Positions 1 to 64,000 of a stretch of 64,000 nucleotides of DNA are shown piece after piece. Both the position numbers and the translations under genes were made by a program. This DNA comes from Magallana gigas (taxonomy: Eukaryota): NCBI RefSeq assembly GCF_963853765.1, contig NC_088853.1, positions 52,948,001-53,012,000 of the forward strand. The letters run 5' to 3'. The notes under the pieces are model-generated. The model made no database searches and was not told where the DNA came from. It was given only the letters and a program-made list of their open reading frames with translations. How positions within the stretch are numbered: the first letter of the stretch is position 1; the number at the start of each line of letters is the position of its first letter.

Positions 1-14200: not shown

Positions 14201-16434
14201 TTTTTAAGGCACATTCCAAATTCGGTCCAATGATTGTCATCAGCAGACAAGGTCAAAAAGATTGTAGGGGGTCCAAGACATCCAACCATTGACAGTAAAT
14301 TATAAAGTGCATTTTTGAAATAAGTAATAGTCCCTTTTATGTTCTTCATGAACATGTATGAATTTTCCAACACATCAGAGGCCTGGCTACTATGTCTTAT
14401 GTCAGCAGCTGTAAATCTGTCATCTCTACTTTTACACATACGCATATGAACCCCTATTTCACTTTTAAGCAATGAGACATTGTAAGAAACACACGAGTGT
14501 AACAAATATGTTAAGTTATACCTAAACTCTGCATGTCTATTATATAACCTATATTTGAAATACATGGAAGGATTAACATGGATATCTCTGTTATGTCTTA
14601 AACCATTAACTCCAAATGGAAAGAGCCAGGGAAATGCCATTTCTTCTCCTGATGTTAGATCAAAAATGTTAACAGGTTGATGAGTAGAGCTTGAAACCTT
14701 AATTACCCCCTCTCTTAAAAAGGATGAAGCATTGAGTTTAGGTGTATTTACATCTAAAGGTGTCAAAGAGGAATAGTTAAAATTGCTATCTAAATGAGAT
14801 GATGATTCATACCCATTTAACAATTCATTATTTAGATCAGAAAGTATGTCAATACTTTGTTCAAGTTTGATTTCCTTATACAGTGGGTTGTTTTCTATAA
14901 GCCACGTAAGAGCATCTTTCAAATTTTTGCAACTGATAAAGTGTTTATTAGTGACGGCTGGTTCACTATGTAAAAAATGCACAGATAAAGTTGCATTTTC
15001 TTTAAAATTTCTGGGCAACTGATTAGCTATTTCCTGTACATTCATTGGCAAGTTTAGCACCAATCCCTTCTCAGCATACTGTCCACCGGGTAAAATATGA
15101 ATTGACAAAAAAACTTGAATTAAGGAAATCATGCGTTTCTCTAGTAATGATAGTTTTCTCAGTTCTGTTGGTACACGACCATTATCAAGGTTGTTAAGCT
15201 TAGTACTCAACGGACACATTTTATTTTGTTTTATTCTACCATGACAATAACGACAGAGAACATCATCATATGACAAGTTTAACATTTCTGCAGTAGCTGT
15301 AATTTGTTTCAGGTTAACTATCTGATCAGGAAATAAAATTCTATCACATCACCTGCAATAACTTGATGGCTTCTGTCGAATATGAAGTTCATATTCTGAA
15401 TTGTGAAAATCACAATTTAAGAATTCCACTGATGGTTCTAATGTTTCTACTGTACAAGTGTAACCTACATTAGTCATATTAAACCCATTAATTGTGTTGT
15501 TTTCATTTGCAACATCGGCATGATCAGAAATAATTGGAAATGTTTCTGCACATGTACTTACAAACATTTCATCTTGAGATGTGCGTTTTCTTTTACGAAT
15601 GGTGCTTTTTTTCAACTTAAAACTTTTTTCTGTCTGTTTTGCATATGAATGGAAAAAGTGAGGCTCAGGTTGCTGATGTACTTCATAATTAAAAATAACT
15701 GGGCTTAATTCATATGAAAATCCACCATAATCACGGTTTAAAAAATCAAGTATGCTGTGAATACTGTCAAAGTAAAGCAAAATTGCATTTCCAGATTCAT
15801 CCAACAAACCATCTTCATTTCTTTGATGTGAATCAAAAATAGCATACCTGTCATTTTCAAGATCACATATGACTGAAATAGTCAATCCCCTAGCTGTAAA
15901 CATTAAGTAAGGACTTATGATTGACGCCTGATACATGGAATTTTCAAGAGTATTTTGTCCGAATTCAAATTCATTATTGCCACCTACCCTACCGATATCG
16001 GTTTGAATTTCATAATCAGGAGAGTGCATGCTATGCGGCATCCAATCTCGTAGAGACCTTGGTAAATCATTGTGTGTAAGATATCCCGAAACACCCCGTA
16101 CTCTGGCAATATATGCGTACAACGATGTACCTTCGTTTACTAGATTATCTATATCACTAGAGGTAACATCGTTTACCCATGTTTGTGGGCGATCCCTCGA
16201 CATGCCAGTTAAGACTACAAGAGCTAAAAATGCAATAGCTGTACTTTGAAGTCCATTGAAAGGACAAAACTTTTCAATTCCTTGATGAATTCTACCCATT
16301 ACGTGTCTTACCATTTTGTCTGCGCCGATCTGACAGTTCCCACCAACTCGATTTGCCGCCAAATTCTTCCGAAAACAATGGAAAGTAGTCTTGGTCATTA
16401 AACAGCTTCGATTTGGTGTGATAAAGTCATGCAT
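11292..16434 (-). pseudogene. Helitron RepHel protein with an N-terminal herpes-tegument-like (C76/VTD) deubiquitinase domain; inactivated
   Basis: Rep motifs PPTIFLTLS, RIEFQNRGSPHMH (HUH) and YYVCSYLCK. PIF1 motifs GGAGTGKS, IIDEISMV, GDFFQLRPV, QFPLILCYARTIHKVQG and AYVALSRV. ORFs 16434-15349, 15285-13447 and 13416-12025 share one frame, separated by single stops (YCR*CDR, SS*EAAYR). Two further stops (12025, 11995) and a +1 shift in a T-run near 11970 precede 11921-11292. Confidence 0.93.
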
Positions 16435-17599
16435 CTGAATGATCGAGACTAGTCGAGAAGATTTACGGAATACTTCTATTTGGATGGAAATCGAACAAAA
16501 ACGATAACGTTTTATACTTTATTGATTCCTCAAGTAACTGTTTACGGCATAAAATAAGTTTAAAATCAGATATGTGTATCATCTATAATCAAAAATATAT
16601 TTGACATCATGTATATAAAACACAAAAATGTGTGTATCGTACGTTTTTATGCGATTACTAAAATTTATTTTTCTAAAAATAGGGACCTGTCGCTTTGTCC
16701 CTAGTAAATAATAAGCAATTTTATATATTCCATATAAAAAGGTTTATATTTTAAATGATGCACTTTATGGAAGTAAAAATAGATCTTATCTTGTAATTTT
16801 TTAAGAGAAAGAACCTTCTAATGTACAATCTATTTAATGTATAGTTAACTTTCAATTCTGAATAACTTCTCCCTCCTCAATCCCATACACCAAAACTTAA
16901 ACTTATATGTATAGAGCAGCCCGGTCCTCCGGGCTGCAATAAATTACTAAGCCTACCTTATTGTTAATATTAAATCCAAGAAACCCGAACAAATTATAAG
17001 TACCACCCCGCACGGACTGAATGAAATACACAACTAGCCTAACAGGTTTCCCAAGTTAAATTTAGAACAAAAGAAACGGAAGGGAGAATCGAGCTATAAA
17101 CAAGACTATGAACGAAACGATGAACGAGACAGGAAACGAAGACTGGGGCCCACCTATCTACCCAGGGGAGTGAGTTGACTCGAACCTTAGAGAAGATTCC
17201 ACGTCAACCACCGGATTTAAGTAAAATGTAATTTAGCTCGAACTGGTGTTTTCCAAATGATAATGTAAAACTACGAAACTGTCCGAATGTAAAAAAAAAA
17301 CCTAGAAAAACAATTAATATATAGAAGTGCAAAAAACTTTGAATTCCATCCTCATTATATTAACAATGACGAAAAATAAATGCCCGGCATAAGATGTAAA
17401 GAACTGCAATATATATAAGGTGTTAAAAAAAATATGAAAATTATTAGTAACAACTGTATTTTTAAAATTTCAAGATAATTCCAGAATGTCCAAAAACTCT
17501 AAATAGTAACCTTGTATCTGCATAAAACAGGGATAACCTCATGTCTTATAAAAAATTCTTATAAATTAAATGTGTATTTAAAAAAGATTTAAACGTTTT

Positions 17600-18950
17600 A
17601 TAAAATGCAAGCCTAGTGCAGAGGAAATATCACAATTTGATATCAGGAATATAGACAAAAATGCTAAAACAGGATATATCTTAGAGGTAACAATTGAGTA
17701 TCCAAGTCATTTGCATGATTTGCATAATGATCTCCCATTAGCACCAGAGTCGTTATCTATCATAATGGAAGATCTCTCTCCTTACTGCCATGAACTGTAT
17801 AAAAGTCTTCATAAAGGGAAAACTGAGGGGGAAATTTCGAAAAAACTCGTTCCTACACTTCGAACAAAGGAAAAATACGTTGTTCACTATAGAAACTTAC
17901 AATTCTACCTTCAGCAAGGACTCATTCTGACAAAAATACATCGTGTTATAAGCTTTGAGCAGGAGGCTTGGCTTAAGCCATACATCGAATATAACACTAA
18001 AATGAGACAGCAGGCACAGAATGACTTTGACATCTCCCTTTATAAATCATACAACAATATCGTTTTCGGGTAAGTGTTTGAGAAAATTATCATGAAAATA
18101 TAGATGGTTGATAAAATAAAACTAGAGTACCATTGTAATATATGTTTTTTTTAATGTCATTTCAGAAAAACCATGGAAAATATAAGAAACAGATTAAATT
18201 TTAACCTAGTTCATGCAAAAAAAACCCTTCAAAAGCTGGTTAGTAAACCGAGTTTTGAGAGCTTTACTATCTTCAATAAAGATCTCGTTGGAGTAAAAAA
18301 CAAAAAGGTCAAACTTTTGCTTAACAAACCCATCTACACACTATGGTGGGAATGCAAAGTTGCTGATGACAGATACAGATTCCCTGTTTTACAGGTATGT
18401 CATACTCGGACTTATTGGTGCATTTTGTTATTTATTAAGAGTCAATATTGTTTTATACATCTTATTTTATTTCTTGTTTTGTAGGTTTGAAGTTAAAGAT
18501 ATGTATAAAGAGATGAGTAAACATATTAATTTGTTCGATACATCAAACTATCCTAGAGATCATTTTCTGTTTAGTGAAATAAACAAGAAGGTTGTTGGTA
18601 AGATGAAAGATGAAACTGCATCTCAGCCAGTAATGGGATGTGTTGAATTACGACCAAAAATGTATTCATTCATTGTTTACAATGAGGAAAAAACCCAAGT
18701 GAAAAAAGCAAAGGGAATCGCCAAATCTGTTGTTAACAAAGAATTAGCATATCAAAATTACGTGGACTGTCTATTAAACTGTAAATTAGAAAGACATACA
18801 ATGAACTCTATACGGAGTGAAAATCATAATCTGTTTCTTAAAGCTATCAACAAAATTTCCCTGTCTTCCTTTGACGATAAACGATGGTGGTTGAAGCCTA
18901 ATGGTATTGAAGGTTATTCATATGGACACTTTAAAATCCCTGATAATTAA
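17600..18950 (+). pseudogene. polB: Polinton/adintovirus-type protein-primed family B DNA polymerase, C-terminal part, with two introns
   Basis: Motifs GYILEV.IEYP..LHDLHNDLPLAPE, KSYNNIVFG|[42 protein letters not shown] and LSSFDDKR. Introns 18070-18165 (GTAAGT..TTTCAG) and 18395-18484 (GTATGT..TAG). A deletion with frameshift lies near 18337. Confidence 0.9.
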
Positions 18951-19113
18951 ATTAAAGACTAAACCAAGAAATAAAAATGAAACCTTCAATATTAGGCTCC
19001 CACCACCATCGTTTGTCGTAAACTTATACAGTGGAATGGGTGGATTATTCATATGGACACGTTAAATCATTGACAATTAAATTAAAGACTAAACCAAGAA
19101 ATAAAAATGAAAA
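18914..19113 (+). repeat. ~70-bp direct duplication of the polB 3' end and UTR (131-bp offset)
   Basis: ttattcatatggacac...aattaaattaaagactaaaccaagaaataaaaatgaaa occurs at 18914-18982 and again at 19045-19113. Confidence 0.85.
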
Positions 19114-20709
19114 CTATTTGTATTGTATGTATTTATTAGCATATTAATTGATAAATATAATTAAACATATATATTCGTTTAATTTGTTGCTTTGTTTTGT
19201 AATTGAAATAAGCATGAAACCCGCAATTATGATATAATATCCTATTAATTTTACAGCAGTTTCGATTGAAATTACACCTATTTCATTAATTAAGAGGAAC
19301 AAAACATATTCATTTTGATAAATGTTAATCAGGTTTGTGTAAGCCTTCCGTCTTACGGATCCAATTGAGGGTCAGCTCAAGCTTATAGATGACAAGTCCA
19401 GTATTTCTTTCTCAAGCGGTTTTATTAAGCGTGATCGTATAGTTACAATTACATCAGCTAATAGCAGCCCAAATCAGGAGTCTCAGTATCTATCTATAAG
19501 CGGAATCTCTCTAAATCTCAATCTCTCTTAATCTGTTCAACATCATTTTACATGGGTATATATAACATTTTACTTATGATGGACAGTTCTGACTAGTTCG
19601 GCCCATTTACGGCGATCATGAGTGAACATTTAGTGTTCAAAATTAAGATTAATATTTTATTTCTAAATAAGTAACAAAACTGTCAAAACTGCCAATCAAA
19701 GAGTCTGGATGCAGGATGTGAGTCTCCGAGTCCTGGGTCTCGGAGTCCCCCACCTAGTATGAGGCATCACGTACTCACAATACGTTCATTCATACACGGC
19801 ATAAAAGGTTACAAAGGTTAATATATAGAATACACAATACATGAGTCAATATAGAGTACTAAAGCTATCGTTGCAGACACAGAATCGCCAAATATGTCAC
19901 TTGTTGTTAAACTCTCAATTTGGATATTATTATGCCCGTATTATGCACCTGGTTTCATAACATCATTTAGGAATACTACGCATTGCTACAAGAGTCACAG
20001 AGTTCATTCTGTCAATTATCATTAACACCATTCAGTGCGCAGCATCTAGGTACACATAAATATCATAGTGACCATTATGTAATACTAGCAAATCAAGGTC
20101 ATAGCATGGCTATCTGTTTACACATCTGACATTTGATAATTAAATATGAATCATACGCATTAAATCGTAAATAAAGATTGAAAGAATGTACCACCTTTTT
20201 ATAGTATACATACATGAACTGTCGCTGAACATTTTGATTAAAATTATTTTATTTTAAATATGTTTGCTAAAAAAATTGGAACACAATATAACACTTTTAA
20301 ACGAAATTCTATCCTACCAGCAAACTTAATTGACCACCCTCTAAAAGAGGAAATTATAAGCTGTTCACTTTTAATTTTGAAATGTGTAGTGTAACAAGAT
20401 GCTTATTTGGTCAGTTTATAAAGTAAACAACATTTTTGAAGTAAACAATTTAATTATAGTTCATTCACGACTTGAGATCTCATTATGAACTCACTCCTAC
20501 AATGCTGCTTTTCTAACAATGGGACAAAAGACCGAACCGTTCACTCACATCATCAACGAAATCTTTGAAAAAAGAGAAAAAAATACTCTTATGAAATATG
20601 TTTTTCAACTTTTAACATGACATCCCTCCTTTTCCTATTTTTTTTAAAGAATTGATAATGAAATTAGAGCTATATAGATATGTGTCCATCTAGAGTCATA
20701 GAATCGTTA

Positions 20710-22168
20710 GGCCTAAAAAAATAAATTGTGTGTTTAGGGTAACACTGATGAAAAAATTAGGTTAGGAAGGTAGGGATTTTTTTTAATTTTATCATATTTT
20801 TTTTGTATGAATCATAAGAATGTTTCTTTGTTTTATATTTAAAAACGTAATTTTTATTGGAAATAAGATAAAATTCACAATCGGATAAAATCAGACATCT
20901 AACAGTATTTCCCCAGAAAATTTTGAAGCATGGGGGGAAGTTTGTCAGAGTAAGTGCGCGGTGCGGCATTAAAGCGCTTAAGCCGGCAAAATCACTGTGC
21001 GTAATAATATAACCATTTGATGAAACGTACTACATGATATGTACTATAATCGATGCATTTTCATGAAATCTACATCAACAAGTATCATTTCAATTCATAA
21101 TTATATTTTAATGTCTGTGTATATTTAATATACAATTTTTCTGGGGGTTTTTCTTGCAAAACTAATAACATTTTTTTTTCAAAATCAGCTTTTTAAGAGG
21201 TTGGTCCTCACAAGTTTTCACAAAACACAAGAAATATAGATTCACATGGCAGTTCAACATCAGCTTCTGTCCCACTCCACTCCCACTCCTTATAGAAGAG
21301 ATTTTTTAGGGGGGTGTTGAACAAGAAATAGGCAGAACAAGTCCATACAATTACATCAAACTTGATTCAACTTATTCTGGGCAGTTAATATTTCTTGTTT
21401 AAATTGGGGGTTCATATGAAAGTTTCTGTGATATCTTGACACCAGTCCCCTTCCCCGTTTACATGTATGTACACAGTCAATCATTTTAATAGGCATACAA
21501 TATATGTTTCTAGTCATGTGACATCGCTTCCGTGCATTTCTGCAAATAACTGTCGTTTTTTTTCTTTATTGTGTACATTTTTTCAAGTTTCCAATATCCT
21601 TGCGGCAAAAAAAGTGTTCAAGCATATAGAATCCAAGCTAACACCATTGAGTGAACATTGTGCTATTTTTAGATCTTGGAAAATCCACAACATTCGATAA
21701 TGGCGGAGATGTCGAAAAAAGCATATTATATTAAAACAAGAAGTAATCACGTCCCTATTTATGCATTAATCACCAATTAATAAACGCAGTTTAAATATAT
21801 CTTAATCATAAGCTAAGTCCTTAAACCGTAAACCACGTGTGCCCCATTGCTGAGATCGATGTCGAAATTAACTGCGCTCACTGCGGGTGCAAGTGTTTTT
21901 CTAAAGTTTGAGCGGATAAACGATAACTTTATATCTACTAATTACAGGTAAGATGTGTAATAATCGGAAAAAGAATTTTGCTTTGAAATAAACATGCATA
22001 GCGGGAAGCATGGCGGCACTGTGTGATGCATGGCGGGGGATCTTCAATGGCGGTACCGCCATCGCCATGCAAAATCGGCCTGGAAAAACAGTCTAAAAAT
22101 GGTAGGATCGGGCCATTTTTGTAGGTTAGGTCGGGTTACCCGAAACACACAACTTTTTTTGTTAGGCC
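20710..22168. mobile_element. Non-autonomous PIF/Harbinger-type element
   Basis: 34-bp TIRs (ggcctaaaaaaataaattgtgtgtttagggtaac; 30/34 match) flanked by TTA on both sides (20707-09 and 22169-71). Confidence 0.85.
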
Positions 22169-23099
22169 TTAGTGATATCATTGTAAAAGTAAGCTTTGGA
22201 AGTACATCATTATCTGTACAGGTTCTGATGTCTGTACTTCTCCGAAAACGATGAAATAAATATATTTCCATTTACATATCGCAATTATCTGCTGCACATT
22301 TTTTTCCACAAGCGTTATTGCCACTTTTTCACCACCATTTTTTTCACCGAGAAGGATTGTTAAATGAAATATTAAATGAAGCTTAACAACCATATCAACT
22401 ACTCAATTTGCTGGCACCAGGAAACTTTCTCAAAAAAAAGAAGCACGTTTCCACTCGTAGATTTAAAATAAACTGTGACTTTCCATCTTTGTCTTAACAA
22501 GAAATATTACGATGGGTGTTTACCAACTTCACCAAACCCCATTTTATGAAAGAAAAAAAAACATGAAAAAACTAACATTTGAAAACGGCAAAATTTACAG
22601 ACTTATTAGTAGCCGTGTGTTTATGTTAAGTTATACATACATTCAATGTATAGTAAATGGGAAGGAAGATTTTTAAGTTTTAATACATTTTGACTTTGTG
22701 ACGATATTGGTCCCACCCTATGATCTGAACCCCTGACCCTGGGGTCATGTTTTTTTTAATGTAAAACTTTAATCCTCCATAGCGGCGTCACACTAATCAA
22801 GGATTACTTATGAATGCTGTTGCTGATTTTCTTTAAATATCTATTCAAACTAAGAAAACAAAAACAAGTGACATTAGCCTCATGTGTTTAATCAAGATAC
22901 AAAGTGCATACATTTCTTCAAGATCAGGTAAATAAGGATTGATTCTATCACAAAACGTTATTAGCATTTGATAATGATATATATGATTAATATGACGAGG
23001 TACAGGGACAATAAAGTAATCCATGACATTTTTTAATGATGAAACATTACACTGAGACTTAGTATATCTCTTCATAGTGTATCTTTCCGCATGGTGTGG

Positions 23100-23751
23100 C
23101 TCTGCATGGCCTCATTATCTTATCTGACATACACATACCATGACATGCTACATGATAGGGCCCTGACAATTTCATCATGTTTACACGCTGAAACCAATTT
23201 TGGAAATTTCTCTGAATATATCGTAAAATTTTCAGGAAAGCAAATATCCATTGATCAGTTTATTTTATGATGCTCCTGTTTTTTTACTTAACCAATTAGA
23301 AATCAGATTTCACTGAGCTTTGTAGATGCACTGACATGTTCTCAAAACCTAACTCTTCATTGGGCAATAGTTTTTTAAATTCTATGTACATAGTTTGCCA
23401 TATCTTGACGTCAATTTGTGCCGCAATATGAGTTGATAACAATTGCTGCTCATCGTCCGAATCTACCGAATCACATTCACTGGAATCTGGGCTGTCTAAG
23501 CCAAAATCACTTTTACACGAAGTGGTACATGTACTTGATAAGACTGATCGTACACTGTCCCTTTTCTGCTTACAGCCTCTTTGGCGACTGTCCTCTCTTC
23601 CCTCAATGATTGCAGTACGTTCTTCGTTACTACTGCTACCAGCGGGGGTTGAATCGTCTTGGCCTGATTTTGCGCCGCCTCTTCTGCTGATCCAGCTGCA
23701 ACGCTTTGATCTCCTGCCCCTCCGACGACTTCCACCAGATTGGACATTCAT
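23100..23751 (-). pseudogene. Degenerate Gag-like ORF1 of a DIRS/Ngaro-type tyrosine-recombinase retroelement
   Basis: LSTHIAAQIDVKIWQTMYIEFKKLLP, then DQWIFAFL and KHDEIVRALS..SWY, resembling the HV..IK.KIW..EYIDF..LL / QW..AF / KY..IIR..A..W motifs of these ORF1s. Confidence 0.5.
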
Positions 23752-24764
23752 CTAAAATTCAGTACGTACACACCAATGTGTTCGATTGCAATCATTATAA
23801 GCACGGTATGACAAAACTGAAAAGGAATTTGTTTTCAGTGTATAATTTTTTTCTTTCTGCAACTGCAAATATTAATGTTGCAATAGATAAACAAATACAA
23901 ACATTTAACTGATTACTTGTATCACTAATGGCAATTAATATGGCGATGCATATCAAAACTACTCTGATATCATATATTCCTGCTTATAGAGGAATTTTCC
24001 TGTGAAACTACAGATCACACATTATAAGAACTCTAACATGTATGTCACAGCCTAAACATTAGTTGATTTACAAACCTGGTTTGTCGGATATAATATGCAA
24101 ATAACTTTATAACTAACCCGCAATTTAGGGACTGCTGCATTCATATCTTTTAAGAGATTTAACAGTCATGCCCAAACCATTAAGAGGAATTTATCAGTTA
24201 TGTTCCAACCATTTAGGGGACTTTAATATCCATGCCTCATATTCCTAATAAAATATCACAACGGAAAATTATCCTGGTTTGTACGCAAGGTAAATAACAG
24301 GCATTTAATTATAATGGAGAAGACAAATTAAATTTTTGAATGTTTTTAATTTGAGGAATTGAGCACATTGAGGTGCAATTTTCTTTTTCACATCTATACA
24401 TGTAGGATTTTTAAAATAGAAAACAATACTATTATATTTTTTTTAAATACAATAACTAGTAAGTAGATGATGAAAAAATGTACCTATATGCTCTCATATA
24501 TTTTGATCGCTTTACAAAGTTGGGGGGGGGGGGGGGGAGAACGAAAATATAGGAAATTGGAAGTTAACAACTTAACAGTGTACCCCTACCAAATGGTTAG
24601 TTTTTTATCTTGCGTAGGATTTTCTTATTCTGGTAAAAAATAATATTTCATGAAGGTACAATGTCAAATATTACGTGTATGCAAAAATAAGTGTAAAATT
24701 CGAATATTTTACAATATATATTTTTTGTTATTCTACCGAGGCCCAATACTTTTTGAACGCCCAT

Positions 24765-24806
24765 TGTTGCTCAGGTGAGCGATGTGGCCCCATGGGCCTC
24801 TTGTTT
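24765..24806 (+). mobile_element. HINE 3' terminus
   Basis: gttgctcaggtgagcgatgtggccccatgggcctcttgtt, a subterminal repeat plus palindrome. Confidence 0.65.
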
Positions 24807-24849
24807 TTTATATAATAGGCGAGTATAAACTATCATACCCATCCTCAAG

Positions 24850-26718
24850 TGTTGCCATTAACTTCTCATTCCTGCAATTTTTCACGCTCAGGTAATATCC
24901 TGGGGGACTCGGGAGACCACTTAAATAAAAAGAAAAGAACCACTATGTACATTTATGAAGGCAACATCTATTAAATGGAGGCCTTCACCACTCTCTTTTA
25001 TTAAGCAGTCGTATATTTAAATGTTTTCATATTACTTAAATGTCTTAGGGAAATAAAATATATAAATCAAAGTAAACATGACTAAATTAAGAGAGTTTGA
25101 ATATAATCAAGGTGAACTTAAAGATTTCAAATTTTGTAAAGTTCAGGCCGGGATGATTAAATATCTTATGGTAAGCTCATTTACAATGCAAATTAAATTG
25201 CAACAAACACTTACATGACTGTTTTTGGTTTAAACAAGGCAAAATCTTCCAAAACAAGGGCACTAATTTCTGTAAAACTCTATGGTAAGGAAAAATAAAG
25301 TAATTTATTTTTTTTATTGTAATGTACATGCATGTATATAAAAAAAACTTCAATACAGAACTAACAACTATTCCTTCTAAAGGAATGATTAGCATGTAAT
25401 ATATCATTGGCAAGCTCTCTAAATGTAATGCGAAAGCATTACGGTACATGCAATAAACATGATCTATTGGATATATCCCAACATTTTGTGGATTTCCAGA
25501 ATACATGTACATGTTAGCAATAATTGCTACACATGTACATGTATTCTGGAAAACTTTTTCATAGTATGCAAATTGTACTTTCAGTAACCTAAGGTGCAAT
25601 TAATGCATGCACACATAGTTAAATTTGCCAGATGCCTCATATGGACAGAAAGTCATGCATTAAAACATTCTCTATTATTGAACTTGAATTTATGTAAATG
25701 CAGTCAAAACTTAGTAAAATACACTGTGTGTTTAATTGTATATATAAATATATATTTATATGTGTTTGTGTGTAAGCTACCTTTTTAGATAAAAGTTTAA
25801 TTCTTCCTTCCATTCCTTTAAATGAGTTATTCATAATGTTGTGGTCTGTGAGATCATTTCTGTCCATCCATCGCATATGTCTCCAGTGTGGCTTATAACA
25901 CCTGTAATATAAGAAGTCTAATTAATCTAAAATTTTGAAATCATATTATTGAAACAGTTAGGGTTACATTATAAAAAACATCATATGGTATTTTATTTCA
26001 TTGCCATAAAAATGATATGGAGATGACATTATTTTGGCTTCTTTTATTGTTTATCATTTGATTACCTCTTGTCACCTTCCTCTAATTCCATTATTTCCTT
26101 CAGCTTAGCTTTGATGTGTGTTGAAAACTGTTAAAAATTACATTGAATAACATAATATAAAAATATATGAAATCTATTTTTTCTGAAAATCTGTCTGCAT
26201 TGAAAAAGTAAGTTATAGAACTTGCAGTCTCTTTTAAACATTGTCTTGACTGCTGAGCTTTTGTGTGTGTGTGCATGTGTGTGTGTGCGGGCGTGCACTT
26301 GTGTATGTTTATCCAGATATTTGCACATTACACCGTCATTGCCAAGGTTATGCGATTAATTAATTACCAAGGTTGCTATATTGTGGCCTAGTATGTTTCC
26401 TGTTCCCTTGCTGATGGGAAGATCCTTTCTTGGCCATTCGCACAAAATGCTGACCACCTTCTTGGACTGTTCAGTCTATTCATAAAAAAAATCACATTAA
26501 TCCTACTGAACTGCATGTAATTTAACATCTTTACCTTTATGTAGACATCAGAAATACTCGTAAGGATTTAATGACCGACAGATGAAATTTAATGAAATTA
26601 TTAGATCGAGCCCATAGGGAATTTACTTACAAGTAACAATGCACAGATAAACCATATTAGGTCAACTACAAACTATGTTACAATTATATCCTATTGACTG
26701 CCTTTGCAAAGAAGAATG

Positions 26719-26788
<70 letters not shown>

Positions 26789-27940
26789 TCTCCACATGAC
26801 ACCTGTTTCTTTACAAATTAGCAGGAGGTAATTACAAATAAGCAAGAGTTTAAAATAAACAACATCAATCAACCAGACTTGATATTGAATTATTTGGACC
26901 CGACACTCTAAACAACACCTGATTGTTGCATCATGATAATATTGAAGAAATACATGTAGTTATAATGGTAGTTGAAGAGTGTTTCGGCGGTAAAGTAAGC
27001 CTCATCATGGTGGCATAGGAGCATTGTGAAAAATGTACTGTCTTAAAAAAACCTCCAAGAGCAATTTCATTTTTAAGGTACTAGTAACCCCATGTTCAGT
27101 TACAACTTTCTTTATGTAATCGGAAAGCCGTTAATCCATTGGCTGGAGGATACTGGATGCCTGGTTAATAAAATTAGGGCAGAGGATTATTTTTTTAAAA
27201 AATCAAAATTTCAGAAGTCGGGCCATTAATTAAAAAAAAGTTGGGCACAAATTAGATCTTTAATTCACATGAAAAACTTAAATGCAGAATAAAAGCCATA
27301 GCAGGTATATATTTTATTATTTTTAATAGTCACAATAGTACATGTATATAGATAGAAATTTTACAGTTAAGCTTTAACAATCACTCAAAAAAACGAATTG
27401 TTCATACTCAATGCTCTTAAGAGGGCTCCATGGACGCTGCCATTTTTGGAATATTTTAATCTCCTTAATATTAACATAGAAGAGCTCTATACAAAGATAG
27501 AGGATATTGATTTTAACAGATAAATTATTTAGAAAGTTTCTTAAGCAAATGATAGTTTATAGCTAAACAAATCATATCTTAAGACTTAAAGAAGATCTGA
27601 TGGTTTATTTGTTAACCCAGCCTCCTTAAATATGCATTCCAAATAAAAGTACCAATTTGTTGGCTTACCTCTCCTTTCAGGTGGTTTCTATGGTCATTAA
27701 CCTCTGGAAACTGAACATAAAAACGATGCTCTATATTCTTTAAAGGCCTGATCCTTAAATCTTCTTTAAGATTTGCTACAATTTTCTTTTGATGGTGAGG
27801 AGTGCATGTTGTGTTTTCTTCTCCTGTAAGCTTTTAATAAAATTGTACATTGTATTCCTGTCAAAAGTTGCGCATTTCCCCCAGAGCTTACAACCTTTCT
27901 TGAACCCTGCACGAACTGTAATGTGATTTTTCTCCTCTGG
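24850..27940 (-). pseudogene. Multi-exon CaRF (ALS2CR8)-like / MULE-related gene remnant
   Basis: Exon 27940-27669 (…LKNIEHRFYVQFPEVNDHRNHLKGE|GTAAGC) splices in phase 0 to an exon starting at 27160 (ASSILQPMD*RLSDYIKKVVTEHGVTS…). Further exon-like segments near 26400 and 25800. Stops are present. Confidence 0.45.
26721..26785. repeat. (AT)n microsatellite
   Basis: Direct reading. Confidence 0.95.
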
Positions 27941-28475
27941 CTATAAGGTGATGTAAGTATGTCTGTGTACTAGAATGAAATGCATGTATGTTTATTTAAT
28001 GGAATTTATGGATCTCTGACAACAACTGTGTCTATATACTGCAAGAACAGTTATATGGGTGTTAAATTAAGGCCATATATAATTAATATTTAGATTCTCA
28101 TCCTGATTTGCAAAAAATATGGGGCCTATGGGCGGATTTTACCCTTTTCACTGTTCATGATCTATAAATAAAACTGTTCTATTCTTTTAAGTTGTTGATA
28201 CTACTTTGAGTACACAAACCCAGTTATAATCTTTTATTTTCATTTTATTTCTACTTAACTGTTAATACATGAAGATATTTGTATCCTTATGATAACAAAC
28301 ATGACTGGAATCCAAACGATTATTCTATATGGTCAAATACCAAATAACTTGCCATTCACCACAGCTTGAATGACTTGTTCAGGTGTAAGTTGACTTTGAC
28401 CTGTTGACAAATTTCTCGAGATTACAATTTTTCAACTGAAGGTTGGTGCGAATACTGTAGCGAAAAGTGCATTCG

Positions 28476-29192
28476 CAGAGTTCCCGAAACGCACCTGTCC
28501 ACCGGGGATCCCCGGTAAAATTTGAATGGGTCCGGTAAAATCTAAATTTAATCGGTCATAATGTCCGATAAATTTTACAGACCAGCACTGTATAAAAAAC
28601 AATTTACGAGACAGAAAGTCTAAAACTGTTGATTATTTTATTTCAGAGATAATTTATAAGTTGAGTATTTCAATAAAATGCAATAAAAAATATTAAAACC
28701 TGCGTTGTTGTTAATCCGGATTTACGTATTTTTTCTTTTACACATGGTAGTCAATAACCTATTTGATCATGATCTCGAAAAAATGTGGCCGATTAAATGG
28801 ACACCGGGGGCAACAAAGAGTACTGCGAAAAGAAAAGTTAATGTAGAAGAAGTAGACTAGAAAGAGCAACATGGTGAACAAGAAAAGAAGAGGGAAAGAA
28901 GATGACAATATGACTATGAGTCTTTAGAGAGTGAAAGTGACATTGAGCAGCCAGAAGAATTAAATAACTATTTGATACACGAAATTGTTCTTGAAATTGA
29001 AAGGGAGTTTGAATGATTTGAGTAAGAAATTGAATAAATTAGTCTGAAACATTTTTAAACAACTCTTTTTATTTTAGATTGCATATTTTTGCATTAGTTT
29101 TAATGTCCAGTAAATTTTACAAATGTCCTGTAAATTTTGAATATTTAGAGGACAATTGTCCGACAGATTTTGGACTGGTTTCGGGAACTCTG
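28476..29192. mobile_element. Non-autonomous hAT-like element with a 6-bp TSD
   Basis: Perfect TIR cagagttcccgaaac / gtttcgggaactctg; flanking direct repeat cattcg (28470-75 and 29193-98); subterminal ccggtaaa/gtccg repeats. Confidence 0.8.
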
Positions 29193-29220
29193 CATTCGCG
29201 CATTTCAACGACATTGTAAC

Positions 29221-29225
<5 letters not shown>

Positions 29226-29260
<35 letters not shown>

Positions 29261-29341
29261 ATTCTGATCACATTTTGTCTGTCGTCCGTCTGTCTGTCTG
29301 TCCCCGTCTGTCTGTAAACTTTTCACATTTTCAACATCTTC

Positions 29342-29377
<36 letters not shown>

Positions 29378-30931
29378 CCAAAGCATCCTTAGCCTCAGGG
29401 AATTCAAAGTGTGAAAATTTTGCAAAGGGAGATAATTAGGAATTTATGAAAATTTTCGAGAAATTTTCAAAAATCTTCTTATGAACCATAAGACCAGGAA
29501 AGCTAAAACTTGTGTGAAAGCATCCTCAGGTAGTGCAGATACAAAATTGTGAAATTCATGACCCCCGGGGGTAGGGTGGGGCCACAATGGGGGGTCGAAG
29601 TTTTACATATGAATATAAAGAGTAATTCTATAAAAATCTTCTTCTCAGAAACAAATCGGCCAGAAAAGCTGAAACTAGTGTGAAATCCTCCTCAGGTAGT
29701 GTAGATTCAATGTTGTGAAAATCATAACCTCCAGGGGTAGGGTGGGGCCACAATGGGTGGTCGAAGTTTTACATAGAAATATATCTTCTTCACATAAACT
29801 GATCAGCCAGGAAAGCTGACACTTGTATGGAAGCATCCTCAGGTAGTACAGATACAAAATTGTGAAAATCATGACCCCCGGGGGAAGGGTGGGGCCACAG
29901 TTGGGGGTTGAAGTTTAACATATGAATATATAGAGTAATTCTTTAAAGATCTTTTTCTCAGACACTAATTAGCCAGGAAAGCTGACACTTGTGTGAGAGC
30001 ATCCTCAGGTAGTGTAGATTCAAAGTTGTGAAAATCATGCCCCCCGGGGGTAGGTTTGGGCCACAGTGGGGGGTTGAAGTTTAACATATGAATATATAGA
30101 GTAAATCTTTAAAAATCTTCTTCTCAGAAACTAATCAGTCAGGAAAGCTGAAACTTGTGTGAAAGCATTCTCAGGTAGTGTAGATACAATGTTGTAAAAA
30201 TCATGACTCCCGGGGGTAGGTTTGGGCCACAATGGGGGGTCGAAGTTTAACATATGAATATAGAGTAAATCTTTAAAAATCTTCTTCTCAGAAACTAATC
30301 AGCCAGGAAAACTGAAACTTGTGTGAAAGCATCCTCAGGTAGTGTAGATACAATGTTGTGTAAAAATCATGACCCCGGGGGTAGGTTTGGGCCACAATGG
30401 GGGGTCGAAGTTTAACATATGAATATAGAGTAAATCTTTAAAAATCTTCTTCTCAGAAACTAATCAGCCAGGAAAGGTGACATTTGTGTGAAAGCATCCT
30501 CAAGAAATGTAGATTCAAAGTTGTGAAAATCATGCCCCTGGGGTGGAGGGTGGGGCCACAATGTGGGGTCGAAGTTTATATAAAGTAAATCTTTAAAAAT
30601 CTTCTTCTCAGAAACTAATCAGCCAGATTATTCTTTATAATTGTTAAGACTTTGGCCCCAGGACAATTCTTTGGCCTCACAAGAAGGTTCAGAGTTTGAT
30701 GTAGGTTTATATCACATATATAAACTATTGTGAAGGATTTTTTTGAGAACTGCAATACTCAACATATGATATGACTATAAAATCATCCTGTTAGAAATGG
30801 GACTTGTTTATAAACATAAGGATATCTAGGGGAAAATGTATTTTATTTATACAGGATCTACATGTATTGTACATTATCTAGATAGTTTGTATTATGACTC
30901 CATTAAGCTGATTTTATCATACCTATTGTTC

Positions 30932-30966
<35 letters not shown>
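29226..30966 (+). mobile_element. Complete HINE (non-autonomous Helentron) carrying a Cg170/HindIII-type satellite array
   Basis: 5' end tttttagctcacctgagctgaaagctcaagtgagc, a (GTCT)n tract, a tandem array, and 3' end ctcaggtgagcgatgtggcccatgggcctcttgtt. Confidence 0.9.
29400..30627 (+). repeat. Tandem array of ~7 monomers of ~166-bp satellite (Cg170/HindIII-like)
   Basis: Marker catcctcagg(tagt) recurs at ~29521, 29687, 29835, 30000, 30167, 30331 and 30497. Confidence 0.92.
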
Positions 30967-30968
<2 letters not shown>

Positions 30969-31352
30969 CCGCTCATTTCGCTCCTTTTGTCAGTTAGCGA
31001 ATTGTTAGCACTTGACAAATTCTAATGTCTCATTTTATCTTTCTTTTACCACACATTGTTGGAGCGAATTGAAGACAAGGCAAAACTATAAGTACAAGCA
31101 AAAATATTACGTGGCGAAAATAATACACTACATACTAGTGGCAAAGCATGTAAACTGGAACCGATGAATCTTGCATTGATAGTAAAACGTTGCAAGATAA
31201 CATAGTCACCTTGAGCAACATTCTCATGGTCGTACAACAAATTTATTAAAACAATTTAATAAGAATATGTGCTTTTATGTACCATTAAAACTTAGGGTCC
31301 TGTCCAGATTTATCTATGACTGTAAACCACTGGCTACGGAAGCGTATTAGTG

Positions 31353-31355
<3 letters not shown>

Positions 31356-31410
<55 letters not shown>
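31356..31410. repeat. (AT)n microsatellite
   Basis: Direct reading. Confidence 0.95.
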
Positions 31411-31434
<24 letters not shown>

Positions 31435-32403
31435 AAATTCCAACTTTATAGTTGGAGTTTCAAACTTTAATCTTGGAATTTCCACCTTTAATTTTGGAAT
31501 TTATGAATTCAAAACAATTAGTAAATGAGACAAAAAAGATTAATGAGATACAAAAAGAACATGGTATGAGTTAATAAAAAGTTTAAAGGTCCAGTTGCTG
31601 ATGAAAACACCCTAAATAAGGTCACGTGCTAAGAGTTACAATGAGAAAGCCGAGAGTGGACATGTTGACAATGCTACTAAAAAAAACTTAATATATGGTT
31701 ATTCTGAAGCTTGTGCCGATGTCCAGCTTACCGTGTCAGTATTGCTGGCCGCGAGAACTTGCCAGTCGGGACCATCGATGTGTGCAGATGATCGGACCGA
31801 CGTTAGCGTCCAACATTCAGGACATACGCGTTTATGCATGTGAAGTCCGAATGCTTAGGATAAACTTAAAAGGTCCGTCAAGGAATAGAATGTACATTTT
31901 CTGAGGTAAACAGATACAGAAAGAAGACTTGTTTCTTGAAGGTTTTACAACATTAAATTTGAATATAAATCTTTTGTTATTTACACTTTCATCCTTCTTA
32001 AAAAGTGTTGCTTGTGAACTTGTGAAAGTGAGGGTTGAGGATCCCAGTAGAGATTGGGATGTTGATCCTAGTATTGATTGGGATGGGCGTTATGCGCCCC
32101 CTGGTGATGTGTTTGTTGATAGTCCAGCTAAGTGATGTGGACGGAGCCGGCCCACTAGTGAGTGTGGGCCGAGTCCCTTGAAAGAAAACGGAGGGGAATG
32201 TAGTGTTTGTCGACTCCTTTGGTGGACGACTTGACCATGATGACGGGCTGTGACGTCACCTCGCAGGAGCCCGTGGTGAAACCCCATCACTTAGACGGAA
32301 AGCCTGGACCGAGCCAGTAGTTCTAAGAGAGTCAGAGACCAAGCTATGAATCGGTAAGTTCAGGGGAACCCATATTCAATAATATAAGTGTAAAAACACT
32401 ATA

Positions 32404-32439
32404 TTGTCGCCCAACGTGGGACCCGAACCCACGACCCCG
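32404..32439 (+). other. Sequence complementary to the 3' half of tRNA-Lys(CTT): primer-binding-site-like, or a tRNA fragment
   Basis: tgtcgcccaacgtgggacccgaacccacgaccccga matches the reverse complement of the animal tRNA-Lys(CTT) 3' end (tggcgcccaacgtggggctcgaacccacgaccctga) at 32/36. Confidence 0.6.
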
Positions 32440-33123
32440 ACTACAAATTATAAAATACATAATTTTAAAATATTGTGAACTTTTCATTTTCATAACATTC
32501 AATCAACAATTTAAAAAAGTTTTTAAATTAATTGTTTTTAAACTTAGATCACACCCTCGATTTCAAAACACCAGTAGAAATCATTGATATGTTCCAAAGG
32601 ATTTGTCAATGAAGATTTCTAAATTCCAATTATATTGTATATTAGTTTCTTGAAGGAGAATGGTAAACGCAAAAGGATGGCCTTACCAGAGCTAGTTTCA
32701 TTCCAAAAGATTTGGCTGAAAGAGAGGTGCAAGTATTTTGTTGGTTAATTTCACATTTTTGCTCTACTCATGTTCAAAAATAAATGTAATGCTGAATTGA
32801 AAAAGGTGATAAACTCATTATCATATGCTAAGAAATAATCTCTGTGTTTTTTGTAACCAGATGATGAAGCGTATGCCAAACAGTGGTGTTTTTGTTTTTC
32901 CTGGTGTTTGTTTTTTCCAAAAGACATCAGGTTAGCTGGAAAGAAGGGAATTGGAACGGCATTTCCTCGATACCTAATGTCTGTTTTTTACACAAATCAA
33001 GAGTTGGTCACGAGGGGCAATCTCATGTGAATGAATGGAGAGGACGGTGTAAACCAACAGATAGTGAACACCATCATTGAAATGTATCTGTTCACTCTCT
33101 CTTTCCCAAATTTGTTATTTACC

Positions 33124-33190
33124 TGCGTAGAGCAATGGGTTGGAGAGTTCACTACGGACCTGTAAGTCATGAGTTCGAATCCCCCTGGGA
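33124..33190 (+). mobile_element. tRNA-derived SINE head or tRNA pseudogene
   Basis: A-box-like tagagcaatggg and B-box gagttcgaatccc at tRNA-like spacing; no complete cloverleaf. Confidence 0.5.
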
Positions 33191-33548
33191 TTTTAAAATG
33201 TTTACTGTTCCAACAATTTAAAAGCTTATTTATCGTTTAATATAATGAGATTTGAAACTTCTAAACCAGTTAAAGTATTTTAAAGCAATACAAGCTGCCA
33301 AAATTATTATTTTGGTGTCCATAAAATTCAATCGAGAATTTGATAAAATGTTTCTTATACATTATCTTATCAATTAAACTTAAGTTATGATGTATTTTAT
33401 GCATTAAAATTAAAAATTGTTAGACAATATGAAATTAGGTCTTCCCGTACTTTATTTCTCCGACATAATTTCCGTATGCAATGACCTTTGAGTTGAACTC
33501 ATTCGGCAAATCAAATGCGCAAGCGCATATTTCCGGTAAACAGAAAAG

Positions 33549-33749
33549 ATGTCGGACACGACAGGTTTGAAGCGAGGTAGAAAGCCGACTTTGACTGATT
33601 CGGGAAGAAAAAGACGACGGACGGAAATAAATGCAAAAAATAATAAGAACAGAATTTACATCGGTAACCAGTACGATCACTGGATGGAAGTAAAGTGTGC
33701 GCTTCGTCTTCAATCTAACGCTGAAGTGGCAAAGATACTGCTTGATAAG
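33549..33749 (+). pseudogene. Isolated first exon of a transposon-associated accessory-type gene (RIYIG..W..K..L.SNAEVA..LLD)
   Basis: ORF 33549-33752 ends at a GTAAGT donor; basic N-terminus; no downstream exons recognised. Confidence 0.35.
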
Positions 33750-34588
33750 TAAGTTTGATCGTTGTCTTTACACTGATATTTTGTCATTATTTCTATCTTA
33801 ATCGTATTTCGTGGTACACAGCAAGTAAATGAATATTTCAAGTCCAGACGTTAACAATAAACCAAGAAGAATTCCGCGTTGTGCATTTTTGGGTGCAGTT
33901 CAATCTTTAAACTATGAGGCCCTCGGAGGGATAATCATGGTACATGGTAAACGGAATATTGTCATTTCATACTTTGCTATGAGGATTAAGCTATTGATCC
34001 ACATGTAACATTATTTTTAAAACATCAAGAAACGAATTTCAAAATAAACTTATAGAAATGAAAATTAATATGTTCTTATAATTTTATTTACTATACACGA
34101 AGGCCTAGCCTATACGTATGAAGACATACACCATTATTGATAAACGTGTAATTTGAAACGAATTTATTTGTTGTTTAAATTACTATATTACATAGAACTG
34201 ATAGCATAAATCAGAATATGTTACGAAAAATTATCATGATAGTATGATTAAAAAAAATTAATACAGGCAGTGTTGACGTTTCAGTTTATGAAGAAAAAAA
34301 AAGGGTTTGCACGTTTATAAATGTCAAATTTTACCGTTAAATTTTACAAAGGTTTGAACAACCAACCAGCCCTGCACCTACTCATGAAATTTCTGGGAAG
34401 ACTTCCAACAACTTGATAACATCAACCCCTGGGCCAATTAAATCTACAATAATGATCAAGCCTCTCCATTTATCTGGTGTGTCTGAAATATCGTCATCAG
34501 AAAGCGAACTTGGAAGAAACTCTGTGTAAGTCCTAAAATATGTCATACTCAAATTAGGTAGGAGGGAGATGACAGTATACTTATATAA

Positions 34589-34825
34589 CATAGGCGTCAG
34601 AACGGTTGAATCCCCCCCCCCCTTTTTTTTTTGCAAAGTTAGACCTAACCATCAGGCACATACATGTAGCATTATGGAGGGACCAGCCCGCCGCCCCCCC
34701 CCCCCCCCCCCTTTAATGCAACAAACATTTATGATTTTGTGACATACTAGAAGCCATTTTATTTTTTATTGCTCGTCAGTATTTCTAATGATTAGTCTAG
34801 CCCCCTCAGCTTCTGACGCCACTGT
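34589..34825. mobile_element. Small hAT-like MITE with poly-C tracts
   Basis: Inverted ends ggcgtcagaa / ttctgacgcc, ending in cactg. Confidence 0.45.
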
Positions 34826-37800
34826 ATAATCTGTACAGATATGGTGTGAATTACCATTCATGAAAAAATTAATGCATTATTTGAACTTTTAAAATGAAAA
34901 TTTAAAAATGACATCCTTATTCAGCACTTCGGTTTTATTGATCAAAGCACTTGTACAAATTCTAATTACTTGTGATCATTTTAGAATCATGTTAATTAAA
35001 ATTTTCAGGGATGAGACCCATATGTCTGGGATAGAGGAAATATGTAAAAAAAAAAAGGAGAGTCTTTGGTGGAAAATACACAAAGCAGCTTTATAAATCC
35101 ATTTGAGTAAGCATGAAAATAAACTATGATTAGTTTGAAATCCTTGGTTAAATTAATTGTTTACTTTTTGTTTGATTTCAAACGTACCGGTACATTTTTG
35201 AAATTGGAAAAGGTGTTAATAAATAAAAAATTATATGCTGGATAAAATTAAGGCATGTTGATTGTTTTGGTAGTTCCTAAATAACTTACTGCGTTATTTA
35301 TGTTTTAATGAGAGACACAGGTGATAGGGCTTAGTTTATTTAATCAGACTTCTAATCATGGTTTTTTTGTATTGTGTACAGCCTTACCATTTCTGAGGGT
35401 AATCATGAATCAGAAGATGACGATAATTATTCTTATGCAGACTTTTTTGTTTTGATTTGACTTATAGGTAATGGTAGTTGGTGGGGTTTTTTTACCATTG
35501 ACTTCACATAATGAATTTTTTTAATTAGTTTTCATCTAAAATTCGCTTTAGCAAAAGAAATGTTGACAAATTGGTGTTGGGACAGCCTATAGTCTGGGAC
35601 AGCTAGACTACTCAGCTATGTTAAGGGCGTCCATACAAAAATAGCGATATTTATCACATAAAATGTTAGCCTTTGAACAATCTTAGTATTCTACTCCAAA
35701 CATTTGTTAAACAAAGTGATATTTTATCGATTATACAATTTAAATAATTTGTTATCGGATGAGCAATTTTTGAGTCTCTTGGGAATACCCTGTCACGTGA
35801 TACTGCTAAAAATAGATGAACCAGGAATAATACGAAAAAATGCAAAGTGCAGGGGCATAACATAAACAAATCTGTTTCTAACTTGTAAAATGAACCTTCA
35901 AAATTTCGAAAAGTGCTGGGAGCTTAAACTATTCAAGTAAGAACAATTATTAAATTCAATGTAAACTGTGTATGAACAGCAATTTACTGGGATTTCCCGC
36001 AATTAACGCTTATTTATATGAAATGCGTAGCGACTTCATACAGCTCCCAGCACTTCTTGATATAATAGGGATACAATTGTAATACATGGAAATTTTCAAT
36101 ATATTTGATCAAATGTATGCCCTTGCACTACTGCATTTTATCTGACCCACTTTACTTTCAGCGTCATTCGCGTGAAATTCAAACGCAACACTGACTAAGA
36201 TCATGATTTTAATTTTTATTCTTAAAATAATTTAACGCTGTGAATTTCACTAAAATAATGTTAAAATGTTGTTTCTGTTCACACCAATCATCATTATAAA
36301 ATTGTTGAAATTGGAAAAAAATAATTCCATCAGTTGCCTTTATTGGGGGGGGGGGGGGGGGGGTGTAAGTGTTGAGTTTGTAATTTACACATTTATGTTT
36401 CATAATAATTTATGTCACTATGCTAGTGAATAAATTCTTTTAATGTATTATCAGATTTACTTTTAATCATAATTGATATTTTAGTACTAATTAAAGATAG
36501 CAAGAAGAAACAATATATCAATATTATCAAGAATTTATTTTGATAATCAACTTTACAAATACTATAGATTGCTTTTCTGTGACAAACTGTTCAACAAGAT
36601 TAGTGTTTTCTGATTTTTAGTATTTTTCTGTCATAATGTGTAATTTATGGAAATTGACAACTCTTCTTGCACACTACATGTTCTTCTCTTCTGTCTTTTT
36701 GATATTAGGAGGTAGTCCAGTTGATAAGAAAACCAATACCTGAAATGATGAATATATATCAATTTCAAATTTCATTTCAATAAATATCAATGCAAATTAT
36801 TATAATAGGTTACATAAGTATCATTATCAATATGATATTAAAAAACAACAAACTATGCATGAAGTTGAAGTTAGTGAGTAAAAGAAATATTTATATACAT
36901 TTGTAGTACCTACTTTTAATCAACATCCCAAGAATTAAGTGTTTTCAGTGGACCATCTACTGCCTAAGTAACCCTGAAAATGAATAATGTGTCATAATTA
37001 GCAAACTATTGTGTTAAAGATAGCATGAAAATGAAACATTACACTATTATTGGACATATTAATGGCGGTTTCAATTTCAGTGATATTACAACAGGCATAA
37101 TCAAATGTTTACTTTTCAAAATGTGTGGAAATTCAGTTTGAACACACTTTAATTTTGTCTTAAATAATATTAATTAGATTTTCATAAAAGAAGGCTGAAT
37201 AAAATAATACATTTCCATTTACTTAAACAACTTTACAATCTTGTCTAATATGTAAACGGTGTGACCGTTGGACCGAGCGCAGATTTAACACAGTGCAGTT
37301 TGATTTTTGTATAATAAAATCTATTTAAAACGCACACAGTAGGATTCGCCAGCATATGGTTGCCTACTCAAATCATTCGTCAAAGTTAAACTAAACGTCG
37401 CGTGCTCAGTCTACATTATGACGTCATATTTCAGACGTAAAACGTTCAAGTTTTGTCTTCGGAAATAGCCGAAGAGAGTTACGTGATTCCGATTTTTTTT
37501 TTATTTCTTCTTTCATTGTTCGTCAATTTAATTCATATGAATGCCAATGTAATAAAATTGAATACTTTATTCAGTATCTAAAAGATCAGGTCCTTGACGT
37601 TGATGTTTTATTTTCCATCTGATAATTTGATAAGACATACATAGAACAAGTCGTGTGTCTTGGTTGAAGCACTATTGAAACTTATCTGGATTCCTTTTTA
37701 ATTTCTTTTAATTCAAATTACCTTCTTTTGAAACACTGGAACTTATTTAATCGAGTTTAGGGGCAATAAATATCGATAAGTACCAGTCAATCAATGATCG

Positions 37801-38682
37801 AACTAACTTTTTAAAAACAAAATGGCTGCCAACATGGCGGCGCCCAGGGTTGGAAGAAATTTTTTTTGGCCTTAGTACCCCTGATTCAACTTTCATTTTT
37901 CACTGATTTTCTTACCATTAATCCTCGCTTCGCGAGGCGCTCGCTGCGCTCGGTATAATCATTCCAGATCCTCACAGTAATCTTTGTAGTGCTAGCACAT
38001 ACAGTGTTTGGCCATGGCCTTTTTATTGTGTACTTTGAACATGGAGGAAATGCGATCTAATATTATCGCGATATGAGACCAGTAAAAAGCTACAATGAGC
38101 TTCAATGCTCTTTATGATCAAAACTAGCAAAACGTAGAACAATTACTTTGCCTGACTGAGTCACCAAACTGATATTTGAACACAATATTACATGAAAAAC
38201 AAATGTATACAAAATCGAAGCCGAGGAATTTCACCTCGTTTCCGTTCCATCCAACGATATTAAATAATATAAAACAATATCTAGGGGAAGTACAGATAAA
38301 TCCTACCTTGTTCAGTTGAATCCTATGCCGATTTCTGTCCACGCTGGTTGTAAACGAGTTAAATTCCGAGATATATCACTGAAGTCCACATGTTTATTCT
38401 GATCACAGCTGCAAGCGTCGATATGACGTAGTCAGCCTCGACACGTCATCAGACGACTTAGGAATTTCATGATTTCGCGAGATATAAGAATAGTTTATGA
38501 TTTTATTTCAGTACACCTTTCTTGAACCATTCAAACCCAATAATTAATCATATTCATTTTGGTAGATGTTTGTTAATTACCGAAATACCCATATCTCGTG
38601 AATTCTCATGAATAAGGGGCGGGGCTTATGCAAATCTTTCTAAATCACACGTGGTAGAATTCTTAGACCTTCCTTAACATAC

Positions 38683-39068
38683 CTGAGTGTAGGTCTTAAC
38701 CTCAATCACTTTACGAATTAAGGGAATGTCCGTATGGTATCTGGTCACATGGACCACACTGACCGAAACAGAACTCATCTTTAATAATTCCAACAGAATC
38801 TAGCAAACGAATGAGAGCTTGACGGTAATGCGCTGCAATTTATCAACTTGGTACCTAAATGACCGCTGTTGCCTAGTTTCGGCAGTTAGATATGACGTCA
38901 TTTTCAGTTATGACGTCAGAATCTTGTACTTGAGTCCGCGCTAAGAGTTAAGCTAGGCTCTTCTAGCCAGGCTACCATGACAAACGGGTTTAAGCAATGC
39001 TTACTTCATATAGAGTCTTATAGAGTGCAAAACATTTATTCGTTTTTTTTAATGGTAGAAATAAAAAA
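38683..39068 (-). promoter_or_regulatory. Diverged inverted copy of the viral RING-gene promoter (two CRE palindromes, TATA-like, Inr) plus its coding start
   Basis: Reverse complement aligns with 59510-59830. TGACGTCA at 38893-38900 and 38911-38918. ATG 38778 encodes MSSVSVSVVHVTRYHTDIPLIRKVIEVKTYTQ, followed by a GTATGT donor. Confidence 0.8.
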
Positions 39069-39121
39069 ACAAAAACAAGGGCACCGCTAAGCGGAGCATC
39101 CCCTCGCGTCATGAGTTATTG

Positions 39122-39997
39122 TGTAATAAGACTGGTACCCCAAGAGGGGGATAAACCCTGCTCCTGGGACAGTCGGGTACGGGGGTGACTACCAATTATC
39201 CCTAATTGCTGATTAGTAGTCAGCAAAAAAAATGAAGTCAACAAAGATCAAAGTTTTAAATTGATAACAAATTTATTTGCAAAAGATGAATGTAGATGAG
39301 AAACTGGTACCTCCAGTTAAACAAATCAATGAAAAATATGTATGAAAATGACAAAAATTAACCATGAAAATATTATAAATTTTACTTTAGAGTTTAAATA
39401 AGAAACATGAACATTTTCCTACACGTTTTTATTATAATTTAAATCGGGCTCGAAATTCAAAATATTAAAATAAACTATGGCGCCTAGTCTGAAGAAGATA
39501 CACTTCTGAGAGAAAAGAGTTAGCTTTTATTGAACACTGCCTTACCATCATTTATACCGAAGTCGGTATAAAGTGCTTCGAACGGGAAGATGAGCTTACC
39601 CGAGAAGTAGGCTGTTATAAGCAGTGGACGCAAGGCGAGCAGTCCGCCGAACTACTCGAAACACGCCTTTATATAGTGTGAGTACACAAAAGAAACGATC
39701 AGCCAACCATGAAATGTAACCATACCCCTTATTGGATAAAATTACAGGTGATAAACTTATCAGGTAAACCCTAGTGAAATACGTTTTGAAATAGGGACCA
39801 ATATGGCTGACCTGTATAAACAAAATAGCACTTGAACCGTAATGTAAGTGTAAAATAGCTTATTACAAGAATTGAAGTTACTATTTAAGTATCTTATATT
39901 GAATCTTATATTGAATTATCCCTAGCTTAGTTAATTGTTTATGCAATTTATGATTTTTAATAAAATAAACATATGGTATAGGATGAGTTTTATCACA
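39122..39997 (-). mobile_element. Probable 3' LTR of an LTR retrotransposon
   Basis: On the minus strand a polypurine tract ggggggaggaa (40008-39998) abuts TGTGATAAAAC. A TATATAAAG (~39670) and an AATAAA (~39275) follow, and it ends CTTATTACA at 39122. No second LTR is visible, so the left end is inferred. Confidence 0.5.
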
Positions 39998-40089
39998 TTC
40001 CTCCCCCCTTCAGACAAAAACAATATATTTATTTTGTCAAAACAAAACATAATTTAAAACTCTTAATAAAAAGTCAATCTATGAGCAAT

Positions 40090-40634
40090 TCATCGTAATA
40101 GCCTCAAACCTTGTGCATTGCCATTTACATCGAACACCATCACTTTATCACGATTCACAGTTGCGTTTGTTCTGGTAGCCCTTTCTTCATCAAACAGGGG
40201 ATTTCTCTCACACTCCTTTAGCAATCGTTTTCTCTTTTCTTTTTCCTCTTCTCTCTTTCTTGACCTTTTCTCTGTCTGTGTCATTTTCCTCTGAAGGGGT
40301 GTGTCTCCAGGTGAAATATAGGAACGGTTCTGTACCATGATGTCTACCAATAGACCGTCCACATTATTCTCTCGATGAGTGGCGCTTATGTGTTTTCTGG
40401 CTGATGCTTTTGTTCTAAAACATTTCTTGCACGATTTGCATTTGGCTAACTTTCTCTTCTCATGTGGATATCTATCCAGTGGTCAAGGAGTTGGCCGTAT
40501 CTCCTGAAGTGAGTACTGTTTGGACACTCCTCCACTGGACATGTCATTCCAAGGGGAGGGAAAAATGGACGCTGCTTCTCCTCAAAAGTCTTCAATTCAC
40601 TTTGGAATTCATTCAAGTCGAATTCAAACTTCAT
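40090..40634 (-). pseudogene. Two-C2H2-finger protein upstream of the PPT, frameshifted
   Basis: CPVEECPNSTHFRRYGQLLDHWIDIH, then in a shifted frame KCKSCKKCFRTKASARKHISATH…NRSYISPG and a basic coiled tail. Confidence 0.55.
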
Positions 40635-40839
40635 GGCTAAAAATAATATATATAATCAAATATCGATGTCTTAGAACAATCGAATTTATATTTGATTCTT
40701 ATTTTTAATATTGATTAAATCTCTTTATTTACAACATATAAATATCTAAAATTTATCGGGGTTAAACATTTTATTTTTCCGGAAATTTTTATTCAGCGTT
40801 CTGGGTTTAAAAAATAACGAAAAGTTCATGGTGAAAATA

Positions 40840-40980
40840 AGTCGTACCAAAAATATTCGATTTTTGTTGAGTCGTACTTAGACACATTCGGAATTTTTTT
40901 GTTAAGTCGTTCTTAAAACGGTTAAGGTTTTAGTGAATTCGTACTTAAAGCCATCCGCATTTTGTTAAGTCGTACCAAGA
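40840..40980 (+). repeat. Degenerate ~35-bp tandem repeat (aagtcgtac core)
   Basis: gtcgtac/gtcgttc/ttcgtac recurs five times between 40841 and 40976. Confidence 0.6.
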
Positions 40981-41119
40981 TTTATTCCATTTTTTAAAAT
41001 TTTTGAATTAGTTACTCTTGCATTTGGTTTAAGAACTCTGCCTTTTACAGGAACATCTAGTTTTACTCTCGACATGAACGGAAGACCCACTCGTTGTTTT
41101 GCAACTAGCTTTGCTCTAG

Positions 41120-41790
41120 TTATTCTTTTTTTTTTTCTTACCGATTTTGTGCAGACGATTTCTCGAAGATTGTTGAGTCAATTTCGCTCTAATTTTTAAT
41201 ATTAACGTGTTTTTATCTAAAGCTGATACATTGTTTTTAATTTTTGAAAATACACTTCCGGTCAGAAGTTATTGTGCGTTTACGATTTTAAAAAGTCAAT
41301 TTTGTCTGTCAGGTTTCTCAAAAACGAGTAAAGATATAGGGCTGAAATTTTCAGAGATGATAGAACTACCGTTTTTCTGGTGCACCTCGGTCAAGAGAAT
41401 GTCCGCCGTTACTTCCGGTCGTCATCGGAAGGAAATTTGAAAACAAATGAATGTTCGACTTTTTTTATTTTTTAATATTTTCTTTGAAATTTTTACACCT
41501 TATAGTGACCCTCTTACTAGTTCTGAATATGTTATATGTTTAAAAATCAATCAAGGCATTCTCGAGAAATTAAGCGTCAAAGGTCTGAAGCGAGAGTCCG
41601 AGTAGCTCAGTCGATAGAGTCGTGGACATGGCTCAGGCGACCCGGGTTCAAGCCCCGAGTGCCGCAATTTTTTTTTTTTTACTTTTTTTGCTTAGATCTA
41701 CGATTTTATCTTTAAATTGATAAGTTTAACCCATTCTTTTCAAAAAATCGGACGGACGACCCATTCGTTGTTCGCAACGAGATCGTGTCT
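41120..41790 (+). mobile_element. Non-autonomous Helitron-like element, head-to-tail after the 3' end of another copy; contains a tRNA-like segment at ~41602-41665
   Basis: gaccca(c/t)tcgttgtt(t/c)gcaac hairpin termini at ~41085 (followed by ctctagtt) and ~41758 (followed by gtgtctat). Internal tagctcagtcgatagag…gggttcaagccccg A/B boxes. Confidence 0.45.
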
Positions 41791-42030
41791 ATATATATAT
41801 ATCTTTATAATTTAATTCTGGTTGTAATGCGGCATTTCATTGGATAAAAAAATTTAGTTAAATTTGTATAACCTGGATTGCACTTCACAATGCACCAACG
41901 TCAAAAAAATACTAATCCGCTTGACGTTACGTTTGAATTTTGAACAGATTAATATCATTTTCTAAAGTAAAACGGACTCAATTTGTACAGCAAATTACAG
42001 AAAATTAAATGATATGTAATGAACTCAATA

Positions 42031-42143
42031 TCTACCCAAGTTTTACTCGTATAACCTGGGTTGGAGCAATTTACACTTTTTTATAATCCGCTTCGCTTCG
42101 TAAATTGCCCCAACCCAGGTTATACTCGTATAACTTGGGTAGA
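42031..42143. mobile_element. Palindromic MITE (44-bp inverted arms)
   Basis: tctacccaagttttactcgtataacctgggttggagcaatttac … gtaaattgccccaacccaggttatactcgtataacttgggtaga. Confidence 0.75.
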
Positions 42144-43464
42144 CACCGAGTTCATTTCTTAAATATACTAACATTATATAATATGCACAAGATACCTATA
42201 ACTCTGATTATAGGTGAAATATAAACGAATTTTAGTTGTTGGACAATACTAATAAAATCACTCAGAATCCAGATCGAGTAAGAGACTCTGCACTTCCCTT
42301 TGAAACAATCATGAATAAAAGGACAGGATGTTTTAATATCTTTGGCTGGTATATATTCGTACGCAGTGGTAAAAAGATGCAATGCACAGCCAAGGGAACT
42401 TTCTTCCTTTCTCAAGTCTTGAGATTTCTGAACCCTTGCAAATGTTCACACTCCATCAATTTATACTGCACCCTTGAATACACCATAGCATGACTCCTAA
42501 AAAGAAAATAAACACAGTTTATTGTAGAAATATATATGTACACAAGAGATTGCATCCTCGATATGTCATATATGCCCATCATTAGCTTGACGTAAATGGC
42601 AAATACTGTATATCCAGTTTTCACTTTTTCCGCAGTCATTTTTAGATCGCAAAATATGCAACACACAGAAATATTACCCGTATTGATTGCTGCAGAAAGA
42701 TTTTAAATAGCAAACAATGATTGGTGCAAATTTTAAATAGTTACACATTTTTCCAATTTTAGCAAATTTTGTGACTTTTGTGACACACAAAAAAAACTCC
42801 TGGATTTACGGTAATGTACCTGAAGATATACAAAGGAACTCACATTATGCACTTTCTTGAACCATTTAGATGAATAATTATTTTTTTTATTCTGCTTTGT
42901 TGGTGAATTTTATTAAATGTGCATTTTATGACATATGACCTCAGTACTTACACCACTGCTGTTAAGGCCGCGGGCAACAGTTTGCGAGCCGGTCTGACAG
43001 ATCAACTGTTGCCCGAGACACAGTCAACGACTGTGTTGTTATACCCCTTTTAATCAATAACACGTTTTCGCGGAATGTGACGTCAAGGGTCGACAGTCTT
43101 TGCTAATTGGACAGTGGACCCTCATCCTTGCGAGCCAAGGGTTTTCACTTGTCTCTGCCTCCAAAAGTAATAGATTTGGACCAAAAACTCTTTGATGACA
43201 ACATGAACAGAGATGATTAACCCCTATCTTCTTAAAAAAAGTTTTTACATGATAACAAAGGTGTATGCCAGATATCCTGTAGAATCATTATTGTTCTGGG
43301 GAGATCAATGTTTGTGGATTTCATGGGTAACCGTTGCCAACGATTTAACATCACCACAAAAATAAACACAACCATTTGATTAATACTTTTCATAATAACC
43401 CCGATTACACTACCAAGTAAATTTCATTGACTCCCACGAATAAAAATGATTCCACATTCCACAG

Positions 43465-44230
43465 AAAACTGTTTCTTTGTTTTTGCCATACATCCACCTT
43501 TTCCACGTTTTAAGGCATTTTGAAACTAAACTGATCACGTGTGAGGGAGCGGTGTTCGTCTAATCCGCGAAGTCCGAACAACTTGTAGTTATAATAGAAA
43601 ACTGTATTTAACAAAGAATTTAAAGTTGCACCCCCTAACAAATCTTTTTCCCACAATAACTATTTGTCACCAGCCGAAATATTATCTGCTTGTTTTCTCT
43701 TGAGATCGATTCCTTTCGACGATATTTCTTTCATTCTCGCATCGAGTGTTTGTAAAATCTTTTATCATTATTATCCAAAACGTTCATGTTGGTAACCCCG
43801 TTGTTTCGCATTTATCTCAAAATGTCCGCACAAATTTGGTACAAAGTAGCAGCTGGATTTTCAGACCCGACCTTCAGTCTACATTGTAACACAGAACACG
43901 ACAAAAAATATCTGATTTCAACAATGCAATACAAACAATAAATCATATCAAAGATTCAATCACAGTCCATCCAGTTACACTATCACAACCAAACTTTTAC
44001 TCGAACGAAGCAGCAGAAATAGATCAATAAATTTTCAAGTACGATTTCCGTAGCCATATAACTTCTGGAATTCTCCGCTGTGTCATGTGGCTGCTTCTCG
44101 CGCCCTAGATCGAATGCAACAATCCTTGATTTTCATGATATCAGCCGCGCTCAGAGAAAGAGGATTAGCTGGTAGAATGAAAAGAAATAAACTCTTATCT
44201 TTGAGTTATTCTGTGGTACCTGTAAACCCT
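43465..44230 (-). pseudogene. Crypton-type tyrosine recombinase (DUF3504-like) fragment
   Basis: ENPAATLYQICADILR*MRNNGV.NMNVLD…TLDARMKEISSKGIDLKRKQA…LLWEKDLLGG.TLNSLLNTVFYYNYKLFGLRGLDEHRSL; contains stops and is truncated by a MITE-like insert at ~43270-43462. Confidence 0.8.
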
Positions 44231-44399
44231 GTAAAAGATACATTTATTATAAGAAATGAAGATTGAAATCGTGCTTAATATATGTTCATTACATACACAT
44301 ATCTAATAAACACGAATTTCTCTTCATTTTATGTAGTTCTACATCGTTGTATGTTTTAATGGCGAACAGGTAAACACTCAAGGACTCGGGACTGTAATG

Positions 44400-44833
44400 T
44401 ATGACAACTGGTCTATATCGCTGCTAGATTACTGGCCAAGTACGTAGAGGAAAAGCTTCTCAACTATAGCTTGAACATCTGCTGATGGGCGTTCTGGGAA
44501 CTTGGTTCTGTATTCTTCATCTGTGATGAAGGAGGCAGTATCATACAGCGTGCTGACCATGATGGAGATGTTCATGTGGTTCAGTATGTCCGAATGGTTA
44601 TGCCAATTCTTGAGATATCTTGTATGGATTTCATTGGTCTCTGTTTCCCGTTGATGGTCTTTGTGCATTTCTCTCATCAGTTGAATGATTTTTGTCTGTG
44701 GGGTCTTTCTCATATACACTGTGTTGTCTAATTCAGTTAGTGTTCCTGATTTGTCATTTCTGTTGGTTTTGAACATTTTGGGTGCTATTTTTTCTCTAAT
44801 ATAGAGTTCTCCGTTTTCAGGTTTATTATGCAC
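44400..44833 (-). pseudogene. Fragment of a probable transposase-related protein (family unresolved)
   Basis: 134-aa ORF with TRYLKNWHNHSDI.NH…LYDTASFITDEEY…DVQAIVEK…SSSDIDQLSY, a motif string typical of repetitive mollusc transposase-like ORFs; truncated. Confidence 0.35.
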
Positions 44834-45428
44834 CTCCTCCCTTAAAGGGACTTTGACACGATTTTAGATCAAAAATTATGTTTATTTTTTATGTATAAAA
44901 TGGTTTATATGTGCATTTCAAATTGTTTACCAAAATATTGAATGTTAAAGACAAGTTACAAGCGAAATACAGAGGTAAGAATTGATTGTTATGTAAACTA
45001 AGCTCGAGTCTTTCTTTTTTTACCACCGAAACAAGCCATATACGTTTCACAGCTACCTGGTGACAATAAAACTTCTAAAATTCATGAGTTACGTGAATTA
45101 AAAATGTTAATGATTTAACATGATTAATTTTATAAACAGCTAAATATGTACAGTATTCAAACTCTTTTGTCACCACCATTTTTTCTTATTTGAAATGAGC
45201 AAATGTTAAACGTTAAAAATATCTGATGACAATAAAAATATGCAACGCAGTTGCCGTTATTTGCAAATGTATTAAACATTCATTATTGCCTTTTAGTTAA
45301 CGCATTCATTTGCTACCGTGAAACATTCCTGTATTGATTGCCAAATTTATATCTATAGGAGTATAAAACTTTCCAAAATATTAAAGTATAACTTACTGTT
45401 AAACACTGAACAACATTTATCAAGCCAT

Positions 45429-46696
45429 TTATTTCTTGCATACAAAATTAAATTTTGCTGTACAGTGGACATCGACCCAGCCAACGTATTGGACATGTAT
45501 AGCAGCACAGTGCTCAATGCCACCACCATTGTTGGGTTCCGTTTTATGCCAGTTGTTGTAGCCCAGTTCCTCTGCATTGGACATAGAAACATAACGACCT
45601 TCCTTCTGAATGTCACTGTATCCCAACCAGACACCTTTAGTATAACCTGGAATTAAACAGAGAACGGTAATTGTATTTTCCTTAAGTTTTCCATACATGT
45701 AATACAATTCATAATGTAGCCCTCTTCCGTTGAGGGGGTAAATTATCGAATATTCAGCATTGAAGTTTTCTATGTCATATGTAATGTAATGAAATGTAAT
45801 GTTTTAAACGCCCTTCATTAGCGCAAACCATGACGTATATAAATCTCTAAAATACGATTTGATACATATTATTCATTTCACTTGCCATTTAATTTTTTTT
45901 TATAGTTCCTGTATATAATATACAAATAAATATTAAAAAAACATTTTCAGCATGTCAGATGATTGTCAACAATAAATATAATCCTTAAATTTTATATTAC
46001 CTCTATGTTTGATTTGTAAATCCACCCATGTCTCTTCTATTTTGTTTTGGAATTCCAGCAGACCAGCACCAATGGAGATACAGGATATCTGTTTATAAAA
46101 TAATAAACTACTAGTTTACTTTGATTTCAGTTGAAAAATTTAGAAACATTAGGTCGCGCAGGTACACATTCTACTTAATGAACGAACGATATATAATGCA
46201 TAATAAAATACTCATTCTCACCATAGCGTCTTTAAATGTTGCGTCCCCGGATGAAAAATAATAGCAGCTGTTCTTAAATTGTGCCCATCCTTTTTGACAA
46301 ATTTTACCTTTAAATACAAATTATATTTATTTTGTTCAATATCGGTAATGAAAACTGACATTCAAATAAGGCAAATGAAACTGAAATATTAAGTATATGA
46401 ACGCATTATGGTACGTGTTTTAAAATTCCGTAAAGAAATTTTCGTTACATTTTATTGATGCATTACATGTGCTTCCTTAAAGACCTTGCTTATAGTAGAA
46501 GTGTCTAGTGAGCAAAAAAGAAAGGTTTACGATAAACAAATTCAAAGACCATTTAAAACTATTATACAATTTAAACACTTCATTAGATTCATTGTTTGCA
46601 TACGTGTTGAATAGAACGTGCCAGCAAATAAATACCTGCTGTAGTTTTCGCTAGGACAATGGTTAACACAAATAACAAATGTCGTGAAATATCCAT
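45429..46696 (-). CDS. Secreted single-domain C-type lectin (perlucin-like), 163 aa, intact, 5 exons
   Basis: Exons 46696-46636, 46504-46467, 46308-46222, 46088-46001 and 45646-45429, all GT-AG and phase-compatible (492 nt). Signal peptide MDISRHLLFVLTIVLAKTTA; CQKGWAQFKNSCYYF, VWLG, EPN, EHCA, WVDVHC, FVCK. A TA tract lies just upstream (~46760-46780). Confidence 0.92.
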
Positions 46697-47407
46697 TCTG
46701 TAGATCTGTCACACTCTGTGAATTTCAGTCATTGATCGCGCTAAGACAAGTCCTCTAGGTTATATATATATATATATATATAGGTCGCGTGTCTGGATGA
46801 ACAGCTTGGTTTTATATTACCAATTGAGTACCATAGTAACACGTGTTTGGGTTATATTACTATATTTTCTGCAGACCTGCGGTTAATACAGGGATATCGT
46901 TTTGCAAATATCAAAGTAGAAATATTGTTTTCAAATTAGACAATGATCAATTATAACAAAATATTTCGCTAAAGTTATTTCATCATTATATAAATTTGAT
47001 ATTAAATGACACGGTGGCTAAATGCCAATTAGTGTGGTCCCCTGAATAGACAGTCACATGATATGTCTTGATAGTTCCTTCTGGGAAATCGACTAAATAT
47101 TTTGTACAAGCTATTGTCAAGGGGGAAAAGACGATAGCCAATATTTCACCATTCAAAAAACAATATATTGAAAAACTCCCTACAAAAAAGTGTTATAAAA
47201 TATTTAACACAACTTACCATCAAACTTATGGATTTGAGCTCAAGGCGGATGCCACGGTGTGTAACGTTATTTTAACATATATCTTACCTCTGTAAAATTA
47301 GTATCTTCAATCAATACAATAATTGCAGGTAAATAGCAGATCAATGGCAACTATCTTTACATACCTTCAAATTATTTAAATGTAAAAATGTTATTTCAAT
47401 ATTTTTA

Positions 47408-47539
47408 NNNNNNNNNNNNNNNNNNNNNNNNNNNNNNNNNNNNNNNNNNNNNNNNNNNNNNNNNNNNNNNNNNNNNNNNNNNNNNNNNNNNNNNNNNNNN
47501 NNNNNNNNNNNNNNNNNNNNNNNNNNNNNNNNNNNNNNN
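47408..47539. other. Assembly gap
   Basis: Run of N. Confidence 1.
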
Positions 47540-49319
47540 CAACTATAACATTTATATAAAATTTCATGTCATTCAGGTATTTAGTTGGCCTGTGAAATGT
47601 CCCGTATATAGATCCTGATACATTGTTTTGAGAGAAAAAAATGAAAACCTCCTCCTGGCGGCCCGTAATAAAATAGACAACTGCGGGGGAAATGTAAAGC
47701 AAATCTAGCAAATATTTCTTTACAGCAGGATAGACAAATATAATTATTATCAATTCCGTATCCCCAAAATAAAACGAACTTCTTCATTGTCTACCCGAAA
47801 ATGGGGCAAGAAATTGTTCCTTTCTACGGAATACAATAAAGAAAATGAGCAAGAAATTCAAGAAGTGAGTGAACACAACTACGCAGGCCAGCCAAAGTTG
47901 AACGTGGAAGAACTTTATGTCAAGCACCACCTTTTCTCCATACAATGTTCAACAACAGCGAGTTCTACTACAGATGTTCTTGGTGACTCGACAAATAGTA
48001 ATAACCCAATGAACAAGGTAAAGGAAATTATTTCCTCAGGAGTTATTACTTTGCAAGATTTGTTGAAAAAGTGATGGTGGTACCAGGCCCCGGGGCCATA
48101 AAACTTAGACGAGCTTACCTCTGATTTAAGTTTCACATTAAAACTAGAACTGTCCTAACGGGACTAATACCCCCGCAAGGCTAATTCAAATGGGACAAAT
48201 ACTTGAATAATTAAGGTTTGGAACACATACAAAAACAAATTCTAGAATTGTAAAAAAAAAAATTAGTTTAAAACAAAGAAAAATTAAAATCAAAATTGTC
48301 AGAATTTCACTATAAAAACATATCTATAACAGTAATACATTTACAAATGTATGTATCTGATATTTTTTTTTAAATTTAATTGATTTAAAGAAAAACCAAC
48401 AAAACGACTATAACCCCTTCCTTTGCAGTAAATGGAAATACCGGTAGCCAAGCAATGCTCTACTGTTGATAAAACTTTCAATATCTTTCTAATAAGAGTC
48501 TTGACAGATGGAATTAGTTGTTTCAAATTTTCCTCACTTTCTCCTATGGCACAATGGAACTCCATATCAGAAAATTGATCCCATAGGACTATGATTTTCT
48601 TTGATGAGCTTGTTAAATTTAATAAACTCCCAAAACATTACCATAATTACCATACTATGTAAAAATATGTAAAAAAAAAAAAAGAAAATTTAATATTACA
48701 AACAATTTTAAAACTGCCAAAACACTACAATCATATCAGTAATTTTGAATTTCATTTAAATTAATGCCAATAGGGTCACTTCATCAATTTACTTCACAAA
48801 TAAATTTAAACAACCTCTAAAAATAGTTTAACTTCTTTATTAATAATGATATTATTTATTTCCTTATAATGATAGATTTTTTGGTTTACATGAAACAGTT
48901 TTAAAATAGCCCCAAAACCATCACCCATTTTACAGATTATCAATTTCCCCTAAACACATGCTCCATCTGAACCATGGCTCAGATAATGGCTCCCTTGGGA
49001 CAAATGAATTCAGCCACACTTGTCTTTGATGTTCTTATTAGCTCCTGAGAATTTATCATTGACAAACAAAAACTTTGCATTGTCAGTTAATAGAATACTT
49101 ATAAAAAAAAAAAATTATTAATGAAGACATAAAGACAAAAAACCTCCATCTGGATGTATTCGTATAAATTTATTTTAGAGTGTTTTCTATTAAATAATTA
49201 ATAAAATCTGTAAGGATTACCTCCCTTACTTTTCAACATTTTAGTGTACAATATATAGAAAAAGGAAAATGAAAACTGTCGTAAAATCGTTAAATCTTGT
49301 CTGATCTTAAAAAAAAATT

Positions 49320-49492
49320 GCAGGTGCACATCTTCAGATGGTGTTCAACATCTGTACAAATTTTCAAACTGTTCCATGCAGTAATAAAAAATTCTTTAGG
49401 GGGGATAAAAGTTGCGTCTACAGACAGACGGACAGGGTGAAACCAATATACCCCCCCCCCCCCCCCCTAAACTTCGTTTGCGGGGGTATAAA
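49320..49492 (+). mobile_element. 3' end of a non-autonomous Helentron/DINE-like element
   Basis: acagacagacggacagggtgaaaccaatatacccc…taaacttcgtttgcgggggtataa (microsatellite plus terminal hairpin). Confidence 0.55.
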
Positions 49493-50818
49493 AAGGAACA
49501 TATAATGGTAAAGTGAGACTTAGAATCAAGGAGAAAATTGTTGATATTTTGCGAGTCCCTGTGTAGAGAAATTGATCACGGTTTAGCTCAGGTAAGACTT
49601 GGCAACCTCGCGGTATACATTTTCACCTATCCACATCATCGCGGTTTTGTGATATCAATCTCAGTCAGGTGGAAACCGTTTTCATCCATAACGCCAGTTA
49701 CCTCTCGCTATTTCTTCACATTTCGATCAGCAGAGCACCGTTTAAATTTTATAATTTGTTTAAGTATATGTATGTTCATTTACTAACTGTTAATTGTATT
49801 TCAATCTCTGAATAAAGTTATGTTTTTTATTTAGAAAAAACCCCCTGATATATCACAATATGTAATTTTGGGCAGTACCCATTCGTGGTTTTAATACTAT
49901 CATATATTATATTATGCTGAATGTCTTTATGCAAATACAAATAACAGTAAATCTTACACACAAAAAATTGGCAGTAAACATGAAGACATCATTTTTAATA
50001 CATGTACCTAGTACCATCATCCAGTAAAAAAATGTTAGCTGTTGTTTTGATCTATCTGGCTAGAGGGTATGGTTTAAACCTTCAGAGTTTAATAGTACCG
50101 GTATAGTGTATTTAAGAAATACTTCTTGATAATCAAATTCATGTTATTTACGTGAGCATATAATAATGAATGCATTTTTATATTTTCTTGAGCATATAAT
50201 AATAAATTATGGATACAATTTTATCTTAACCAAGTGATGGGTTGTAGATTGTTTTCCTTTTCAATATGTTTAAGATAATCGCATTTCACAATAGAATGCA
50301 GGTCTTGTGGAATTGCCATTTGGAGCTGACTATTGCCTAGTTTTATGTGGGATTATGCCAGAAGTTGTGACAGTCTTGGCTAGGAAGCTTCAGTGCTTCA
50401 CTTGTCAGAAGGTACATTCCTGCCAAACAAACCATACCCATCCCTACAAAAGGCCACTACAGACACAGTTCCTGATATTGTACTCAAACTCATGAGAACT
50501 ATGGTAGATGAGACATCCACTAAGACTTTTATCTACCACACTCTCTCAAAAAGATCCATACAATTTAGGATCAACGTTGCTCCTCAAGCCACATTTTTAG
50601 ATCCCTTTATTTGTTTAAAATAATCTAGATACTTCATTCTATATCATATTGTAAGCTAATGTTTATAAATTATGTTTAAATCATGCATGTAAATCGTGTA
50701 AGATATAAGTGGTAAATATATGCGCATCTTAATTTATTACTTTTGAAAAAAAATAAATTCATATTCAGTTTTGTCCTGATAAGCAGTACTGGCATATTGC
50801 ACTAAATCACAAATTTAT

Positions 50819-50954
50819 NNNNNNNNNNNNNNNNNNNNNNNNNNNNNNNNNNNNNNNNNNNNNNNNNNNNNNNNNNNNNNNNNNNNNNNNNNNNNNNNNN
50901 NNNNNNNNNNNNNNNNNNNNNNNNNNNNNNNNNNNNNNNNNNNNNNNNNNNNNN
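50819..50954. other. Assembly gap
   Basis: Run of N. Confidence 1.
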
Positions 50955-51463
50955 GTCAACACTGCGTCGGATAAACATAGCATCAATGTCGACCCGGAAG
51001 AATGTCAACACATCGGTGTTGACATTGTTCCGCAACCTTCTGGTTTGGTATGATCTGCTTACTGAATGTCGTTTTTCTTGGTATTATTCGAAAGATTGAC
51101 ATTTAATTGTAAAAAAAACCCTCTGCTTTGGTTTCTTTAAACTTATCTGCTTTCGTGTTTTTATCTTTGGAAGGAGGGTACCCTCCTAGGAAGTATATAT
51201 CGCCACCTTGATAATCATAGTGAAAATGTCGACACGCATATTTTTTGACTTTCGTTTAATAATTCTAATTTTATAAGAATAAAAGAATGAGTGCAAATGT
51301 TAAAGTAGTAAAGAATTGATATAACCTGAAGATATCACAATGATTTTTTCAGTAGTGTTTAAAAGACTTTGGAATTTCTATTTTAACAGGCTCTAAAACC
51401 GGCATTCAAACTGTATATACATTTTGTGACGTCAGGCGGTTTATTTAGCTGGAAAACAATGGT

Positions 51464-54400
51464 CACTGTCGTGTATCCGCGCCGGTAGTGACATGTTTGG
51501 ATAACGTGAAAATGGCGGCATCGTTCGTTTCTTGATAAGTTTTCGTGTTATTTAACGCTTACATTGTTAACTTTTACATTAATGAGATCGTCAAATCTAT
51601 TTAAAAGCATATTCAATCTTTAAATTTCTACGAAGTGTATGTGAAAATTATGTAAATAGGCAGTTTATGTCGATTAATTGTGAACAACGGAACAGGTTTG
51701 GATGACCTTGTTTTTCCAAATAGGATCGGTTTGGATGCGCGTCTGATACGGTTTGGATGTGGTTAATATATAAGAGTTTAAACTGTTCTTTTACTTATAT
51801 TTTCGCGAAGGGGATAGTGCATCGCTACTGTGCGATTACCATGCCCTCACTGCAAAGCATGCTTTCAATATTATGGAGATCGTCGTGTGACATTTGACCT
51901 TTGAATTCACATTGTTTAAAGAAATAAACATACACGTTGAAAGACTTGTATATTTAAGTCAACAAAACTTTATATAAAGTAATTTGAATTTCAATTTTAC
52001 ACAATACAAGCTCAAAATAAGTAAACTTGTCTTAATTATAAAAATTGCATACAGAGTGTTTTACAGACATGTTAAGTCTGTTGCATAATCATTCAATCGA
52101 TATTAATTTAGAAAGATTCAGCCTTACCAAAATCTTTACGACACAAATATAAACATGTGTTTACGACAGTTTTGATTAAGTTATGAGGCTAACTTTATAT
52201 GCTGTAAACGATGTCTGGAAAAAAAAAATTCAAAAGAGATCAGTCAAAAGACAGAATTATTATACCAACTCCAATATCAGCCCGAGGACCGTAGGCCCGA
52301 GGGGTGATATTGGTCAAGGGCTGATGCAGGCTGTGATATGGAAAAGGGGTATCTATTATCATATTTATTACATACTTAGTAAAATGAACTTGAACAATTT
52401 GATTTTAAATATCATGTGAAAGTAGTATGTACATATATTATATAAAAATATATGATCTAATTGTTTTAATAAACATATAGCTACTGAACTGGAATTTCCC
52501 CGGGCTTTAAAAGCTAACTGCTCCAAAACATTTGCTAGCATTTGAAGTTTTCAACTGCACTTAAAAATGTCGACTGTAACAAATGTTTTATATTTAGTCT
52601 GTAAACATGTAGAAATGCCAGCACGAAATGGGCAGACGAGTTCTGCAGGGGGTGTGATACGGATCCATATGAGCCCTAGGGCTAATAACCTGTATCAGCC
52701 ACGGAGGCCGATGCGAGTTGTGTGATGTCATCTGTATCACATATGCCAAAAACCTGTATTTATTACTATTTATATACACTTGTCTAATTTTTTTAATTAA
52801 TAATTGAAATGTCTCCAAACAACTTTTTAGATTGCAACAGCCTTAAAACCGCGCTTTGGCAAATTTTTACGATGACATTTTTATTATTATACTTTCATGT
52901 TTAATACCAACGCGAGTTTTGTATTTTTCTGCAGTATCGCCACCTTAAATTCCCACACGAGTCACCAAAGAAAGAATTTTACTTTTCAATAAACTAAATT
53001 ATAATGTTGTAAATTTTGTTATTCGTTCATTTTCTACGCATGCGCTGTACTTAGGTGCATATGTCCTCTTCGTAAGCATTAGCTTCCATGATTTGTCATT
53101 GCAGTACAAAAGAACTAACTATTGGTTATGGATTTTAACGAACATGTTCATTGTTTTATTTTACATGTACAAAATTATAAACAGAATAGCAATATACATT
53201 GGAAATGAAATCAGCGCAATGTAAAATACCGGTATATTGTGTAATCAATTTTATTATTTTAGTTTGTTCATTGAAAAAATCAACAAAACATCTTGATCAG
53301 TAATAGCGAGCGCAGCGAGGCGGCGCGAAGCGCTGCTCGCGTAGCGAGCTCCATAGACAACGAGCTCCATAGACAACGTGTACGAACGGAGGAAATTTTT
53401 AACGTTTTAATTTCCTGCGATACATTTAGAGGTGGATCAAGCATATGTACTGGATCATGTAGGAAGTACTCAGTATCAGTGTTAACGGTGGCTGATTAGT
53501 TTTGTTTTGATGATTTTTTTTTTGCTTAGTAAATACACATGCAAGGTCCATGCTAAAGTTATTGTCATATTGATCCAATCATATATGCATACGTTAGGTA
53601 GGTGACAAAAAATTATTAAGAAAGAAAGGTCCAATCATTATTAGATCTACGTGCAGCCACGTCATTTTGTAATGAATAGATAAATGAAAAGAATTAAACT
53701 GTTAAAATATCTACCGGTACATGTATTTGTTATATAGTTGCATATGTGGTCAAATAATATTGGATATCACACACTATAAGAAAGGGGTGAGGGCACATGT
53801 CTACAACGCGTATATAGCGTACAAAAATTAAAAAGATTTAAAACAAAATTAATGTCACTGAGGAAAATAATTAAAACACGGGTTACAACAAGGAACAAAA
53901 TGAGAAATAACAAACACAATTTATTTTTACTGATTTTAATGATCATTATTAAAAGGTAAAGAAAAGATAAAACATAATTGTATCTACATAAAAAAACGGC
54001 GTTGTGTTTATCAAAATATTTTAATACAATGTAAGTCTGTTTAACATTTTACTAAGGCTCAGTGGTAGTTTGTTTAAGTGTATAAGACTAGGAAGGGGCC
54101 ATTGGAATAAAAGTTTGATAATTTCGGGTTCCTTGCGGTGGTAAAAGTTTTCGAGACAAAGCCAAAGTTTTTTGGTTAGGGCAAGTCCACGGGTTGCATT
54201 TAACAATGATGACAGAAGTGTGGTTCCTTCTGCGCTCGCCCCAACGGTCACACCGTAAAACATATTATACATAGATACATATTTATCGTTTTGATTTTCT
54301 GGTGAAAATTATGATTTAAAAAATGGCGACGTTTACTCAGGTCTCGTCATCACTTGGATTTTTGGACCAACTATTTTTAACAACAGAGTAAATATGACTT

Positions 54401-54981
54401 AGCAGACCCACAGTTGCACACCGATAAAAGGCAAACTGTTTCATTTTTGTCTGAAATATAAAAAATGCTATATCTTAAAACTATCTAAACCGTACCATTT
54501 GCACAATTTATATTTTAGCATCCAAACCGGAATAATTCGTTAATCCAAACCGTACTTTTTATTTAGCAGGTGCATGAAGTTATTGCTATTTTTATACATA
54601 TTAGTGTATTAAAAATATATTGAAGTGATTTCATTTGGTTAGAGTAATCTTTCAAATTAATTTTGGCTGCTTCAGATTTTCAGGTTGTGTTATATTATCT
54701 ACGTTATCTCGAAATAGATCTTGGTTTTAGCGTTAAAATGGCACATTAACGATTGATATTCCTACAAATAAGTCGTTTTTATTTACGATGAACAAAAATA
54801 ACACTGGCTCTTATCAACTGCAAAACCGTAAGAAAAATATGAACGACTGTTACGATTGTTTTAATTAATATTTACCTAATTGTCGATAGATAAAAGGACA
54901 CAACACTCATTGCTTTTGCAATGGATACGCCATTTTCACGGTATCCAAACATGTCACTACCGGCGCGGATACACGACAGTG
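51464..54981. mobile_element. 3.5-kb non-autonomous TIR element with CAC..GTG ends and a 5-bp TSD (Transib/RAG-like signature)
   Basis: ~54-bp TIR cactgtcgtgtatccgcgccggtagtgacatgtttggata(a/c)cgtgaaaatggcg with one mismatch; TSD atggt at 51459-63 and 54982-86; three ggtttggat subterminal repeats mirrored on each arm. Confidence 0.85.
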
Positions 54982-56892
54982 ATGGTGGACTAGGCTAGTT
55001 CGCTTCAGGAGAATTGTTATTGTTTTCATGAATTGTGCGAGTTCAATGGAGTATTTTAAGGTTACTTTTTGTTCATTGGTGTTGTTAACGTAAGTATCTT
55101 CATTACTTGTATTCTTGTGATCATGCTTTTAGCTATATTATTCGTATTTTCGGTTGGTAATACCTCCTTTGTTTACACATGAACTACACGCTAGAAAGTA
55201 ACAGTTATTTTTCTGGGTTAAATTTTCTCTTTATCACCACTATTCCTCATTTGAATCTGCTGTAAAAAAAAAATTAGTATGAAATTGTGTACCGTGAATT
55301 ACATCGATTTGTGTCGTTTAATTAATTTTAAAATATAATATGTGTGTCAATAGCATACTTTGTTTGCCCATAATATTGGAATGGAAATAGTTGAAGTTGT
55401 CATACAAATAACAAAACACAAGAGATCTAAAATAGGATTTTTACCGATCAATATTTTCTGATTTTGCAATTTTGTTTGAATACAAGAATGTATTTCAGAT
55501 GCAAGAAAATTATTCGATAAATGCAAAAAAATTGTTCATAAAATTATCATTTTCATGTGACAATTATCTTTAACGATCAAAGAGCGGTTTAATTTTTTCT
55601 TTATTTGTCATACATTTATCCATCGTCTTAATTTGCCAAATATATGAAATATAAACCCTCAGCTTTTAATATTTCACGTCTAATTTTCAAGAATATGAAC
55701 CATTTAAAATAGTCCATACATGCATTTTGCGTGAAATCAATATAATATAAAAACATTAAATGGATTGTTTTGTGATAAATATACTCTCACACGACGTGTT
55801 TATTTTGTAATTCATTGTAAAAGAAATATCTTCAATTAATACTAAAACATAGGTGAATGTGAGTTTTTTTCTTCATTTACAGTTTTTACAAAAATATAAT
55901 GACGTTCTTAACAGAATAAGTTTTCATTCGCAAAACTGTAGTCTATTTTTTGAAAAAAACTAAAAATGTTCATTCAATGAGAGGAGAAAAAAAATTTGGT
56001 TTTTTTTTTACTTTTTGTTGTTGAAGCAGGGTGTTGCTGAAAATTTTAAGCTTTTTTTTTATTGGGTATAACTGGCTTTTTAATCTCAATTTTTTCTAGT
56101 TTACCTTAACTGTCAGAGATATTTTCTACAGAATGAAGATTGAGTAAAATTGGAATCTCTTAAGTTATTGATTGTGATAAGACAATGAACTTAAATTGTT
56201 ATATAATCTTTCATTTCATAATTTTCACTGATGTATTCTTTAAAAAAAATAGCACTTTTTAATAGAGTAACACTTTTGTTTTTCAAAGGTTGTGAAGTCG
56301 GATGTGGAATTGCCCCAAGTTTCATTACCAGTAAGTGTGTTTTATTACAGTATGTATATAACGCAGAGACTAGGGTAATGATTCATTGTCTTTATACAGA
56401 TTTTGGTGAGAAGTATTATATATATTTTTAATATGTTTTCTTTCTGTAGTCCTCTAAATGTAGTGGAGAGAACAAGCCATTGGGAAGAAAAATCAAGAGT
56501 TCCATTATGCAGAGTGATGATGTAAGTCTTGTTAGAATACACTGATATTAATTTAAACATGCAAGCCCTATGTTGTAATGGAAATTAATAGAAAAACTAA
56601 AATTTGACACAAAGATTGCTTGTGACCTGTAAATATGTCTGACTGAGCTTTCAAATTGGTCATTTGTGCAAGTTTGAGGCCACTGTAAAAAAATGTGCAT
56701 CCGTTACCATCAAGTAGAGGCATTCAGGATTATCATGCAAAAATTTGTGTATATTAAAGTTGCAAAGTTGTAAACTACGTTAGTGATTGACCGACCCATT
56801 TTGTAGAAGTTGTAACATTTTAAAACTGTTGGAAACAATAATGTACATTGTAAGTGAGACTTGATCTTCATGCAATCCACCTAGATACACCC

Positions 56893-56988
56893 GAGGTGTG
56901 TTCAACAGGGTGAGCTCCAAAATTCCCTATATCAGCAACACAAAATATAGCGAGTGCTTGCGAGCGGGCTCTCTGCTGAACACACCTC
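56893..56988. mobile_element. Very small MITE with 12-bp TIRs
   Basis: gaggtgtgttca … tgaacacacctc. Confidence 0.5.
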
Positions 56989-57786
56989 AGTACTCGAACA
57001 ACTTTTTTTTGGTTCCTGTAATGACCTTACAACTTAATTTGTGTGTTGTGTCATTATTTTTAGCTGCCAGATTTGTGTTCCTCGAAAGAAGAATCTCCAT
57101 GTATAAAAGAGGAAGAGGTATTTGTATAGATTTAGACAATAAAATGATTTCTTTGGTGATACATTTTAATATATTTAACGGTGGCAAATTTGCAGATCTG
57201 CAATGATAGCTACCTTCATAACCCACATGAATCATCAAAGAGAACATTTTATTGTTTATATTTACATCTTTCTTTAACATCTTTCTTGATAAATGGATTG
57301 TTAAAAGTAAGTAAAATTAGCTAAAGTTATAGCCAATGTACATCAGAACGTTAGCTAAAAAAAAACAGCCACATTTTTCTTTTGCGAATTTGCAAGTCTG
57401 ACATTATGCTTATTTCGTAGAGTCCATGATTTTTATTAGGTCGCTGTTAGTTTAGACCAATCGATAAACAGGGCTAGTAGATTTAAGTCCTATCAGTTTC
57501 TACAGAGCTATGAATTACAATTAATTTCCATTAGAAATATAAGGAATCATTCTTGATGAATGTAAATATATGCAAGTAAGTAGTATAAGGCGCCTAGCTT
57601 GGGGGTTCAACTGAGTGCACTTTTTATGCAAATGAGGTAAAAAACTGGGTTTAAGGTTGAAATGAGTTTTATTGAACAAGAACATCAAAAATCATGAAAC
57701 AAGTGAAGAAATAAGCGCAAAAAAAATAGAAAACATAGAATGACTCTCTGGAAATTACATTGTTCAGAAATTCTCTTGCAATTTTG

Positions 57787-58506
57787 TCAGATAAAGTTCA
57801 TACGAGTGGGAGAATCCACGAACACATTTTTTTTGTTGACTTTCATCATACGGCCTGGTTTTTTCTGCTCCGTTTTCATTTCCTCGTCCCAATCTTCATT
57901 GGATTTCTGGGTTTTTGCTTTTTTCTTGTCTTTGACTCCTTTCCCTTTGTTGGTGGGAGGGTGATTTTCTTTTTCTGGGCAGTCCTGAGCCTCGTGTTCT
58001 TGGTCTGCCCAGTATTTGTTTTTGAGATTTTCTGGGCAATCTTTCATCCAATGGCCTTCCTTTTTGCAGATGAAACAATTGTTGTTTGAAGGTCTACTGT
58101 AGTTAGTACTCTGCTGGGAAGTCGAGCCCCGGTTGTTTTCCTTTGTAGGGCAATCCGGCGAATAGTGACCTGGTTCTCCACAGGTGTAGCATGAGCCGGG
58201 TTTTTTCCCCTGTGTAGTTTTTGGCTGCGTAGTTTTGTTCATTTCGTCCAGTTTGTTTAAGATCAAGCTAGTATGTTTTCCTATTTCGTCACTCATCAGA
58301 TGGAGACTGTTGAGAATTCCTTCCTGGGTCGTGGTAATGATCCCAAAGTCTTCCTTACTGATCACTGAATTGTAAGCAGCCATCTCTAAGTTGACTGGGT
58401 CCTGGGTCTCTGTCACTAGTGATGGATCGTAATAGCCCATTCCACTAGACATAGGATCTTGGCTATCGAGGAAGTTTTTAGACGTCATGATTTGCAATGT
58501 GCACAA
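57787..58506 (-). CDS. CCHC zinc-knuckle protein (two intact knuckles, one degenerate), acidic N-terminus and Lys-rich C-terminus
   Basis: CYTCGEPGHYSPDC and CFICKKEGHWMKDC (CX2CX4HX4C); open 239-aa frame; the true start may be ATG 58488 or 58452. Confidence 0.8.
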   Translation of the reverse strand: MCTLQIMTSKNFLDSQDPMSSGMGYYDPSLVTETQDPVNLEMAAYNSVISKEDFGIITTTQEGILNSLHLMSDEIGKHTSLILNKLDEMNKTTQPKTTQGKKPGSCYTCGEPGHYSPDCPTKENNRGSTSQQSTNYSRPSNNNCFICKKEGHWMKDCPENLKNKYWADQEHEAQDCPEKENHPPTNKGKGVKDKKKAKTQKSNEDWDEEMKTEQKKPGRMMKVNKKNVFVDSPTRMNFI

Positions 58507-58516
58507 GTCCTAGAGG

Positions 58517-58538
58517 GGCGCGAAATATGGGTATATAA
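58517..58538. promoter_or_regulatory. Putative divergent promoter with an E2F-type site and a TATA box
   Basis: ggcgcgaaa (reverse complement TTTCGCGCC) at 58517-25 and tatataa at 58532-38, between head-to-head ORFs. Confidence 0.35.
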
Positions 58539-59011
58539 TGAACTGCTTTTTTAATATTTTTTATAATTCTATCAAGGAAAAAAAATTGATGATGAGCGAA
58601 ATATTGAGTCTTACCTTTGAGGGTTATCAATTAGTAACAAAATGGAATGCAGATATGAACGAGGAAAAACAGAAAAAAATATTGAGGGTGTTAGCTTTGG
58701 CTCGGAACATCACCAGTTTGAATTTTCCTGCCCACATACTGTTGATATTAGCAGTAGAAAATCCTTTCCCCGGAAGACTAGCCACAATTTATTGGATTTG
58801 CGAGGGGGCCAAGATTCAATTACTCGAGAAATTAACAGGCGTCTCCTACAAGGATTATCAGAACTTCGGGTATCTGAGATGCATGTTCACCCATCAGGGG
58901 AGAGCTCGTCGTCGAGTGATTTCACAAATAGACAATATGAAGATGGTGGCTTTGGAATTTCTATACCTGAAATTGAAAACTCAGGCCATAGACGAAGAAA
59001 ACGGAGTGTAA
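58538..59011 (+). CDS. Hypothetical protein (157 aa; likely start ATG 58589/58592)
   Basis: Open frame inside a gene-dense viral-type cluster; no recognised motif. Confidence 0.5.
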   Translation: MNCFFNIFYNSIKEKKLMMSEILSLTFEGYQLVTKWNADMNEEKQKKILRVLALARNITSLNFPAHILLILAVENPFPGRLATIYWICEGAKIQLLEKLTGVSYKDYQNFGYLRCMFTHQGRARRRVISQIDNMKMVALEFLYLKLKTQAIDEENGV

Positions 59012-59169
59012 AGTTTAATATGGACATTCAAGTGTTGGAAATACCATACGAAGATAGGACAAGTGAATGGATGACTTTGGCAAATGACCGATTTCGTTTT
59101 CAAAGAAGAATTCTACAGACTGCAATTGTTTTAGAGCCTATGTTAAAAAGACATTTGTTAAATAATTAA
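58642..59169 (+). CDS. GADD34/ICP34.5/DP71L-like PP1-recruiting (eIF2-alpha phosphatase adaptor) protein
   Basis: C-terminus RRKRSVKFNMDIQVLEIPYEDRTSEWMTLANDRFRFQRRILQTAIVLEPML has an RVxF-type motif followed by W..LA.DR.RF.RRI. The start codon is uncertain (58642 or 58880). Confidence 0.85.
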   Translation: MECRYERGKTEKNIEGVSFGSEHHQFEFSCPHTVDISSRKSFPRKTSHNLLDLRGGQDSITREINRRLLQGLSELRVSEMHVHPSGESSSSSDFTNRQYEDGGFGISIPEIENSGHRRRKRSVKFNMDIQVLEIPYEDRTSEWMTLANDRFRFQRRILQTAIVLEPMLKRHLLNN

Positions 59170-59189
59170 TTTGTGTTTAAAAAAGACAA

Positions 59190-59540
59190 TTGTTCCAATG
59201 TATAATTTGTTTGAAAATAATAAAAATAATTTTATTTCATATAATTTCTACCATTTAAAATAACGAATAAATGTTTGTTCCAATGTTTGTTTGCTGAAAA
59301 ATAATAAAATTTTGACATTTTATGTCATAGTTTATTTAATTTCTACCATTTAAAAATAACGAATAAATGTTTGTTCCAATGTTTGTTTGCTGAAAAATTA
59401 AAAAAAATAATTTTATTTCATAGGTTTTTTAATTTGTACCATTTAAAATAACAAATAAATGTTTGTTCTAATGTTTGTTTGCTGAAAAATTAAAAAAAAA
59501 AATTATGTCATAGTTTTTTATTTCTACCATTTAAAATAAA
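59190..59540 (+). repeat. AT-rich ~90-95-bp tandem repeat (three full units plus partials)
   Basis: ttt(c/g)taccatttaaaataac(g/a)aataaatgtttgttc..atgtttgtttgctgaaaa begins at 59245, 59340, 59433 and 59521. Confidence 0.85.
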
Positions 59541-59657
59541 TGGTTTGCACTCTATAAGACTCTATAGGGAGTTTGCATTGCTTTAAACCCGGTTGTCATG
59601 GTAGCCTGGCTAGTAGAGCCTTGCTTAAGACTTGGCACGGATTCAAGTACAAGATTC

Positions 59658-59727
59658 TGACGTCATAAATGAAAATGACGTCATATCTAGTGATAAATAG
59701 CAGCGCACTTCCGCCCAGCACTCATTC
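59658..59727 (+). promoter_or_regulatory. Pol II promoter: two CRE palindromes, TATA-like ataaata and Inr tcattc
   Basis: TGACGTCA at 59658-65 and 59676-83, ataaata at 59693-99, tcattc at 59722-27, ATG at 59759; conserved in the paralogous module at 38.7-39.0 kb. Confidence 0.65.
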
Positions 59728-59758
59728 GTCTGCTAGATTTCTCGTAAATCGCCCAAAG

Positions 59759-61004
59759 ATGAATTCATTTGGAATTAGGCATTTTTATACGGATGTTCCT
59801 AATATTCGAAGAGTGTTGGAGATTGTAACATACCAGTGGGATGGGGAGAGCTACGTAAGGATTTCTTCGGAGGCTGTGAGTCTGTTTCAGGCCCGGGATG
59901 CTCCCCTGTCCCCCCTGGAGAGGCAAGGAAGAGAGCAGGACTTGGGGAGAGTTGACCTCTTGCCACCGCCGCCGCCTCCCCCAGGACCCGTTCCTTCACT
60001 GGAGGACGTCGTTGCGATGATGGAGAGGAGGCAGCAGGAGCAGCGGCAGTCAGCCCCCTCGACGCCGTCGCCTCCCCCACCGCCAGCGCCCAGAGTCAGT
60101 AGGGGACCGGCAGCACTCTTCCGGCGGGTCCGGAGTGTTGCCAGGAGGGCCATTCCCTACCGGAGGGGTGGCCCGGGGGTGCGATTTTCTTTGCCTCCCA
60201 GGTCTGCGGCGCCATCGCCTTTTGTGAGCCCTCCTAGGAGAGTTCCGGCCATTCGGCCGCCAGGACCGGGTATCACCGTAAGTAATGTTTTAATATATTT
60301 TACATTTATAATAATGTGATAGTATGATTGATTTTTGGTATAATATTTTAATTGGTTTTTTTTTTAGACCACCAGGGAGCCCATCGTGATTCCGGACTCA
60401 CCGGAGAGTCCCGACCCCTCCCCACCTGCCAGTCCGGGGGGTTACTCTCCGGTGAGCCCAGGCTACAGTCCGGCACCATCGCCGCCAGGGAGCCCTCTGC
60501 GACCAGCGCCATACCGCCCTGCACCACCACCAGCTGCAGCGGCCTTGGGGAGATCTCCAAGCCGACCGGTCCCACCCAGCCGTCCTGCCCCTCAGCTGCC
60601 CTCGGGATTTTTTTGAGAACCATTTTGAGAACGGCCACCCCTCCCCTGTACCTCCATACGAGGAAGCCGGAGGATCCGAGGCGGCACTTCACCATCGTCC
60701 CCAGCTGGGGGGTGAAGGTGGCTGAGGAGGAGGAGAGCCGGGGGGAGTGTGTCATCTGCTTCCGAGAAGACGCCCACATGCAGGTAAATAAAACATGAAA
60801 TGTTTTGTTATAATTTCATAATAAAATGCTTTGTAATTACAAAATACTTTTTTTTGAAAAAAAGGTATTTATGGATTTGCTTTTTCATTTTTCCAGATCA
60901 AGTGCCGCAGCTGCAGCCAGCAGAGGGTATGCTGCAAGTGTGTCCCGGGGGTGTACCGGAACATGAACCCCTGCCCCCTGTGCCGGTCCTTCGGAGAGCA
61001 GTAG
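59759..61004 (+). CDS. Spliced Pro/Ser/Arg-rich protein with a C-terminal all-Cys RING finger (putative E3 ligase); one -1 frame break
   Basis: Exons 59759-60277, 60368-60783 and 60897-61004; phase-0 introns GTAAGT..TTTAG and GTAAAT..TTCCAG. Spliced end CVICFREDAHMQ|IKCRSCSQQRVCCKCVPGVYRNMNPCPLCR. The frame shifts at a T7 run (60608-14). Confidence 0.8.
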
Positions 61005-61022
61005 TGGCGACTGCTAACAAAC

Positions 61023-61087
61023 AGCCCTTTTCAGGGCTAGCGCCACAGCCCTTTTAAGGGCTACCACCAACGGCCCTTTTCAGGGCA
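61023..61087. repeat. Three tandem mini-hairpins AGCCCT-TTT(C/A)-AGGGCT
   Basis: Copies at 61023-38, 61047-62 and 61072-87 (24-25-bp period). Confidence 0.8.
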
Positions 61088-61184
61088 AATAGAAAAAATG
61101 TGTACAAAAAGAAAAACACCAGTGGTCACTTACATGCACACACTTAAATAGAAAAGGTGAAGGTTTTTTATTTCATAAGTGAAG

Positions 61185-61829
61185 ATGTATTCTTACGATA
61201 CACTAGACCCTTTTAAATTGAAACATGAATTTACCATGGTGGTGGCGGGTCCTTCAAAATCGGGAAAAACACATTTTGTTAAAAAGTTAGTAGAAAATAG
61301 ACATTGGATTTCCCCTCCCCCCGAAAAAATCATATGGTGTTACCGAGAATGGCAACCCGCTTACGAATCTTTACAAGATCAAGTCAAGTTTATACGCAAT
61401 ATTCAAGAAGACGACGAGAAATTAGTGGCTGATTTCAGTATTCGTCACTTGTTAATTTTTGACGATATGATGGGAGGCAAAGCCATCGAGTCTATCGTCG
61501 ATTGGTTTACTCGCAAAGCTCATCATAGGAATACCAGTGTGATTTACATTACTCAAAATGTATTTGATCGAGCAAATCAACATCGTACTATTAGTCTCAA
61601 TGCTCATTATTTGGTACTGTTTAAAAATCCTCGAGATAAATCTCAAGTGACGGTGCTGAGTCGACAATTAGATATGCCTCATTTAATGTCTGCTTATCAA
61701 GAGTCTATTAGTATTCCTCACGGTTATTTGCTTGTAGATCTCAGTCCACAAACTCCAGATGAATTGAGATTAAGAAGTCAAATGTTCGATACCCTAAGTG
61801 TCTATATGCCTCGAGAATATAAATATTGA
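61185..61829 (+). CDS. Polinton/adintovirus genome-packaging ATPase (A32/FtsK-HerA-like)
   Basis: LKHEFTMVVAGPSKSGKT (Walker A), PPPEKIIWCY.EWQ, LLIFDDMM (Walker B), HHRNTSVIYITQNVF, RTISLNAHYLVLFKNPRD; intact. Confidence 0.92.
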   Translation: MYSYDTLDPFKLKHEFTMVVAGPSKSGKTHFVKKLVENRHWISPPPEKIIWCYREWQPAYESLQDQVKFIRNIQEDDEKLVADFSIRHLLIFDDMMGGKAIESIVDWFTRKAHHRNTSVIYITQNVFDRANQHRTISLNAHYLVLFKNPRDKSQVTVLSRQLDMPHLMSAYQESISIPHGYLLVDLSPQTPDELRLRSQMFDTLSVYMPREYKY

Positions 61830-61867
61830 ACACACGAGGAGTTACCTTCATTTGGATTGAGTTCATC

Positions 61868-62902
61868 ATGGCACGACAAAACAAAGTGTTGAGACTTTTG
61901 AAACTTTTATATGGAGAAAAAGATCCACAGAAAAGGCAGGAAATCATCGAATTAAGCCGTAAAACCTTAATGAAATGGTTTCTGATAGGAGCTAAGAATT
62001 TACTGAAAGGAACTATTCCTGTCGACAAACAGACTCAACGGTTTATTGAAAAACACCGGGATGATTTGAAAGTGATTGCTGACAAAAAAGTCAACGAAGA
62101 TAACAGATTGAAAGCCGTATTGAAACGAGGAGGAGCTGGGTTTTTAGGAGGGGTCATCATTCGTAATTTATTGAAATGGAATTTGAAAAAAGAAAAAATG
62201 GCTCAGCCTGGAAAGAGCAAATCGAAGAAAGCCATCAAAAAGAAATTAAGCAAAAAAGATTTTGTGAAGACTCCTCCCCTTAGGAAAGACTTGCCTGATT
62301 GGGTTCAGGAGCAAGTAGACTTGTATCGTCAAGATCAAAATCAGAAAAATCAAGGTGATTTAGAAGCCACTCTTCCCTATGCTGAGGATGATACCCCAAC
62401 TTTTCCCATTATCAATGCTAGGGCTATCCAGAAAATGGATAGGGCCATGCAAGGTCCTATAGGAGCGGCCAGAACCTCAGATAATGTAATGACTTCTACC
62501 CCTATTAAAGCAACTCAAGCTCCCTCTTTGTTTGATGATGTCATTACTATTGATCAGTCCTCTATTAAAGCACCATCTACCCCTACACTCTCGAAAAAGT
62601 CTCCAAATGAGTCACCGGCCTTAACATATTTCTGTCCCCACGATGGGGTCGGATTCAGACTGAAGGAAAATTACGATCGTCACTTGGCTACCGCTCATAA
62701 CCCCGCTTGGATTGAAAGTCAATCGAAAAGGAAAATAGTTCCTGTACCAGACATGTCTAACTTTACTTTAGGTTTCAAGAAACCTAAACTAAATTATTAT
62801 TGTCCCGACTGTCACATGGCTTTTAGACTTAAAAGGGAATACGAAAAACATAGACAAAGATATCACCCAGTAGCTGAACCATGGGTCCAGAATAAAGGAT
62901 AG
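61868..62902 (+). CDS. Conserved Polinton-type basic protein (NLLKG.IP…GG.GFLG) extended with two C2H2 zinc fingers
   Basis: N-terminal AKNLLKGTIPVDKQTQRFIEKHRDDLKVIADKK…KRGGAGFLGGVI; C-terminal CPHDGVGFRLKENYDRHLATAH and CPDCHMAFRLKREYEKHRQRYH; open frame. Confidence 0.7.
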   Translation: MARQNKVLRLLKLLYGEKDPQKRQEIIELSRKTLMKWFLIGAKNLLKGTIPVDKQTQRFIEKHRDDLKVIADKKVNEDNRLKAVLKRGGAGFLGGVIIRNLLKWNLKKEKMAQPGKSKSKKAIKKKLSKKDFVKTPPLRKDLPDWVQEQVDLYRQDQNQKNQGDLEATLPYAEDDTPTFPIINARAIQKMDRAMQGPIGAARTSDNVMTSTPIKATQAPSLFDDVITIDQSSIKAPSTPTLSKKSPNESPALTYFCPHDGVGFRLKENYDRHLATAHNPAWIESQSKRKIVPVPDMSNFTLGFKKPKLNYYCPDCHMAFRLKREYEKHRQRYHPVAEPWVQNKG

Positions 62903-63174
62903 AGTGTCTTTGGTCATCCTATAAAAGACAACCATAGATGAATTTTTTATCAGTTTTTAATGATGGCTTCTGATATAAAGAAGAGAAAAGAGGCGACAGA
63001 AAAGAAAGAAAAGAAAGGGATGAAAAAGGAGAAAAAAAAAGAACAATTCTTGTGAATGTAGATTGAGACCTCACATGCCCGTGTTGAACCTATTACTCTC
63101 TCCTGAAAGTACCCCTGTCTTAAAAAAATCAAGTGTTAAAACATTGTAGTAATGACTGCATTCATAAGATTTGC

Positions 63175-64000
63175 GAAATTAAAAATTTATTAAAAATCTT
63201 CTTCTCGGAAACTAATCAACCAGGAAAGCTGAAACTTGTGTGGAAGCATCCTCAGGTAGTGTAGATTCAAAGTTGTGAAAATCATGATCCCTGGGGGTAG
63301 GCTGGGGCACAATGGGGGATCGAAGTTTTACATAGGAATATATAGAGTAAATATTTAAAAATCTTCTTCTCAGAAACTAATCAGCCAGGAAAGCTGATAC
63401 TTGTGTGGAAGTATCCTCAGGTAGTGTAGATTCAAAGTTGTGAAAATCATGACCCCCAGGATTAGGGTGGGGCCACAATGGGGGGTCGAAGTTTTACATA
63501 GGAATATATAGAGTAAATCTTTAAAAATCTTCTTCTCAGAAACTAATCAGCCAGGAAAGCTGAAACTTGTGTGGAAGCATCCTCAGATAGTGTAGATTCA
63601 AAGTTGTGAAAATCATGACCCCCTGGGGTTGGGTGGGGCCACAATGGGGTGGTCGAAGTTTTACATAGGAATATATAGAGTAAATCTTTAAAAATCTTCT
63701 TCTCAGAAACTAATCAGCCAGAAAAGCTGACACTTGTGTGGAAGCATCCTCAGATAGTGTAGATTCAAAGTTGTGAAAATCATGACCCCCAGGGGTAGGG
63801 TGGGGCACAATGGAGGGTCGAAGTTTTACATAGGAATATATAGAGTAAATCTTTAAAATTCTTCTTCTCAGAAACTAATCAGCCAGGAAAGCTGAAACTT
63901 GTGTGGAAGTATCCTCAGGCAGTGTAGATTCAAAGTTGTGAAAATCATGATCCCTGGGGGTAGGGTGGGGCCACAATGGGGGGGGGGTGTTAAAGTTTTA
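63175..64000 (+). repeat. Cg170/HindIII-type ~166-bp satellite array (~5 monomers, runs off the window)
   Basis: Marker (c/t)atcctca at ~63248, 63414, 63578, 63745 and 63910; same monomer as 29400-30627. Confidence 0.92.

Follow-up and report, generated by a model that had tools for sequence, protein, structure and literature searches.

What is the short stretch of DNA that, in a 64-kb window of the genome of the oyster Magallana gigas, repeats in inverted orientation and 20.6 kb away the upstream region and coding start of a gene set among virus-type genes? The window is the whole stretch of DNA analysed, and all coordinates refer to it. Copy A is the module at 38887–39068 on the minus strand with the coding start that follows it, and copy B is the module at 59514–59758 on the plus strand with its gene. 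We consider it quite probable that copy A is a dead stub, left by an accessory gene of a second subfamily of low-copy, Maverick-like endogenous DNA elements, and that the module shared with copy B is the promoter of this gene.

Two copies of one module

Copy A has the following parts, given in the direction of its own strand:

39030–39070 (−), end of an AT-rich repeat unit, the left limit of detectable homology (match to the copy B array)
38920–39029 (−), conserved upstream block of 110 bp (98/110 identical to 59545–59656 of copy B)
38893–38918 (−), paired palindromic CRE/ATF-type sites, 18 bp from start to start (pattern search)
38847–38886 (−), ~40 nt separating CRE2 from the TATA-like box, without counterpart in copy B (alignment gap)
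38779–38845 (−), TATA-like ATAAAT (38843), initiator-like TCATTC (A at 38812) and 34-nt leader (found as motifs, function presumed)
38689–38778 (−), codons 1–30 of a gene of the A subfamily; homology stops at 38689 (alignment to P0029–P0035)
38676–38684 (−), splice-donor-like CAG/GTATGT (8/9 of the consensus)

A blastn comparison of the window with itself gives two matching blocks separated by a gap of 40 columns. In the first, 38887–39068 (−) aligns with 59514–59689 (+) at 87.4% over 183 columns (E 8e-59), close to the ~85% estimated by eye in an earlier, sequence-only reading of this DNA. As that reading held, the block takes in both sites of TGACGTCA, a CRE/ATF-type site intact in both copies, as well as the end of the AT-rich repeat unit, where 39030–39070 is 88–94% identical to three of the 92-bp units in the copy B array. 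The second block pairs 38797–38845 with 59691–59739 (85.7%). The insertion reported between the blocks exists, although its length is 40 nt rather than ~45, and the reported match of TATA-like and initiator motifs beyond it is borne out: they lie 31 nt apart in both copies despite the indel upstream. The longest pair of inverted arms is 107 nt long at 92% identity, 20,589 nt apart.

Both copies follow one order: end of the AT unit, 110-bp block, two CREs, ATAAAT, TCATTC, leader and AAAG-ATG, with a leader of 34–35 nt. An in-frame TAG at 38802–38800 makes the copy A leader non-coding. The spaced pair TGACGTCA-N10-TGACGTCA is found in the window only at 38893 and 59658, even with 2 mismatches, where 0.02 are expected by chance and none of 100 shuffles reached two. 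Single TGACGTCA sites number 9 in the window (0.47 expected), five of them outside the module.

The downstream peptides RYHTDIPLIRKVIEVKTY and HFYTDVPNIRRVLEIVTY are homologous, as had been proposed, sharing 9 of 18 residues (33/54 nt; 9/18 third positions) with a local score of 60 that none of 10,000 shuffles reached. Also upheld is the remark that the non-coding part is better conserved than the coding part: identity is 130/143 (91%) in the former vs 33/54 (61%) in the latter (Fisher p=3e-6), and runs at 94, 89, 97, 86 and 78% along successive segments of the module before reaching 61% in the coding DNA.

Copy A, its relatives and the cluster of copy B

Searching 1.84 billion representatives with phmmer gave 7 hits, two of them true relatives (P0002 and P0003); the other five (P0004–P0008) are repeat proteins that share only a T-Y-x-W-D/N-G-like word, and were dropped. 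Of 2,766 candidates a profile search retained 3, among them P0029 and P0030, which start nearly as copy A does. These two and five of the six other members of the P0030 cluster make up the seven relatives P0029–P0035, which are identical to residues 1–30 of copy A at 26–29 of 30 positions; one of the seven is UniRef K1RWW8, from Magallana gigas itself. After residue 30 the seven continue with RWN and copy A reads TQVC and a stop, so that copy A is a 5′ stub cut at 38689 and could encode a peptide of 34 residues at most. When residues 31–130 of four relatives were compared with the 8 kb that follow copy A, nothing matched convincingly: the highest scores were 42–50 against shuffle maxima of 39–64, and only P0003 exceeded its own maximum (46 vs 39). 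P0029 and P0030 run on into the Pro-rich and helical layout of copy B, including a helix resembling LEDVVAMMERRQQE. The longer A-type relatives, compared here as protein sequences only, match copy B in shifting frames and thus look decayed. Judged from these alignments, copy A is a ~380-bp, 3′-truncated stub of a second subfamily and not a duplicate of copy B.

Other features lie near copy A. At 39590–39675 (−), TATATAAA is followed after ~20 nt by an AGT-rich start-like stretch and a donor-like GGTAAG, and may be another promoter and first exon. One kb upstream of copy A, on the same strand, is a frame-broken, intronless C2H2-like ORF (40090–40634), which showed no similarity to the copy B cluster and whose ESM Atlas matches score 0.92–0.94 (low recognition). 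Four repeats spaced 32–35 nt apart lie at 40861–40997.

Copy B lies in a cluster with these features:

57787–58509 (−), zinc-knuckle ORF (Pfam zf-CCHC, E 1e-12)
58636–59169 (+), DP71L/GADD34-like PP1-binding ORF (PDB 9nb9_B, DP71L, E 3e-4)
59242–59539 (+), AT-rich tandem array of 92-bp units (3.2 units)
59514–59758 (+), candidate promoter module of copy B, with CREs at 59658 and 59676, TATA-like box at 59693 and initiator A at 59724
59759–61004 (+), predicted gene of copy B: beta-rich N-terminal domain, Pro-rich middle and Cys-rich RING-like end
60278–60367 and 60784–60896 (+), predicted introns of this gene (GT..AG, GC 0.16 and 0.19)
61185–61829 (+), A32-type packaging ATPase (Pfam Pox_A32, E 9e-7)
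61868–62902 (+), 344-aa ORF with C2H2-like motifs, after the ATPase

The order is thus zinc knuckle, DP71L-like ORF, 92-bp array, module, the gene that it heads, ATPase and 344-aa ORF: 5.4 kb of compact ORFs ending at a 165-bp satellite from 63190. The Pox_A32 match scores 29 bits (cut-off 22.8), and the ATPase adjoins copy B only. The DP71L-like ORF, which carries RVxF-type and W..A.DR.RF motifs when aligned to DP71L, falls below the cut-off of Pfam PP1c_bdg (E 0.038). The copy B stretch or part of it was found in 20 of the 24 sequencing runs listed, from 9 studies; 9 of the 24 bear the label oyster metagenome. Two further observations concern this part of the window. Long ORFs at 58589–59011 and 58636–59169 (+) overlap in different frames and are a possible overprinted pair, the second of them bearing the DP71L-like motif; and the window holds two arrays of a 165–166-bp satellite (29494–30626 and 63190–63983), ~85% alike.

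In the copy B gene the predicted exons have GC of 0.61–0.66 vs 0.16 and 0.19 in the introns; the frame is broken in exon 2, and the Pro-rich frame stops at 60614. A RING-like Cys pattern can be seen by eye across exons 2 and 3, which as separate exons have no Pfam match; splicing and a RING/E3 function are putative. The N-terminal domain of ~45 aa, which the sequence-only reading took for an unnamed one, indeed could not be named convincingly from Pfam, PDB or fold comparisons: the sole Pfam match was PilO (E 0.048, in one of 7 members), a profile against PDB reached E 0.91 at best, the best ESM Atlas match was 0.83, and Foldseek with the predicted model found nothing at E<=0.001. That model, a weak one (pLDDT 60.7, pTM 0.27), places strands at residues 2–10, 18–27 and 32–42. 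A word-based protein search with the copy B N-terminus, at near and longer lengths, returned no match; 11 window proteins had no exact match in the protein collection; IMG/VR gave none to the 31-nt motif, the ATPase, the profile or the ORF after the ATPase, nor did the JGI contigs to the profile.

RNA was checked on copy B only, in two raw runs read at 1 in 100 (~12.9 million records from each). They showed no transcription start peak at the initiator, where depth was <1, and no splice joint in the gene; depth on exon 1 stayed at or below 2 (0–1.5), and one RNA-library contig crosses intron 1 unspliced. The X21 reads on the ATPase are mostly <90% alike and so come from other relatives; as a separate observation, those at 61180–61800 are mostly first-mate-plus, which is antisense in most stranded libraries. 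In X24, 97% of placed reads run on unlike sequence, mostly as poly-A/T matches.

A proposed promoter design and alternative explanations

We infer that the module would be a host RNA-polymerase-II promoter of the accessory gene. CREB/ATF/Jun-type bZIP factors are specific for palindromes such as TGACGTCA, and host factors of this class may bind its two sites. The TATA-like box, with the initiator 31 nt downstream, would set the transcription start, and the 34–35-nt leader would lead to AAAG-ATG and a spliced, Pro-rich, RING-like regulator resembling a viral immediate-early gene. The position of the 40-nt indel, between core and CREs, is one at which promoters would tolerate a change in length. 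Host factors could thereby switch the regulatory gene on early, as CREB does at the major immediate-early promoter of HCMV; this inducibility, like the factors assigned to the sites, is read from motifs. Copy A would be an independent insertion, later truncated, and the fact that it lies inverted, 20.6 kb away from copy B, would have no functional meaning.

Module and coding start are joined in both window copies and in two sequences from outside. The gene call of P0002 starts at an ATG inside CRE2 and equals the conceptual leader of copy B at 27 of 29 residues, although its coding start is 62% identical. In run X6, contig 7 links the CRE side to a coding part (44 differences in 250 nt) through a spacer which, like that of copy A, is ~40 nt longer than in copy B; an oyster contig with the longer spacer means that the indel is either a polymorphism or a deletion in copy B. 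Summed contig depth, a rough bound and not a copy number, is 319 and 224 on the module, 185–238 on exon 1 and 328–546 in most ATPase bins, with identical-copy contigs at 96–138; the contig evidence comes from the 24 of 144 loose ends and 16 of 242 pieces listed. The family of related elements that the sequence-only reading supposed is found, with module and coding start common to its viral-type members, and the case that it had named against itself, a high-copy MITE unlinked to the coding start, did not turn up. Being low in copy number and tied to the coding start, the module is not a MITE. That an independent high-copy MITE landed beside similar coding DNA is highly improbable: the region is full of small repeats and an unrelated contig contains an exact 28-nt match to the CRE pair, but depth on the module is near that of the coding part, and no terminal inverted repeats bound 38689–39070 among 25 of 37 inverted pairs listed.

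The unrelated contig is JGI contig L001, a case that speaks against the linkage. At 545–643 it has the exact 28-nt match to the CRE pair of copy B and nothing else of the module, together with a second, degenerate CRE pair followed by TGATAA; otherwise it is unlike the window. A relaxed CRE-pair pattern was found in 6 IMG/VR stretches of 2 families, none otherwise window-like, a number near chance by rough estimate. Five IMG/VR contigs (L002, L003, L005, L006 and L007) carry, at 301–420, repeated intergenic units of CRE-N9-CRE followed by GATAAAT or GATGAAT. The units end in a GC-rich stem-loop with an AT loop, and occur twice per contig in two contigs; their grammar is similar to that of the window module, without homology.

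The higher conservation of the module, compared with the coding DNA, admits two explanations. The sequence-only reading proposed selection on a CREB/ATF-responsive switch, a point that the alignments do not bear out: conservation of the CRE pair (32/33) does not significantly exceed that of the upstream block (98/110; p=0.30), and the CRE octamers likewise do not stand out from the rest of the module (p=0.36), so that selection on the CREs is unproven; lone TGACGTCA sites are in any case over-represented in the window. The only change inside the pair is in its spacer. The alternative to constraint on the whole module is that the promoter block was recently exchanged between subfamilies by recombination, its identity reflecting shared recent ancestry, and to this we assign a real, if minority, chance. 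It would account for identity that is high inside and outside the motifs, the CREs not exceeding the rest significantly, and passages of PMC8502044 propose recombination between adintovirus lineages. Yet P0002, which represents a third lineage, shows the same contrast (27/29 in the leader, 62% in the coding part), so that swaps would have been needed repeatedly, and identity tapers through the leader with no single drop point. Constraint and exchange stand at about even odds as the cause; the contrast repeated in P0002 may tip the comparison slightly towards constraint.

The paired palindromes could instead be a site of DNA transactions, tyrosine-recombinase-like or belonging to an origin or to a packaging signal, and not sites for transcription factors, which we regard as unlikely. 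They form 9-bp arms around an 8-nt asymmetric spacer to which the change within the pair is confined, in each copy the pair can fold into a hairpin (z −2.99 and −1.66), and in a viral contig family of no relation to the window CRE pairs stand beside an origin-like stem-loop. However, any repeated palindrome folds so, and 16 of 200 shuffles reached the fold of copy A; a TATA-initiator-ATG series follows at fixed spacing, and the Pfam scans of ORFs found no recombinase nearby. A paired ACGT site of the GMEB/PIF kind was rejected: 16 nt separate the CpGs in both copies, whereas an excerpt of PMC4274154 gives 4–11 nt between the two CpGs of such pairs. It is very unlikely that copy A has been co-opted, its promoter, 32 codons and the donor CAG/GTATGT serving as first exon to downstream oyster sequence. 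Its promoter motifs are intact, the strong donor follows the breakpoint at a distance of 7 nt, and there are, by eye, acceptor-like sites near 36970 and 36740; such donors occur, however, at 0.33 per kb per strand, and none of the 26 downstream ORFs with a length of 62 aa or more (30.7–38.4 kb) has a Pfam match. We give hardly any credence to the view that the two copies are the inverted ends of one 21-kb element. Their orientation fits, and their spacing is within the 12.7–24.6 kb range of vertebrate Mavericks (as stated in part of PMC8097293), but the ends are only 87% identical with a 40-nt indel, viral genes lie on both sides of copy B, and between the copies there is a C-type lectin exon but nothing that matched a viral hallmark. 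The 78 ORFs of at least 62 aa overlapping 30.7–57.8 kb gave 2 Pfam matches, the lectin exon and the zinc knuckle, so that the interval between the copies is host and repeat DNA. The former is the last exon of a host C-type lectin gene (45432–45803 (−), E 1e-9); elsewhere in the window, at 11292–16518 (−), is a Helitron Rep/helicase in four frames split by stops (Helitron_like_N E 2e-28, PIF1 E 4e-29).

Relation to known viral systems

The copy B cluster resembles Mavericks/Polintons (adintoviruses) in its A32-type ATPase with a further ORF, its small accessory genes and its many decayed copies. According to the passages available in the sources, accessory regions flank the core of vertebrate Mavericks (PMC8097293), every mollusc genome surveyed has Mavericks (PMC10294476), and transcription of the elements is reported from corals (PMC11131425). 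No PolB or integrase was matched by Pfam in 19 ORFs or in the 78 ORFs of at least 62 aa of 30.7–57.8 kb, nor were capsid proteins or a protease in the same scans, Pfam being of limited sensitivity for these. With polymerase, integrase and capsid absent from the scans, Maverick membership is not established; the cluster stops at the satellite at 63190, so that PolB and integrase may have been lost. Terminal inverted repeats with (AGT)2 ends and a 6-bp target duplication, as in Mavericks, were not recognised, and no repeat is shared with the flanks of copy A. Left of the viral cluster, at 57579–57633 (+), AGTAGT is followed by the octamer-like ATGCAAAT; this could be a left terminus, but AGTAGT is a frequent hexamer and no right end is in view. 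If spliced, the two predicted introns of the copy B gene would depart from intact vertebrate Mavericks, which are intronless in the same passages of PMC8097293.

The putative promoter has analogues among viruses. The HTLV-1 LTR is a CRE-driven viral promoter. CRE-driven immediate-early promoters such as that of HCMV may be compared with the module in having repeated CREs upstream of a pol II core, of which there are two here, and no sequence homology is expected. Part of PMC4055774 reports that CREB binding drives HCMV reactivation. Early genes of WSSV have a TATA box and an (a/c)TCANT initiator, and the module is like their promoters in its CTCATT initiator, a TATA-like box ~30 nt upstream and an ATG within 20–85 nt, as far as excerpts of PMC1550435 describe them; it differs in that the box of both copies is ATAAAT and not consensus TATA, and WSSV belongs to an unrelated virus family. 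The gene content suggests a second analogy, with herpesvirus ICP0 and ICP34.5 or ASFV DP71L, in that a RING-like gene would stand beside a PP1-recruiting ORF. In copy B the RING-like motif is C-terminal and, by eye, all-Cys. ICP0 is a spliced, Pro-rich RING protein. In mostly non-subscription literature, no paper was found that treats Mavericks with regard to promoters of the CRE type, RING genes or genes like DP71L. A CRE pair with TATA-like box and initiator in a Maverick-like family is apparently undescribed, and the maps of PMC8502044 or Repbase may show such genes.

Taken alone, the stub is a remnant of decayed viral DNA like many others in this repeat-rich oyster genome, and its value lies in comparison: with copy B and the relatives it outlines a compact promoter of CRE pair, TATA-like box and initiator, in a class of elements for which the literature searched showed no description of transcriptional control. 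If functional, the module would offer a handle on the activation of animal Mavericks, and would predict that stress such as heat or infection activates them in farmed oysters. A wider reading, which we put forward as speculative and rather doubtful, is that Maverick-like viruses of oysters have a conserved reactivation module in the style of herpesviruses, with a stress-sensing double-CRE promoter, constant across subfamilies, that drives a diverging spliced RING regulator beside a DP71L-like cofactor undoing the eIF2-alpha shut-off. If true, this would be a defined host-signal switch for exit from latency in an animal Maverick.

Follow-up and report, generated by a model that had tools for sequence, protein, structure and literature searches.

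Viral proteins such as DP71L and ICP34.5 undo translational shutoff, and HSV-1 ICP0 carries an N-terminal C3HC4 RING. It is an open question whether animal Polintons are viruses or just transposons that retain capsid genes. Adintoviruses have been described as carrying accessory genes against apoptosis (Bcl2, IAP; Starrett et al. 2021, PMC8502044), a single adenovirus E1B mRNA encodes the 19K and 55K proteins in overlapping frames (PMC9663300), and a mechanism that includes G-actin has been reported for DP71L (bioRxiv 10.1101/2025.02.28.640897).

We analyzed a locus within a 64,000-nt window of the Magallana gigas genome (GCF_963853765.1, contig NC_088853.1); all coordinates are positions in this window. 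With a probability of roughly 0.68, we read the locus as a damaged oyster Polinton whose family keeps a likely host-countering block, in which a DP71L/GADD34-like gene is overprinted on a possibly Bcl-2-like gene.

Identity and state of the element

The segment is the damaged left arm (5.6 kb) of a 21- to 22-kb Maverick/Polinton. An earlier note, made from the sequence alone, had set its limits at 57787 and 62902; the element begins outside them, with a left terminal inverted repeat (TIR) at 57579, and breaks at about 63195, leaving a remnant of about a quarter of the full length. The features are as follows.

57579 to 57722, + strand: left TIR of the Maverick/Polinton, beginning AGTAGT; the right TIR is absent
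57787 to 58488, - strand: 233-aa protein bearing two CCHC zinc knuckles; its gene points away from the cassette
58508 to 58517: site of a deletion of about 180 nt relative to all five sister copies compared
58529 to 58539, + strand: TATA box GGTATATAAT, about 55 nt 5' of ORF A
58589 to 59011, + strand: ORF A, 139 to 140 aa, all-helical, start shared with relatives at 58589/58592
58642 to 59169, + strand: ORF B, 175 aa, an N-terminal part of about 115 aa overprinted on ORF A plus a C-terminal adaptor core
59190 to 59539: 92-bp AT-rich tandem repeat, about three copies, with AATAAA motifs, 3' of ORF B
59658 to 59699, + strand: two perfect TGACGTCA sites and a TATA-like box, preceding the RING gene
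59759 to 61004, + strand: proline-rich protein whose C-terminal domain is RING-like with eight cysteines, frameshifted near 60610
60278 to 60367 and 60784 to 60896, + strand: predicted GT-AG introns of the RING gene
61185 to 61829, + strand: A32/FtsK-like packaging ATPase, 214 aa (Pfam Pox_A32)
61868 to 62902, + strand: 344-aa protein with a conserved N-terminal region of about 100 aa, a low-complexity middle and two C2H2-like fingers
62960 to 63195, + strand: stub of the next core ORF, where likeness to the full element stops
63190 to 64000: 165/166-bp satellite array at the break, 9.2 copies, extending about 735 bp beyond the window

The first base of the left TIR also starts four other copies with unrelated flanks, and full elements flanked by 6-bp target site duplications (TSDs) have this terminus at their ends. 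No partner TIR was found within 20 kb rightward of the window copy and no Polinton core genes in the 20 kb beyond the break; pPolB and integrase are absent from the window copy. Satellite DNA does cut the element on the right, as had been proposed, at about 63190.

Identification as a Polinton is supported by full-length relatives elsewhere in the genome, which carry TIRs, TSDs, integrase and pPolB. Full elements of 21.0 to 21.8 kb bear the same gene block as the window; both TIRs were found in seven relatives (99 to 100% alike in the A2 element), with a 6-bp TSD in five of the seven checked, and one full relative matched pPolB (PF03175, E 8.5e-57), rve (E 1.6e-10) and chromo (E 2.6e-7). The window ATPase matched Pox_A32 above the cut-off (E 9.4e-7, 29 bits against 22.8) and has 120 matches in the genome. 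Across the element family the block is located between the terminal repeat and the packaging ATPase.

The 344-aa ORF, previously grouped with the host modulators, has the look of a core gene and is likely a core or virion gene. Its N terminus is 91% identical to that of A2, it shares 23% identity with the ORF that follows in the full element (pairwise E 5e-5), and its C2H2 fingers fall below the Pfam cut-off (E 0.0047). Candidate capsid and protease ORFs of 467, 382 and 153 to 177 aa have fitting size, place and conservation. Capsid and penton labels found no match in any library searched, and these candidate labels are assigned by position; the protease-like ORF reached Peptidase_C5 at E 0.049 at best.

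The apparent openness of the ORFs had suggested a young, intact insertion. Instead, the copy is truncated and carries two lesions. Most blocks aligned with sister copies show 83 to 96% identity, and the copy has a 98% duplicate, in which the likeness includes the flanks. Two raw RNA runs placed 66 and 278 reads on the element, mostly partial and almost none over ORF A/B, and no splice joints of the RING gene were seen in these thin reads. Contigs from two more RNA runs cover ORF A/B and may be DNA, and poly-A read ends lie on genomic A-runs, where internal priming is likely. The window copy is likely inert, and this particular copy is of little importance.

The gene block beside the ATPase

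All six ORFs listed in the earlier note are in place; the RING gene is not open, and ORF A and the PP1 adaptor overlap. The accessory genes accompany the ATPase: in five of six copies picked by ATPase match alone, CCHC, ORF A, PP1 core and RING were all present. Nor are these genes single-copy host genes; the host PPP1R15 gene lies apart, on C5.

The CCHC protein matched Pfam zf-CCHC at E 1.4e-12, has a homolog at 22 of 24 A-clade loci examined and, judged by its sequence, likely binds nucleic acid. In sister copies, the stretch deleted at about 58515 contains a TATA-like box oriented toward the CCHC gene. The same TATA motif as in the window stands at a similar distance before ORF A in four of four subfamilies, and a single promoter at 58529 to 58539 likely serves both ORF A and ORF B. 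The 92-bp repeat is also found in sister copies.

Near 60610, the window RING gene lacks 37 nt that are found in all four aligned sister copies and in one RNA-library contig, and its reading frame is shifted as a result. An open spliced frame in the window was considered and rejected, as it needs another acceptor and loses an SPDPS peptide conserved in relatives. RING homologs without introns occur in other subfamilies (452 and 378 aa). The TGACGTCA sites, which we take to be of the CRE/ATF type, and the TATA-like box are retained in all five aligned copies. In A1 to A4 the domain reads C-x2-C-x10-C-x2-C-x5-C-x2-C-x10-C-x2-C-R; its matches to zf-RING_2 (E 3e-4 and 0.11) are both below the cut-off. 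The parallel drawn earlier with the ICP0/ICP34.5 pair is weak: the domain is C-terminal, has eight cysteines and no histidine ligand, and was seen in the A clades only and not in six distant adaptor-carrying lineages. The odds that the RING-like protein would act as a ubiquitin ligase are slightly better than even.

ORF B resembles PP1/eIF2-alpha adaptors

The call of a PP1/eIF2-alpha adaptor stands, with a core that is DP71L/GADD34-like by a profile of Polinton copies. Core motifs are RSVKF (about 59002 to 59016) and R..W..D-R-x-R-F..R-I (about 59056 to 59112). The profile, built from 10 Polinton rows with the host exon left out, matched DP71L (E 1.1e-13), PPP1R15B (3.8e-11) and PPP1R15A (1e-6) in a search of the PDB; all eight matched rows are DP71L or PPP1R15A/B, with nothing else up to E 1. 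The core aligns to DP71L without gaps and to PPP1R15B with a one-residue insert. Residues F, P, E, R, W, D, R and I are invariant across the 10 rows; in the RVxF-type motif (R-S-V-K-F in the window), V is present in nine rows and F in all. The motif is worn in some copies (L027, L046 and L048). Taken alone, the window ORF B scored 14 to 16 bits against PP1c_bdg (PF10488; cut-off 26.1; E 0.038), and PF10488 exceeds its cut-off at 17 other non-host places in the genome.

ORF B is overprinted on ORF A

ORF A and the adaptor had been described as side-by-side genes, and the overlap was missed: ORF B overprints ORF A in the +2 frame over 122 codons. Because the first ATG of the 157-aa hypothetical protein originally proposed lies inside the TATA box, the start shared by relatives was taken; we discarded the 157-aa and 216-aa ORF starts, both of which fall in promoter sequence. 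The ORF B ATG occurs in the same place and context (aaaATGG) in four of four subfamilies, and both frames are open in these four, which are 43 to 57% identical in ORF A. Under element codon usage, the chance of an open +2 frame is 2e-5, 6e-5, 3e-6 and 7e-5 in the four subfamilies (2e-4 to 1e-3 under uniform usage), values that are not independent because the subfamilies share ancestry. As a control, a 134-codon open run also occurred in one of 32 core gene-frames. The third frame holds 12 to 16 stops per 120 codons, and the +2 layout recurs in a lineage only 30% identical (L068, L076 and L090).

ORF A is possibly a degenerate Bcl-2-fold protein, a suggestion that comes from its AF2 model (pLDDT 79). 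Structure searches with VIA placed the Bcl-2 family in 10, 15 and 14 of 50 rows, with a best Z of 6.3 to 6.7 (values below 7 are within the noise range for helical proteins) and full-span rmsd of 3.3 to 4.1 A over 100 to 109 residues. No match to ORF A was found in Pfam, PHROGs or PDB sequences; Foldseek (pdb, viral) returned nothing at E 0.001 for both models, and ESM Atlas gave matches below 0.9 only. Complex prediction with a host Bax-like BH3 peptide scored 0.00 with the alignment unused, and carries no weight either way.

Distribution and origin of the adaptor

Adaptor matches in the oyster genome cluster with Polintons: 52 of 67 have a Polinton ATPase match no more than 22 kb away, compared with a shifted null of mean 3.3 and maximum 11 (2000 shifts). 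The adaptor is present across about 10 oyster Polinton subfamilies. Conversely, no adaptor match lies within 22 kb of 57 of the 107 ATPase loci, which include the long-ATPase lineage. Six distant lineages, with ATPases sharing about 35% identity with that of the window, have stand-alone adaptors of 70 to 135 aa. Among metagenome adaptor loci, Polinton core genes were found at 24 of 80, and at 12 of the 20 that span at least 5 kb, some at just 36 to 43% identity. A scan of IMG/VR viral contigs with the adaptor profile gave 14 pattern matches, none of which was confirmed.

It is very improbable that the accessory genes were recently and passively captured from the host and are decaying along with the element. 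A host PPP1R15 gene does exist and many copies are broken, yet the host core is only 32% identical to the window core and lacks the P-[YN]-E signature, and the adaptor is found across deep lineages. Moreover, in a tree of 40 adaptor cores, mostly unresolved, with bootstrap unsettled and one row (A3_L020) in the wrong frame, the host core groups with another cellular-looking sequence, apart from the Polinton copies (100/93).

Proposed explanation and alternatives

In the favored reading, the one TATA promoter would give an mRNA with a short leader, on which ribosomes would start at ORF A or scan about 50 nt further to the ORF B ATG, so that one message would yield both proteins. ORF B is predicted from its motifs to bind PP1 and dephosphorylate eIF2-alpha: the RVxF-type motif would bind host PP1 and present phosphorylated eIF2-alpha, and G-actin would join the complex, as with DP71L. 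Translation would then go on under stress-kinase firing in the active phase of the element, which may in this sense be "armed against shutoff," as was first supposed. ORF A, for its part, would probably damp Bax/Bak-type apoptosis.

Alternatively, the adaptor may be real and serve transposon life in germ or stem cells, where neither infectious particles nor an arms race with antiviral defense would be involved; it would then sustain translation of the element polymerase and integrase during stress. In line with this account, every copy seen is integrated and has TSDs, IMG/VR viral contigs yielded no relative and RNA is near silent, but relatives hold the ATPase, protease-like and probable capsid ORFs open, and in other lineages the adaptor occurs together with a CARD-PC4 protein, a set of genes typical of viruses. 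We regard it as unlikely. Less likely again is that the N-terminal frame of ORF B is a passenger and that a 60-aa core is made through an internal start, splice or frameshift. The overlap part of ORF B is less conserved (27 to 47% identity across subfamilies) than ORF A, and a 70-aa core stands alone in other lineages; against this, neither frameshifting nor splicing close to the ORF A end would require 120 stop-free codons upstream, four subfamilies retain the ORF B ATG in its context, and there is no shared in-frame Met directly 5' of the RVxF motif.

More weight attaches to the alternative that ORF A is an unrelated helical protein, which has somewhat less than an even chance and would reduce the E1B parallel to layout. 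The lack of a Pfam, PDB-sequence, Foldseek or Atlas match agrees with it, as do the designed helical repeats that top the VIA rows (all Z below 8) and the absence of the NWGR tryptophan, of GGW and of a clear BH2. On the other side, 16 VIA rows cover the full model and align at least 100 residues, of which 14 belong to the Bcl-2 family, and hhalign places the ORF A G-R on host BH1 (P 0.025, probability 2%), compared with P 0.83 for a CARD control. A broader extension of the favored reading is doubtful as a whole: animal Polintons would widely encode minimal eIF2-alpha adaptors, one oyster lineage would have built an E1B-like Bcl-2-fold/adaptor two-in-one gene, and the upstream ORF might be a stress gate, through which more adaptor would be made when eIF2-alpha is phosphorylated, as for the uORFs of host GADD34 and ATF4.

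An adaptor kept in about 10 oyster subfamilies and in the Polintons of other samples is a direct sign, inexpensive to test, of conflict with host stress and antiviral signaling. Resemblance to anti-shutoff genes of ASFV and herpesviruses, together with a possible death-blocker, would suggest an active fight against host defenses, and such a counter-defense kit, if real, would argue for a true viral phase of Polintons in animals. The locus also offers a clear example of gene overprinting within a transposon-like element, and the family supplies many natural 70-aa PP1-eIF2 adaptors for structure-function studies.

Comparison with known systems

HSV-1 ICP0 is, like the oyster protein, long and proline-rich, with a RING-type zinc domain and CRE-like promoter sites upstream, whereas the oyster domain is eight-cysteine, C-terminal, below the Pfam cut-off and seen in the A clades only. 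The element resembles described Maverick/Polintons (adintoviruses; PMC8502044) in its TIRs, 6-bp TSD, integrase, pPolB, packaging ATPase and protease-like ORF, but the parts of that text and supplement covered here hold no PP1/eIF2 adaptor or overprinted gene. As in adenovirus E1B (PMC9663300), a small helical, possibly Bcl-2-like upstream ORF contains the start of a second host-countering ORF that is read in a different frame, and the pair lies close to the left end of a linear, protein-primed genome. The second oyster protein, however, is a PP1 adaptor rather than a partner of p53 and a ubiquitin ligase, and since Pfam scans found no link between ORF A and E1B-19K, the likeness is one of layout alone. 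With ASFV DP71L, HSV ICP34.5 and PPP1R15A/B the adaptor shares the RVxF-type motif, the R..W..DR.RF..RI motif and the following helix, and the stand-alone Polinton versions (70 to 77 aa) are short like DP71L (71 aa). Unlike these proteins, Polinton adaptors bear P-[YN]-E-x-R and W-M signatures, those of the A clades are joined to an overprinted N-terminal part of about 115 aa, and the oyster adaptor sits in an integrating element of 17 to 25 kb.

Identity and state of the window element

All six ORFs described in the earlier note are present in the window, which contains the following features:

11295-16518, minus strand, Rep/helicase of a Helitron, split over four ORF pieces (Helitron_like_N, E 1.6e-28; PIF1, E 4.4e-29)
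29494-30626, further array with 7 copies of the 166-bp satellite (tandem-repeat call)
57787-58488, minus strand, CCHC protein (Pfam zinc knuckles, E 1.4e-12)
58538-59169, plus strand, ORF A and ORF B (ORF calls)
Between ORF B and the ATPase, GC-rich gene with a RING-like domain
61185-61829, plus strand, A32 packaging ATPase (Pfam, E 9.4e-7)
61868-62902, plus strand, 344-aa ORF (C2H2, Pfam E 0.0047, under cut-off)
From 63190, satellite with a 165/166-bp unit, 9.2 units

By its gene content the element is a Polinton, as proposed earlier: the ATPase is A32 by Pfam, and relatives with integrase and pPolB carry the same left block. A homology search with the window ATPase gave at least 120 genome matches, the best of which are surrounded by elements of 21.0 to 21.8 kb with a left block identical in kind to the window's. 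Beyond this block lie an integrase (rve, chromo), ORFs for a probable penton, capsid, and protease, and pPolB. The penton and capsid identities are presumed from position; no library scanned confirmed the capsid labels. Terminal inverted repeats (TIRs) are 99 to 100% alike in two elements of the A2 subfamily, and a perfect 6-bp target site duplication is present in 5 of 7 elements checked; the full-length copies anticipated in the earlier note thus exist in the oyster genome.

Position 57579, where AGTAGT opens the window element, is also the first base of four other copies, which are set in unrelated flanks. Its likeness to relatives stops at about 63195, at the onset of the satellite that had been taken to cut it on the right, and the 20 kb beyond this break yielded neither a core gene nor a right TIR. 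Because of these limits, we read the window as holding the left quarter of a Polinton.

The copy is not the young, intact insertion suggested earlier. About 180 nt, with a TATA-like box oriented toward the CCHC gene, are missing at 58515 but present in all five sisters compared, and the loss of 37 nt near 60610, present in all four aligned sisters, causes a frameshift in the RING gene. Sister copies within its subfamily, A1, are 83 to 96% identical to it across most aligned blocks, and all eight retrieved are truncated or broken as well. A 98% duplicate, flanks included, is located at C1:60.14 Mb and shares the break point. Judged from these alignments, the window copy is the degraded leftover of an already known type of element, and the young subfamily is A2.

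Several other observations concern the surroundings. A 3.5-kb stretch (51463-54982) is missing from the 98% duplicate. Another Polinton, of subfamily A3 and bearing this same cassette (L040), points away from the window, its TIR lying 3.2 kb to the left. Broken pieces at 17582-18947 (plus strand) resemble a PolB of another Maverick-type element; a Pfam scan of them gave no match. At 38797-39070 (minus strand), a lone stretch of about 270 bp copies the RING-gene promoter at 87%, including both TGACGTCA sites and a portion of the 92-bp repeat.

A DP71L-like adaptor linked to Polintons

The C-terminal end of ORF B reads R-S-V-K-F, then R..W..D-R-F-R-F..R-I, then a helix. The PP1c_bdg Pfam match in the window is under its cut-off (E 0.038). 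A profile of ten Polinton copies, host row excluded, matched DP71L (E 1.1e-13), PPP1R15B, PPP1R15A, and nothing else in the PDB (8/8 rows). ORF B is DP71L-like by motif, which bears out the earlier call of a PP1/eIF2-alpha adaptor, with the function predicted. Oyster PERK reportedly responds to poly(I:C) (PMC9680061).

Other ATPase copies might have lacked these neighbors, or the accessory ORFs might have been single-copy host genes. Neither is what we found: the whole block is present in 5 of 6 copies selected by ATPase alone (the remaining 18 loci surveyed were chosen by adaptor match and are no independent test of linkage), and the adaptor is multicopy near ATPases, with the host PPP1R15 gene apart on C5 and its core 32% identical to the window adaptor's. 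At least 67 genome matches to the adaptor core were obtained; for 52 of them an ATPase match lies no more than 22 kb away, against a null mean of 3.3 and a null maximum of 11. The adaptor occurs at 50 of at least 107 ATPase loci, both lists being lower bounds. In six distant lineages (B to G), it is a stand-alone ORF of 70 to 135 aa, in lineage C just 250 bp inside the TIR. Outside the M. gigas genome, 87 short homologs are nameless or annotated "hypothetical protein." In metagenomes, Polinton core genes occur at 24 of the best 80 of 96 adaptor loci and at 12 of the 20 loci reaching 5 kb; ATPase and capsid at several are merely 36 to 43% identical.

Contig C1, about 13% of the genome, holds 76 of the at least 107 ATPase loci and 44 of the at least 67 adaptor matches. 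At L042 (G000:C7:2.86 Mb) and like loci, the ATPase lies within a 578-aa ORF whose N-terminus carries a C2H2-like motif; the adaptor-core search gave no match within 22 kb of the ATPase in this lineage.

None of the open-access matches listed links Polintons to PP1/eIF2 or GADD34, and GADD34, ICP34, PP1, and eIF2 are absent from the accessible part of the adintovirus supplement (PMC8502044). A preprint tabulates 391 PP1/eIF2-motif proteins (10.1101/2025.02.28.640897), which may include such cases unlabeled. An eIF2-alpha phosphatase adaptor in a Polinton family is apparently undescribed so far.

Overprinting of ORF B on ORF A

In four subfamilies, among which ORF A proteins share 43 to 57% identity, the ORF B ATG lies 50 to 53 nt downstream of the ORF A ATG in the +2 frame, and the overlap spans 121 to 152 codons. 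Given the ORF A protein and element codon usage, a +2 frame would be open by chance with a probability of 2e-5, 6e-5, 3e-6, and 7e-5 (2e-4 to 1e-3 under uniform usage). Other frames of core genes, used as a control, have 4 to 11 stops per 100 codons, with an open run of >120 in 1/32. In the 14 listed copies, all selected for ORF B open from its ATG, the third frame over the overlap is interrupted by 12 to 16 stops per 120 codons; other copies are frameshift broken. A fifth lineage (L068, L076, and L090), with ORF A 30% identical, retains the layout, and database proteins P0122, P0141, and P0143 are frameshifted calls spanning both parts. Those database homologs of ORF A that have names are Magallana gigas entries, and the RNA datasets with matches carry an oyster label, which makes the host an oyster.

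A TATA box lies about 55 nt upstream of ORF A in all four subfamilies, and the ORF B ATG context is RNNATGG in three; a single mRNA would serve both ORFs through leaky scanning. Gating of host genes by eIF2-alpha-P through uORFs is described in PMC10743859, and we speculate that ORF B might be gated likewise. Two raw RNA runs (about 1% of each read) gave 66 and 278 reads, mostly partial and nearly none over ORF A/B; contigs from two further runs cover the region unspliced and are possibly DNA.

Sequence searches and Foldseek gave no match for ORF A, which is predicted to be all-helical (pLDDT 76 and 79 in two models). In a wide structural search, Bcl-2-family chains filled 10/50 and 15/50 rows, including 14 of the 16 spanning the whole model with at least 100 aligned residues (F1L, Z 6.7, rmsd 3.4, 101 aligned; A179L, Z 6.3; BAK, Z 6.2). 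Designed helical repeats took the top ranks, and every Z was <8. Compared with three host Bcl-2 proteins, the ORF A profile aligns at BH1 with P 0.025 and a probability of 2%, against P 0.83 for the CARD control. A Bcl-2 fold is somewhat more likely than not, and the adaptor in the window clade is overprinted on what may be a Bcl-2-like gene.

Accessory genes

Eight cysteines mark the RING-like domain, which ends in P-C-P-x-C-R; two relatives score E 3e-4 and 0.11 against zf-RING_2, under its cut-off. No RING-like gene was seen in lineages B to G, and the parallel drawn earlier with ICP0, the herpes simplex virus 1 RING protein, is therefore loose. In A1 (window, L005, and L046-L048), the gene is interrupted by two AT-rich GT-AG introns that its A2 and A3 counterparts, which have no introns, lack, an intron gain or loss within a virus-like element; no splicing of these introns was seen in the RNA reads and contigs examined. 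The 344-aa ORF weakly resembles the next core ORF and is probably structural.

A CARD-containing ORF adjoins the adaptor in D, F, and G, and E has one elsewhere (domain call for D, the rest by likeness). At L027:6080-7063, CARD (E 2e-12) is fused to PC4 domains (E 8.7e-16), with relatives at L033, L036, L061, and L073; in D, F, and G, this ORF lies directly behind the adaptor. The fusion is a possible death-fold decoy.

Comparison with known systems

The adaptor profile aligns with DP71L of African swine fever virus without gaps, whereas PPP1R15B is one residue longer there; the DP71L preprint (10.1101/2025.02.28.640897) ties this linker to PP1 binding. Bcl2 homologs were noted before in adintoviruses (PMC8502044). 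If the Bcl-2 reading of ORF A is right, the overlap resembles in layout the adenovirus E1B mRNA, which encodes 19K plus 55K in an overlapping frame (PMC9663300).

Follow-up and report, generated by a model that had tools for sequence, protein, structure and literature searches.

Animal Maverick/Polinton elements are known mostly by their core genes, and their dealings with the host are largely unstudied. Polinton size, terminal inverted repeats (TIRs) and target-site duplications (TSDs) are given as ranges in the available part of bioRxiv 2023.08.22.554363, and the oyster elements described below fit them. In nematode Mavericks, according to the accessible text of bioRxiv 2022.07.12.499685, the core genes are intronless and a high-GC, intron-bearing cargo lies near the left TIR. 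Introners, spliceosomal introns gained inside dinoflagellate Maverick-like elements, are described in the accessible text of PMC11957031. The searched parts of PMC8502044 and its supplement contain no RING or GADD34 genes among adintovirus accessory genes, none is named in the available portion of the coral polintovirus preprint, and the available portions of an animal DNA virus survey and of a bivalve transposon survey hold nothing relevant to the RING gene treated here. We found no paper linking an adintovirus with a ubiquitin ligase or a Crassostrea Maverick/Polinton with an E3, though Repbase and subscription journals may list such ORFs, and none pairing an adintovirus with ICP34.5; for RING fingers among Polinton accessory genes, the one listing was a fungal paper.

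The DNA analysed here, the window, is a 64,000-nt stretch of the Magallana gigas genome. Near its right end lies a Pro-rich gene that ends in a RING-like domain. The window copy is a pseudogene of a spliced Maverick accessory gene, inside a truncated element. We propose, with a probability of about 0.62, that it is a broken two-intron accessory gene of a truncated Maverick that combines a Pro-rich arm with a predicted RING ligase, likely acting on host defence proteins. What makes the locus interesting is the family to which it belongs, in which a predicted RING ligase is hypervariable and occurs in lineages with introns and lineages without; its interest does not lie in recoding.

Gene model, transcripts and promoter

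The gene and its promoter comprise the following features:

59658–59683, forward strand: two CRE/ATF-type octamers (TGACGTCA), at 59658 and 59676, upstream of the ATG
59759–60277, forward strand: exon 1, 519 nt, GC 0.61; a YQW N-terminal motif, then a Pro/Arg-rich region
60278–60367, forward strand: intron 1, 90 nt, phase 0, GT..AG, GC 0.16; an in-frame stop inside
60368–60783, forward strand: exon 2, 416 nt, GC 0.66; a Pro/Ser-rich region, then a conserved H-x-TIVPSW motif and the first Cys pair
60784–60896, forward strand: intron 2, 113 nt, phase 0, GT..AG, GC 0.20; interrupts the RING-like domain
60897–61004, forward strand: exon 3, 108 nt, GC 0.63; the later Cys pairs of the RING-like domain and the stop

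The start codon is the ATG at 59759. Since the frame of exon 1 (ORF 59669–60319) runs into intron 1 and stops there, a longer product requires splicing. The initial annotation had proposed three exons and two GT..AG phase-0 introns, with GC-rich exons alternating with AT-rich introns, and the recomputed coordinates and GC contents bear this out. When the 3′ part of exon 2 is joined to exon 3, the spacing that it had predicted, C-x2-C-x10-C-x2-C-x5-C-x2-C-x10-C-x2-C, is reproduced; it was also right to read the locus as a Pro-rich, spliced gene of viral type whose C-terminal domain is RING-like.

The paralogs give independent support for the exon–intron model. Thirty ATPase-anchored rows were inspected at the point where intron 2 sits: 19 of them (18 distinct loci) have a gap of 0, six have a gap of 105–113 nt, one has a degraded 8-nt gap, and the other four lack a RING match. 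The 18 intronless loci yield the same Cys spacing across this point. These copies are single ORFs of ~390–470 codons that run from the N-terminal motif, which is similar to the YQW motif of exon 1, through the RING. The splice sites are also conserved in other copies, as the two-intron reading had anticipated: the intron-1 donor is GT(A/C)AGT in 7 of 7 copies, and an AG acceptor is present in all six copies that reach it. In addition, a near-identical duplicate of the window copy splices into an uninterrupted 365-codon frame.

The transcript check covered contigs of four sequencing runs out of 24, RNA-seq libraries among them. One contig of one run skips intron 2 precisely (113 nt, GT..AG), at a depth of 2.2 and with a shorter side of 74 nt; the joint is absent from the other three runs. 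For intron 1, no junction is listed in any of the four, and a contig from the run with the intron-2 joint crosses intron 1 unspliced. Contigs of a second RNA library extend into both introns and may be DNA or pre-mRNA. Run X2, which has no cover over either intron but does cover the upstream sequence, was not counted as splice evidence. The two predicted junctions thus fared differently in RNA: 60783/60897 is supported by one contig, and 60277/60368 has none listed. The exon–intron model is real, and we infer that intron 1 is spliced as well.

The promoter with its CRE octamers is 94–100% conserved among the intron-bearing copies, and one CRE-type site is also found upstream of four of the six intronless RING ORFs checked. 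It is tempting to propose that host RNA polymerase II would transcribe the gene from this conserved CRE-bearing promoter and that the spliceosome would remove both introns. As for the CRE-driven, immediate-early type of expression that the initial annotation suggested, the motif is common across the window, with 9 found against 0.47 expected, and five of the nine fall outside the RING-gene promoter family. An isolated 90-bp remnant of the same promoter lies at 38887–38976 on the reverse strand; it is 91% identical, retains both CRE sites and has no RING gene adjacent. Elsewhere, in the full-length L085/L086 (C4:56.07–56.08 Mb), a 58-bp CRE-containing sequence occurs twice, inverted and 13 kb apart; it is possibly a shared promoter.

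The truncated Maverick and the lesion in the window copy

The RING gene lies between a GADD34/ICP34.5-like ORF and a packaging ATPase, in the left arm of a truncated Maverick/Polinton that extends from 57579 to ~63195 (~5.6 kb):

57579–57722, forward strand: left terminus/TIR, beginning AGTAGT; the same motif bounds 21–25-kb elements with a 6-bp TSD
57787–58488, reverse strand: CCHC zinc-knuckle ORF (PF00098, E=1.6e-12), with a syntenic homologue in full-length elements
58589–59011, forward strand: conserved ORF, 50% identical to the syntenic ORF of a full-length element; it overlaps the next ORF in another frame
58642–59169, forward strand: predicted PP1-targeting GADD34/ICP34.5-like ORF, with SVKF and ANDRFRFQRRI motifs
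61185–61829, forward strand: A32/FtsK-like DNA-packaging ATPase (PF04665, E=8.3e-7, above the cut-off)
61868–62902, forward strand: conserved Maverick ORF with C2H2-like fingers, 84% identical to the syntenic ORF in full-length elements (PF00096, E=0.005, below the cut-off)
62909–63195, forward strand: what remains of the following Maverick ORF, up to the end of the element, which abuts a 165-bp satellite array

The left terminus, at 57579, matches those of full-length elements, and no matching right TIR is present within 26 kb downstream of it. Both ends were found in four of the six elements tested, which are 21.1–24.8 kb long and have TIRs of 144–167 bp and a 6-bp TSD each. In their AGTAGT-ended TIRs, 6-bp TSDs and length of 21–25 kb, the sister elements are like the Mavericks/Polintons (adintoviruses, polintoviruses). 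They are also alike in gene content: pPolB (E=6e-58), rve integrase (E=4e-11), a C5-like protease (E=3e-4, just below the cut-off), the ATPase, and a capsid-like ORF that has no Pfam match and an Atlas score of 0.98 to double-jelly-roll clusters, in which 14–24% of members carry PF21738. The window copy differs in that only the left 5.6 kb are present, and pPolB, integrase and protease are absent. A 6-kb internally deleted relative of the same subfamily, L111 (G000:C9:40557880-40563935), has a terminus match of ~144 bp at both ends.

We take the SVKF and ANDRFRFQRRI sequences of the ORF upstream of the RING gene to be PP1-targeting motifs of the GADD34/ICP34.5 type. PF10488 matches this ORF at E=0.04 in the window and at E=0.002 in a paralog, both below the Pfam cut-off, and its true start may lie further downstream than 58642. 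The ORF is also kept in full-length elements. A KVRF/RVxF PP1 motif is described in the available part of PMC10743859.

Comparison of 57787–62902 with the full-length element L085 gives ~50% identity for the left-arm ORFs, 89% for the ATPase and 84% for the next ORF; these identities suggest that modules may have been exchanged between Maverick families. Arrays of a 165–166-bp satellite occupy 29494–30626 and 63190–64000, and the second abuts the truncation point, in a junction that is common to the duplicate copy. Just upstream of the left end, at ~56290–57290, are short exon-like stretches with GTAAGT donors, possibly a host gene hit by the insertion of the element. The window also holds Helitron Rep-helicase ORFs (Helitron_like_N, PIF1) at 10340–16518 on the reverse strand, split by stops, and a Mutator-like transposase fragment (PF20700) at 1417–1836.

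In this genome, which has 120 ATPase matches, each of the 25 exon-3 matches is followed within ~400 bp by a Maverick ATPase match on the same strand, and no copy of the RING gene was found outside Mavericks. In ten regions of 20–40 kb around copies of this subfamily there is no polB, capsid or protease match; one region has a partial integrase. Among the five copies that span start to stop, four are frameshifted by different lesions and one is open. Given these absences and the single open copy, the intron lineage may be dead in the genome. Could the oyster instead have domesticated the truncated intron-bearing copies, so that they now serve as host genes? The restriction of introns to truncated elements, the one spliced transcript contig and the conserved promoter would all agree with such a role. 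However, the different lesions in four of five copies, and the location of copies at unrelated sites with Maverick termini, make domestication highly improbable, and we retain the reading of an element's accessory gene.

In the window copy the gene is broken at a single site:

60608–60622, forward strand: deletion junction; the nearest sister has a net 37 nt more here, and the 10-mer at 60611 recurs at 60623

Here, 12 nt stand in place of ~49 nt, and ten of the 12 are a repeat of the downstream flank. The spliced window copy meets a premature stop at 60614–60616 (codon 256), upstream of the RING. The initial annotation had placed the lesion at a T7 run and offered a homopolymer error, a recent inactivating deletion or slippage giving two forms as explanations. 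The lesion is not a one-base T7/T8 variant. The T run is present in one of the six copies that span the site, and the other five lack it and are all longer there. The longer form is carried by four contigs from three runs, with one further joint containing unknown letters, and no piece bridging the short form occurs among the contig pieces listed in the four runs, a listing that excludes 136 pieces and comes from runs not known to represent the assembled animal. On the paralog alignment and the contigs we reject a homopolymer error and designed slippage; of the three explanations, the recent inactivating deletion is the one that fits, with its net loss of 37 nt and the duplicated 10-mer. A deletion with a short templated insertion is typical of end-joining repair, and the pattern resembles this.

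Under the slippage account, ribosomes would shift at the T run by design and produce short and RING-extended proteins. The run does stand directly before the stop, and the downstream RING frame is intact, with 0 changes relative to the duplicate over 86 codons. Yet the run, confined to one of six spanning copies, is a by-product of the deletion junction, and the duplicate and the intronless paralogs reach the RING without a shift, so that we give this account almost no credence. It is also improbable, if less so, that the break is an assembly artefact and that the animal's copy is intact, as the longer form in the contigs and the unbridged short form among the listed pieces might suggest. Consensus-calling homopolymer errors are of 1–2 nt, and the exchange of ~49 nt for 12 nt that repeat the flank is unlike them. 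In addition, the window copy differs from the duplicate by ~1–2% along ~25 kb, and private changes in it are therefore to be expected.

A genuine deletion can also be placed in time. The window copy and the duplicate share ~25 kb at 94–99% identity, and because flanks and satellite are included, the order would be truncation, duplication and then deletion; that is, the deletion with its short templated insertion would have arisen after the segmental duplication. Since the stop sits 167 nt upstream of the last junction, NMD would probably destroy the mRNA of the window copy, leaving it without a RING protein.

Introns and the hypervariable cassette

The introns are confined to one clade of six loci, all of them truncated elements. 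The ATPase tree places the intron copies in one clade (5 of 25 rows, support 100/99), as does the RING tree, which omits two proteins without the full motif (4 of 42 rows, 98/91); in the latter, their sister is an intronless clade, at 93/99. Two distant and degraded family members in the genome are continuous at the intron-2 point. A genome search with intron 2, of a kind that skips very common words, returned six matches, all in intron-bearing copies of the RING gene. The likeness between intron 1 and intron 2 is 0.74, against 0.71–0.73 for shuffled AT-rich controls. A 17-row RING tree leaves three clades unresolved. As to the DNA context of distant homologues, 0 of 33 candidates were confirmed in viral contigs and 0 of 452 in metagenome contigs.

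Because most sister elements carry the gene without introns, gain in one element lineage is likely, and both introns were likely gained once. A single gain is the shortest account, since the intron copies form one clade and the distant members are continuous at the intron-2 point. The event would have preceded the divergence of the alleles of that lineage. In fact, the introns must be old, because alleles already saturated at synonymous sites have both introns at the same positions.

The same shared positions would also be expected if the introns were ancestral, the gene having been captured from a host with its introns and the other lineages having lost them. An AU test does not reject a topology in which the intron clade branches first (p=0.285), and in nematode Mavericks too, as characterized in the accessible part of bioRxiv 2022.07.12.499685, the cargo region near the left TIR is high in GC and little conserved. 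Against capture stands the lack of any non-Maverick copy in the genome, with 25 of 25 matches beside the ATPase. Furthermore, two intronless ingroup clades and the two continuous distant members would require several losses, versus one gain. We therefore regard ancestral introns as unlikely, though deserving of attention, and favour the single gain.

The RING region is under purifying selection. Over 86 codons, the window and L009 differ with pS 0.91 and pN 0.145, and between the window and L003, dS is 0.23 and dN 0.085. In exon 2, the 5′ part shows conservation when read in the frame of exon 1 (pS 0.66, pN 0.16), and none in the alternative frame that was tested (pS 0.09, pN 0.36). Identity between the window and L009, in 150-nt bins, is 92–100% upstream, 47–79% across the gene and 95–99% in the ATPase, and the edges of the dip coincide with the start and stop codons. 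The same holds among four full-length intronless elements of one clade, in which the gene is 56–67% identical in two comparisons and 67–84% in a third, and the flanks are 91–100% identical. The GC content is 0.60 in the RING gene versus 0.38–0.42 in the core genes. The gene is thus a GC-rich hypervariable cassette. From the identity pattern we infer allele exchange and a host-facing role for the cassette; elements would swap whole alleles by recombination in their near-identical flanks.

The two introns behave differently between the window and L009. Intron 1 has an identity of 0.785, within the shuffle range (0.727 ± 0.047), and intron 2 has 0.875, above the shuffled maximum of 0.831. Between these copies, intron 2 also exceeds the saturated synonymous sites in conservation, a hint of constraint or of later gene conversion.

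The RING-like domain and comparison with known systems

A profile built from nine in-genome sequences and searched against 1.84 billion proteins (E≤0.001) found 55 proteins; named homologues come from Crassostrea angulata and Ostrea edulis. The distant homologues share the Pro-rich arm, a P-x-W motif and the Cys pattern, and the Atlas cluster that includes one of them, from Ostrea, has 68 members, most of them from Mollusca. The best solved relatives by profile are RING1B (E=0.005) and Mdm2. Pfam zf-RING_2 matches 22 of 54 family members at E≤0.05, all below the Pfam cut-off, and eight Cys fit cross-brace spacing, with five residues between ligands 4 and 5. The domain had been described as an all-cysteine RING with Cys at the usual His position. 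The second half of this description stands, as Cys and not His occupies ligand 4 in at least 90% of the 54 sequences. An all-Cys ligand set is an assumption, since at least 90% of these sequences also keep a His between Cys2 and Cys3, and at least 90% keep a ninth Cys. C-x-I/V-C and C-P-x-C-R are conserved and, V/I changes aside, occur in all nine in-genome members aligned. In RING E3 ligases, such I-C and P-x-C-R residues supply the E2-binding hydrophobics and the linchpin Arg. On these sequence features, the family is predicted to consist of RING ubiquitin ligases.

A structure model made from 54 sequences has a pLDDT of 80; it replaces an earlier one from nine sequences, with a pLDDT of 57 and structural matches of Z<4. 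Its structural matches are nearly all RING or U-box proteins (top Z 4.5, rmsd 2.7, 55 aligned), all with Z<5, and Foldseek gives no match at E≤0.001. The model thus points weakly to a RING-like fold. The best viral fold matches, to NCLDV, nimavirus and OsHV-1 RINGs, are weak (E=0.004 at best), and the search yields no standout match to ICP0 or IE2, which excludes nothing.

Alternatively, the domain may serve as a zinc scaffold of RING-like type for protein binding, as in TFIIH p44 or arenavirus Z, and have no ubiquitin ligase activity. In the fold search, chains of TFIIH p44/Ssl1 score level with E3 RINGs (Z 4.3–4.4 vs. 4.5), the spacing of five between ligands 4 and 5 and the extra conserved His and Cys are compatible with a scaffold, and an arenavirus Z cluster match at 0.83 serves as a lead only. 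On the other hand, the best sequence-profile matches are RING1B and Mdm2, the I-C and P-x-C-R motifs are kept in the nine in-genome members apart from V/I changes, and the majority of the fold matches are E3 ligases. On balance we judge a scaffold somewhat unlikely and prefer a ligase.

For a ligase, a simple scheme can be proposed. The conserved RING would recruit host E2~ubiquitin, and the variable Pro/Ser-rich arm would pick the substrate. Together with the neighbouring GADD34-like ORF, the RING gene might constitute a small counter-defence module. The boldest form of this idea is that the module is new, comprising a GADD34-like PP1 adaptor and mollusc-wide Pro-rich RING ligases, in an arms-race cassette whose alleles are swapped and which gained two introns de novo; we offer it tentatively, and the odds are against it as a whole. 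If it were true, the stop inside intron 1 would let retention of that intron act as a switch between full and RING-less products, and the oyster genome would offer a dated example of intron gain in a virus-like element, intron-bearing and intronless forms occurring together in it. A variable predicted E3 ligase beside a predicted eIF2-alpha phosphatase adaptor would mean that these elements carry host-interaction genes like those of infecting viruses, an idea that can be tested in a farmed species. Two introns present or absent among sister elements also make a clean case for the study of intron gain and loss.

Among described cargo, the nematode Maverick genes (wasp proteases, krma kinases) offer one comparison. 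The oyster gene differs from them in that it is intron-bearing in some and intronless in other sister elements of a single genome, and in that we could find no host copy outside Mavericks. The dinoflagellate introners offer another; in contrast to them, oyster intron 2 matches only six copies of its own gene, the two introns are no more alike than shuffled controls, and no active introner is evident.

As for the protein, herpes ICP0, baculovirus IE2/PE38 and the NCLDV, nimavirus WSV222-like and OsHV-1 RINGs are alike in bearing a RING-like domain on a long low-complexity arm. The RINGs of ICP0 and IE2 are C3HC4, with His at ligand 4. The initial annotation had likened the oyster gene to ICP0 and IE2/PE38, and the viral type of the gene holds good, but the likeness is no more than an analogy: no homology was found, and the oyster RING is C-terminal and, lacking the ligand-4 His, does not have the C3HC4 pattern. 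The RING-like domain of TFIIH p44 has a similar all-Cys spacing. The C-terminal domain of TFIIH p44/Ssl1 is also alike in fold score, but the oyster gene differs from it in having no vWA domain, in its viral context and in its E3-type I-C and P-x-C-R motifs.
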